Shown here piece after piece: positions 1 through 40,887 of a stretch of DNA of 40,887 bases. Location of the stretch: the IMG/VR virus record IMGVR_UViG_3300048895_000086, positions 1 to 40,887 of that record. One strand, given 5' to 3'. The translations under genes and the position numbers were made by a program. The number at the start of each line of letters is the position of its first letter. Within the stretch, counting starts at the first letter, position 1. Under the pieces are notes generated by a model, which did no database searches, was not told the origin of the DNA, and saw nothing but the letters and a program-made list of their open reading frames with translations. Source of the stretch: a virus. Lineage: Duplodnaviria; Caudoviricetes.

Positions 1-126
1 TTTGGGTGTATCGGGTTTGGGATTTAAAATTTCCTTTGCTTCTTTAAGCTCTTTTTTTGCTTCTTCTTGCCGTTTGGTTCGGTCTTTATTCTCTTTTTCA
101 AATCTCGCGTTTTTCTTTGGAGTCGT
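1..126. repeat. Terminal direct repeat, left copy (identical to 40744-40869); circular overlap
   Basis: Base-by-base identity with 40744-40869; implies a 40,743-bp circle. Confidence 0.97.
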
Positions 127-2223
127 TTCTTTTTCTATTTTTTTTGCTAAGCCACTTCTTTTTTTCTCTGTTTTTGGCAAATTATATGAAATATTTCTAA
201 ACTCATCTGGTACGCGATCGGCTTCTGTTAGATTTTTTGAAGATTGTTTTACTTCTTCTTTCTTTGTCTTAATCTCAAGCAATCGCCTCTCCCCTTCCGG
301 CTTCTTGCTTTCTACTGGCGGTTGCGATTCTTTAAGCTCTGTAAGCTTTTTATCGAATTTCTCTTGGGAGGATTCAGGCTTAACTTTCTCCCCTTTGACA
401 TTTATTGTTTCAGGTTCTTCAAAGAATGTTTTGTTAACTTTGGCTTGATTCGCAGCGACATTTTCTTTGTGTTTTTTTTCATTGAAAACTTCGCTAGGCT
501 TAACCGATTCTTTAGCCTTGGGCATTTCTTCTGCTTGAGCTTTTAAGAAGGCAAAGTCTTTCTCGGCAGCTTTAAAATCACCCTTCATCAGGTTTTTAAC
601 GCCATCATGCCATTTGATTGTGAGTTTAGGTTTGTCTAACACGGTATTTAAAACAAATCTAACGCCTTGCTTAGAGAAGTCTAATGCCTTCTTGCCCATA
701 GACAACTTGGGATTAATGACAAAAAGACTTGCCGTTTCTACAAAGTCATTTAATCCTTTGTCTTTGGCTACTTTAAGCATTTTATATGACTTTTCGGAAG
801 AAAGCATGTCTTTCATGAGTTGTTCAAACTTAGGATAATTATCTCCTAAGGCTCTCTTGAAAGGAGCATTTGTGTGAGGATTATCAAAGAATTCTCTAAT
901 CTTATTATGTTTAATCTCGCCTTTAAACATATCGTTGATAAATTCATTGATCTTTTCGGCATCAAGAATTTGTGACCAACCCTTATTTGTTTCAGGGAAA
1001 ATCTTGCTAAACTCCGTTCCTGGGAATTTCTCTTGAATGACCTCTGCAATGGCCCGGTTATAGTCTAATAAGGCGTCTTTCTTAGCTCTATTGAAATTCT
1101 TCGATTTTAAAGGATCGTAAGCTCCTGTGAGATCTTGGTTATTTCCTCTGTATGATCGTACTAAATCGCCTGCCCCTGCTTTTCCCGTTGGCGTTTCTTC
1201 TATGAATTGCTTCATAAAACTATGGTATTCTTTTGCATACTCGCTAGGGGCAAGATTAGTTGAGATATTCTTTTTGGCTTGCTTTGCAATAGCTTTTTTA
1301 ACCGTCATTGTATCAAATTGATCAGGAATTGCATCTGCTAATTCTTCTATTTTGCCAAATTGCTTTCCTATTTCACTTTTAAAAAGCGGATTTGCTTCAA
1401 GTTCTGCGTGTGTTTTACCTACTGGACTATTTTTTATTAAATCATCAGCAATAGTTTTAAAATCATTTTCAATAGCCCGGTCAATTTTACCCATTTTCTT
1501 TTGGCTAACTTTGCGCTCTTCTTTAAGTCCTTCAAAACCCCTTTCTTTTAATCCTGAAGGCTTTTCTTTTCCACCAACAGTAATTCGTGGTGATCCTTCT
1601 GGGGGCATCTTTAGAGCTAAGAATGACAGAACCTCTGCTGCCGGTTCTGGCAATCCCGCTTCCTGTAAAACTTCTTTTACGACTTCAACTCCGGCGCCTA
1701 AAACAGGTTTTGGCAATCCAACATTTAATGGTCGTAAAGTCGCTCCTTCTGGTGACAATCTAGCTGCTTCAGTAGCAAACCTAATACCTTTTTGAAGTCT
1801 TGTTTTAGGCTCTAGAGGCAAACCTGTTTTTTCTTCAATCATGGTAGCAAGATTTCGAACTGTCGGAATCATGCTCATGGCTTTTTCGCGAGCTTCCTCG
1901 AATTCTTCTTCTGGAAATTCCTTACCTTCTTTTTCATACACTTGCTTAAGATGATCCATTTCTTCGTGGTCAAGCTCTCCCATAGAAAGCATCTGCCAAA
2001 ATGAAGCTGCTAATCCAGGCCCAGTAGTTTCTAAAAACCCTTGGATTGGTTGCATAGTTGTGCGAAGTGATGATTTCCAAAACCCCTCTTGCTCTTCATC
2101 CATTTCTTCCTTGAAGGCTGGATCTGTTGCAGCTTGTGCAAATGGGCTAGAAAATGGATTGGCGTTAGATTCTGGATTATCTAAATATTCAGCTTCTAAA
2201 GCTTGTTGGAAAGGATTTGCCAT
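1..2223 (-). CDS. Large putative internal virion/DNA-ejection protein, N-terminal 741 codons (continues at 40743-40471; 831 aa total)
   Basis: ATG at 2223 overlaps the upstream stop (TAATG); I read the frame to base 1 with no stop (MANPFQQALEAEYLDNPESNANPF...KEILNPKPDTPK); helical, K/E-rich; position typical of podovirus ejection proteins. Absent from the ORF track because it crosses the edge. Confidence 0.85.
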   Translation of the reverse strand, partial: MANPFQQALEAEYLDNPESNANPFSSPFAQAATDPAFKEEMDEEQEGFWKSSLRTTMQPIQGFLETTGPGLAASFWQMLSMGELDHEEMDHLKQVYEKEGKEFPEEEFEEAREKAMSMIPTVRNLATMIEEKTGLPLEPKTRLQKGIRFATEAARLSPEGATLRPLNVGLPKPVLGAGVEVVKEVLQEAGLPEPAAEVLSFLALKMPPEGSPRITVGGKEKPSGLKERGFEGLKEERKVSQKKMGKIDRAIENDFKTIADDLIKNSPVGKTHAELEANPLFKSEIGKQFGKIEELADAIPDQFDTMTVKKAIAKQAKKNISTNLAPSEYAKEYHSFMKQFIEETPTGKAGAGDLVRSYRGNNQDLTGAYDPLKSKNFNRAKKDALLDYNRAIAEVIQEKFPGTEFSKIFPETNKGWSQILDAEKINEFINDMFKGEIKHNKIREFFDNPHTNAPFKRALGDNYPKFEQLMKDMLSSEKSYKMLKVAKDKGLNDFVETASLFVINPKLSMGKKALDFSKQGVRFVLNTVLDKPKLTIKWHDGVKNLMKGDFKAAEKDFAFLKAQAEEMPKAKESVKPSEVFNEKKHKENVAANQAKVNKTFFEEPETINVKGEKVKPESSQEKFDKKLTELKESQPPVESKKPEGERRLLEIKTKKEEVKQSSKNLTEADRVPDEFRNISYNLPKTEKKRSGLAKKIEKETTPKKNARFEKENKDRTKRQEEAKKELKEAKEILNPKPDTPK

Positions 2224-3512
2224 TACCAATGATAACCTTTTTTCTTAGCGATTTTTTCGGCCTCTTGTGCTATCTTCTTAGGATCTTTAGTGGCTTTTTT
2301 AGCCTCTTGCATAATCTGGCTAATAATTGATTTATGTTCAGGATTATTAAAGTCTAAAGGCATTTTCTTAATATTTTCAGCATCTTTAAAAATTGCATCT
2401 TGTTCATCTAAGACACGGTTAAAAAGTGCGTCACTTTTCTGTTTAGCTCTTTCATTCAGCTTTTTTCTAAACTCTAAAATTCCTAAAGGTTTCCCTTCGG
2501 CTTCTGATTCCTCTTCGATCTCCTGCGCTGCATCCGCCATAATAATATCTTGTTGGGATGCTCGGCTCATAGAGTTAATCACTGCGATTTTCTGTTCATC
2601 TGTCAAATAAGTGTCCGCAATTTTAGCTTCTAGAATTTCGATCTCTTTAACTCTTGTAGCTCCAGCAAATAAGTTTTTTAAAGCACCATATCCTTGAACT
2701 AGAGAGGCTTTATATTGTACCGTTTCAGGAGAAAGAAATGACATTCCCATTTTTCCAGGAAGATTTTCAAGAAATGTCGCAACCAAAGGGTGGTCAATTT
2801 TACCGGAATTAATCAACTCTAAGGATTCTTTCTTTGCAGTTAAATCTCTTTCCGCAGCTTCTGCTCTTTCGGCCAAATTTTGTCTAAATGGTAGAGTTTC
2901 TTTACGTATATCAGCCTGTTTTATGGCTAAAGCCTTGGTTAGGTCAGATTCTTGTTTATATTCAAACTTTTTATATTGTAATTGTTTTGATAGAGCCGAA
3001 TCTTTGGCTGCTCTCCATTGTGCCGCTACAGAAGGATTAATAGTTGCAGCTCTTGTAATCGCCTCATCAGAAATAGAGATTGCTTTTCTTTCTTCCTGGG
3101 ATAATCCATCGTCTTTAGTGCTTGAAAGAACTTTTTTTCTAGGCTCTTCTCTTTGATCATTTTTTAATTGATATTCAGAAAGCCCAGCCATGTAAGGGTT
3201 TTCTTCTTGGGCTTCTTCTTGGTAATTTCCGCTAGATTCATCTGGCTTTATCAAGCCCGCAAGTGCATTGATCTCCTGTTTCTTTCTTTCCCCTTTCAAA
3301 GCATCAGCAATATACAACTGTTGCACTTTGGGATCATTAGTTTTAGGCATCTCCGTACCCGTCGTCTTTTTATACCAATCCCGGGTTTCCTTATTGGCTT
3401 CCTTCTGTTTATACTTATCATAAGCCCCTTGAGCTACTTGACCTGCACCCATCAATAAAGCCGCCCAATCAGTTTCTTTCTTCTTATGTGCTGCTGGTAT
3501 AATCTGAACCAT
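2223..3512 (-). CDS. Putative DNA-ejection (internal virion) protein, 429 aa
   Basis: Helical/coiled-coil, N-terminal ALLMGAGQVAQG segment, synteny after the tail nozzle. Confidence 0.6.
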   Translation of the reverse strand: MVQIIPAAHKKKETDWAALLMGAGQVAQGAYDKYKQKEANKETRDWYKKTTGTEMPKTNDPKVQQLYIADALKGERKKQEINALAGLIKPDESSGNYQEEAQEENPYMAGLSEYQLKNDQREEPRKKVLSSTKDDGLSQEERKAISISDEAITRAATINPSVAAQWRAAKDSALSKQLQYKKFEYKQESDLTKALAIKQADIRKETLPFRQNLAERAEAAERDLTAKKESLELINSGKIDHPLVATFLENLPGKMGMSFLSPETVQYKASLVQGYGALKNLFAGATRVKEIEILEAKIADTYLTDEQKIAVINSMSRASQQDIIMADAAQEIEEESEAEGKPLGILEFRKKLNERAKQKSDALFNRVLDEQDAIFKDAENIKKMPLDFNNPEHKSIISQIMQEAKKATKDPKKIAQEAEKIAKKKGYHW

Positions 3513-3523
3513 TGTCTACCTCT

Positions 3524-4063
3524 TTAAGTGCTGCCCCATTGATAACCTAACTGCGCGCCTTGAGCTGGCTGTCCGAACATTAATCCTGCAATACCGCCAA
3601 TAGCCGTTCCAGCAAACTTTTTATGGTTATTTGAATCTTCTGGATTTTGAGTTAATCCTCTTTCCTGTGGTCTTTGATTGAGGACTTGATCACTTAAACC
3701 CATTAAGTTTTTGATGGCATTATTCCGCATATCAGCTCTGTTTTTCTGTAATTCCTGAGCAAAGTCCATTGATGATTGATTGGCGGCATTCTGGAAGCCA
3801 CTACTTTTACGCCCACCCATTCCCATACCACTAAAGTATGATGCTAATTGACCTTGCTGAGCATTATATTTCTGGAATTGAGGCGCTTCCATCTCATTGT
3901 AAAGCTCTTGATCACCATTGGCTAAGCGCTCAAGATAGCTGCCTTTTCCTAGATGATTAAATTCGTTAGCAAAAACACTGGTTTGTTCAGGGGTATATTG
4001 ATTGATGGCATAGTTTCCCATGCCCATCGGGGTTTGTTCGTTCTTAGAGCTGTAAGCGACCAT
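3524..4063 (-). CDS. Putative small ejection protein, 179 aa (paralog of 4072-4554)
   Basis: Q/G/N-rich with C-terminal Gly-rich hydrophobic FAGTAIGGIAGLMFG; synteny. Confidence 0.6.
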   Translation of the reverse strand: MVAYSSKNEQTPMGMGNYAINQYTPEQTSVFANEFNHLGKGSYLERLANGDQELYNEMEAPQFQKYNAQQGQLASYFSGMGMGGRKSSGFQNAANQSSMDFAQELQKNRADMRNNAIKNLMGLSDQVLNQRPQERGLTQNPEDSNNHKKFAGTAIGGIAGLMFGQPAQGAQLGYQWGST

Positions 4064-4071
4064 ATTCCCCC

Positions 4072-4554
4072 CTATAATCTAATGTTTCCATATTTTCTTT
4101 TATTACTTTGATAATCTCTAGCAAACTGATCTAGGCTTCCGTAATGTTCTTCTCCAGATTCCGCTAAGCCTCTTTCTTGTGGTCTTTGCTGAAGGAATTG
4201 ATTACTTAAGCCCATTAGATCCAAGATAGCTTGTTGTCTCATCCCATGTCTGCCAGCTCTAAGATTTAAGGCAAAGTTTTTTGATGCTTGATTCTGTCCT
4301 TGTCCACTTGACATGCCACCGCCGAATCTAGAACCTATTCCGCTTTGCAATCCACCAAATTGTTTATATGCCTGCCCTTCAGTTTCGCCGTAAGCGCTTT
4401 CTTCACCTCCGGCAAGCCTTTCAAGATAACTACCTTTACCAATCTGCTTATAGTTACGGCCAAAGAGCTTTTCCTGCTCAGGCGTATATTGATTAACGGC
4501 AAATATATCATACCCTTCTGGGATCTCTTGATGTTTCGAGCTGTATGCTGCCAT
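4072..4554 (-). CDS. Putative small ejection protein, 160 aa (paralog of 3524-4063)
   Basis: Shares AYSSK, NQYTPEQ, GKGSYLERLA, LMGLS and QRPQERGL blocks with its neighbour. Confidence 0.6.
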   Translation of the reverse strand: MAAYSSKHQEIPEGYDIFAVNQYTPEQEKLFGRNYKQIGKGSYLERLAGGEESAYGETEGQAYKQFGGLQSGIGSRFGGGMSSGQGQNQASKNFALNLRAGRHGMRQQAILDLMGLSNQFLQQRPQERGLAESGEEHYGSLDQFARDYQSNKRKYGNIRL

Positions 4555-4564
4555 ATGAACTCCT

Positions 4565-5035
4565 TTAAGGCTGTGAAATCCATTCTATTACAATAATGCC
4601 TTTTGTCAAAGCTGGCATTGTGCCACCGCCTGGAACAAATATAATCTGTGTGGGAGATAGATAAAAGACTAGCTGGCCGGGGATGGCTATACTTGTTCCC
4701 GGGATTATGCCATACCAATTTGTTCCATCAGTATATTGGCCATACATAGCGCCAATGTAGGAAACTTCGTTAAAATTAATACCATGATCAATGGGTGCTG
4801 TCGAAGTAAAAGTATAGACTTCTCTTAGGCTCTGCTGCTTCTGATTTCTAAATAGGTAATAGGCATTTCCGGTCACTGCTGGACGAGTAATGGGAAATAA
4901 TCCAATTGTTCTTTCATTGATAGCTGCTGCAATCTCTGGGTAAGAACGAGTAAGGATATTCGCTATCTGCCCAAGATCTGCCGGAAATTCTCTTGAGGAC
5001 TTGATATAGGCAACTTGATTGATAATATTAGTCAT
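4565..5035 (-). CDS. Putative tail-associated protein (~156 aa)
   Basis: Likely start ATG 5035 overlaps the nozzle stop (ATGA); beta-rich C-terminus. Confidence 0.55.
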   Translation of the reverse strand: MTNIINQVAYIKSSREFPADLGQIANILTRSYPEIAAAINERTIGLFPITRPAVTGNAYYLFRNQKQQSLREVYTFTSTAPIDHGINFNEVSYIGAMYGQYTDGTNWYGIIPGTSIAIPGQLVFYLSPTQIIFVPGGGTMPALTKGIIVIEWISQP

Positions 5036-7839
5036 ACAAGCATCTGTGATGGCGTTATGTCGAGAATGCAACCGTGAAACTCAATTTCAGCAGTAGCGTT
5101 AATTGATTGTCCATCATCATCAACCTCTCTCATTTGATCATCTGACATTGTGATAGCAAGTTGAATAGTATCGCCAATCAATGAGGTATTTAATCGATGC
5201 CATATTTGAGCCTGGCTTGATGCTGTAGGAGTCATTAAGCTTTTATTTGCCGGTGTCAATCCTAAATTAGTGCTCTCTGGGCATGTGAAAACGGTGGTGG
5301 AATATATTAAGCTATTATTTACTGAATTCAATTGAGGTATTATCGGACCTGAGTTATAGGAATTGGCGTTATCTTGGCTTAAGAAAATCAGTAGGGTAAT
5401 TTCTGATTCAGCTGTGGCCGTAAATAGATATCGCTGTGTGCCTATTCTTGTTTTTCTAGCCATGCCCCATGCTGCCGGAAATTGCTTTGTTTGAATGAAT
5501 GGATTATATAGTCGTGTAATCAATCCGCCGCCGGAATATGTATCTGGATCTATGGTAGGGTTTAAAGTAAATGTATCCGCATCAATAGGTGGATCAACCC
5601 TAAAAACCTTATCATTTACTTGTATACCTATAGCTCCAATCACACCGCTAATTACAATGAAATCGCCTTCATTTAGACCATGATTCAAAGAAGTCACTAG
5701 ACTTGCATTAAAGCTCTGTATAGACAGGGATGTGCCTTCTCCTGTGCCTACATCTCTCTTTAGAACGAAGCCTTGCTGATTGCCCCCTATAACGTCTGGC
5801 TGAGCTGCTGTTGAAACGCCAGTATCCCAAGGATCGTCCCATTTCTTCCATGTCGCATAAACGCGTCCAATTGTTGCCCATGTTAGCGATTCGGAAACGA
5901 TATATTGCCCATAATGGGTATAAGATTCATTGAAAATTGACCAAGAAGCATCTCTGTAGTTATAGAATAGAGTCTGATTTGGGTAGATTATCTCTGAGGC
6001 TGTACCTTGAGCAAATTCATTAGCTGAATAGGTGAAATAAACCCATTCGTTGATATAATCTCTTTGGGCCGTAACCCTTTCATTGCCATTATTAAGAAGG
6101 TTGAATTGGAATATCTGATCAGGAATGTCTAAATCTATCCTTGCGACAGCATCCTGGGATGACATCACAATACCTCTATTACCTATCGTAAATACGCCTT
6201 TATCTAGGTTAATGGCTGAAAATGTGCTGGATGATCCATATTCTGAGTTTATTAGATAAAAGTTAAATGGAAATAGGTCATTACCACTATAAATTAACTT
6301 GGTCTGTAGATCTGGATCAAAACCGATCATCAGCACATCTTCATTTGTTGCAACTGTTACGGCTGGTTTGTCTACTCCTGCACTGACAAAACCGCCAAAA
6401 CCTGTTTGATCTTCGAAATATGCTGAGGGTGTAGCAGTCTGGTTTTCTGGCACAAGAAGTGGCGTAAATATTGTATCTGGCCGAGTTACGGAATTGGCAT
6501 CTGTAGCAGGAAACGAGGCTGTGTAATAGGCCGTTCCATTTTGGCTAAAGATGACAGTATCTTGAAGATATATAGAACCACCTGTAGACGCTTGAACTAC
6601 TGGTCCGATGAATAGCAATCTGTCCTTAAAGGGAACAATCATTCTACAGCCAACCAGGTAATATTGTTTTGCTGGTAGATTGGCTATAGAGAAGATTGAT
6701 TCAGATAATGGCGGCATGAAATTCACCCAGCCAAGCCCTGCAACAAATAGAGGGTTATTTGGGTCTTGATTGGTTGGATCACCATCATACCATCGGATGC
6801 AATCGATTGTTGGATCTGAACGATTTGTTAGATATTGGATTATGCCTGGAATATATGGTCCAGCCCCTAACGTAGCTGTAGGAATTGTAATTGTTACAGT
6901 GGTTCCAGCGACAGCAGTTACGTAACCAGTTTGAAAGTTCAATGTAAAAGCATTTGCTCCCGTCCATTCATTGAAGAACACGAAATCACCAACGACTAAA
7001 ACATTAGGTGTAATTGTTACGGTTATGGTTGTTAAAGTGTTTCCAACATAAGTAATATTAGCTGCAGGTGCAAATTGCATGCCTATATGACTGCCAATGA
7101 AAGGTATATCTATTCCATTGGTCACCCAAAAGGCTCCTTGATAGTTCACAGACCAGAATTGCTGATAATTTTGTCCATTCCAAGTGGTCGGAGTGGGCAA
7201 GGCAATTGCTTTCTGAATGTATCCAGGATATGTCCCTGTAGGTAGATTCTTATACCAACTTACACTATAACTTACGGGTACGGCTGTTGTCGTAATCACA
7301 TAGGCATAAGTAGTATCAAAGCCTAATGTACCAGGAAATGGTGTGTGTAAATTCTTAAAATCTTCTAGGCCTAAAACAGGCAAACCAGGGTAATATTGAA
7401 ATTGTCCTGTAACCGCATTTCCGCCTCCACCTGCTATTGTAATAGCTCCTGTTGAGTAAATTATCGTGCTCCCAAGGTCTATTGCGCCATTTTTTCTTAA
7501 TGTACCATCCATATCAGGATCAGTATATGTCTGTCCTGCCACCAAAATACTTACGGACCCAGGAACAATATTGCCTGATGCCTGAAGATTGAAATTCGTA
7601 AGGAGATTTCCAGCATCACCGACAAGATTAAATGATAAAGTTGTCGTATATGCCAGAGTTGTGTTAAAAAACCTCGTAAGGCGCACAAGGAATTCAGTTC
7701 CCCTTTTACGCTTAATCCTTCCTCTCCATTGATAGGCATTGATGATCGTAGGAAAAGCATCGTTATCAATATTAAACGCTTCTTTGCTGGTGTTAAGCCC
7801 TCTATTCATAGGGCCGATGGTGAATTTCTCTGGTATCAT
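5032..7839 (-). CDS. Tail nozzle/stabilisation protein (P22 gp10/T7 gp12-like), 935 aa, with two FCCH-like inserts
   Basis: Size, position, N-terminal G-L...NA...RGRIKRKRG motif, beta-propeller-like strands (PFKDRLLF, YNYRDASWS). Confidence 0.7.
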   Translation of the reverse strand: MIPEKFTIGPMNRGLNTSKEAFNIDNDAFPTIINAYQWRGRIKRKRGTEFLVRLTRFFNTTLAYTTTLSFNLVGDAGNLLTNFNLQASGNIVPGSVSILVAGQTYTDPDMDGTLRKNGAIDLGSTIIYSTGAITIAGGGGNAVTGQFQYYPGLPVLGLEDFKNLHTPFPGTLGFDTTYAYVITTTAVPVSYSVSWYKNLPTGTYPGYIQKAIALPTPTTWNGQNYQQFWSVNYQGAFWVTNGIDIPFIGSHIGMQFAPAANITYVGNTLTTITVTITPNVLVVGDFVFFNEWTGANAFTLNFQTGYVTAVAGTTVTITIPTATLGAGPYIPGIIQYLTNRSDPTIDCIRWYDGDPTNQDPNNPLFVAGLGWVNFMPPLSESIFSIANLPAKQYYLVGCRMIVPFKDRLLFIGPVVQASTGGSIYLQDTVIFSQNGTAYYTASFPATDANSVTRPDTIFTPLLVPENQTATPSAYFEDQTGFGGFVSAGVDKPAVTVATNEDVLMIGFDPDLQTKLIYSGNDLFPFNFYLINSEYGSSSTFSAINLDKGVFTIGNRGIVMSSQDAVARIDLDIPDQIFQFNLLNNGNERVTAQRDYINEWVYFTYSANEFAQGTASEIIYPNQTLFYNYRDASWSIFNESYTHYGQYIVSESLTWATIGRVYATWKKWDDPWDTGVSTAAQPDVIGGNQQGFVLKRDVGTGEGTSLSIQSFNASLVTSLNHGLNEGDFIVISGVIGAIGIQVNDKVFRVDPPIDADTFTLNPTIDPDTYSGGGLITRLYNPFIQTKQFPAAWGMARKTRIGTQRYLFTATAESEITLLIFLSQDNANSYNSGPIIPQLNSVNNSLIYSTTVFTCPESTNLGLTPANKSLMTPTASSQAQIWHRLNTSLIGDTIQLAITMSDDQMREVDDDGQSINATAEIEFHGCILDITPSQMLV

Positions 7840-8498
7840 ATGCCTATTGCTGTCCAGTAAAAACCTGTATAACTTGCTGAATTTGTCCTAACTCTAACTT
7901 TAAATCCATTTGTTCCCGAGGTGACAACTGCAATTGTTTGCGAATCTGATAAAGATGAATCTGGCCCAATTAATGTTACTTGTACATTAAACACATTATT
8001 ATTATATACAATAGGAAATAATACGTTTTGCGATAAAGGCAAATTCGTCCCATTATCAAAAGTTCCATATTGATATAATAATCCACCTGGCAAAAATGTC
8101 CAACCTCCAAAAAATTTTACGCTCCCTGATGTTGGATAATTTTGTGTATTTAGAGCAAATAATGCTTTTGATGCCGTAATTGTCCGCGTTAATTGATAAC
8201 TATCTGATGTAAGATCAGGTACATAAAATAAATTGCTTTCTGTGCTAACGCCTGTTGAATTAGCCGTTTGAGTCCATAGTGTGCCCGATTTTGCAATTCT
8301 AGGCGCTAAATTGGTAATTGCTGTAAGATCCGGCAATCTTATTTGTTTATGAAACCCGCCATTATCAACCCCAAATGTATAATGATCTTCTCCAATAATA
8401 TCCGATGTTGAATTTGTGTTTGTTCTCATCGGAGGTTGATCGACAGCCGGATTATGATTAGATGCCGGGATGTTTTTCGTATATGGATAATTTGTCAC
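7836..8498 (-). CDS. Short tail fibre/spike with gp53-like C-terminal domain, 220 aa
   Basis: GWTFLPGGLLYQYG...FPIVY...GF...YWTAIG pattern of gp53-like fibre tips. Confidence 0.7.
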   Translation of the reverse strand: MTNYPYTKNIPASNHNPAVDQPPMRTNTNSTSDIIGEDHYTFGVDNGGFHKQIRLPDLTAITNLAPRIAKSGTLWTQTANSTGVSTESNLFYVPDLTSDSYQLTRTITASKALFALNTQNYPTSGSVKFFGGWTFLPGGLLYQYGTFDNGTNLPLSQNVLFPIVYNNNVFNVQVTLIGPDSSLSDSQTIAVVTSGTNGFKVRVRTNSASYTGFYWTAIGI

Positions 8499-9931
8499 CC
8501 TAGAAATCCTCCTAAATTATTTGTTCCCCATCCTTGACCGTCATTCATTCTATGAGAATAAAGCGTCTCGGTTCTTGTAGCCGTCCATTGTCTTTGACTA
8601 CGTTTCCATACAAGCATCTCTTGTTCTTGGAAGAAAGGTTCATAGAAATTGAATTGCTCAATATCTCCGGTATCCGATAAGATCTTACGTGCCGCGCCTC
8701 TAGCTATATATTCAGACATGTAACCAAATGTGATAGCATCAGATGTGTTTAAATAGGCTGCTGGACTTAAATAAGCTTCTAGTTCTACGACATATTGGAA
8801 TGCTGGAACGCTTCTCAAAGTCAACACGTTGTCATAGAATAATATTGCTGTTGGCATTCCTGATTGAAAATAGCCTACTTGAGCGTGGATGTTATTTCCA
8901 GCTGGTATCGCCACGGGGAACGTTACATTTATTTCACCTGTCAGATAATTCACAAAGTTTTGAAGTGTAGATATTGAACCATCTGAAATATAGGGAGTAA
9001 ATAATGTAGAATCTACATCTATAGTAACTGTTGTGGGTGTTACAGATAATACAGTATAAAAATTCCCGTTTAATTCTGTTGTGCCAACAACGCCTTGTAT
9101 AAACACACTTTGACCAGTATCAAAGGTGGTTGATGCTGTAATAACCGTTGTTGTTGCTAATGTGATTCCAGTGATGGTAAATGAATTGAAATAGCCATTT
9201 GTAGCAGTCATATTTGATGTTGCGGTATTTCCAGGTGGTGGCTTGGGATTCATAAGCATGCCAAGATTCTGATTAAAGTCGAAGAACTGCCCGGAATCTG
9301 TAACAACTACATTCGCGCCATCTGCACCAATGGAAGTTAGATACACCGCGGGTTTAACGCTAGTCACGGCGATTCTTGTGTCTAAAGTAGTGCCAATTGG
9401 TGGATCTTGAACGGAATTTGTCGCTATGATTCCTGTAATATCAACATGGCCTCTCAGAATTGCATTGAAAGGTGGATTCTGTGGCACTGAAGAAGGAAGG
9501 ATAGGCAATTGAATTGTATAGTTATCTCCCCCATCTCCAATTGCTACCTGTCGCAAGTTTTGTGTTTGAAGCGTGCCAATGTTAAAGAAATTGCCTCTTT
9601 GAGTTTGAAAAGAGGCTTGAACACCATTGATGTAACAAGGAGCTAAAAATCCTTGATAAACTGGATAATAACTAATGTTTTGAGCATCTCCTGTTTCACC
9701 TGGATCTTCAATCTGTACCTCATAAAGAGGCATGTTATATTTGTCCACGCCCGGAGTGGTCACAAAAGAATAGGTTTTCTTCAGGTCAAAAAGTTGTATT
9801 CGTGCATCTACGTCATTGATCCAAAATCTATTGATATAGTCAATGATTAGTCCATTAGAGATCTCATTGTTAGACGGGCTTTTAATTATCCGTCTAACAT
9901 AAGTGATTATATCGTCAAGCAAGAACATCAT
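8495..9931 (-). CDS. Head-tail adaptor protein with inserted FCCH-like domain, 478 aa
   Basis: Helical N-terminus (LDDIITYVRRII..IIDYINRF) and C-terminus (EYIARGAARKIL) typical of podovirus adaptors, with beta inserts between. Confidence 0.7.
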   Translation of the reverse strand: MMFLLDDIITYVRRIIKSPSNNEISNGLIIDYINRFWINDVDARIQLFDLKKTYSFVTTPGVDKYNMPLYEVQIEDPGETGDAQNISYYPVYQGFLAPCYINGVQASFQTQRGNFFNIGTLQTQNLRQVAIGDGGDNYTIQLPILPSSVPQNPPFNAILRGHVDITGIIATNSVQDPPIGTTLDTRIAVTSVKPAVYLTSIGADGANVVVTDSGQFFDFNQNLGMLMNPKPPPGNTATSNMTATNGYFNSFTITGITLATTTVITASTTFDTGQSVFIQGVVGTTELNGNFYTVLSVTPTTVTIDVDSTLFTPYISDGSISTLQNFVNYLTGEINVTFPVAIPAGNNIHAQVGYFQSGMPTAILFYDNVLTLRSVPAFQYVVELEAYLSPAAYLNTSDAITFGYMSEYIARGAARKILSDTGDIEQFNFYEPFFQEQEMLVWKRSQRQWTATRTETLYSHRMNDGQGWGTNNLGGFLG

Positions 9932-9935
9932 TCAC

Positions 9936-10508
9936 CTAGAAGTTATTTGCGCCCATAAAGACAGATTTACGAGTAGAAACAGGCCTTGCATCCAATCGAT
10001 TAATTGTTGTGTCAACCGTGATACCGCCAGTATACTGTCCTGCTCCATCTTCAGAAGTGATCATCTTTTGATTCATTGTAAGTCTGTGATATGAGCAACG
10101 TTTTATCTGCTCAGCTAGATACCTTGGGCCCCATAGGGCTTTATTCACTGGCACTTTCCACCATTCGGCAGGCAGTCCACCATAAGGACGCGTCCAAATG
10201 TCAATTGTTTCGCCTACAACTTCGTTATTCTCTGCTATAAATCGTACATATTCCTTATCGAAATTGTATTGATCCCGGTAATGTTCATTGAATTTGTCTT
10301 GGCAACCTATCGTACGATGAGGTTTTAAGTAGATGTCTTTGGAATCTACAAGATCTTTTTGTGCAATCTTTGGGCCTTCAGTCTCAAGTTTTGGAGCGGT
10401 ATTCATGCGGTCAAGTGTAAGTTGCTCGATATTCTCTTTATGAGCTTCGAATTGCGCTTCTACTTTGTCTAACTCTTGTTCTGATGCTGAGGGTCTTTTT
10501 GTGCTCAT
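9936..10508 (-). CDS. Hypothetical head-morphogenesis protein, 190 aa
   Basis: Clean ORF with RBS inside the structural operon. Confidence 0.6.
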   Translation of the reverse strand: MSTKRPSASEQELDKVEAQFEAHKENIEQLTLDRMNTAPKLETEGPKIAQKDLVDSKDIYLKPHRTIGCQDKFNEHYRDQYNFDKEYVRFIAENNEVVGETIDIWTRPYGGLPAEWWKVPVNKALWGPRYLAEQIKRCSYHRLTMNQKMITSEDGAGQYTGGITVDTTINRLDARPVSTRKSVFMGANNF

Positions 10509-10514
10509 GTTTTC

Positions 10515-10946
10515 CTATTTCGGTGAAATGTTAATGAATGAACCCGGTACATCTGTTCTTTGATGATTCCGGCCATCCGTATTTGTAACGCCAGTATTTA
10601 TGTCGCCAATCGCTAATATTTCGGCTGATTGTACGGTTGATGTCGAAGCGATGAAAGCATCTGCCATCGTTGAATTTATGCTAACTTCAACTTGGTCATC
10701 TGCGGGTATCGTTAAAACAAACCCTCTAGCACCATTAAGCTGAATACTCCCAAAACTAGGAGGTATAAGCAATCTTATTTCTTGGCCAATCTGGTAATCT
10801 ATTTCCGTGGTTGTCGTGATAATTGTTGTCTGACCTAATGTCATATCTGAAATTACCCATCTTCTAGGCTTATAATATTGAGACTGGATAGGTACATTCT
10901 GATAAAGAGGTATTGGATATGAGATTACACCTGTCAATGCTGTCAT
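10515..10946 (-). CDS. Virion protein with a single E1-FCCH-like beta domain, 143 aa
   Basis: ISDMTLGQTTIITT..YQIGQEIRLLIP..G..QLNG; similar to the second domain of 10992-12209. Confidence 0.65.
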   Translation of the reverse strand: MTALTGVISYPIPLYQNVPIQSQYYKPRRWVISDMTLGQTTIITTTTEIDYQIGQEIRLLIPPSFGSIQLNGARGFVLTIPADDQVEVSINSTMADAFIASTSTVQSAEILAIGDINTGVTNTDGRNHQRTDVPGSFINISPK

Positions 10947-10958
10947 AAAATCCTATAA

Positions 10959-10981
10959 GGGGGTGAGATATCCCCACCCCC
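10959..10981 (-). terminator. GC-rich hairpin (weak terminator or stability element) after capsid/decoration genes
   Basis: GGGGGTGGG-GATAT-CTCACCCCC, short U-tail. Confidence 0.55.
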
Positions 10982-10991
10982 AAATTATTTA

Positions 10992-12209
10992 TTATACTGG
11001 AGGAACTGTAATATCATGCAAATATGCACGCCATTCCATGCGATCCCCATCAGAACCGCCAACCCAGCTGGCCGTATCCGTCCTACTCGCCTTATTGCCT
11101 ACAATAAAGCCCATACTTGTGTTATTTACAAATGCGCCATTGATAGCAGGCCCATTGATAGTGTTAACACGAGTTGTGCCAATTGGAGAGTAATAAGGAG
11201 GTGGATATAACTGTGATCCGCTTGAAATCTGTACGCCACCTGTGTTTACATCACCCACAGCGACGATCTGAGGATATGATAATCCTGGAACGCTTGCCAC
11301 GGTCTGATTCATCACAAATGGTGCGTATGCAGATGAGTTGATATTCACAACAACAGTATTATAATCAGTTACCGCAATCACATACCCATAAACCGGAGAA
11401 CCGGGAGTAAAGATGTTTGGCAATGAATTCAATTCAACTGTTCCCCATTGGTTAGGAATACGAAATGCCACTTCTTGACCCACAACAAAATTGTGAGCAT
11501 CGGTTGTGTCAATCGTAGTGGTTGTACCAAGGGTTATACCGCTAATAGTTGCTACACCTGGAAAATAAATATATGGATAAAGGACTTGTTTCCATGAACC
11601 TACATTTCCTGTGCTTGTAGCTGAATTAAAGGCAGTATAATTACTTCCGCTTGTATCCCAAGGGATTGTAAACGTTGTTGATGTCAACACTGTTACAGTA
11701 AACCATACATAATTTAATTGAGGCATTCCAGTCGTTGCCGTCTGAAAAAGGCCTTCAAAAACTATGACATCGCCACTTGAAAGGCCGTGTGCTGTAGCCG
11801 TAGTAACAGTTGTTGGGCCGCCGGCTCCCGATACAGCAATAGAAAAATCAGCACTAGCCACCGAATTATGCTTATATAGCGGGCCAAACTGTAACGCTTG
11901 CCCAGCATAAAACGTACTGATACCACCGCCAACACGAACAGAATCAGTTGTTAAAACTGGTGTCGCATTGAAGATTTGGACTATTGTGTCATATTGTACA
12001 GAAGAAACCGTCACTGGCGTGACATTAGCGTCCCAAAACGCAAAAGGAATACCATGTTGCGCTGGTGTGATTGCTTGAGTCAAATTGATTAGTTCTACAT
12101 AATCAGGTCTAAAGGGCAATTGGATAATCTTTGCACTAGGTGCAGAAACTCCCAATGTACCGCCTGAAACTGTATAGCTACCCTTAGCCATTCTTGAATA
12201 TTCAGTCAT
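10992..12209 (-). CDS. Putative capsid decoration protein with two FCCH-like domains, 405 aa
   Basis: Directly after MCP; TTATAHGLSSGDVIVFEG..GMPQLN and TTDAHNFVVGQEV..GTVELN. Confidence 0.65.
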   Translation of the reverse strand: MTEYSRMAKGSYTVSGGTLGVSAPSAKIIQLPFRPDYVELINLTQAITPAQHGIPFAFWDANVTPVTVSSVQYDTIVQIFNATPVLTTDSVRVGGGISTFYAGQALQFGPLYKHNSVASADFSIAVSGAGGPTTVTTATAHGLSSGDVIVFEGLFQTATTGMPQLNYVWFTVTVLTSTTFTIPWDTSGSNYTAFNSATSTGNVGSWKQVLYPYIYFPGVATISGITLGTTTTIDTTDAHNFVVGQEVAFRIPNQWGTVELNSLPNIFTPGSPVYGYVIAVTDYNTVVVNINSSAYAPFVMNQTVASVPGLSYPQIVAVGDVNTGGVQISSGSQLYPPPYYSPIGTTRVNTINGPAINGAFVNNTSMGFIVGNKASRTDTASWVGGSDGDRMEWRAYLHDITVPPV

Positions 12210-12210
12210 C

Positions 12211-13200
12211 TTACACCCCCAAATTGCTTAAGCGTGTTGAAAGCAAGTTACGGATAGCCGTATCTTGTGTCAGAGCTTGAGCTTGCGCGAACTTAACCGC
12301 TAAAGTTGCATTCTGAGCTAACATGCCAGAGTAGTAAGGATCGCGATAGATCAAGTTCATGGAATATCCATCTTGATTGATATGCGTGATCGCTTGCTTA
12401 CCCATAACAGAATTGTAGTAAACATCATTGAGCACGCCCAAGTTGTTTGTTACTGCATTTCTAGCCACAGGAGCCTCTGAACTTGTCAAAATCCTAATGT
12501 TTGCTACGTTTCCGTACTCGCTAGGAAGACATGAGGTGTTATTTGGATAATTCCACTGATTGAGGAAGGTAACTCCTCCAACGCTTGTCATCTGATCAAA
12601 GTCAGACTGCAATTCAGTGCTTGTAAGCATGAAATATGAGCTACGAACAGGACCTGAACCAAAGCGATTTTCACCAAGAATACCGCTCATAAACTTGTAA
12701 GCGTTATTTGTATCCAAAGTAGTTGCTACAAGGCTGAAATCAGTGATTCCTAAATTTGTGGGATTGAAACCATTAGACCCCCCGCCAGCATTGATCTGGC
12801 TCGCCGCTGAGACGATATAATCTCTAAGGATCAAATCTTCTGCTTGACGCATAGCAACTGCTAAACGCTCTGACACCCAAGCTAATACACCTTCTTGGTC
12901 TTGAAGGATAACCTGTTCGTTAATGATGCAACCAGTACCAAAGAACGCCATTTGGGCATCAATTATGTCCCTCTGCGGAACCTGCGCGGGCGGGTCTATT
13001 CCAGAATTGCCTAGCTGAACTGTAGGTGGAGTAAGTGCTCTTGGACGCATAAAGCGGCAAGTCGTACCACCATTTGCAGGCATTGAAACCTTATCGCAAA
13101 TAGTGATGTAATTCATTGTGGGGGTTGGCACATAGAGCATTGCAGGAGCTAAGCTCTGCAAAATCATAGGGCCCAGACTCCCCGTAGTCGTAATCGACAT
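12211..13200 (-). CDS. Major capsid protein (N4-gp56-like, HK97 fold), 329 aa
   Basis: DKVSMPANGGTTCRFMRPRAL, EYGNVANIRIL and AQNATLAVK motifs; follows the scaffold. Confidence 0.85.
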   Translation of the reverse strand: MSITTTGSLGPMILQSLAPAMLYVPTPTMNYITICDKVSMPANGGTTCRFMRPRALTPPTVQLGNSGIDPPAQVPQRDIIDAQMAFFGTGCIINEQVILQDQEGVLAWVSERLAVAMRQAEDLILRDYIVSAASQINAGGGSNGFNPTNLGITDFSLVATTLDTNNAYKFMSGILGENRFGSGPVRSSYFMLTSTELQSDFDQMTSVGGVTFLNQWNYPNNTSCLPSEYGNVANIRILTSSEAPVARNAVTNNLGVLNDVYYNSVMGKQAITHINQDGYSMNLIYRDPYYSGMLAQNATLAVKFAQAQALTQDTAIRNLLSTRLSNLGV

Positions 13201-13355
13201 AAAACCCTCTAGGGTAATACGTGAATTGATATGATGATCGGTAGACGAGCCTAACTACATCTGTTTTCATTCATATCTATTAGGTTGCGATGCCTAATAA
13301 CGCAGGAAGGGAGTGCGAGGCCCTATAACGCATGCCTTTAACGCTGGCGGGCGAA
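13201..13355 (-). ncRNA. Structured MCP mRNA leader with tandem mini-pseudoknots
   Basis: Three related units GYGTWRT(T)AGG-N1-3-TCGY-N2-3-CC with crossed pairings, plus an SD-occluding hairpin. Confidence 0.6.
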
Positions 13356-13360
13356 ATTTC

Positions 13361-13388
13361 ACTATAACACTTTCAAATTTTAAATCAA
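13361..13388 (-). promoter_or_regulatory. Sigma70-type promoter for the MCP leader
   Basis: TTGATT-16 nt-TATAGT with extended -10 TGn. Confidence 0.6.
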
Positions 13389-14039
13389 CTATAGTCTAAG
13401 CCTTGACTGCAATTCTTTCATTTTATTATAAGCTTGCTCTTGTCCACTTGCCGAAAAATCCGACGAAGAAGAATAAGGGCTAGCACCAACCGATGTTGGT
13501 TGATAATATGGAGAACGTTTGTTAGAATCGATTTTCTCCTGGATAGTACTTTGTTTAACTTCAGGTCTGTCAAGGCCCAATTCTTTGATAGTATTGTAAA
13601 CCAATTTTTGTCTTTCGAATCCTTCAGGCATTCTAAGAATGTTTTCCGCCAACTTCGGCGCTTTTTGAGCAAATTTCTCTGCATGTTCTAATACTTGGTA
13701 AAAGTCTGGTGTGTTTTCTAGAAAAAATTCCTGCTTGAGTTCTTCTTTAGCCATGTGTTTCGCTTGATTCATAGCCTTCTGTATTTCAGTCTGGGTATTT
13801 TGACCAAATTTAGTTAGCGATTTGGAAAGTTTCTTGTGATCTACATAAGGTTCGTTGTCTTCCTCTTCCGCTTCTTGTTTTGGCTGGTTCATCTCATGCA
13901 TTCTCTTTTCTAATTCTTCCCTTTTAGCTCGTTCGTATGCCACTTCTTGCTGATATTTAGATTCCATCCGACGAAAATTCAGTTCTTTTTCTGCTTGCTT
14001 TTGATCTTGTGCAACATTTTCGGCTTCTGATACTGTCAT
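13389..14039 (-). CDS. Capsid scaffolding protein, 216 aa
   Basis: Coiled-coil, KELNFRRM start, basic C-terminal helix, upstream of MCP. Confidence 0.7.
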   Translation of the reverse strand: MTVSEAENVAQDQKQAEKELNFRRMESKYQQEVAYERAKREELEKRMHEMNQPKQEAEEEDNEPYVDHKKLSKSLTKFGQNTQTEIQKAMNQAKHMAKEELKQEFFLENTPDFYQVLEHAEKFAQKAPKLAENILRMPEGFERQKLVYNTIKELGLDRPEVKQSTIQEKIDSNKRSPYYQPTSVGASPYSSSSDFSASGQEQAYNKMKELQSRLRL

Positions 14040-14164
14040 GTATAATCCTTTTTAGGGTTTTGGCTAATATGTAAACCAATATTAAATTAGAGTCAAGCCA
14101 TAAGTGGTTTATCTAACAATTGACACGACTAACAAATACATTTAACAATTAAATTCTCATCTCT

Positions 14165-14650
14165 ATGCAAATCAATATCTTAGATGCCCACGATAGACTT
14201 AAACATTTGAAAAGTCATGATCATTCAATTGGCGAATGCTGCCAGGATATCATTAATCAAGCGCCTTTTGGAAATCGGTCATTCTATATTTATGCTCATG
14301 GCAGGTTAGATGATGATGGCATTGATACTCGTGTTTTATGGCAGCCACGGCTTTCAAAACCTAAGTCGTCTACTAACTCCATGCTTTTTAAAGCACACCC
14401 AGGCACTGATGTTATACAAGTTATTTGGATTATTCCTAAAAGGGAGCTATGGGGACAGTATCAAAAGGGCCAGATGTTAGAAAATGAGACTGTCATTACA
14501 AGTATATATAATTTTCTCAACCATAGAGAAAGATTAGATGCTCCTGATGATGATGATGCGACAGATGATGAGGCTAATGCGATATATACTCAACTTGCAG
14601 CAGAAGCAAAGAGAAATAAGATGATGGCTAAGCTTTACACGAAAGTTTAA
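14165..14650 (+). CDS. Hypothetical protein inverted within the head operon, 161 aa
   Basis: Globular-looking ORF filling the gap, own TTGACA upstream, acidic DDDDATDDE tail. Confidence 0.75.
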   Translation: MQINILDAHDRLKHLKSHDHSIGECCQDIINQAPFGNRSFYIYAHGRLDDDGIDTRVLWQPRLSKPKSSTNSMLFKAHPGTDVIQVIWIIPKRELWGQYQKGQMLENETVITSIYNFLNHRERLDAPDDDDATDDEANAIYTQLAAEAKRNKMMAKLYTKV

Positions 14651-14814
14651 GCTAACTTCTTTGGCGGCTTCGATAATTTCTTTTGAGGCACATCATTCAT
14701 GCCCATAGAATCTTCTCGCATTCTTCCCATCTTATTCTTGATACCAGATCCGTAATTGTCGCCCATGCCGATCTTATTTGGTGATGTATGGGCTTCTACA
14801 TGTTTCTTTGCCAT
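14647..14814 (-). CDS. Small basic protein, 55 aa (MAKKHVEAHTSPNKIGMGDNYGSGIKNKMGR...)
   Basis: Read by hand; below the track cut-off; starts 1 nt after the upstream stop. Confidence 0.7.
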   Translation of the reverse strand: MAKKHVEAHTSPNKIGMGDNYGSGIKNKMGRMREDSMGMNDVPQKKLSKPPKKLA

Positions 14815-14815
14815 A

Positions 14816-15142
14816 TTAACCTAAATCATCATCTTGAGTTGTGTTGACTCTACTTCTAGGAAGTGTTGGCACATCTTCTTTAGGATCGCCTTTATGGCCA
14901 ACAGGCTGACGCATCGCTATACCGTAATGAGTGCCTGCGTTAACAAAATTGCCTGAGCGTTGATCATATTGAGGGCAAGAAAAATCCCACGGCGATTTAA
15001 TGCTATTAACAGGAAAATCATTAGGATTTTGATCTTTGATACGATCAGGGTCTGCAAATCCAGAGTCAGTATTTTTCCTACTAGAACGGTTTTTGTCTTT
15101 AGCAGTATTTTTATAGCTCTGGACTGTTTTTGTGCTTTTCAT
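14816..15142 (-). CDS. Hypothetical low-complexity protein, 108 aa
   Basis: GAGG RBS; between portal and scaffold. Confidence 0.7.
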   Translation of the reverse strand: MKSTKTVQSYKNTAKDKNRSSRKNTDSGFADPDRIKDQNPNDFPVNSIKSPWDFSCPQYDQRSGNFVNAGTHYGIAMRQPVGHKGDPKEDVPTLPRSRVNTTQDDDLG

Positions 15143-15155
15143 ATGACCTCAAAAG

Positions 15156-15251
15156 GGCGAGTTTGACGCCTGCAACGATATTTATCGATAGTTTTTAATT
15201 ATCACCTCGTCAACGGGTAGGCTCTTAACCGCGGCACCTTCAAACATCGCC
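15156..15251 (-). ncRNA. Candidate multibranch structured RNA, 96 nt
   Basis: GGCGA-T-GTTTGA/TCAAAC-TCGCC closing stem enclosing several hairpins. Confidence 0.5.
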
Positions 15252-15255
15252 AAAA

Positions 15256-15516
15256 TTAATTACGATAGCCAGGCTGTTTCATTGGTCTGGACTTAGCTTG
15301 CTTTGTGCCTTCAACTTGAGTTGCACGAATAGCTTCGGTAGTATCTTCATACTTCATAAGCGAGCCTGCGCCTTCTGCACTCGATTCATCTTTGCATTTA
15401 TGAGGCCCATCTGGAAATACACTATCTTTTGAGCGAGATCCTGCCCAAAATGATCTGTCGTCAATTCTTTGGCCCCCTGAAGATGCCTTAGAGGCCATTT
15501 TTTGACTGTCTACCAT
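15256..15516 (-). CDS. Hypothetical protein, 86 aa
   Basis: AAGGAG RBS, structural operon. Confidence 0.7.
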   Translation of the reverse strand: MVDSQKMASKASSGGQRIDDRSFWAGSRSKDSVFPDGPHKCKDESSAEGAGSLMKYEDTTEAIRATQVEGTKQAKSRPMKQPGYRN

Positions 15517-15546
15517 AACTTCTCCTTGCCCTTCAGGGCTTAATTT

Positions 15547-16140
15547 TTACTTAATTCTTTTTATAACATCATACTCGTATAAATCCAAGAATTCTTTCGC
15601 CCATGAGATTTTGTCTTCCACTCTTTGACCTGGGGGATGAGAATGGCTCCATAATTCAAGGTTTTCAATCCGATTGTCGTTACGGATTCCATTTTTATGG
15701 TGGACTGTCTCTCCCTTTACAAGTGGCCTTCTTAAATGCTCTGACATGACAAAAACATGCTCCATAATTTGCCCACTCCGCTTGCCATTTACCGAGTTAG
15801 GGTGCCCAATTTTAGAAATTATTCGGTATCCCGTTTTAGTAATATGGCCGGAACCATGGATATGTTTCTTTGGCCCATTAATTGGCAAACCTTTAAGCCT
15901 GCGACTGGCAGCAAGTTTTTTGCAGGAAGAATGGCAATATTGCGTATTATTAGCTCTTTTTTGCTCAAAAGACATATTACATACAGCACAAGCTAAAAAT
16001 ATTAACTTTAAAGGAAGTCCTCTTCTTGTTCTATGATAAGCATTTGATCTACATCTTCCACAACAATATTTTTGATATGAGTGATAAAGATTTGTAGCAA
16101 ATTTTGTATCACAAACTGGACAGATATTTTCTTTTGACAT
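15547..16140 (-). CDS. Free-standing HNH homing endonuclease with two N-terminal Zn fingers, 197 aa
   Basis: EHVFVM..HL.RPL..GETVHHKNGIRNDNRIENLELW; CxxC..YCxxxC twice. Confidence 0.92.
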   Translation of the reverse strand: MSKENICPVCDTKFATNLYHSYQKYCCGRCRSNAYHRTRRGLPLKLIFLACAVCNMSFEQKRANNTQYCHSSCKKLAASRRLKGLPINGPKKHIHGSGHITKTGYRIISKIGHPNSVNGKRSGQIMEHVFVMSEHLRRPLVKGETVHHKNGIRNDNRIENLELWSHSHPPGQRVEDKISWAKEFLDLYEYDVIKRIK

Positions 16141-16220
16141 ACAACCCCCTAAGTTGACCCGAATGAATTAACATGCCAGGCTATTCGGGAATAGCTTTTC
16201 GGGAGCGATCCTAGACATGT
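16141..16220 (-). ncRNA. c4/c4-2-like three-way-junction RNA in the HNH leader
   Basis: P1 ACATGTC/GGCATGT, P2 GGA-TCGC-TCC, CGAAAA, P3 GCTATT-CCCG-AATAGC; CCCGAAT complementary to downstream ATTCGGG. Confidence 0.6.
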
Positions 16221-16228
16221 TGAGTATA

Positions 16229-18367
16229 TTATATAACTTGTTGCATATCTTGTGAAGGGTTTTGTTGTGTATTCTGTTGAATATTTTGGGAGCCTTTCAT
16301 AATTTCTGCTAAGAATTTATTTGCCTCTGTACGCAATTGTACATCGTGTTTTTCAATTTCTTCTTCAGTGCGGATTTTACTTTCATCAATCTTAAGTTGA
16401 TTTTCAGCATAATTTGTTTCTATCTCTCCAAACTTCTGGATATTCTCAAGTAGTGAAGTGAGTGCTGCTTGTTTCTCCTTAAGGCTTAAGGCTCTATTCC
16501 TTTCTATCATACTTAAACGCTCTTCGTATAGTCCAAGATTTGATTCTGACCTACCATGTCGCTCTCTAGCATTAGCTATGTTCATTGCTGCTTTTGAGTA
16601 CATCTCTTGAAGCTTAGCTTCTTCAAACGCATGTTGGATATTTGTTGCCTCGGATTGTGTCGCCTGCATCGATTGTTCTTGCTGCTGTAGGAACGGTATG
16701 ATCTCGCCTTTACCAGTGATGTTTAGTTTAGGAATGATCATTGAAGGAGGGAATACTTCACGGCCAAAGCGTTCGTTCATCTCCATCATTTGCTGAGCTT
16801 GAAGATTCTGCTGTGTCGGTGTGAGATCGGCTTCTTCAACGGCCGTCTGGAATTTAGAGAATATACGGCTAAAGAAAAATGCTGTGGGTTCTTCACCGAT
16901 CATTAATTGAACTTTCTCAGCATTCCAATTCTGTTGGGCGATATGTAAAAGTTTCTCACCTACAAGCTTCAAAGAATAGTCCCATTGATCGAAATATTTC
17001 TGGAATACCATTAAGTTGGCAGCCATTTTCATCATCTGAGTAAGCGTGCTTATTTGCTTATCATTTTGGCCTGCCCAATTCTCAAGGTTGATGCCTGCTG
17101 TCTTCCATATAAGGTCATCCATCTGCTGCGCCAGAGCGAGGTCAGACTCTGGCACGCCAGACGGTATTATCTTTTCACAATCGGTCATCTCATAGCCATC
17201 GTTGATGATGACATCCCATCCTTGACCAGATTTCTTTAGATTATCTTCGTTAGCTACTGCGCCTTGTTTACGCTTCCAGCCTGCGTTTATGGTAGCGGCC
17301 ACAATATCATTATTTGTAATGACTTTGTAATTAAATAGAAATTGTGGATCGCGCATAGTACGTATAAGACTGCGTACGCGTAGATCATAGTAATTAATAT
17401 GTGGTTCATAATTCCAGTATACTGGGATCATTGGAGCGCCAATGTCTCCTATTGGATTGTCTCCTTGAAACATGAGTTGCTCATTAAGAACAACGGCAAG
17501 CTTCCAGCACGGCACATCTACTGTTACAACTTGCATGTCGGGAACATTCTGCAAGATCTGTTCTAGGTTTTCATCTCCACCTGCAAAGTCAAAGAATTGC
17601 TTTCTTTTTTCGCTATAAAGGCGTTTCTTTTTCTTTTTCCATTTGTACCATACGTACGAAAGAACCATGAGATCATTTCTAGCCATGTTGTAATTTTCAG
17701 GTAAGAAATAGAAACTACCATATCTCTGTGGAGTTCCCGACATCGGCGCAATATTTTGCAGTTTATCTGGGAATCTATCCTCGGCTTCCTTCTTTGAAAT
17801 ATATTCCTGACACCATATAAATTGGGCATCTGACATGTCGGGTTCGCGAAAATAAGGATCGACCAGAAATGCATTATATTCCCATATTTTAAGTTTTAAT
17901 TCCCCTTGAGCGTGGTCATCGCCTGTAAAATCAAGATATGGTTGTAACATAACCATTCCGGACACAGCAGCAAGCTCGCATGCTTTGGAAAATTGCTCAT
18001 GGATCGCTCCTCGAGTGGCAACACTGCTAATTAACTTGGTGTATTGATCTGTTGTCTGAGCATCGCTACCATCGATATTTTGATACATGATCGATTTACG
18101 ATGCTGCCTTTGATAACCTGTGATCATGTTCACAGGCTGCTGAACTAGATTAAAGTAATATTGCTGATAGGACGTTGTAGGGGAGAAATTGAAATATCTA
18201 TTAACGAATGTCTGAGATCCTGCATAGAAAAGCGTGTCTATGTTGCTCTGATTCCATCTACTTTGCTCGATCGGCTGGAACTTCTGATACAGATTGTCAA
18301 GCCACTGTCGAACGTTTCCTTGATTCGGCTCAATAGAATTATTCCATGGAGGAAGGGCAAAACTCAT
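16229..18367 (-). CDS. Portal protein (P22-like), 712 aa
   Basis: YFNLVQQPVNMITGYQRQHR, LVDPY..EPDMSDA and SLIRTMRDPQ motifs; long C-terminal coiled-coil barrel. Confidence 0.9.
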   Translation of the reverse strand: MSFALPPWNNSIEPNQGNVRQWLDNLYQKFQPIEQSRWNQSNIDTLFYAGSQTFVNRYFNFSPTTSYQQYYFNLVQQPVNMITGYQRQHRKSIMYQNIDGSDAQTTDQYTKLISSVATRGAIHEQFSKACELAAVSGMVMLQPYLDFTGDDHAQGELKLKIWEYNAFLVDPYFREPDMSDAQFIWCQEYISKKEAEDRFPDKLQNIAPMSGTPQRYGSFYFLPENYNMARNDLMVLSYVWYKWKKKKKRLYSEKRKQFFDFAGGDENLEQILQNVPDMQVVTVDVPCWKLAVVLNEQLMFQGDNPIGDIGAPMIPVYWNYEPHINYYDLRVRSLIRTMRDPQFLFNYKVITNNDIVAATINAGWKRKQGAVANEDNLKKSGQGWDVIINDGYEMTDCEKIIPSGVPESDLALAQQMDDLIWKTAGINLENWAGQNDKQISTLTQMMKMAANLMVFQKYFDQWDYSLKLVGEKLLHIAQQNWNAEKVQLMIGEEPTAFFFSRIFSKFQTAVEEADLTPTQQNLQAQQMMEMNERFGREVFPPSMIIPKLNITGKGEIIPFLQQQEQSMQATQSEATNIQHAFEEAKLQEMYSKAAMNIANARERHGRSESNLGLYEERLSMIERNRALSLKEKQAALTSLLENIQKFGEIETNYAENQLKIDESKIRTEEEIEKHDVQLRTEANKFLAEIMKGSQNIQQNTQQNPSQDMQQVI

Positions 18368-18432
18368 AGGCTCCTATGTGTAAAAGCCTACGGTAACTTA
18401 AAGATTTAATTATTTCAAGATCGCACTTTGCG

Positions 18433-19092
18433 TTAGAAAATAAGGTCATAGCGATTGAATACTTCTTCAATTTCCATTATGGCTTTTTTCCCGAACCTTT
18501 CAAGTTTGTAGAAGTTTACTTTCCCATAGCACCAAACATCACGCCATGTCTTTAATTTATGCTTATGTAAAAGGTTGGCGAGCCTTACCGTTGTTTCTTC
18601 ATCCCAAATTAAATGTGATAAAAACTTCTCTTGCTCTTCACTAAATAGCTGTTGTGAACCAGTATTGCATTCTACACCCGATATATTGACAAAAACTTTT
18701 TGTTTTGCAGATTCTTTTTCTAACTTTCTTAGAGTGATCTTTAGGTTTTCAATTTCATAGGTAAAGTTGCTTATCTTTTTCTCTAAAGCATCCAATTTGT
18801 CATAAACCTTATCCGGATCAACTGCCCATGTTCCTTTCGCAAATTTGCTCATCAGCTCTTGAAATGTGGCTAAAGTCTTATTCAAGCCAGCGTCATCAAT
18901 TCTTAGAGGCGTTTGGGTTAAATTCTTTAAAACATTAATGAAATGTGGATCTACATATTGAGAAAGGTTTTGCAAAGGGATGATCATGTTAATGATATGC
19001 GCCTCTAATGCTGAGAGTTTCCGATGGATCTCTCCTATTTCGTCTCTTTTTGTAGGCATCAATGTGTTAATATTATTTTCTGTGGATATCAT
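18433..19092 (-). CDS. Coiled-coil protein with C-terminal RNA polymerase alpha-CTD-like domain, 219 aa
   Basis: TVRLANLL...RD...FGKKAIMEIEEVF aligns with alphaCTD TVRSANCL...GD...LGKKSLTEIKDVL. Confidence 0.75.
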   Translation of the reverse strand: MISTENNINTLMPTKRDEIGEIHRKLSALEAHIINMIIPLQNLSQYVDPHFINVLKNLTQTPLRIDDAGLNKTLATFQELMSKFAKGTWAVDPDKVYDKLDALEKKISNFTYEIENLKITLRKLEKESAKQKVFVNISGVECNTGSQQLFSEEQEKFLSHLIWDEETTVRLANLLHKHKLKTWRDVWCYGKVNFYKLERFGKKAIMEIEEVFNRYDLIF

Positions 19093-20350
19093 ATTTATTC
19101 CTCATCCATTCTTGTTGTCTTTCGATATCTTTATAAGGCTCATAGATGCTAACCTTATGAGTTGCAATGGCATAGCGTAATGCGTCAATGGCGTGATCAT
19201 CCTTTTTCATTGGTTCATCATCGCCTCGCTCACTCTTCTTAGAATCCCATACATACGTTTCAATCTCTTTGATTAGATTTGTGCATGTGTTGCAGATGAA
19301 TAGATTGCCTCGCTGCATCTCCGTAGTGACCATCTGAATGCCGTCTAAGACCTCATTATTAGCGTCGATAGGTATTAGGCCAGCTCTGCGCAATTCTGTC
19401 TTAAATGAAGCCGCTGAGGGATCTATATATAGTTGCTGCACGTTGTAATCTTGCAGGAATTCGACGACATCTTTACAGAATTCACCGTTAGTCTTAGCTT
19501 TCTGCGTCACTTTCGGGTTCCAGTAATATTCCTTCTCAACCCATAGTTTCTGCCCTTCCTGGGTATATTTCCCAGTGCTCACTCCGATAAGCAGACAAGC
19601 GAAAGGATTGCTAGCACCGTAATCAATAGCAGCGATGTAATACTCAGCAGCAGCAGGCGGTTTACGTAATACATGTATCGATCGATCGAAGAAATCGAAA
19701 ATTGCTCCTTCCGCAAGACACCACATGCCCAAATAATTGCGTTTATAGAATACGCCAGACAAGCTATTGCGAATGCGCTCTTTATAATCTTCGGGCACAT
19801 AAGGGTTATCATCCAAAGTAAAATGCATTTGATAGTAGTTCTTATCCCCTGCAATGGCCTTGTCTATCCATTGCTTGACCTTATGTGTAGGGTGACTAGG
19901 GTTCATCGTTGCGTAGGCTTGTGACCACTCGCAAGAAAGTCGTGTATCGATCATATCGATGATGGATTCGGGGTATAAAGTAATCTCATCACAATAAGTA
20001 AGAGAGTGAGTGTCGCCCTGGAAGTTACCGATAGCGCCTTCGTCTTTCGCGCCAAGTACAGTGATCACCTTATCACGATAATAAAGCTTCTTCCCTGACC
20101 ATGTGCAGAATGGACGGAATATGGCTAACTGATCCGTCTCCATAATCAAACGCACGACATTGCGATATGCTGTATCGAATGTGTGGCCTACGATGTATAT
20201 CTTGGAATCAGGGCAGGTGGCAGCCTTGACCATAAACTTGAATACAGTGCCTACCGTTTTCCCTGTTCGAACGGCTCCATGCGCTAGATTCCATCGGGCT
20301 TCACCTTCACGAATGAATTGTACTTGCTTGGGGGATAGTGGTTCTGGCAT
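19073..20350 (-). CDS. terL: Terminase large subunit (PBSX-like), 425 aa
   Basis: Walker A GAVRTGKT, Walker B YCDE, TMNP, nuclease IDYGASNP, DPSAA, DDHAIDALRY. Confidence 0.95.
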   Translation of the reverse strand: MPEPLSPKQVQFIREGEARWNLAHGAVRTGKTVGTVFKFMVKAATCPDSKIYIVGHTFDTAYRNVVRLIMETDQLAIFRPFCTWSGKKLYYRDKVITVLGAKDEGAIGNFQGDTHSLTYCDEITLYPESIIDMIDTRLSCEWSQAYATMNPSHPTHKVKQWIDKAIAGDKNYYQMHFTLDDNPYVPEDYKERIRNSLSGVFYKRNYLGMWCLAEGAIFDFFDRSIHVLRKPPAAAEYYIAAIDYGASNPFACLLIGVSTGKYTQEGQKLWVEKEYYWNPKVTQKAKTNGEFCKDVVEFLQDYNVQQLYIDPSAASFKTELRRAGLIPIDANNEVLDGIQMVTTEMQRGNLFICNTCTNLIKEIETYVWDSKKSERGDDEPMKKDDHAIDALRYAIATHKVSIYEPYKDIERQQEWMRNKYDIHRK

Positions 20351-20357
20351 GCTGCAA

Positions 20358-20386
20358 AACTTAACTCATGAGGGAATTATGCGCAA
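20358..20386 (-). promoter_or_regulatory. Promoter predicted to give a leaderless terL mRNA
   Basis: TTGCGC-17-TAAGTT-7 nt-ATG; no SD before terL. Confidence 0.45.
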
Positions 20387-20741
20387 TAGAGCTAAATGTA
20401 AAAAGTGTGAATGTATCATCGAAAGTCTGAATCATCAAGATACATGCGAGTGCAAATGTGGCCAAATCAGCGTTTCAGGAGGTGCATTGCTCGGATGTGC
20501 CGCTATTGATTGGTCTAACTTCTTGCGTGTAGACGATGAAGGCAACGTAATCACTCCAACTGTTCAAGACGCTCCTAAAGTTACACGCAACGATCTCTTA
20601 GATGCTTTAGATGAGATGATCAAACGCATCGAAGCGATGCCACCAAATGCTATGATCGTCAGCATCAACCACTATGATTTCTGCTCGTTGCTGGTGCTTT
20701 TGTCATCCATTTTTCGAGTCGAAGATAAAGCGGATAGCTGA
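20379..20741 (+). CDS. Zn-ribbon protein, 120 aa, inverted between terS and terL
   Basis: GAGGG RBS then MRNRAKCKKC...CECKCGQISVSGG; 3' end overlaps the terS 3' end by 70 nt. Confidence 0.7.
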   Translation: MRNRAKCKKCECIIESLNHQDTCECKCGQISVSGGALLGCAAIDWSNFLRVDDEGNVITPTVQDAPKVTRNDLLDALDEMIKRIEAMPPNAMIVSINHYDFCSLLVLLSSIFRVEDKADS

Positions 20742-21166
20742 TCAAGTACGGCATCGAATTTAGCTTGTAGACCTAGAGCATCAGAAGATTCAATCTCTTT
20801 ATCGATTCTCTTTTTGAAGCGTTCAAACTCTTTAGCTAAATCATGATCAAATGTTTTTTCTTCTCTATTAGCATCTACAAAAAACTTATCATAAACATGG
20901 TGATTTTTATTATATGCAGCATCTGACATTTCTTTAGCAGAGTTAGCTTCTTCTCTTCTACCTGCAATATAAGTTTTAGCTATTTTGTACGCCCGAGATA
21001 AGTCTTCATCTTCTTTAGACATAGCTAATAAATAATCCGAGTGAATTTCAGGATTAAGTGAAGTACAAAAACAATTAAGATTCATAGAATCAGGTAATCT
21101 AGCCCATGCTAGAAGTAGTTCAGCTAAATTAGATCTATCATGCTTTCGCGGGCTTCCCATAACCAT
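20672..21166 (-). CDS. Probable terminase small subunit (~164 aa)
   Basis: Position upstream of terL, GxPRK start, HTH-like then helical region; ATG coupled to the upstream TAA. Confidence 0.55.
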   Translation of the reverse strand: MVMGSPRKHDRSNLAELLLAWARLPDSMNLNCFCTSLNPEIHSDYLLAMSKEDEDLSRAYKIAKTYIAGRREEANSAKEMSDAAYNKNHHVYDKFFVDANREEKTFDHDLAKEFERFKKRIDKEIESSDALGLQAKFDAVLDQLSALSSTRKMDDKSTSNEQKS

Positions 21167-21501
21167 TAGAAAGGGCACTCCTGAATAAATGAAGTTTGTT
21201 CATATTGCTGTGGTTTAGGCTGAGATGGGGAAACCTGTCCCCCACCTTGAATTGACCTTACATGAGCTTTAATCATTGAGTCAAGCTCTTCCTTCTCGCT
21301 ATTGCTATCTAGAGTTAAGCATGACTCGAACTTATCACCAACTTTAAAGCTTCCTGAAGCAGGGAAGAAGCTAGTGCCATCTTTTGTGGGTATAATCTTA
21401 TATCTAGCAATCAGCTTGCCATAGAGCTTGACTGTGGCAATGCCTAGGTGTTTTTCTTGAGGTGTGGGTTCGTATTTAATAAATTCAAATTTGGGGTTCA
21501 T
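21166..21501 (-). CDS. SpoVG/PC4-like nucleic-acid-binding protein, probable SSB, 111 aa
   Basis: LGIATV.L...KII..KDG.FF pattern like SpoVG; G/Q/P linker and C-terminal ECPF tail. Confidence 0.55.
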   Translation of the reverse strand: MNPKFEFIKYEPTPQEKHLGIATVKLYGKLIARYKIIPTKDGTSFFPASGSFKVGDKFESCLTLDSNSEKEELDSMIKAHVRSIQGGGQVSPSQPKPQQYEQTSFIQECPF

Positions 21502-21633
21502 CTAGCATTTCCCTTTCATTTTCTTAGCGCGATCAACAATTTTGTCATTTTTCTTATCAGCCTTGAGGAGTGAAGAAAGTTCTTTTCCTTCTTTGGCATT
21601 TACTTTTTGAATCTTTTTAATTTTAGCATCCAT
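21502..21633 (-). CDS. Small Lys-rich protein, 43 aa (MDAKIKKIQK...KMKGKC)
   Basis: Hand-translated; GAGG upstream; abuts the next gene. Confidence 0.6.
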   Translation of the reverse strand: MDAKIKKIQKVNAKEGKELSSLLKADKKNDKIVDRAKKMKGKC

Positions 21634-21820
21634 ACCGGTTCACTTCCTCCTCGTCTTGTTGCTTTACTTTTTCTTTACATTCCCTGAGATATGACATACT
21701 TTTTTCCATAGTTACCCCAAGCATAATCAAAGCTTTTTCAGAATTTTCATTCTGAAGATTATATCCAATGTCACTTAATAAAGAGTTGTTTTTCTTTAAG
21801 AATTCGATAAGCTCATCCAT
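21623..21820 (-). CDS. Helical-hairpin mini-protein, 65 aa (array member)
   Basis: IEFL...LQN...ALIMLG; TAATG coupling. Confidence 0.7.
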   Translation of the reverse strand: MDELIEFLKKNNSLLSDIGYNLQNENSEKALIMLGVTMEKSMSYLRECKEKVKQQDEEEVNRYGC

Positions 21821-21987
21821 TAAACGTCCCCATTACTACAATTTTTCATTTGGTCTCTTAAATATTCTAAGTGTGTCACGATAGCTCCCAGAGAAAATGC
21901 TACATCAATAGGATTATTTTGAAATATACCTGGCAGTTCGCACATCGTCTCGATGCATTGATCTAAAAGTTCAATTGGATCTTTCAT
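21820..21987 (-). CDS. Helical-hairpin mini-protein, 55 aa (MKDPIELLDQC...FQNNPIDVAFSLGAIV...)
   Basis: Hand-translated; coupled at both ends. Confidence 0.7.
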   Translation of the reverse strand: MKDPIELLDQCIETMCELPGIFQNNPIDVAFSLGAIVTHLEYLRDQMKNCSNGDV

Positions 21988-22139
21988 TCGTCTTTATCCC
22001 AGAGTTGTATCGTTCTATAAATTTGTCCAAGCTCAAAAGCTGCCTTTATATTAAATTCATTCTGCATGGAATTTCTTACGTTAATTAAGCTTTCCGATAA
22101 ATATTCTAAAAGCTCTATTTCGTCATGTTTTGCAGTCAT
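21984..22139 (-). CDS. Helical-hairpin mini-protein, 51 aa (MTAKHDEIELLEYL...MQNEFNIKAAFELGQI...)
   Basis: Hand-translated; ATGA overlaps; GAGG RBS. Confidence 0.7.
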   Translation of the reverse strand: MTAKHDEIELLEYLSESLINVRNSMQNEFNIKAAFELGQIYRTIQLWDKDE

Positions 22140-22330
22140 TTTTCCTCAAATTCTTGTCCATTATTTTCATCCATTTTGATAAAGCATTTGATTTGCTCAA
22201 GCCTTCCGCTAATTTTCCCAAGTAAGAAAGCGCAGCCTGCAACGTTTGTATGTGTAGTGTGATCGCCTAATTCCTCAACAGCAAAACCAATATCGTCTAT
22301 AATTTCCTGTACTTCTTCAGAGAGAGTCAT
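22136..22330 (-). CDS. Helical-hairpin mini-protein, 64 aa (...GCAFLLGKI...)
   Basis: ATGA overlaps; GAGG RBS. Confidence 0.7.
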   Translation of the reverse strand: MTLSEEVQEIIDDIGFAVEELGDHTTHTNVAGCAFLLGKISGRLEQIKCFIKMDENNGQEFEEK

Positions 22331-22569
22331 TTTTCCTCAAATTCTTTAACTTGATTACACACATGCTCACATTGCTCAATAATCGCGTCTAGCCCATCAC
22401 TTCCAAAATGCCGATTGTGTATCGTACAGTCTAGCACGTCAAAAAGATATTCTAAAAGCTCCCTAAGTTCGCAAATAGCATCTGTGTCCGGCTGAGTCGA
22501 TAAAAGCTCAAGAGCAGCCGTGCAACACTGTATCATAGCTAGCGAGTGATGATCAATGTATGTTGTCAT
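22327..22569 (-). CDS. Small helical Cys/His-rich protein, 80 aa
   Basis: Shares ELLEYL and EFEEK with neighbours. Confidence 0.7.
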   Translation of the reverse strand: MTTYIDHHSLAMIQCCTAALELLSTQPDTDAICELRELLEYLFDVLDCTIHNRHFGSDGLDAIIEQCEHVCNQVKEFEEK

Positions 22570-22718
22570 TTTCCCTCAATTATTTCTATGATTTCAAATT
22601 GAGACAAACGCCTAAAGTTAGCATCAAAAACTAGGGTATCATGACAATTTTTATCATAAAAAGAGGGATTATTTGCACAAAATTGTCTTATAAGATTATC
22701 TTCTTCTTCGTTTGTCAT
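22566..22718 (-). CDS. Hypothetical 50-aa protein (MTNEEEDNLIRQFC...IEGK)
   Basis: Hand-translated; ATGA coupling on both sides. Confidence 0.6.
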   Translation of the reverse strand: MTNEEEDNLIRQFCANNPSFYDKNCHDTLVFDANFRRLSQFEIIEIIEGK

Positions 22719-22798
22719 TTGCCCTCGGTTTTATAGAGTAAAACGCATGCGATAATCAGCACTGTTACAGTGATTAAAAGCGACAACCAACAACTCAT
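22715..22798 (-). CDS. 27-aa single-TM peptide (MSCWLSLLITVTVLIIACVLLYKTEGK)
   Basis: Exactly fills the gap with ATGA overlaps on both sides. Confidence 0.55.
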   Translation of the reverse strand: MSCWLSLLITVTVLIIACVLLYKTEGK

Positions 22799-23433
22799 TT
22801 AGCCAACATTTTTTTAAGCGCTAGTGAATAAGTATTTGCGAATAGTTTAAGCGTTCCGGCTGCACATTCCATATGTTCTTGCCTATCTTCACGCTGGCAT
22901 AGACGTAGACTCTCGAGATTTGCACTGAGTATGGATAGGTCAGATTCAAGTTTCTCTAGAGCCGATGGGCTAAATATGCTAGTCATACGTATTGCGTTTT
23001 CGTTCATAGTCATTTTTATAGATTCCACGGTTATAATCGTGCAAGGATTTTCTGAATATTTTTGAGTCGCATAAAGTTCCACGATTTGCGCATCATCTCG
23101 CCATAGGATACCGTTCGCAATATCCCAAAATTTGATCAGATTATCAATATCGGGCTTTATGGAAGGTCTTATCAAACCATGTAATTTCGCATTCTTTTGC
23201 CATTTTGCGGACGTTTCTTGCAGTTGCATATGAAACTCTAGCCTAACGCTCAATGGATCGCTAAAAAGGGCCTTAAAATCGCCCGGCGGCTCTTGCAATG
23301 CTAGCATGCTAAGCTCATGCCTTTTTAATTGCATAATCTTATCTTGAGAATCGTATGCCATCGCATGACCGCCTCTAACTGCAAACTTCGGCCGGGCTTT
23401 TGCTATCGGGTTTCCGGGGATTACTATTCTCAT
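22795..23433 (-). CDS. rusA: RusA-family Holliday junction resolvase with helical C-terminal extension
   Basis: IPGNPIAKARP, KPDIDNLIK..D..NG..W.DDAQIV. Confidence 0.92.
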   Translation of the reverse strand: MRIVIPGNPIAKARPKFAVRGGHAMAYDSQDKIMQLKRHELSMLALQEPPGDFKALFSDPLSVRLEFHMQLQETSAKWQKNAKLHGLIRPSIKPDIDNLIKFWDIANGILWRDDAQIVELYATQKYSENPCTIITVESIKMTMNENAIRMTSIFSPSALEKLESDLSILSANLESLRLCQREDRQEHMECAAGTLKLFANTYSLALKKMLAK

Positions 23434-23587
23434 TTTTCAGCCTATGGTAACGTTCAGCCTGCCATCCGCGGGCTTGGTTGAGAAACTCTGCGTAGCAAGC
23501 GGTGCATGTATGGCGACGGTAACCATGTGGCATGTACTGGTATTCGTCTAGCAGGCGAAAAACTTGGCAGACGTTGCATTGTTTCAC
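23375..23587 (-). CDS. Small Zn-finger protein, 70 aa
   Basis: KQCNVC...CTAC; GGAG RBS. Confidence 0.55.
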   Translation of the reverse strand: MKQCNVCQVFRLLDEYQYMPHGYRRHTCTACYAEFLNQARGWQAERYHRLKNENSNPRKPDSKSPAEVCS

Positions 23588-23625
23588 TTTTGGCAGTCTC
23601 CAATTTTTAAGTTAAATGTTAAAAT

Positions 23626-24063
23626 TCACTCCTGTCTTTCTACCCATTCATGCATTTTAAACCCATAATAAATATTCAATACTGAGCTAAAAGCCTTAGC
23701 AGAGATGTATCCTTTAGTCGTTAGAGTGTCAAAAATATCCTCAACGAAAGTGCTGTCAAATCTTTTATTCTCTTTTGCAAATTTAAATATCTCATCAAAA
23801 ATAAACCAATTTTCATCGTCCAACGTCAATGGAATATCAATATCTTTGTATTTTCCTGGCCTAGATTTTTTAACTTTTTCTTTTTCTTCTTTCTTCTTAT
23901 TTTCTTTAAACTCTTTAAAATCAGACTTTTCCATAAATAAGTCATATTCTTCCTGCAAAAGAATCATTAGTTCCGTTTCTCCTCCGGCATCTGGATGAAG
24001 GATCTTAGCTAGCTTACGGAATAATTTTTTAGCGTCATCGGCTGAATTACATTTATGAAACAT
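23626..24063 (-). CDS. J-domain (DnaJ-like) protein, 145 aa
   Basis: AKKLFRKLAKILHPDAGG..ELMILLQEEY: helix II-HPD-helix III. Confidence 0.85.
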   Translation of the reverse strand: MFHKCNSADDAKKLFRKLAKILHPDAGGETELMILLQEEYDLFMEKSDFKEFKENKKKEEKEKVKKSRPGKYKDIDIPLTLDDENWFIFDEIFKFAKENKRFDSTFVEDIFDTLTTKGYISAKAFSSVLNIYYGFKMHEWVERQE

Positions 24064-24913
24064 TTTTTTCCCACCATCTGCCTTCGAGAGTTTTTCTCAG
24101 ATATCCAATAATATTTGTTATCGGTTTATTTTTTTCTTTCATCTTTGGGATCATTTTTTGCACATAGCCGGAGGCTAGGGAAAGCTCTTGTTGTGAAAAA
24201 TTTTGAGTAATTGTTGAGGCTCCAAGGATATCGCAGCCCATTTGCATTAGCCAATTGAACATTCTTGTTTGCGAAGAAACAACAGAATCCACTGGATCTG
24301 AAGAACAGACAGAAACGGCCTCAGCCGTGGAGTGTTGTTCTTTATACAGGGGAGTATTAGAACAAGATGTATTAGTTCGCTCACCTGGTGAGTCACTCCT
24401 TCTAGAGTCTGGCTCATGTGGTGAGTCACTACCCCCATCTGGCTCATGTGGTGAGTCAGTACTAACCTTATTCTTTTTCAAAAAAAAGAATGCACGGTTG
24501 TAATTCCAAATATTTTTTATCAAGGTCTTGTGATAAATGTAGCCAATTTTTTTACCTTTCACCTCTTTGACTTTTTTATGCTCAGTAATTGAAATAAGAG
24601 GGTTTCCATCCAATTGATGAAACTTTTGTTGAAGTTCCTTTTTGCACTTTATGACTGCGCCTTCGCTCATATTTGCAATTTCTGCAAGATTTTCGGTATT
24701 TCTCCAACAAACATTTTCATTTCCGGCAATGCTTCGCATGACTGTGTAAAGGTGGCATGCAAATACGGAAAGTCTTTTTACAATTTTTTCTCCCGTTTTT
24801 TCATCAATTTCATCATATGTTAGATGATCTATGACATTAGGGCGCATTGTGTAATTGCTTGGCTCTGAATTTTCAAGGGCAAAAGCATATTGTTCTGCTA
24901 GAAGTGGTTCCAT
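24053..24913 (-). CDS. Replication initiator (winged-HTH, lambda O-like architecture), ~286 aa
   Basis: CWRNTENLAEIANMSEGAVIKCKKEL HTH, internal iterons in the linker, C-terminal IIGYLRKTLE..W. Confidence 0.8.
   Translation of the reverse strand: MEPLLAEQYAFALENSEPSNYTMRPNVIDHLTYDEIDEKTGEKIVKRLSVFACHLYTVMRSIAGNENVCWRNTENLAEIANMSEGAVIKCKKELQQKFHQLDGNPLISITEHKKVKEVKGKKIGYIYHKTLIKNIWNYNRAFFFLKKNKVSTDSPHEPDGGSDSPHEPDSRRSDSPGERTNTSCSNTPLYKEQHSTAEAVSVCSSDPVDSVVSSQTRMFNWLMQMGCDILGASTITQNFSQQELSLASGYVQKMIPKMKEKNKPITNIIGYLRKTLEGRWWEKNVS
24379..24461. repeat. Three iterons; putative replication origin
   Basis: GCTCA(CC/TG)TGGTGAGTCA at 24379, 24412 and 24442 (33- and 30-bp spacing), each with a CTCA..TGAG dyad; AT-rich tract follows. 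Confidence 0.8.
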
Positions 24914-25020
24914 TAGCAAGCCCCCCCAAAAAAATTGACATAAAAATTAGGGATTGTGCTAAATTTGGGTAGCATGGTAGGCTGGTTGAGCCTCAAGGCA
25001 AGTTGATATATAGAATACAT
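24913..25020 (-). CDS. 35-aa leader peptide coupled to the initiator (MYSIYQLALRLNQPTMLPKFSTIPNFYVNFFGGAC)
   Basis: GAGG RBS; its TAA overlaps the initiator ATG (TAATG). Confidence 0.55.
   Translation of the reverse strand: MYSIYQLALRLNQPTMLPKFSTIPNFYVNFFGGAC
24935..24965 (+). promoter_or_regulatory. Antisense promoter
   Basis: TTGACA and TGc-TAAATT extended -10 (19-nt spacer, suboptimal). Confidence 0.5.
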
Positions 25021-25185
25021 GTTTCCTCAGTATTTGTTGATAAAGGGCTGTGGATTGACTACATTTTATTTTACCTCCTTGGCGTTTAGATAGTAATCGT
25101 TGGTCTATTTCGATTACTCTTTTAAGTACCTGTTTTCTCTCTCTTACGAAGCGCCCCACTCCCACAATCGGGGCGCTTTTCATTT
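24972..25185 (+). ncRNA. Predicted ~210-nt countertranscript antisense to the initiator leader
   Basis: Plus-strand promoter and plus-strand terminator with no plus ORF of 60 aa or more in the track between them. Confidence 0.5.
25149..25185 (+). terminator. Intrinsic terminator
   Basis: AAGCGCCCC-12 nt-GGGGCGCTT followed by TTCATTT. Confidence 0.65.
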
Positions 25186-25194
25186 CACTCGATC

Positions 25195-25223
25195 ACTCTA
25201 AATCTTCTAAATATTCTTATCAA
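25195..25223 (-). promoter_or_regulatory. Promoter for leader/initiator mRNA
   Basis: TTGATA-17-TAGAGT. Confidence 0.55.
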
Positions 25224-25233
25224 TCGAAAAGCA

Positions 25234-25321
25234 TTGCATAAAAATTCTTTAAAAAGTAGGATGGCCGCATCTTGTTAGGTATGGTGAATACCCTTTCCCC
25301 GGTCGTATGCCGGGGTTTTTT
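25234..25321 (+). ncRNA. Promoter plus ~55-nt sRNA plus terminator (OOP-like position)
   Basis: TTGCAT-17-TAGGAT; GGTAT/ATACC hairpin; CCCCGG-7-CCGGGG-T6 terminator with a U-tract only on plus. Confidence 0.6.
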
Positions 25322-25323
25322 AT

Positions 25324-25566
25324 TTATGAACCTAAAGCTATTTCTTCCATTGGATCATTCTGAATTTCTGGCTTAGTCTCCGGAAATGGAAGAATTTCAG
25401 CCAAAGTCACTTTTCCATTAGTTGCCCTTTCTAAATCTCTAGCAAACCACTTGCTTACTTTTTTGCCAGCTTTAGCAATCGTTATCTGCGCTCTGCTGCA
25501 CCCTAATTTCTTTGCTAACTCAGAGCTAGTGATCTTATTAAAATACATATAGTCACATAGTTTCAT
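25324..25566 (-). CDS. Cro/YdaS-like HTH regulator, 80 aa
   Basis: ITSSELAKKLGCSRAQI...ARDLERATNGKVTLAEI. Confidence 0.88.
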   Translation of the reverse strand: MKLCDYMYFNKITSSELAKKLGCSRAQITIAKAGKKVSKWFARDLERATNGKVTLAEILPFPETKPEIQNDPMEEIALGS

Positions 25567-25582
25567 GGTGTCCCCCTATTTT

Positions 25583-25680
25583 TGGCTACACTATACATGT
25601 ACGACATATTTTAGCCAACTGAAAAGATTTTCCTATTTTAACTGTTGACGATAATCTAGCCATGTGCTATATTTTAGCCA
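25583..25680. promoter_or_regulatory. Divergent early promoters with four TAGCCA boxes (putative operators)
   Basis: Minus TTGGCT-17-TATAGT; plus TTGACG-17-TATATT; boxes at 25583 (inverted), 25612, 25657 and 25675; ATATTTTAGCCA twice. Confidence 0.75.
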
Positions 25681-25688
25681 TATTAAGC

Positions 25689-25750
25689 ATGCTTCCTGGT
25701 GGCCGAAACGAAAGAGTTCGGCAGGTTGAGCGGTTTAGGTAGAGAAGTGT
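25689..25750 (+). ncRNA. Structured leader of the early rightward operon
   Basis: ATGCTTC/GAAGTGT outer stem, GCCGAA/TTCGGC inner stem. Confidence 0.4.
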
Positions 25751-25782
25751 CCAAATTACAGTAATTAAATAGAGTAAACGAT

Positions 25783-25968
25783 ATGAATGAAATTCAATGG
25801 GGCCAACGAAAAGGCGGCTACTGTCTTACGATTAGACAAATAAACAAAGTGAGAGGTTACGAAATTAATTTTTTTGAGGATGGCGGTTGGCCGACAGTCT
25901 TAGGTTTTGTAAAAACAAGAGCAGAAGCGAAAAAAATTATCCTAAACCACATGAATAAAATAAGGTAA
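25783..25968 (+). CDS. Hypothetical early protein, 61 aa
   Basis: First ORF after the strong promoter. Confidence 0.65.
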   Translation: MNEIQWGQRKGGYCLTIRQINKVRGYEINFFEDGGWPTVLGFVKTRAEAKKIILNHMNKIR

Positions 25969-25974
25969 GTACAC

Positions 25975-26157
25975 ATGAGAACATACGTTTTAAACAGCTT
26001 CGGTAACGACTGGACATATCAGGCAAATAGCAAATCTGAAGCTACAAAAGAATTCCTCAATCAAATGGGGTTAGACACCATGAAAGATTACGCCCATTAC
26101 TGCAAAGTTTGTGGTGTGCCGAGCAAATTGGACTTTAAAGAGATTGTGAAAAAATAG
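25975..26157 (+). CDS. Hypothetical early protein, 60 aa
   Basis: TAAGG RBS. Confidence 0.65.
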   Translation: MRTYVLNSFGNDWTYQANSKSEATKEFLNQMGLDTMKDYAHYCKVCGVPSKLDFKEIVKK

Positions 26158-26194
26158 ACCAGTTCACACAATAAAAATTTTGAAAGGAGAGAAA

Positions 26195-26458
26195 ATGGGT
26201 TACGCACCAGAATATTATGATTATCACTATGAGGCTGAAAAGCCTTCAGAGATCCTCGAGATCGAGCAGAAGCTTAACAACTGCCAAGAGTTTTTCGTGG
26301 CTCTATACGCAGAGCTAACAAGCGATAAGCCGTTAGACTTGGCAACGATTTATAATCACATGTCAGAGATTGCCGGATATCTTAATGTCGATGAGCGCCA
26401 ATTCGGGGATCTAAATATCTCAAGGGAATCTAAAATTATTCAATTCAAAGGAGTTTAA
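26195..26458 (+). CDS. Hypothetical early protein, ~87 aa
   Basis: AAGGAG RBS before ATG 26195. Confidence 0.7.
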   Translation: MGYAPEYYDYHYEAEKPSEILEIEQKLNNCQEFFVALYAELTSDKPLDLATIYNHMSEIAGYLNVDERQFGDLNISRESKIIQFKGV

Positions 26459-26459
26459 T

Positions 26460-27116
26460 ATGACTAACCAATCCCCTCAACTCGACCAACTCTTTACAGC
26501 CCTGGCGAAAGCTCAGGGTGAAATGTCCGCAGCAGCTAAAGACTGCGCAAATCCTTTTTTTAAGAGTCGCTATGCAGACCTAAGTTCTGTATGGACAGCT
26601 TGCAGAGAACCGCTTAGCAAGAATGGGCTTAGCGTTCTACAAATCGTTCAATCGAGTGATTTAGGCGATGTATTACACACAACGCTTGGTCATAGCTCTG
26701 GGCAATACATGACGTCTACAATGCCCATCAGAATCAAAACGGGAAATGGTGGCAATGAGTTGCAGGCATTAGGGGCAGCGATCACTTATCTACGCAGGTT
26801 TTCATTAGCTGCAATTGTAGGAGTAGCTCCCGATGATGACAATGATGGAAATGGATCAAGCTATAAAGTACAGCCAAAAGCTGAGCCTGCTATAGTTCCT
26901 GTACCATTTGTTAATGCCGGTCAGCTTTCGTCGCTTAGAGGTTCATTAGCTCAATGTGGAAATGAATTCTCCACAAAAGTTTTAGAATGGCTAGCAACAA
27001 AAGGCGTTATGGCACTTGATAAAATGCCGATCACTTTGTTCGAAGTCGTGAAAAAGCGTATAGATTCTCACTTAGCCAGTGATGAGCCACAAGATGCTAT
27101 AATAGGTGAATCATGA
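26460..27116 (+). CDS. erf: ERF-family single-strand annealing protein
   Basis: NPFFKSRYADL, GAAITYLRRFSLAAIVGVA.DDD.DG. Confidence 0.93.
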   Translation: MTNQSPQLDQLFTALAKAQGEMSAAAKDCANPFFKSRYADLSSVWTACREPLSKNGLSVLQIVQSSDLGDVLHTTLGHSSGQYMTSTMPIRIKTGNGGNELQALGAAITYLRRFSLAAIVGVAPDDDNDGNGSSYKVQPKAEPAIVPVPFVNAGQLSSLRGSLAQCGNEFSTKVLEWLATKGVMALDKMPITLFEVVKKRIDSHLASDEPQDAIIGES

Positions 27117-27253
27117 ACTTAATTTCGCAGGTATACTGCGAATGGGTGGAGGACTTAGGTCTTTCACCCGAAGATATCTTAATGGTGTTATTAGAAAAAA
27201 AAGATCAGGAAATTGAATATTTAAGGAAGAGGCTGGCTAAATATGAAAACTGA
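27113..27253 (+). CDS. Hypothetical 46-aa protein
   Basis: Hand-translated (MNLISQVYCEW...); ATGA overlap. Confidence 0.55.
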   Translation: MNLISQVYCEWVEDLGLSPEDILMVLLEKKDQEIEYLRKRLAKYEN

Positions 27254-27404
27254 ACTATCAAACAAACATTTTATATCTGTTGAATTTGATAAAAATTATC
27301 TACGAAGTAAGATCGAGGCCGTTCTTTGTGAATGGAATTTTCATTCTTTAGTTTTTGATGAAGATTTTCAGAAAGTTCTTGATCAATGTGTGGAGGAACT
27401 ATGA
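27243..27404 (+). CDS. Hypothetical 53-aa protein
   Basis: Hand-translated (MKTELSNKHF...); stop overlaps the exonuclease ATG. Confidence 0.55.
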   Translation: MKTELSNKHFISVEFDKNYLRSKIEAVLCEWNFHSLVFDEDFQKVLDQCVEEL

Positions 27405-28264
27405 AAATCATTGAAAATTTAGCACAGGGATCGGAAGAATGGCTGGCGTTCAGAAAACAGAAAATAGGCGCAAGCGATGCGACAATTATAATGGGTGTCT
27501 CACCATGGGCAACAAAATTGCAATTATGGGAAAAGAAGCTAGGCATTGCCCCAGAGCAATCCGAAAACTTCGCTATGAGTCGAGGAAAAGCTCTTGAAGA
27601 AGAAGCTCGAATGGCTTTTATGAATCTTAAATACATAAAAGTTGTACCTGAAGTGTTGCAGCATGAAACGTTAGAGTGGTGTATTGCATCTCTTGATGGC
27701 TTATCTGTGTGCAGAAAATATGCCGTAGAGATCAAATGCCCAGGTCGTGAAGATCACCTTTCAGCATTAGCCGGTATAGTGCCGCCAAAATATCTCCCTC
27801 AATTGCAACATCAGCTTGCAGTTACTGGCCTTGATATGATATACTATTACAGTTACGACGGACAAAATAATGCTTGCATCGAAGTTCAGCGCGATCAAGA
27901 GTACATAGATAAGCTAATAGAAGAAGAATTAAAATTTTATAAATGCATGGTAACTTGCACGCCTCCAGAATTGAGCGAGCGTGATTATAATATTAGGAAT
28001 GATGAAAAATGGAAACATGCAACGGCTTATTGGAAACGATCCCAGGAAACATTAAAAGATGCGGAATTTCACGAAAAGAAAGCCCGCGAACAAATGATAG
28101 CTATTTCAGAATCTCGGAACTCGAAAGGCTTCGGGGTGAAAGTGCAAAAGATTATGCGTCAAGGGTGTGTGGATTACTCCGCAATTCCTGCTTTAGAGGG
28201 AATCGATTTAAATCAATACAGGAAGCCAGCAAGTAAATCTTGGAGGATTACTTTAGATGAGTGA
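27401..28264 (+). CDS. YqaJ/lambda-exonuclease family nuclease
   Basis: QGSEEWLAFR..IGASD, ASLDG..EIKCP, Y.PQLQHQL; GGAGG RBS. Confidence 0.93.
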   Translation: MKIIENLAQGSEEWLAFRKQKIGASDATIIMGVSPWATKLQLWEKKLGIAPEQSENFAMSRGKALEEEARMAFMNLKYIKVVPEVLQHETLEWCIASLDGLSVCRKYAVEIKCPGREDHLSALAGIVPPKYLPQLQHQLAVTGLDMIYYYSYDGQNNACIEVQRDQEYIDKLIEEELKFYKCMVTCTPPELSERDYNIRNDEKWKHATAYWKRSQETLKDAEFHEKKAREQMIAISESRNSKGFGVKVQKIMRQGCVDYSAIPALEGIDLNQYRKPASKSWRITLDE

Positions 28265-28553
28265 TGAAGATAAATCATTTTATTTTGTCAATAAAGCATT
28301 GGAAAATACTGAATGGGTAAATATAAACAAACAGCTTCCTTTAAATGGTCAAGATATTATTATTTTATTCAGGAGGCGTGAAGGATATATTTGGGAAACT
28401 CAAATATCTGTTTATAGACCTTATTGTAAAAACGGACGAAATACAAAACACCCTTTTGGATGCACATTTCAAGTATGTGCTTGGTTCCCTATCCCGACGA
28501 TCCCGATTGAAACTTACGAATTGGGAGATACATCGTATCGAATAACCGTTTAA
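28257..28553 (+). CDS. DUF551-like protein, 98 aa
   Basis: EWVNINKQLP..GQDII ... VCAWFPIP. Confidence 0.6.
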   Translation: MSDEDKSFYFVNKALENTEWVNINKQLPLNGQDIIILFRRREGYIWETQISVYRPYCKNGRNTKHPFGCTFQVCAWFPIPTIPIETYELGDTSYRITV

Positions 28554-28554
28554 T

Positions 28555-28586
28555 AAAAAAACCCCCTAGCCACAGCGACTAGGGAG
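28555..28586 (-). terminator. Intrinsic terminator of the minus-strand accessory operon
   Basis: CTCCCTAGT-7-GCTAGGGGG-T7; a second hairpin at ~28606-28631. Confidence 0.75.
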
Positions 28587-28637
28587 CTCGACTCTGTTTC
28601 ATGCTCCCGGAAACAATATTGTGTTTTCGGGAATAGG

Positions 28638-28850
28638 TCAAGATTTTTCAAGCATGATTCTACGCTTTTTTCTGGGGTAAAATAATGCGTAGTTATATTT
28701 CATGCAGTCAATTGGATCTATATAAGATTGCAAATGCTTACCTGATGGCGCTGTAAAACGAAAGCATTTTTCTTTGCGATTGCAGTTTTCTCCACTGCAT
28801 TTCGAGATATCTATCACTCCGACCCCATCTTCGTTCCACAAAACCCGCAA
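28638..28850 (-). CDS. Small Cys-rich protein (true start probably GTG ~28817)
   Basis: DISKCSGENC.RKEKCFRF. Confidence 0.6.
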   Translation of the reverse strand: MRVLWNEDGVGVIDISKCSGENCNRKEKCFRFTAPSGKHLQSYIDPIDCMKYNYALFYPRKKRRIMLEKS

Positions 28851-29134
28851 AAGTAATCCCCTCGCCAGTCCGCTTGCCTCTTATCTTGCCATTGCGACGT
28901 TCTGCAACGCTTGCAAGTAAATTGTACGCCTCCATCAACTTGACGGGCATGGCGATGCCTTAAAATCGCTTCATTTGGGGGTGCTGCATGTAATGAGATT
29001 CCGAAAAAAAGCAAAGGGATAAGAAGGAATAGGAATTTAATAAGCATTTTTGTCTCGTTTTTTTTTTCAGCAATTCGGGTGCTTAGGCGTAGTTTTTTGA
29101 TCTCGTAATCGAGATAGTCATTTTTCGGGTTCAT
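28814..29134 (-). CDS. Membrane-anchored/secreted Zn-ribbon protein, 106 aa
   Basis: Hydrophobic FLFLLIPLLFFGISLHA then CKRC...CGFC. Confidence 0.6.
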   Translation of the reverse strand: MNPKNDYLDYEIKKLRLSTRIAEKKNETKMLIKFLFLLIPLLFFGISLHAAPPNEAILRHRHARQVDGGVQFTCKRCRTSQWQDKRQADWRGDYFCGFCGTKMGSE

Positions 29135-29143
29135 TTTTAACTC

Positions 29144-29320
29144 TCAATTTACAGGTAAAATAAATTCTAAATAATTTCCGCATTGGCATTGAACATAAAC
29201 TTCGGTTTCGTATTCAGGCAGATTATGATGTTGAGTTAAAATCTTCATTTCCATTGTGCAAATAGGACATATTTGGGTGTATTCATGCCTTAATCCCATA
29301 GGAATTTTATCTAGGTTCAT
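29144..29320 (-). CDS. 58-aa Zn-ribbon protein (CPIC...CQCG)
   Basis: Hand-translated; AAGGA RBS. Confidence 0.65.
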   Translation of the reverse strand: MNLDKIPMGLRHEYTQICPICTMEMKILTQHHNLPEYETEVYVQCQCGNYLEFILPVN

Positions 29321-29333
29321 TTTTCAAAATCCT

Positions 29334-29498
29334 TTATTTTTCAAACTCATTCGAAACCCTGTCTCCTTCAGCAATTATAGATATTAAAAATCCATTTTGA
29401 AGAGATTGGTTCATATGACTTTCCCAGATCCACTCTGGCTTATGGTCTTGGTCAAAATTAATTACAATTGTAAGTGTTCTCATGTTGACGTTATCCAT
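29334..29498 (-). CDS. Hypothetical 54-aa protein
   Basis: Hand-translated (MDNVNMRTLTIVINFD...); GGAG RBS. Confidence 0.55.
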   Translation of the reverse strand: MDNVNMRTLTIVINFDQDHKPEWIWESHMNQSLQNGFLISIIAEGDRVSNEFEK

Positions 29499-29526
29499 TT
29501 CTTAAAACTCCGTAGTCTTTATTTTT

Positions 29527-29597
29527 AGCGCCCACTCAGAATCGAACTGAGGTTACCAGCTTGGAAGGCTGACATTTTACCATTAAATTATAGGCGC
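29527..29597 (-). tRNA. tRNA-Gly (anticodon TCC), no encoded CCA
   Basis: GCGCCTA/TGGGCGC acceptor, TCAGC-CTTCCAA-GCTGG anticodon arm, CTCAG-TTCGATT-CTGAG T arm, U73. Confidence 0.93.
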
Positions 29598-29625
29598 AAC
29601 GTCTGATAATTAATGTTATGTTATA

Positions 29626-29778
29626 TCAATGTTTATTTCTCTTGACATTATATGTCATAATAATATATAGTTTTCGTGCATTTTGCACTTTCTCGGTAAA
29701 TCTTACAAATTTCATCGTTTTTGCATAATTATGCATTTTTGTCGTCGAAATCTCATTTAAATATTCTGCATCACTCAT
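29626..29778 (-). CDS. Possible 50-aa protein
   Basis: Open frame MSDAEYLNEI...; ATGA overlap. Confidence 0.35.
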   Translation of the reverse strand: MSDAEYLNEISTTKMHNYAKTMKFVRFTEKVQNARKLYIIMTYNVKRNKH

Positions 29779-29987
29779 TCTAATTCCCGAAATACAGTAA
29801 CTTTTCTCTTTTTTAAGAGATCATAAAGTATCATAATCCTCTCCTGTGTATCCCAGCATGTCAAATAGCTATCATCAAGATCTCTCCAAAGGCCATGGTT
29901 ATATAAAGAAGCATATTTTTTAAATATCCATCCTTTTTCTAGAGCAAATAATTTTCCATCTGTTACTATTCTCATCCAAATCCTCAA
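29775..29987 (-). CDS. Hypothetical protein, ~70 aa
   Basis: ORF track; operon context. Confidence 0.55.
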   Translation of the reverse strand: MRIWMRIVTDGKLFALEKGWIFKKYASLYNHGLWRDLDDSYLTCWDTQERIMILYDLLKKRKVTVFRELE

Positions 29988-30141
29988 GCGTTATTTGACA
30001 ATTTACAGGGTGAGCCGTCCCCATCCAAAGACAATCCTTACATATATCCATAGGCGTTATCTCACCTGTCTCTCTATTCTCAACGCCCATGCTATGTGAT
30101 TTTCCGCATTTTTTGCAGGGGGGGAAAATTAGTTCGCTCAT
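29920..30141 (-). CDS. Small Zn-binding protein, 73 aa
   Basis: CKKC..H...CKDC. Confidence 0.6.
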   Translation of the reverse strand: MSELIFPPCKKCGKSHSMGVENRETGEITPMDICKDCLWMGTAHPVNCQITLEDLDENSNRWKIICSRKRMDI

Positions 30142-30201
30142 ATATAAATTCTAAGCTCCGCGATGCTATTTATAGATGTCCAAATTCTCATTTATACATC
30201 C

Positions 30202-30432
30202 TCACTTTATATCAATCTTTATTTTATCACCCAGCCATTCCAAAACCATATCAATTGCACCAACACTACGGCTATCCCTAGTTCTCAAAGAAAAATACCG
30301 CAGATCAATGCCATTGATTTTATTGGACTCTTTCATGCAGTCAAACAAAAGTTTTGAGTATTTCTCTAAATTTTCGTATGGATCTACATTTATTGTTAAT
30401 ATTTTTTCAAATTTGATCATTTCATCGTTCAT
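30202..30432 (-). CDS. Hypothetical protein, 76 aa
   Basis: GGAG RBS; ATGA overlap. Confidence 0.6.
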   Translation of the reverse strand: MNDEMIKFEKILTINVDPYENLEKYSKLLFDCMKESNKINGIDLRYFSLRTRDSRSVGAIDMVLEWLGDKIKIDIK

Positions 30433-30698
30433 TCCAAATCTCCATAATGTGGTCTTCCCTTCATCTCATAAATAAATTTCTCTACCTTTGTACAGTCATA
30501 ATAATCTCCACGAAAAAAAACAACTGCACATCCCAGATGAGGAGCGTCTCCTGTCATTGTAAATTTTTTCATTTCATGGAAAGCTTCGATTGAAAGCCTA
30601 ATAGGATCGTCTTTCATTTCGTCAGCATTCATCCAGATACCACATGAACACTTATAATCTATTATTTTATTTCCACACATATCACACTTTGTTTTCAT
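30429..30698 (-). CDS. Small Zn-binding protein, 89 aa
   Basis: CDMCG..CSCG; GGGG RBS. Confidence 0.65.
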   Translation of the reverse strand: MKTKCDMCGNKIIDYKCSCGIWMNADEMKDDPIRLSIEAFHEMKKFTMTGDAPHLGCAVVFFRGDYYDCTKVEKFIYEMKGRPHYGDLE

Positions 30699-30743
30699 CT
30701 AATCCCCAAAATGGTTTCACTAAGTTTATTCATTGAATCCTCA

Positions 30744-31055
30744 CTAGGATTGTACCCTTCTAAAGCGCGTAGTGACACCTGTAGTTGATATACAGGGTCT
30801 TTTTTTAATCTTCTCTTTAATTTCTGCTTGGTAGTCTGCTTCTTCAATCGTCTTCCGCTCATATGCCTCATTGAATTTCATTAGTAAAATGACGAAGTGC
30901 CTTCTACGGCCTATGTGGTCATCTTTAAGTTTTTTTTGTGATAAGGGTTTAATCTTTGTTTCGACTTTATAATATATCCTTTGCAAGGTATTCATTAGAA
31001 GGTTTCTATCAAAAATCATAGAAATAGGAGGCGCGTTAATTGTCGTTGTAATCAT
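30744..31055 (-). CDS. Hypothetical basic protein, 103 aa
   Basis: AGGA RBS. Confidence 0.6.
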   Translation of the reverse strand: MITTTINAPPISMIFDRNLLMNTLQRIYYKVETKIKPLSQKKLKDDHIGRRRHFVILLMKFNEAYERKTIEEADYQAEIKEKIKKRPCISTTGVTTRFRRVQS

Positions 31056-31065
31056 CTGATCAATC

Positions 31066-31317
31066 CTATCCTTTATACATCTTCACAAATATCTCTTTTA
31101 ATGCCTTCTCAGTCTCAGGATAGGCTTGCTTACACAACACTGATTTAGCCGCGCATTTAATCTTTACCCTTATCACATCATTGTCAGGTTTGAATTTAAT
31201 TGATGGCATATTCGAATCCCAGCAATAGCACTCTTCATTATTCTGCTGAGCAATTGAGCGTAGTTGCCATGTCCAAAAAGTTGACTTACCGTATCCTGAA
31301 CCATCATATGGAATCAT
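31066..31317 (-). CDS. Hypothetical protein, 83 aa (MIPYDGSGYGKSTFW...)
   Basis: GGAG RBS before ATG 31317. Confidence 0.6.
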   Translation of the reverse strand: MIPYDGSGYGKSTFWTWQLRSIAQQNNEECYCWDSNMPSIKFKPDNDVIRVKIKCAAKSVLCKQAYPETEKALKEIFVKMYKG

Positions 31318-31531
31318 TTTGATTACTCTCCATCTTAACTTCAAGCTCCTCAAATAACCGATCAATGCCTTTAAAAAGCATTGCAAATGTAATTTTAGTG
31401 GCGTTTTCTTCAGGTAGATTTTTTACAAGAAAATCTAAAATGTACTTCTTAAGATCTTGATTTTTATCGTTATCCCATTTCATCCTTTTTGCCTATCTCC
31501 TTGGCCTGAACCATCATATGGAATCATTTTG
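31295..31531. repeat. 27-bp perfect direct repeat (31295-31321 and 31505-31531)
   Basis: CCTGAACCATCATATGGAATCATTTTG twice, 210 bp apart. Confidence 0.95.
31304..31483 (-). CDS. 59-aa protein between the 27-bp repeats (MKWDNDKNQDLKKYILDFL...)
   Basis: Hand-translated. Confidence 0.6.
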   Translation of the reverse strand: MKWDNDKNQDLKKYILDFLVKNLPEENATKITFAMLFKGIDRLFEELEVKMESNQNDSI

Positions 31532-31679
31532 CCTCTTTTCTTTTATCAAACTTTTCCGCTATTGCCTGCCTAATCCACTGCGTTTTCGTGGCACCTTCTT
31601 CCTTTTTCACCTCTTTATCTATGCGTGAATGTGTATCAGGTGAAATTAAAAGGCAAAACTTTTTCCATTTCTTTTCCAT
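31524..31679 (-). CDS. Ribbon-helix-helix (Arc/CopG-like) regulator, 51 aa
   Basis: KKFCLLISPDTHSRIDKEVKKEEGATKTQWIRQAIAEK; first gene of the operon. Confidence 0.75.
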   Translation of the reverse strand: MEKKWKKFCLLISPDTHSRIDKEVKKEEGATKTQWIRQAIAEKFDKRKEAK

Positions 31680-31728
31680 GCAATCCTTGACAGTATATAA
31701 ACTATGATGGCAGGATATATATCACAAA

Positions 31729-32022
31729 ATGATAGGTGAATCAATGAGAAATACAAAATGGAAAAAAGTCGAATCTTTGGCGGGTGAATATACTCAATTA
31801 CGTCTATTTCCCCCTACTCCCCATGAAATATTGCTTGCTCGAGTCAATGAGCTTGAAGAAAAATTAGAGCGTCAACGTAAGGGGCAATTTGGCAAAATTG
31901 GCCGCACAGAAAAACAATTACGCGAGCTCGAAGAAAGATTTGTGTGGATTGAGAAGGCAATTTGCCAAGGAGAAGTTAGTCAACAAAATACTTGTGAGAT
32001 TTTGGAGATGGCTGTAAATTGA
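31729..32022 (+). CDS. Coiled-coil protein with a QLRLF motif, ~92-97 aa
   Basis: TTGACA promoter upstream; heptad pattern. Confidence 0.7.
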   Translation: MIGESMRNTKWKKVESLAGEYTQLRLFPPTPHEILLARVNELEEKLERQRKGQFGKIGRTEKQLRELEERFVWIEKAICQGEVSQQNTCEILEMAVN

Positions 32023-32026
32023 AGCT

Positions 32027-32119
32027 ATGGACAAAACCGTTTCGCTTCTATGGTTTCTCAATGGCTTTATAGCAGCCTACCTGCTGTATCAGGGCTATAA
32101 CATATGGAAAATCTATTAG
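32027..32119 (+). CDS. 30-aa single-TM peptide
   Basis: MDKTVSLLWFLNGFIAAYLLYQGYNIWKIY fills the gap. Confidence 0.45.
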   Translation: MDKTVSLLWFLNGFIAAYLLYQGYNIWKIY

Positions 32120-32126
32120 GATCATT

Positions 32127-32354
32127 ATGCTGAAATTTCTGCCTTTCCTATTTATGCTAAACGCTTGTACATATAGTATAAATATGATCCATTCGGAAGG
32201 TAGTGCAAGCGATATGGTAGACGAAAATCAAGCTGCATCGCCTACGGTTTCACCAACTTTGAGCATTCCTTTGACTGTTGGTATTCCTAAAGATTATCCA
32301 GTTACACCGAAAGGAATGAATGGGCCGGATAGACAGAAAGCTATTTTTTCTTAG
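32127..32354 (+). CDS. Small lipoprotein, 75 aa
   Basis: Signal peptide with lipobox LNA-C; P/S/T-rich mature part. Confidence 0.7.
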   Translation: MLKFLPFLFMLNACTYSINMIHSEGSASDMVDENQAASPTVSPTLSIPLTVGIPKDYPVTPKGMNGPDRQKAIFS

Positions 32355-32481
32355 GGATTTTTGCACCTGATTTGCGAGCCACATTCAATGCAATCGCCAC
32401 AGCTTGACGCTTCGGTTTTCCGGCCATTTCTTCTTCTTTAATATTATGTCCGATGTTCTTCTTACCTTTTAACAGAGGCAT
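32341..32481 (-). CDS. Small basic phage protein, 46 aa (MPLLKGKKNIGHNIKEE...KQAVAIAL-type)
   Basis: Hand-translated; widespread phage MPL.KG..NI..E..AGKP..QAVAIAL pattern. Confidence 0.75.
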   Translation of the reverse strand: MPLLKGKKNIGHNIKEEEMAGKPKRQAVAIALNVARKSGAKIPKKK

Positions 32482-32563
32482 GCTTCACTTCCTTTTTCGT
32501 AGCTTCTTGAGTTTCTGTTTTCTTAATCTTCTTTGCTTTTCGATTTTCTTTTCCTTTTGCCAT
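32462..32563 (-). CDS. 33-aa basic peptide
   Basis: Hand-translated (MAKGKENRKAKKIKK...). Confidence 0.45.
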   Translation of the reverse strand: MAKGKENRKAKKIKKTETQEATKKEVKHASVKR

Positions 32564-32568
32564 GTGAC

Positions 32569-33534
32569 CTATGTTATGAAAATTGATAAATTTAATGTAA
32601 CAGATGTGGGATTTGTGGCCCAACTGGGCGTAATTACCATAAATGTTACATAATCTCCAGCAGATACCGCAATTGACAATCCTGCGTTAGAAAATAGATT
32701 TAGTGAACTCGCCGCAGTTAAAGTGGTGGTAACATTAGTATTTGTAGTGTCATTTAATCTAATTGCTATTGTTATATTTTCCGTCGTTCCTAAAGTTCCC
32801 GAAACACTGAAACCACCATAACAAGATTTTATTGTTCCTGTTTTAGGAATCCAAAGCCTGCTTATTGCGTTTATAGTCGTTATCCATGTACTAGCACTTT
32901 GAGTATAATATGTTGTGCCGTCTAATGGAGAAGCTAAAGTGCTATACCAAGGGTATGATTGTGAAACTGAAACAGGAGCTGTAGAAGCAAAGTTTGTGCC
33001 ATCACTTGCCAAAACATTTCCAGATGTTCCTGCTGTTGCCGGATAAGTTGCTGTTGACCAAGCTGGTGTTGTAGAAGCCCCAGATCTTAATACCTGACCA
33101 GCTGTGGCAGTTCCTGCTAATACCGCTCCGGCTGTTGCTGTAGAATAAAATATACCACCATTAGAAGCGGTTAAATTGGCATTAGTACCACCATAGGCTA
33201 GACCTATTACCGATCCATTCCAAGTTCCTGAAGCAATCGTTCCTAATGTTGTTATGGATGATTGTCCCACATATGAGGCAGAAATATCAATTACAGGAGT
33301 GGCACCGCCTGATGAGGTTATTCTATTGGCTGTACCTGTAACGCTGGAAACTCCCCCTCCCGCTGGTGCACTAGATGACCAATTTGTTCCATCGCTAGTA
33401 AGTACATTTCCAGAACTACCCGCTGTGGTTGGAAATGTGGCAGTGCTATAAATTGGCGCAGTTCCCAACCCTTGTCCGAGTAGAACTGTACCTGTTGCGC
33501 CTGTAGGGAAATTTACTGCGTTATTTGTTGCCAT
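32569..33534 (-). CDS. Fibre/adhesin protein, 321 aa
   Basis: MATNN start, G/T/S-rich, GNVLTSDGTNW-type repeats, beta-sandwich tip. Confidence 0.8.
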   Translation of the reverse strand: MATNNAVNFPTGATGTVLLGQGLGTAPIYSTATFPTTAGSSGNVLTSDGTNWSSSAPAGGGVSSVTGTANRITSSGGATPVIDISASYVGQSSITTLGTIASGTWNGSVIGLAYGGTNANLTASNGGIFYSTATAGAVLAGTATAGQVLRSGASTTPAWSTATYPATAGTSGNVLASDGTNFASTAPVSVSQSYPWYSTLASPLDGTTYYTQSASTWITTINAISRLWIPKTGTIKSCYGGFSVSGTLGTTENITIAIRLNDTTNTNVTTTLTAASSLNLFSNAGLSIAVSAGDYVTFMVITPSWATNPTSVTLNLSIFIT

Positions 33535-33545
33535 TAATGCCCTAT

Positions 33546-34385
33546 TTAACTTATTCCGTACAAAGTAATTGTTCCCGCTGAAAACGTGCCACTTGTACAG
33601 AGAAATCTAATTGAGTTAATAGCCTCTCTCGTATCATCCTGGCCAGTTCCATGCGTTGCAGTTGCATTGGTAGCAGTAGAAGTGCTTGAAATATTCCAAC
33701 TCAACATAATTTGTTTTGTCGCTTCTCCAATATTTGCAATATCCATAAATCCTGCATAACTTGTCAATGAAGCTATAGTTACTGCTGTACTGCTAGATGT
33801 AATATAAGATATTACTTGCGGCGTGCCACCTGCAAATTTTTCATATGTCATATCTAATGTTGCAAAGGTAGATAGGTTATCTGTGGAAGCTTTTATCTGA
33901 AAACTTCCTCCTGAAGCTAGTGTATTAAAGCAGAATCGATAAGATTTATAAGTATTATCTAAGCTTGTGAAATCCAAATTTGTTAGTCCGGAAGCGGTCA
34001 CTGTAGAAATATATGTAAATGTTTGCACGGTTCCCCCTGTTGCTGAGATGGTAATTGAATTACTCCCATTAGTAATTGATATCCCGGAACCCGCTGTTAA
34101 TGTCGCAGCGGCTGGAGAACCTGCGGTAGAGCCTATAATTAATTGGCCATTCAAGGCAATTGGTGTCCATGCTGGCACACCGGATGTATTAGATGTTAAA
34201 ACTGATTGATTGGATATTGGTATTCCAGTGACAGTATTGGCAGCGTTGGAATATAAAATCTCATTGATATTTGTCGTATTGGGATATGTGGCAACGGTAA
34301 ATGCTGGGGCTGTGCCTACGCCTTGACCTCTTAATATTGTACCGAGCGATCCTGTAGCTACATTCCATGAGTTATTGGTGGCCAT
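33546..34385 (-). CDS. Fibre/adhesin protein, 279 aa
   Basis: MATNN start; tip ending INSIRF..GTFSAGTITLYG. Confidence 0.8.
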   Translation of the reverse strand: MATNNSWNVATGSLGTILRGQGVGTAPAFTVATYPNTTNINEILYSNAANTVTGIPISNQSVLTSNTSGVPAWTPIALNGQLIIGSTAGSPAAATLTAGSGISITNGSNSITISATGGTVQTFTYISTVTASGLTNLDFTSLDNTYKSYRFCFNTLASGGSFQIKASTDNLSTFATLDMTYEKFAGGTPQVISYITSSSTAVTIASLTSYAGFMDIANIGEATKQIMLSWNISSTSTATNATATHGTGQDDTREAINSIRFLCTSGTFSAGTITLYGIS

Positions 34386-34399
34386 TTATCCCTCAAAGC

Positions 34400-36115
34400 T
34401 TAATTTATTGTCCAATTTCCCATAGATGAAACTGTTATCCACACTGTGCCGCTTGTTCTATACCTAAGCGTTAATGAATCACCACGTGCCGTACTTGTAA
34501 GATTTCCCGCTGTGGCTGTGATAGAACTTCCTATTCTGATAGTTTGACCTGAATTTGCGGTGACGGCTACAGCTCCGGTAGTATCGCATGCAATGATTAT
34601 TAACTCACCTTGTGCTGGTGCTGCCGGAAGCGTATATGTTCCTGCTGCCGTAGCATAATAACCATTATCTGCAACAAGTGTTGCCGCGGTGGTGTCTGTA
34701 AATACAACACCATTAATCGTTAAGGTGCTCCCTGATCCACTAGTGGTAATCCCTGGGCCACCTAGAATATTCCAGTTATTAGATGTGGGTGAAAGCGCTC
34801 CACCTGTATCTCCAGTAATCGTTTTGCCCGCTCCTGTTGATAGCAGTGATACGAAGCCAGAAGATACGGTAAAATCTGCACTATTGAAGTTTGCAAGTCC
34901 CACTTTGGTGGTATCTAATGCTGCAACAGTTTGAGCTCGTTGAACGTTAACTGTTAGAGTGCTTACAGACCCAGAGGTTGCCACAGGGGCAGTACCGGCA
35001 GCTACAGATCCACCAATGATATTCCAGTTGCCAGCGGTTGGGCTTAACGCTCCTCCAGCATCTCCGGTAATCGTTTGCCCGACAGTCGAACCATTTACTG
35101 CAATAGTGATTGAATTGCTTCCATTAGTTACAGAAATTCCCGAACCGGAGGAGATTGTCGCTGCGGCTGGCGCTCCTGCTGTCGAACCAATAATGATTTG
35201 TCCATCTAAAGCTAAGGCTGTAATAACTGGAACGCCTGTGGCTCCTGTCGTCAAAACACCCCTATTTGCCGTTGCAAGACCTGTAACAACATTATTAGAT
35301 GACGAGTAAAGAATTTGACTAATCGTTGTTGTTGCTGGATAAGTAGCCGTTGAAAATGCTGGATCTGCTGCGGCTCCGGCTGATTGAAGAACTTGCCCGG
35401 CTGTTGCCGTAGGGCCTACTTTTGTTATGGTAGCAGTTCCAGCTCCGACTAACACGGCGTGATTCGTAAGACCCGTTAAGGCTGTTGTTATTGTCGATCC
35501 TGATCCAGTTGTCGTAATGCTCCCAGATCCAAGTACATTAAGGCTGTTTAATGCGGGTGTGGCTGTGCCAGAATCAGTAACAAAACTAGTCGGGACTGTT
35601 GCATCAGCAGATATTGTGGGATCTCCTGCTACACCTGCGCCATTAGATATTGAAATTCCTGTTCCTGGCTGGAACGTCCTCAATGCCCATGTTTCACTGC
35701 CTGTTCGAGCGGAAAATCCTGTTCCTGTTAATGCCTCTAATGCTGCCAGGTCATTTGCGGGAGATAGAGTTAATGTGGCTCCTGAACCTAAAGTCGTAAT
35801 GCCCGTTGTACCAATGACAGATATTACACCGCCGCTTTCTGTGGCTGCACCAGAATTGCCTTGTAGCGTGCTAAGCGAACCTCCGCCTCCACCACCTGTA
35901 TTAGTGATTATGATCGATCCTGGACCATTGGTGATTGAAATGCCAGCGCCTGCTGTCAACGTGCCGATGTTTAAATGAGTGCCACCTGCATTTAATGCAG
36001 TTGATCCTATGATAAGTTGTCCGTCAGTGGTGATTAATCCTAAATGTGGCTTTGGAAGCGCTGGATTAAAATTGACATTGCCACAAAGGAGAACATTGTT
36101 TTCAAAACCCGCCAT
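34400..36115 (-). CDS. Fibre protein, 571 aa, with internal repeats
   Basis: TITGDxGGALSPTxxNWNI.GG twice, GQ.IIGST twice; C-terminal TLPAAPAQGE domain. Confidence 0.82.
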   Translation of the reverse strand: MAGFENNVLLCGNVNFNPALPKPHLGLITTDGQLIIGSTALNAGGTHLNIGTLTAGAGISITNGPGSIIITNTGGGGGGSLSTLQGNSGAATESGGVISVIGTTGITTLGSGATLTLSPANDLAALEALTGTGFSARTGSETWALRTFQPGTGISISNGAGVAGDPTISADATVPTSFVTDSGTATPALNSLNVLGSGSITTTGSGSTITTALTGLTNHAVLVGAGTATITKVGPTATAGQVLQSAGAAADPAFSTATYPATTTISQILYSSSNNVVTGLATANRGVLTTGATGVPVITALALDGQIIIGSTAGAPAAATISSGSGISVTNGSNSITIAVNGSTVGQTITGDAGGALSPTAGNWNIIGGSVAAGTAPVATSGSVSTLTVNVQRAQTVAALDTTKVGLANFNSADFTVSSGFVSLLSTGAGKTITGDTGGALSPTSNNWNILGGPGITTSGSGSTLTINGVVFTDTTAATLVADNGYYATAAGTYTLPAAPAQGELIIIACDTTGAVAVTANSGQTIRIGSSITATAGNLTSTARGDSLTLRYRTSGTVWITVSSMGNWTIN

Positions 36116-36122
36116 TTTTCAC

Positions 36123-36659
36123 CTATGGAACTTGTATATAATCTAAAACCACTTTCCAGTTGATCGTCAATCCAGCAATTCCAATAAATTGAAAGGCTAA
36201 ATCTCCACCGCTTGAAACCACATTCCAATCAGCGCCATTTAAGGCGGCATCTGACTCATCAAAAGTATCATTTGTGCCTACTACAACGGCAACGCCTGCG
36301 GACTTTCTGGCTAGACCTATTTGCTCGCCTCCGATTGCCGCATCATCTGCAAGATCATATCCAGCTACTAAGGCTTTAAATGTTATCGCTTTATTATTAA
36401 TAGGTGTAAATAGCGTGACTGTTTGATTTTGACCAGCACCATCACTAGTTGTAGCTGATATCGTTACCCTATTTGTCAATAGGATCGTTACCGTATCGCC
36501 TGCGCCAGTGGTTTCAATGCCATTATCATTATTTTCGGATGTTTCCCCGCCAAGGATATTAATATTATTTGCTACGGGAACTGCCGAGCCATCATCAGTA
36601 GTAAAATTTGTTGGGATTGCTGGGGCTCCACCTGAGACAATAAAATTGATATGGCTCAT
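36123..36659 (-). CDS. Virion structural protein, 178 aa
   Basis: PTNFTTDDGSAVP..N.INILGG module shared with the 571-aa fibre. Confidence 0.7.
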   Translation of the reverse strand: MSHINFIVSGGAPAIPTNFTTDDGSAVPVANNINILGGETSENNDNGIETTGAGDTVTILLTNRVTISATTSDGAGQNQTVTLFTPINNKAITFKALVAGYDLADDAAIGGEQIGLARKSAGVAVVVGTNDTFDESDAALNGADWNVVSSGGDLAFQFIGIAGLTINWKVVLDYIQVP

Positions 36660-36666
36660 CTTAACC

Positions 36667-36999
36667 CTATTTAGCGTAGATAATGCTTACTTTGAAAGAG
36701 CCTGTTCCACCTGTTCCCGTTACAAAGAATGGGGTGCATATTGGAAAACCCATATTAGATGCATAACCATGATTCGCCCTGCAATCTAATATAATTTCTT
36801 CGCTAGCTCCCATAGTCGTACCCTTTGTAGAGCCATCATTGTCAGCTAGAAAAGCTGGCACAGTGGATTGATTTTTAAATAAAATCATCACTGGCTCATT
36901 GGCTAAAACCCCAAGCAATTGAGGAACCCCCGTAAAGGGGGCGCTCACGGACATTTCAGTGTCAAAGGCCAGCTTTTGATCAAGCGGCAGATTCGTCAT
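36667..36999 (-). CDS. Small beta-rich virion protein, 110 aa
   Basis: Position in the fibre cluster; GAGG RBS. Confidence 0.65.
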   Translation of the reverse strand: MTNLPLDQKLAFDTEMSVSAPFTGVPQLLGVLANEPVMILFKNQSTVPAFLADNDGSTKGTTMGASEEIILDCRANHGYASNMGFPICTPFFVTGTGGTGSFKVSIIYAK

Positions 37000-37192
37000 C
37001 TTTTACCTCTTCAACTTTTTGCATTGCTTCAGCTTCTTTTTTTGCTTTATCTGCATCTTCAACTTGCCCAAGCCATTTAAGGCAGAGAAGGCATGCTTCT
37101 TTGGCAATAGCTGTAGATGCAGATGAATCAAAATGAAAGATATTTTCTAATTCATTTACCACGGCTTTGAATTGTGTCATTTGCTTAATCAT
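36980..37192 (-). CDS. Hypothetical 70-aa protein (possible fibre chaperone)
   Basis: Directly after the long fibre gene; GGAG RBS. Confidence 0.6.
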   Translation of the reverse strand: MIKQMTQFKAVVNELENIFHFDSSASTAIAKEACLLCLKWLGQVEDADKAKKEAEAMQKVEEVKDDESAA

Positions 37193-37229
37193 TGTGTCTC
37201 CGGTTTCAAAATTTACCTACTTATATGAA

Positions 37230-40031
37230 TCAAGCTACTAAATATCCAGTAAAATACGTCTGAAGTGATGCAGCCCCAAGAATATCAACTGTATCGCCAC
37301 CTTCACCAGAAACTGCAATCGTGACATGTGCTGTATCGGTTGCGGTCATGTCGAACAGTGATTCTACTGAAACAGATTCATCTTGAGATCCAGCAACCTT
37401 AATGAAGGTATAAATTGCTGTTCTTGATGTAGCTACGATAGAAATAACAAATGTTGTCGCAATCGTTGCGCCCGTTAGCGTTACCTGAGATTTAAGGTAA
37501 TATATACCTGTTACTGGAGCTGTGAATGTTCCACCTGTCGTAGCATTAGAGCCTCTATCAAAAACTTCAGTTAATGCATCTGTTCCTAAAGTATAAGCTG
37601 TGCCTGCACCTGTTTTATTGGTAGCAGTGCTCGCTAAATAGCTTAGGAATGCTGGAGCCGTTGTCTTAAGAACATTACCTACAAGTGTTAGGTTTCCTGT
37701 TCCTGAATTGATTGTGGTGGCGCTAGTCGAATTAGTTGAGCCGATTGTCACAGTATTTACTGCCGCGGCATCTGCTATATGAACGACTTTACCGCCTGTT
37801 CCAGTGGCCAGATTTAGCGTCTGCGTTCCCGCTGTAGCATTACCACCGAGGATTGAGATTGTAGTGGCTGCACCCGCTGCCTCTGAGCCAATATTGATGG
37901 TATTTGTACCTGTATTGATAACGTTACCAATCGCAATGGTTTGACCTGTCACATTTGTGGCTTTACCAATTGTGATAGTTCCAGTGCCCGCAGTGCCTCC
38001 AAGAGTGATTGTTCCACTTGTTAGAGCATTACCAATCGTGACACTTCCTGTTGTTTGAGTATTGCCAATCGCAATGACGTTTGCGCCAGTGCCTCCAATA
38101 TTAATATTGTTAGCGGCCGCTGCGCCTGTACCAATATTAATTGTGTTCGTGGCTACATCTGCACCTATCGCGATAGTATTACCACCGCCAACAATTGCTA
38201 TATTCCCAGTTCCGGAAGTAATCGTAATCGCTCCAGCTGCCGATGAGCCTATATTGACTACGTGAGCTGCTGCACCTGTACCAATATTTGTTGTAACCAC
38301 TGTTGTGGCAGCTACTGATCCCGCAATGTTGCAAACGGCTGTACCGCCTGTAGCATTACCATTGAAGATGTTGACTGTTTGAGTCCCAGAAGATTGAGTG
38401 CCACTCATTAAGTTAATTGTTTGTGTGCCACCTGAAGCAACTCCGCCAAATACTGCTATCGATTGTGTTCCAGCCGATGGGTTACCTGCCCACAAAGTGA
38501 CTGTATCATTTTGCGCAGCATTACCACCAAACATTGATGTAGTACGAGCGGCTGCTGGGGCAATATTGCAAAGCGAAACAGTCGTGACTCTTGTATTATC
38601 AGCCAAATGTAGAGCACCACCACCTGCTGAACCTACACCACAAAGAATATTTACTGTGTTTGTAGCAGCCGTTGCACCATTGCAAATTGAGACAACGTTT
38701 GTCCCCGCTGTACCTTCGCAGATAGTAACGGTTGAATTACCTGCTCCCGATGCAATCTTGACGGTTGACGCAGCTGAAGATGACCCTAATGTAATAGCTC
38801 CAGTACTTTGTGCTGTACCGCCAATAGTAATTGTGCCCGTTGTAGTACTAGCACCAATTGCATAAGTTGATCCAATTACACCATCTAATGTAAAGTTGCC
38901 AGAACCTACTTTCATGGCTATTGAAGCCCCGCCTGTCACACTTCCTAGGGTGATGACATTTGCTGCTGCACCATCGCCGATTTTTATGGTATTTCCTGCT
39001 GTGGCTGCACCTGCACCAATATTAATGGTAAGAGGTCTTGTACCGTTTCCAAGGCTTAAAGTTTGGCTTCCGGCTGTGCCATTTCCAGATAGAATATTTA
39101 CTGTCTGATCCGCTCCAGAAGCTCCATTTCCAATGGATATAGTTTGAGCAGATGCATTAATACCACCACCAATAGCGATTGTATTACCGCCTGTGCCTCC
39201 CGCTAATGTCAATGTGGCAGCACCATTTCCATTTGCTACTAGAACGCTTTGCGTAGCGCTAGATGAGCCTAATGTGATTGTGCCTGTACCATCAGACTTG
39301 CCGATTGTCGTTGTAGTGCCTACGGTCCCTGCAATTAGAAAATTTCCTGATCCAGCGTGTAGTGTTAAAGCGGCTGCGCCTGTTGTTGAACCGATGGTGA
39401 CCAGATGGGCGGCAGCGGAGTCTGCAATATGAACGGTTCTTGCTGTTGCACCTGTAGCTATTGAAACGGTATCCCCGGATGAATCTGTAGCAAGATTTAA
39501 TGCTGTTCCTGCCGTATTGATCGTTGCGCTTGCAGATCCAGTAATCAAACCGCCAACAGTTAGGAAGCTGCTTAATGTTAGACTTGTTCCTGTTAGAGGG
39601 TATGTTCCACCCGCTAACGCATCCGCAAGTTTTAGGGCGGTGATAATTCTAGAATCATCAACTCCTGCCATTGCTTCTGCTGCCGTTGCAATTTCTGCAA
39701 TACCGGGAGTTGCTTCGCTTGCTAATGGAGCTCCCGCAATTGCTACTTGAGCCAATTTAAATGGTGTAATAATCGTGGTGTCATTTGTTCCAGCTAGAGC
39801 TTCTGCTACCGTTGAAAGCTCCGCAATTCCGGGCTCTGTTTCTGTTGCTTGCGGATTACCACCTTCATCCCATGTTGTGCCATTGAATATAAAAAGCACT
39901 GGTGGACTGACAGCAACATTAAAATACATCTGCCCAAGTTGTCCCCTAAATGATGCTGGTGGTGGGCCTTGACCATTAACTGGGCCCGCTGGCACATTTA
40001 TAAATCCCCCTACGCCCATTGCTAATGCCAT
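37230..40031 (-). CDS. Long fibre/adhesin, 933 aa, with beta-solenoid-like repeats and C-terminal C1q-like domain
   Basis: AT/SE..PGIAE..T.AEA.AG repeat twice; many T(I/V)xIG units; FTAPVTGIYY...YFTGYLVA. Confidence 0.85.
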   Translation of the reverse strand: MALAMGVGGFINVPAGPVNGQGPPPASFRGQLGQMYFNVAVSPPVLFIFNGTTWDEGGNPQATETEPGIAELSTVAEALAGTNDTTIITPFKLAQVAIAGAPLASEATPGIAEIATAAEAMAGVDDSRIITALKLADALAGGTYPLTGTSLTLSSFLTVGGLITGSASATINTAGTALNLATDSSGDTVSIATGATARTVHIADSAAAHLVTIGSTTGAAALTLHAGSGNFLIAGTVGTTTTIGKSDGTGTITLGSSSATQSVLVANGNGAATLTLAGGTGGNTIAIGGGINASAQTISIGNGASGADQTVNILSGNGTAGSQTLSLGNGTRPLTINIGAGAATAGNTIKIGDGAAANVITLGSVTGGASIAMKVGSGNFTLDGVIGSTYAIGASTTTGTITIGGTAQSTGAITLGSSSAASTVKIASGAGNSTVTICEGTAGTNVVSICNGATAATNTVNILCGVGSAGGGALHLADNTRVTTVSLCNIAPAAARTTSMFGGNAAQNDTVTLWAGNPSAGTQSIAVFGGVASGGTQTINLMSGTQSSGTQTVNIFNGNATGGTAVCNIAGSVAATTVVTTNIGTGAAAHVVNIGSSAAGAITITSGTGNIAIVGGGNTIAIGADVATNTINIGTGAAAANNINIGGTGANVIAIGNTQTTGSVTIGNALTSGTITLGGTAGTGTITIGKATNVTGQTIAIGNVINTGTNTINIGSEAAGAATTISILGGNATAGTQTLNLATGTGGKVVHIADAAAVNTVTIGSTNSTSATTINSGTGNLTLVGNVLKTTAPAFLSYLASTATNKTGAGTAYTLGTDALTEVFDRGSNATTGGTFTAPVTGIYYLKSQVTLTGATIATTFVISIVATSRTAIYTFIKVAGSQDESVSVESLFDMTATDTAHVTIAVSGEGGDTVDILGAASLQTYFTGYLVA

Positions 40032-40128
40032 GACATTCTCCTATGTATAAATTGTTTAAATTTTACTATTAGACATTCGTTGAAAAACATCAATACTTAT
40101 ATTTTTGATTTGACTATATGTTTATATA

Positions 40129-40157
40129 TTGCATTCCATTTGCGGTTATGCTACTAT
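40129..40157 (+). promoter_or_regulatory. Promoter predicted to give a leaderless mRNA
   Basis: TTGCAT-17-TACTAT with TGn, then 6 nt to the ATG. Confidence 0.7.
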
Positions 40158-40163
40158 TAAGTC

Positions 40164-40388
40164 ATGGAACAAGACTTTTTGACCGTCGCGGAATTTGCGC
40201 AGCTTATGAGATTAAGCTACCACACGATTACACGATCTATCAAAAAAGGTCGCATAAATGCTTTTAGGGTGGGAATTGGAAAGAAATCGCCTTTTAGGAT
40301 TCCTAGAAGCGAGATTTATAGAATTGCAACCTCAGATCTTGAGGTTTTGATTGTTAAAGAAGTAGAAAAAAGGATGAAAGAAAAATGA
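40164..40388 (+). CDS. Excisionase-like (HTH_17/MerR-type) DNA-binding protein, 74 aa
   Basis: FLTVAEFAQLMRLSYHTITRSIKKGRINAFRVG..FRIPRSEI. Confidence 0.88.
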   Translation: MEQDFLTVAEFAQLMRLSYHTITRSIKKGRINAFRVGIGKKSPFRIPRSEIYRIATSDLEVLIVKEVEKRMKEK

Positions 40389-40474
40389 GTGTAGCAGGAT
40401 TGGTTGTTGGAATTATTGTAGTTGGTAAATTACTGTTTTGGGGATTGGTTGGGATTGGGATTTTTTGTGATTAG
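40385..40474 (+). CDS. 29-aa hydrophobic Gly-rich peptide
   Basis: MSVAGLVVGIIVVGKLLFWGLVGIGIFCD; ATGA-coupled to the HTH gene. Confidence 0.5.
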   Translation: MSVAGLVVGIIVVGKLLFWGLVGIGIFCD

Positions 40475-40743
40475 CGTCTTATTTTCTTTAAGTATGCTTC
40501 AGTTAAAGGTTTATCAGGCCACGCACTTATAATTTTCTTTTTAAATTGTTCCAATGCTTTCTTATCATTATGAATCTTGAATTGACCATCTCCTGGCACA
40601 TTTAAATCAATCTTTTCTCCATACTTTGAAGGATTTGCGAGCGCATCTTCGATTCGATCCAGTATAAAAGCCTTCTGAGTTTTAAGTCCTTTCTTTGTAA
40701 TGTCTGGTTTTTCTGCTGCATGTTCGATTTTGGCATCGACTTT
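40471..40743 (-). CDS. C-terminal 90 aa of the 831-aa protein starting at 2223
   Basis: In-frame continuation KVDAKIEHAAEKPDITKKGLK...AYLKKIRR-stop. Confidence 0.85.
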   Translation of the reverse strand, partial: KVDAKIEHAAEKPDITKKGLKTQKAFILDRIEDALANPSKYGEKIDLNVPGDGQFKIHNDKKALEQFKKKIISAWPDKPLTEAYLKKIRR

Positions 40744-40869
40744 TTTGGGTGTATCGGGTTTGGGATTTAAAATTTCCTTTGCTTCTTTAAGCTCTTTTTT
40801 TGCTTCTTCTTGCCGTTTGGTTCGGTCTTTATTCTCTTTTTCAAATCTCGCGTTTTTCTTTGGAGTCGT
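40744..40869. repeat. Terminal direct repeat, right copy
   Basis: Identical to 1-126. Confidence 0.97.
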
Positions 40870-40887
40870 GTATTTTTTTAATTTTTT

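Follow-up and report, generated by a model that had tools for sequence, protein, structure and literature searches.

An uncultured group of phages, most of them without an integrase, appears from its sequences to keep, ahead of a predicted replication initiator gene, a promoter-like site that faces backward and a terminator-like hairpin. We analysed this arrangement in the phage genome IMGVR_UViG_3300048895_000086 (40,887 nt; hereafter the window, i.e. the whole stretch of DNA under analysis), which has a 126-nt terminal repeat, its end repeating the first 126 nt, and a completeness rating of 100%. In the reading we favour, and hold to be reasonably probable, an antisense RNA limits translation of the initiator; a leader ORF opens the hairpin around the SD sequence of the initiator in this genome, and most relatives use a pre-emptor strand.

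The backward promoter-like site and the terminator-like hairpin lie across the initiator leader, where they would give rise to a ~214-nt antisense RNA. In the window, this RNA would block the start of a 35-codon ORF and thereby limit initiator translation, and a ribosome finishing the same ORF would open the hairpin around the initiator ribosome site. In relatives, a 5′ pre-emptor strand would keep the anti-SD strand off the SD; antisense binding would free the anti-SD, which would then close the initiator ribosome site, no peptide being needed. The likely purpose would be negative feedback on genome copy number or on replication timing, be it in the lytic cycle or in a carrier state. We found no description of the switch of this phage group in the open-access literature. 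New here are the controlled evidence that an RBS switch is predicted, the apparent retention of the cassette when initiators are exchanged, and the predicted occurrence of two designs known from plasmids, pSK41-type and R1-type, side by side within one phage group. The comparative evidence predicts that antisense units in the OOP position in this phage group are translational switches on the initiator, in the way that plasmids cap their copy number, and not just lambda-like by-products.

The predicted antisense unit and the initiator leader in the window

The unit lies in a 410-nt gap separating the cro-like gene from the initiator gene (Table 1). Its plus-strand promoter-like site ranked 13th, and the opposing minus-strand site 67th, among 81,710 window positions (p = 0.01 and p = 0.04, respectively, against local shuffles), as scored with a promoter matrix that, like the 16S tail, is an E. 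coli-like consensus and may not suit the phage's host. With its unusual spacer of 19 nt, the plus-strand site falls outside the stock promoter scan and is not listed there; likewise, the plus-strand terminator-like hairpin (about −14 to −17 kcal/mol, with an interrupted U tail at 25177–25186) is not listed by the stock terminator scan, whose loop limit is 8 nt. An earlier note on this DNA had called both promoters, this terminator and a 35-aa leader ORF whose stop overlaps the initiator ATG, and all four were found in place. From the promoter and terminator positions we infer a transcript that would cover the RBS of the leader ORF (25028–25020). Its predicted fold is not unusually stable (z = −1.5), it matched no Rfam family, no RNA run was found to contain it, and an Rfam search of 24000–26500 returned only one chance-level snoRNA match. 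Exact-pattern scans of viral contigs gave no match to the promoter and two to the terminator pattern, one of them unrelated, and the leader DNA had no match among isolate phages.

On the sense strand, the initiator starts at an ATG preceded by an SD of −10.5 kcal/mol. In sequence and predicted fold, the 35-codon ORF crosses the SD hairpin and ends on this ATG. The computed cost of opening the initiator RBS was 11 kcal/mol in the free leader and 15 kcal/mol with the antisense-covered part blocked. An ATG ORF of at least 35 codons ending at this place arose in 2.9% of shuffles (a chance of about 0.03–0.05), so that the ORF alone is only modestly above chance. A second, 74-codon ORF (chance 0.01 in shuffles) was not supported as a protein gene, being without a homologue, and is probably non-coding. 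ORFs with an SD that begin ahead of the cassette and extend to the SD hairpin were found in 3 of 39 cases (window, L048 and L065), with about one expected, and could represent a read-through override or chance.

A freshwater variant contig (run X21, 589 nt) keeps positions 25145–25326 (182 nt) apart from 3 changes and 3 gaps, has 25078–25144 replaced, and carries 20 changes and one indel over 24849–25077. That indel, at 25032, lies outside the 35-codon ORF; within the 74-codon ORF, indels total +12 nt and the frame is shifted in between. Runs X6 and X10–X12 contained no letters differing from the window, with patchy cover only.

As a separate observation, the SD ahead of the start-stop mini-ORF (25080–25059) is near-perfect, and the antisense strand there reads as an anti-SD. 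Directly after cro, the sequence also holds a possible second small antisense unit, a region that is kept in the freshwater variant contig; tandem antisense units occur in L007, L008, L017, L025, L034, L065 and L105 as well.

Table 1 Features of the initiator locus in the window, with positions and strand.
Feature	Position	Strand	Remarks
Predicted replication initiator, 286 aa	24053..24913	-	PHROG 19658, E = 1.5e-5 (weak match)
Three 25-nt direct repeats in the linker-coding DNA of the initiator	24375..24462		Spacing 33, 30
Predicted hairpin hiding initiator SD and AUG, −15.6 kcal/mol	24910..24968	-	Folding
35-codon leader ORF	24913..25020	-	GAGGA just upstream, SD −5.6 kcal/mol; TAA overlaps initiator ATG (TAATG)
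Antisense promoter-like site TTGACA-19-TAAATT, TG-extended −10	24935..24965 (−10 at 24960-24965)	+	Weight-matrix score
74-codon ORF	24959..25183	-	SD only on read-through transcripts; stop at 5′ arm of SD hairpin
Predicted antisense RNA, about 214 nt	24972..25186	+	Inferred from promoter and terminator
Very strong SD (−12.8 kcal/mol), then start-stop mini-ORF (ATG-TAG, at 25064)	25059..25080	-	
Terminator-like hairpin of the antisense unit	25148..25186	+	Stem 25151-25157/25170-25176, 12-nt loop
Sense promoter-like site TTGATA (25223-25218)-17-TAGAGT (25200-25195)	25195..25223	-	+1 at about 25188
Possible second small antisense unit, about 53 nt, directly after cro	25234..25322	+	Terminator and promoter TTGCAT-17-TAGGAT, score 6.5
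Cro-like HTH gene	25324..25566	-	Promoter-like site 25618-25590

Conservation of the cassette and the predicted ribosome-site switch

Loci were gathered by initiator similarity (34) and by terminase (80); once duplicates and short fragments had been removed, the analysis covered 22–24 leaders of the same family, counting the window, and 31 leaders that precede other initiators. Of the same-family loci, 16 of 22 have a strict antisense terminator 50–300 nt upstream of the initiator, as do 18 of 31 loci with other initiators, as compared to 0.2 and 0.4 expected from shuffles and 3 and 1 on the sense strand. Control genes have such a terminator upstream in 19 of 563 cases, and in 16 of 333 when only those preceded by non-coding DNA are counted. 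Near the RBS, the antisense promoter score averaged 7.76 across 24 loci versus 5.89 ± 0.32 in shuffles (with an E. coli consensus matrix), and the sense promoter before the hairpin was weaker (5.23 versus 4.10 ± 0.40 in shuffles; 21 loci). Three pairs of loci have leaders that are alike and initiators that are unrelated or distant (L075/L076, 98%; L012/L073, 91%; L010/L070, 79%), with the junction near the start codon. Judged by these alignments, the antisense cassette seems to persist when the initiator is replaced. Relatives gathered by terminase carry other initiators in this slot, in many cases with a gene for an IstB/DnaC-like loader or a DnaB helicase next in line, and five close terminase relatives showed no match to the initiator family of the window. 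Three aligned leaders carry two-sided changes in six pairs. Examples of short, self-contained leaders are those of L005, L012, L014, L026 and the window.

RBS opening energies were computed at equilibrium and 37 °C for those 38 of 53 loci that have a findable hairpin, four of which are bulged and come from a looser scan. The mean was 5.4 kcal/mol in the free leader, 10.0 kcal/mol with the antisense-covered part blocked and 9.2 kcal/mol with that part shuffled. Blocking raised the energy by more than 1 kcal/mol in 34 of 38 loci and lowered it by as much in none, and in all 38 the real 5′ segment opened the RBS more than the mean of its own shuffles. Control genes in the same test (n = 45) went up in 8 and down in 11 cases and beat the shuffle mean in 21 of 45. 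A first run with other start picks had given 16 of 21 up and 1 down. The antisense-covered part pairs with the anti-SD region at a mean of −13.0 kcal/mol versus −4.4 kcal/mol when shuffled, and 36 of 39 leaders beat their shuffles, although these 39 form only 29 sequence clusters and the counts therefore overstate independence. Antisense control of the initiator, as suggested in the earlier note, is thus supported at the level of prediction by family-wide conservation and the folding controls.

The folding model predicts that the majority design in relatives is a pre-emptor switch following the logic of pSK41 RNAI and repABC ctRNA. In pSK41 RNAI/rep (RepA_N) and repABC ctRNA/repC, upstream antisense binding leads to an RBS-hiding or terminator fold, and the origin repeats lie inside the linker region of the initiator gene (PMC5703833 and PMC3155836). 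The phage family resembles these plasmids in its predicted majority switch, and the window has repeats in the initiator linker that may likewise belong to an origin. Unlike them, the window has no pre-emptor, no RepA_N or RP-C Pfam match and no par cassette, and virion genes are present.

Within the same model, the window is an exception to the pre-emptor design, with its SD hairpin predicted to be shut even in the free leader. No pre-emptor strand was found in its leader (−6.9 kcal/mol versus −6.2 kcal/mol shuffled; rank 34 of 39), and in the switch test it seemed significant with 12 shuffles and not with 60 (0.10).

Possible leader-peptide coupling and competing readings

Only three of 53 loci (window, L014 and L043) have an ATG ORF that is preceded by an SD and whose stop overlaps the initiator start, and L021 and L057 have near-overlap leader ORFs ending 7–8 nt short. 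Thus, of the layout that the earlier note proposed to look for in relatives, the antisense terminator recurs family-wide but the overlapping leader ORF does not. Counts show no enrichment of coupled leader ORFs (2 of 24 including the window itself, versus 0.49 expected), and the leader peptide was rejected as a family-wide rule. The peptides of the three loci have no evident sequence in common. Ranked by pre-emptor strength, all three loci fall within the weakest 8 out of 39 (p = 0.011, or 0.027 without the window, in a post hoc comparison). In L014 the predicted switch acts on the RBS of the leader ORF itself (2.8 kcal/mol free and 9.5 kcal/mol bound, with none of 30 shuffles as open); in L043 the folding test gave no switch on the leader-ORF RBS. 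Since the hairpin of the window is without an upstream opener, the leader ORF likely opens it, and this, together with the L014 switch on a coupled leader ORF, makes leader-peptide coupling plausible in this genome. The earlier proposal of R1 CopA/tap-type coupling hence remains plausible for the window, but not as a rule for the family.

We read the window as R1 CopA/tap/repA-like because of the missing pre-emptor, the ORF running through the hairpin, the co-occurrence with weak pre-emptors and the L014 switch. CopA RNA is about 90 nt long. In R1 (CopA/tap/repA) and IncI2 (AS RNA/repR/repA), a counter-transcript lies over the leader and initiator translation is tied to an overlapping leader ORF (PMC8053102). 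The window is similar in that a leader ORF with an SD overlaps the initiator start and the RBS lies in a predicted stem; by analogy, its predicted antisense RNA would block the leader-ORF start. Unlike these plasmids, the window is a tailed phage, and its RNA is about 214 nt long as compared to about 108 nt in IncI2. Unlike in R1, there is no CopA/Inc Rfam match, the initiator is of the HTH_36/O type without a plasmid match in tblastn, and coupling is predicted only.

An alternative that we consider unlikely is that the initiator is repressed by a genuine antisense RNA, the 35-codon ORF being a chance frame and the SD hairpin being opened otherwise, namely by kinetics, by a weak alternative hairpin of 5 bp, through loading at the mini-ORF SD or through the 74-codon read-through ORF. 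In favour of a chance frame are the relatives, most of which can do without a peptide, the chance expectation of 0.03–0.05 for such an ORF, the stronger SD (−12.8 kcal/mol) ahead of the ATG-TAG, and the stop of the 74-codon ORF at the anti-SD arm. Against it stand the window's want of a pre-emptor, the co-occurrence of coupled ORFs with weak pre-emptors, the L014 switch on the leader-ORF RBS and, short of significance, a variant contig free of indels in the 35-codon ORF.

It is quite improbable, in our estimate, that the locus is a lambda pO/oop-type unit whose backward promoter acts in cis, by interference with sense transcription or by activation of the intragenic origin, and whose RNA matters little for the initiator. 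Such a unit would fit the position, with cro-side genes on one side and, on the other, an initiator gene that contains repeats, and the window resembles lambda pO/oop/tO in having a backward promoter-like site, a predicted short RNA and a terminator-like hairpin directly before an O-type initiator in a cro–initiator block. Moreover, lambda replication is affected by pO activity rather than by the oop RNA, which in its like position has little effect on O or replication and targets the cII mRNA, O–P mRNA stability not being altered (PMC3985674). A cis-acting promoter does not account for the specific predicted pairing of the covered segment with the anti-SD strand that 36 of 39 leaders show, in contrast to control genes. 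The window also differs from lambda in that no cII-like gene was found in the gap and no CI among the ORFs scanned, and in that the RNA would cover the structured leader of the initiator itself.

Very improbable is an IncI/IncB-type mechanism, whose Inc/repY/repZ logic the earlier note had also invoked and in which leader translation would expose CACAAUC for an activating pseudoknot with a GAUUGUG loop, blocked by the antisense RNA: the anatomy is like that of ColIb-P9 (PMC4705826), with an SD-hiding stem crossed by the leader ORF and an antisense target hairpin upstream, and a 7-bp match joins loop 25169–25163 to 24958–24952 in the SD hairpin, but this match has p = 0.07 by length and 0.31 by energy, leaving the pseudoknot unsupported, a value of p ≤ 0.05 is attained by just one of the 38 family loops, on which a family-wide loop pseudoknot was rejected, and the initiator here has a strong SD and AUG, unlike ColIb-P9, which relies on a weak SD and GUG.

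Genome setting and the carrier-state question

The predicted initiator has 45 homologues (36–63%). It was modelled with a folded winged-helix N domain, a disordered, low-confidence linker (152–210) and a helical C domain, and its fold matched replisome organiser and HTH proteins among viral structures (E of about 1e-4), HTH_36 and RepA_N being look-alikes. No RepA_N or RP-C Pfam domain matched the window protein; comparison with the PDB gave nothing by sequence and, by fold, only winged-helix matches at E of at least 0.019, and searches against isolate phages and, by tblastn, plasmids gave none. Sequence and model together predict an initiator of the lambda O or replisome-organiser type. The three 25-nt repeats, announced as iterons in the earlier note and located inside the initiator gene, are likely iterons of an intragenic origin, to judge from their sequence. 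L013 and L015 have three similar repeats at like offsets in the gene, and SPHE-type repeats run throughout the initiator alignment.

The genome carries P22-like portal, large terminase, capsid, RusA, ERF and YqaJ genes. Among the 52 ORFs scanned of 152 listed in the window, none encodes an integrase, CI, ParA or ParB, which bears out what had been said of integrase and partition genes, and no divergent CI gene was found beside the Cro-like gene. Its gene content suggests that the initiator locus is a lambdoid replication block (cro–initiator–RusA), not a recognised plasmid replicon. Separately, the promoter-like sites of cro and of the recombination operon stand back-to-back at 25590–25673 without a repressor gene in between.

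The claim of a phage-plasmid replicon is possible but rather doubtful, given the lambda-O-type initiator within this block, the mostly absent Par genes and the tailed-phage precedents of lambda and P1. The window has virion genes and no integrase, as a phage-plasmid would; a partition system and a plasmid-type replicase, the other marks of one, were not found in the window (52 ORFs scanned of 152). A lack of lysogeny genes is as compatible with a lytic phage as with a carrier. Antisense control of the P1 lytic replicon was reportedly described by Heinrich et al. in 1995, to go by the title, and P1 kilA is a full protein. In that replicon (P53–kilA–repL), the initiator gene contains the origin and takes its RBS from the ORF that precedes it (PMC9948254). 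The window shares with it the tailed-phage context, an upstream ORF ahead of the initiator and repeats inside the initiator gene; unlike the window, P1 also has a separate plasmid replicon and the C1 repressor.

Among 38 near-complete relatives, searched for tyrosine integrases, ParA, S24 and HTH_3, one has a tyrosine integrase and three have ParA over the cut-off; an HTH_3 match was found in 26, nearly always a single one, and the S24 repressor domain in none of the 38. ParA-like (L048 5061–5705; L120–L122) and Xer-like integrase genes (L057 4416–5288; L119) occur sporadically, and it is these relatives that best qualify as carrier-state candidates. Among mycobacteriophages, known temperate members without an integrase carry parABS (PMC7157519). 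We regard as tentative, and somewhat doubtful, the idea that a clade of ~40-kb podovirus-like phages without integrase, CI and usually partition genes persists as an episome held only by the antisense switch, with a portable cassette in pre-emptor and leader-peptide forms that cro-promoter read-through overrides for lytic growth. Such a switch, if integrase-less, CI-less phages do persist by it, would offer them a minimal route to a carrier state.

Terminase, ParA, DnaB, outer-membrane and J-like searches pointed to no host. The only two matches in genome bins, L033 and L034, lie on contigs of 17.5 kb and 37.6 kb, which may be mis-binned phage DNA. U-box and outer-membrane beta-barrel genes are associated with hosts living inside eukaryotic cells. 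A U-box domain gene and outer-membrane beta-barrel genes are carried by the relatives L087 (5277–6095) and L040 (6931–7509) and by four similar loci; by analogy, they hint at a host inside eukaryotic cells.

Of the adjacent J-protein mentioned in the earlier note, a DnaJ match is present but weak (E = 0.013, below the cut-off, residues 6–27 only). A gene flanked by terminase and portal (18433–19092, minus strand) gave a weak match to the RNA polymerase alpha-CTD (E = 0.0009, below the cut-off). A 22-nt repeat recurs at 22134–22155, 22325–22346 and 22564–22585, across the RBS/start junctions of three short tandem genes, and is possibly a recombination unit of gene cassettes. Finally, a tRNA-Gly(TCC) gene lies at 29527–29597 on the minus strand.
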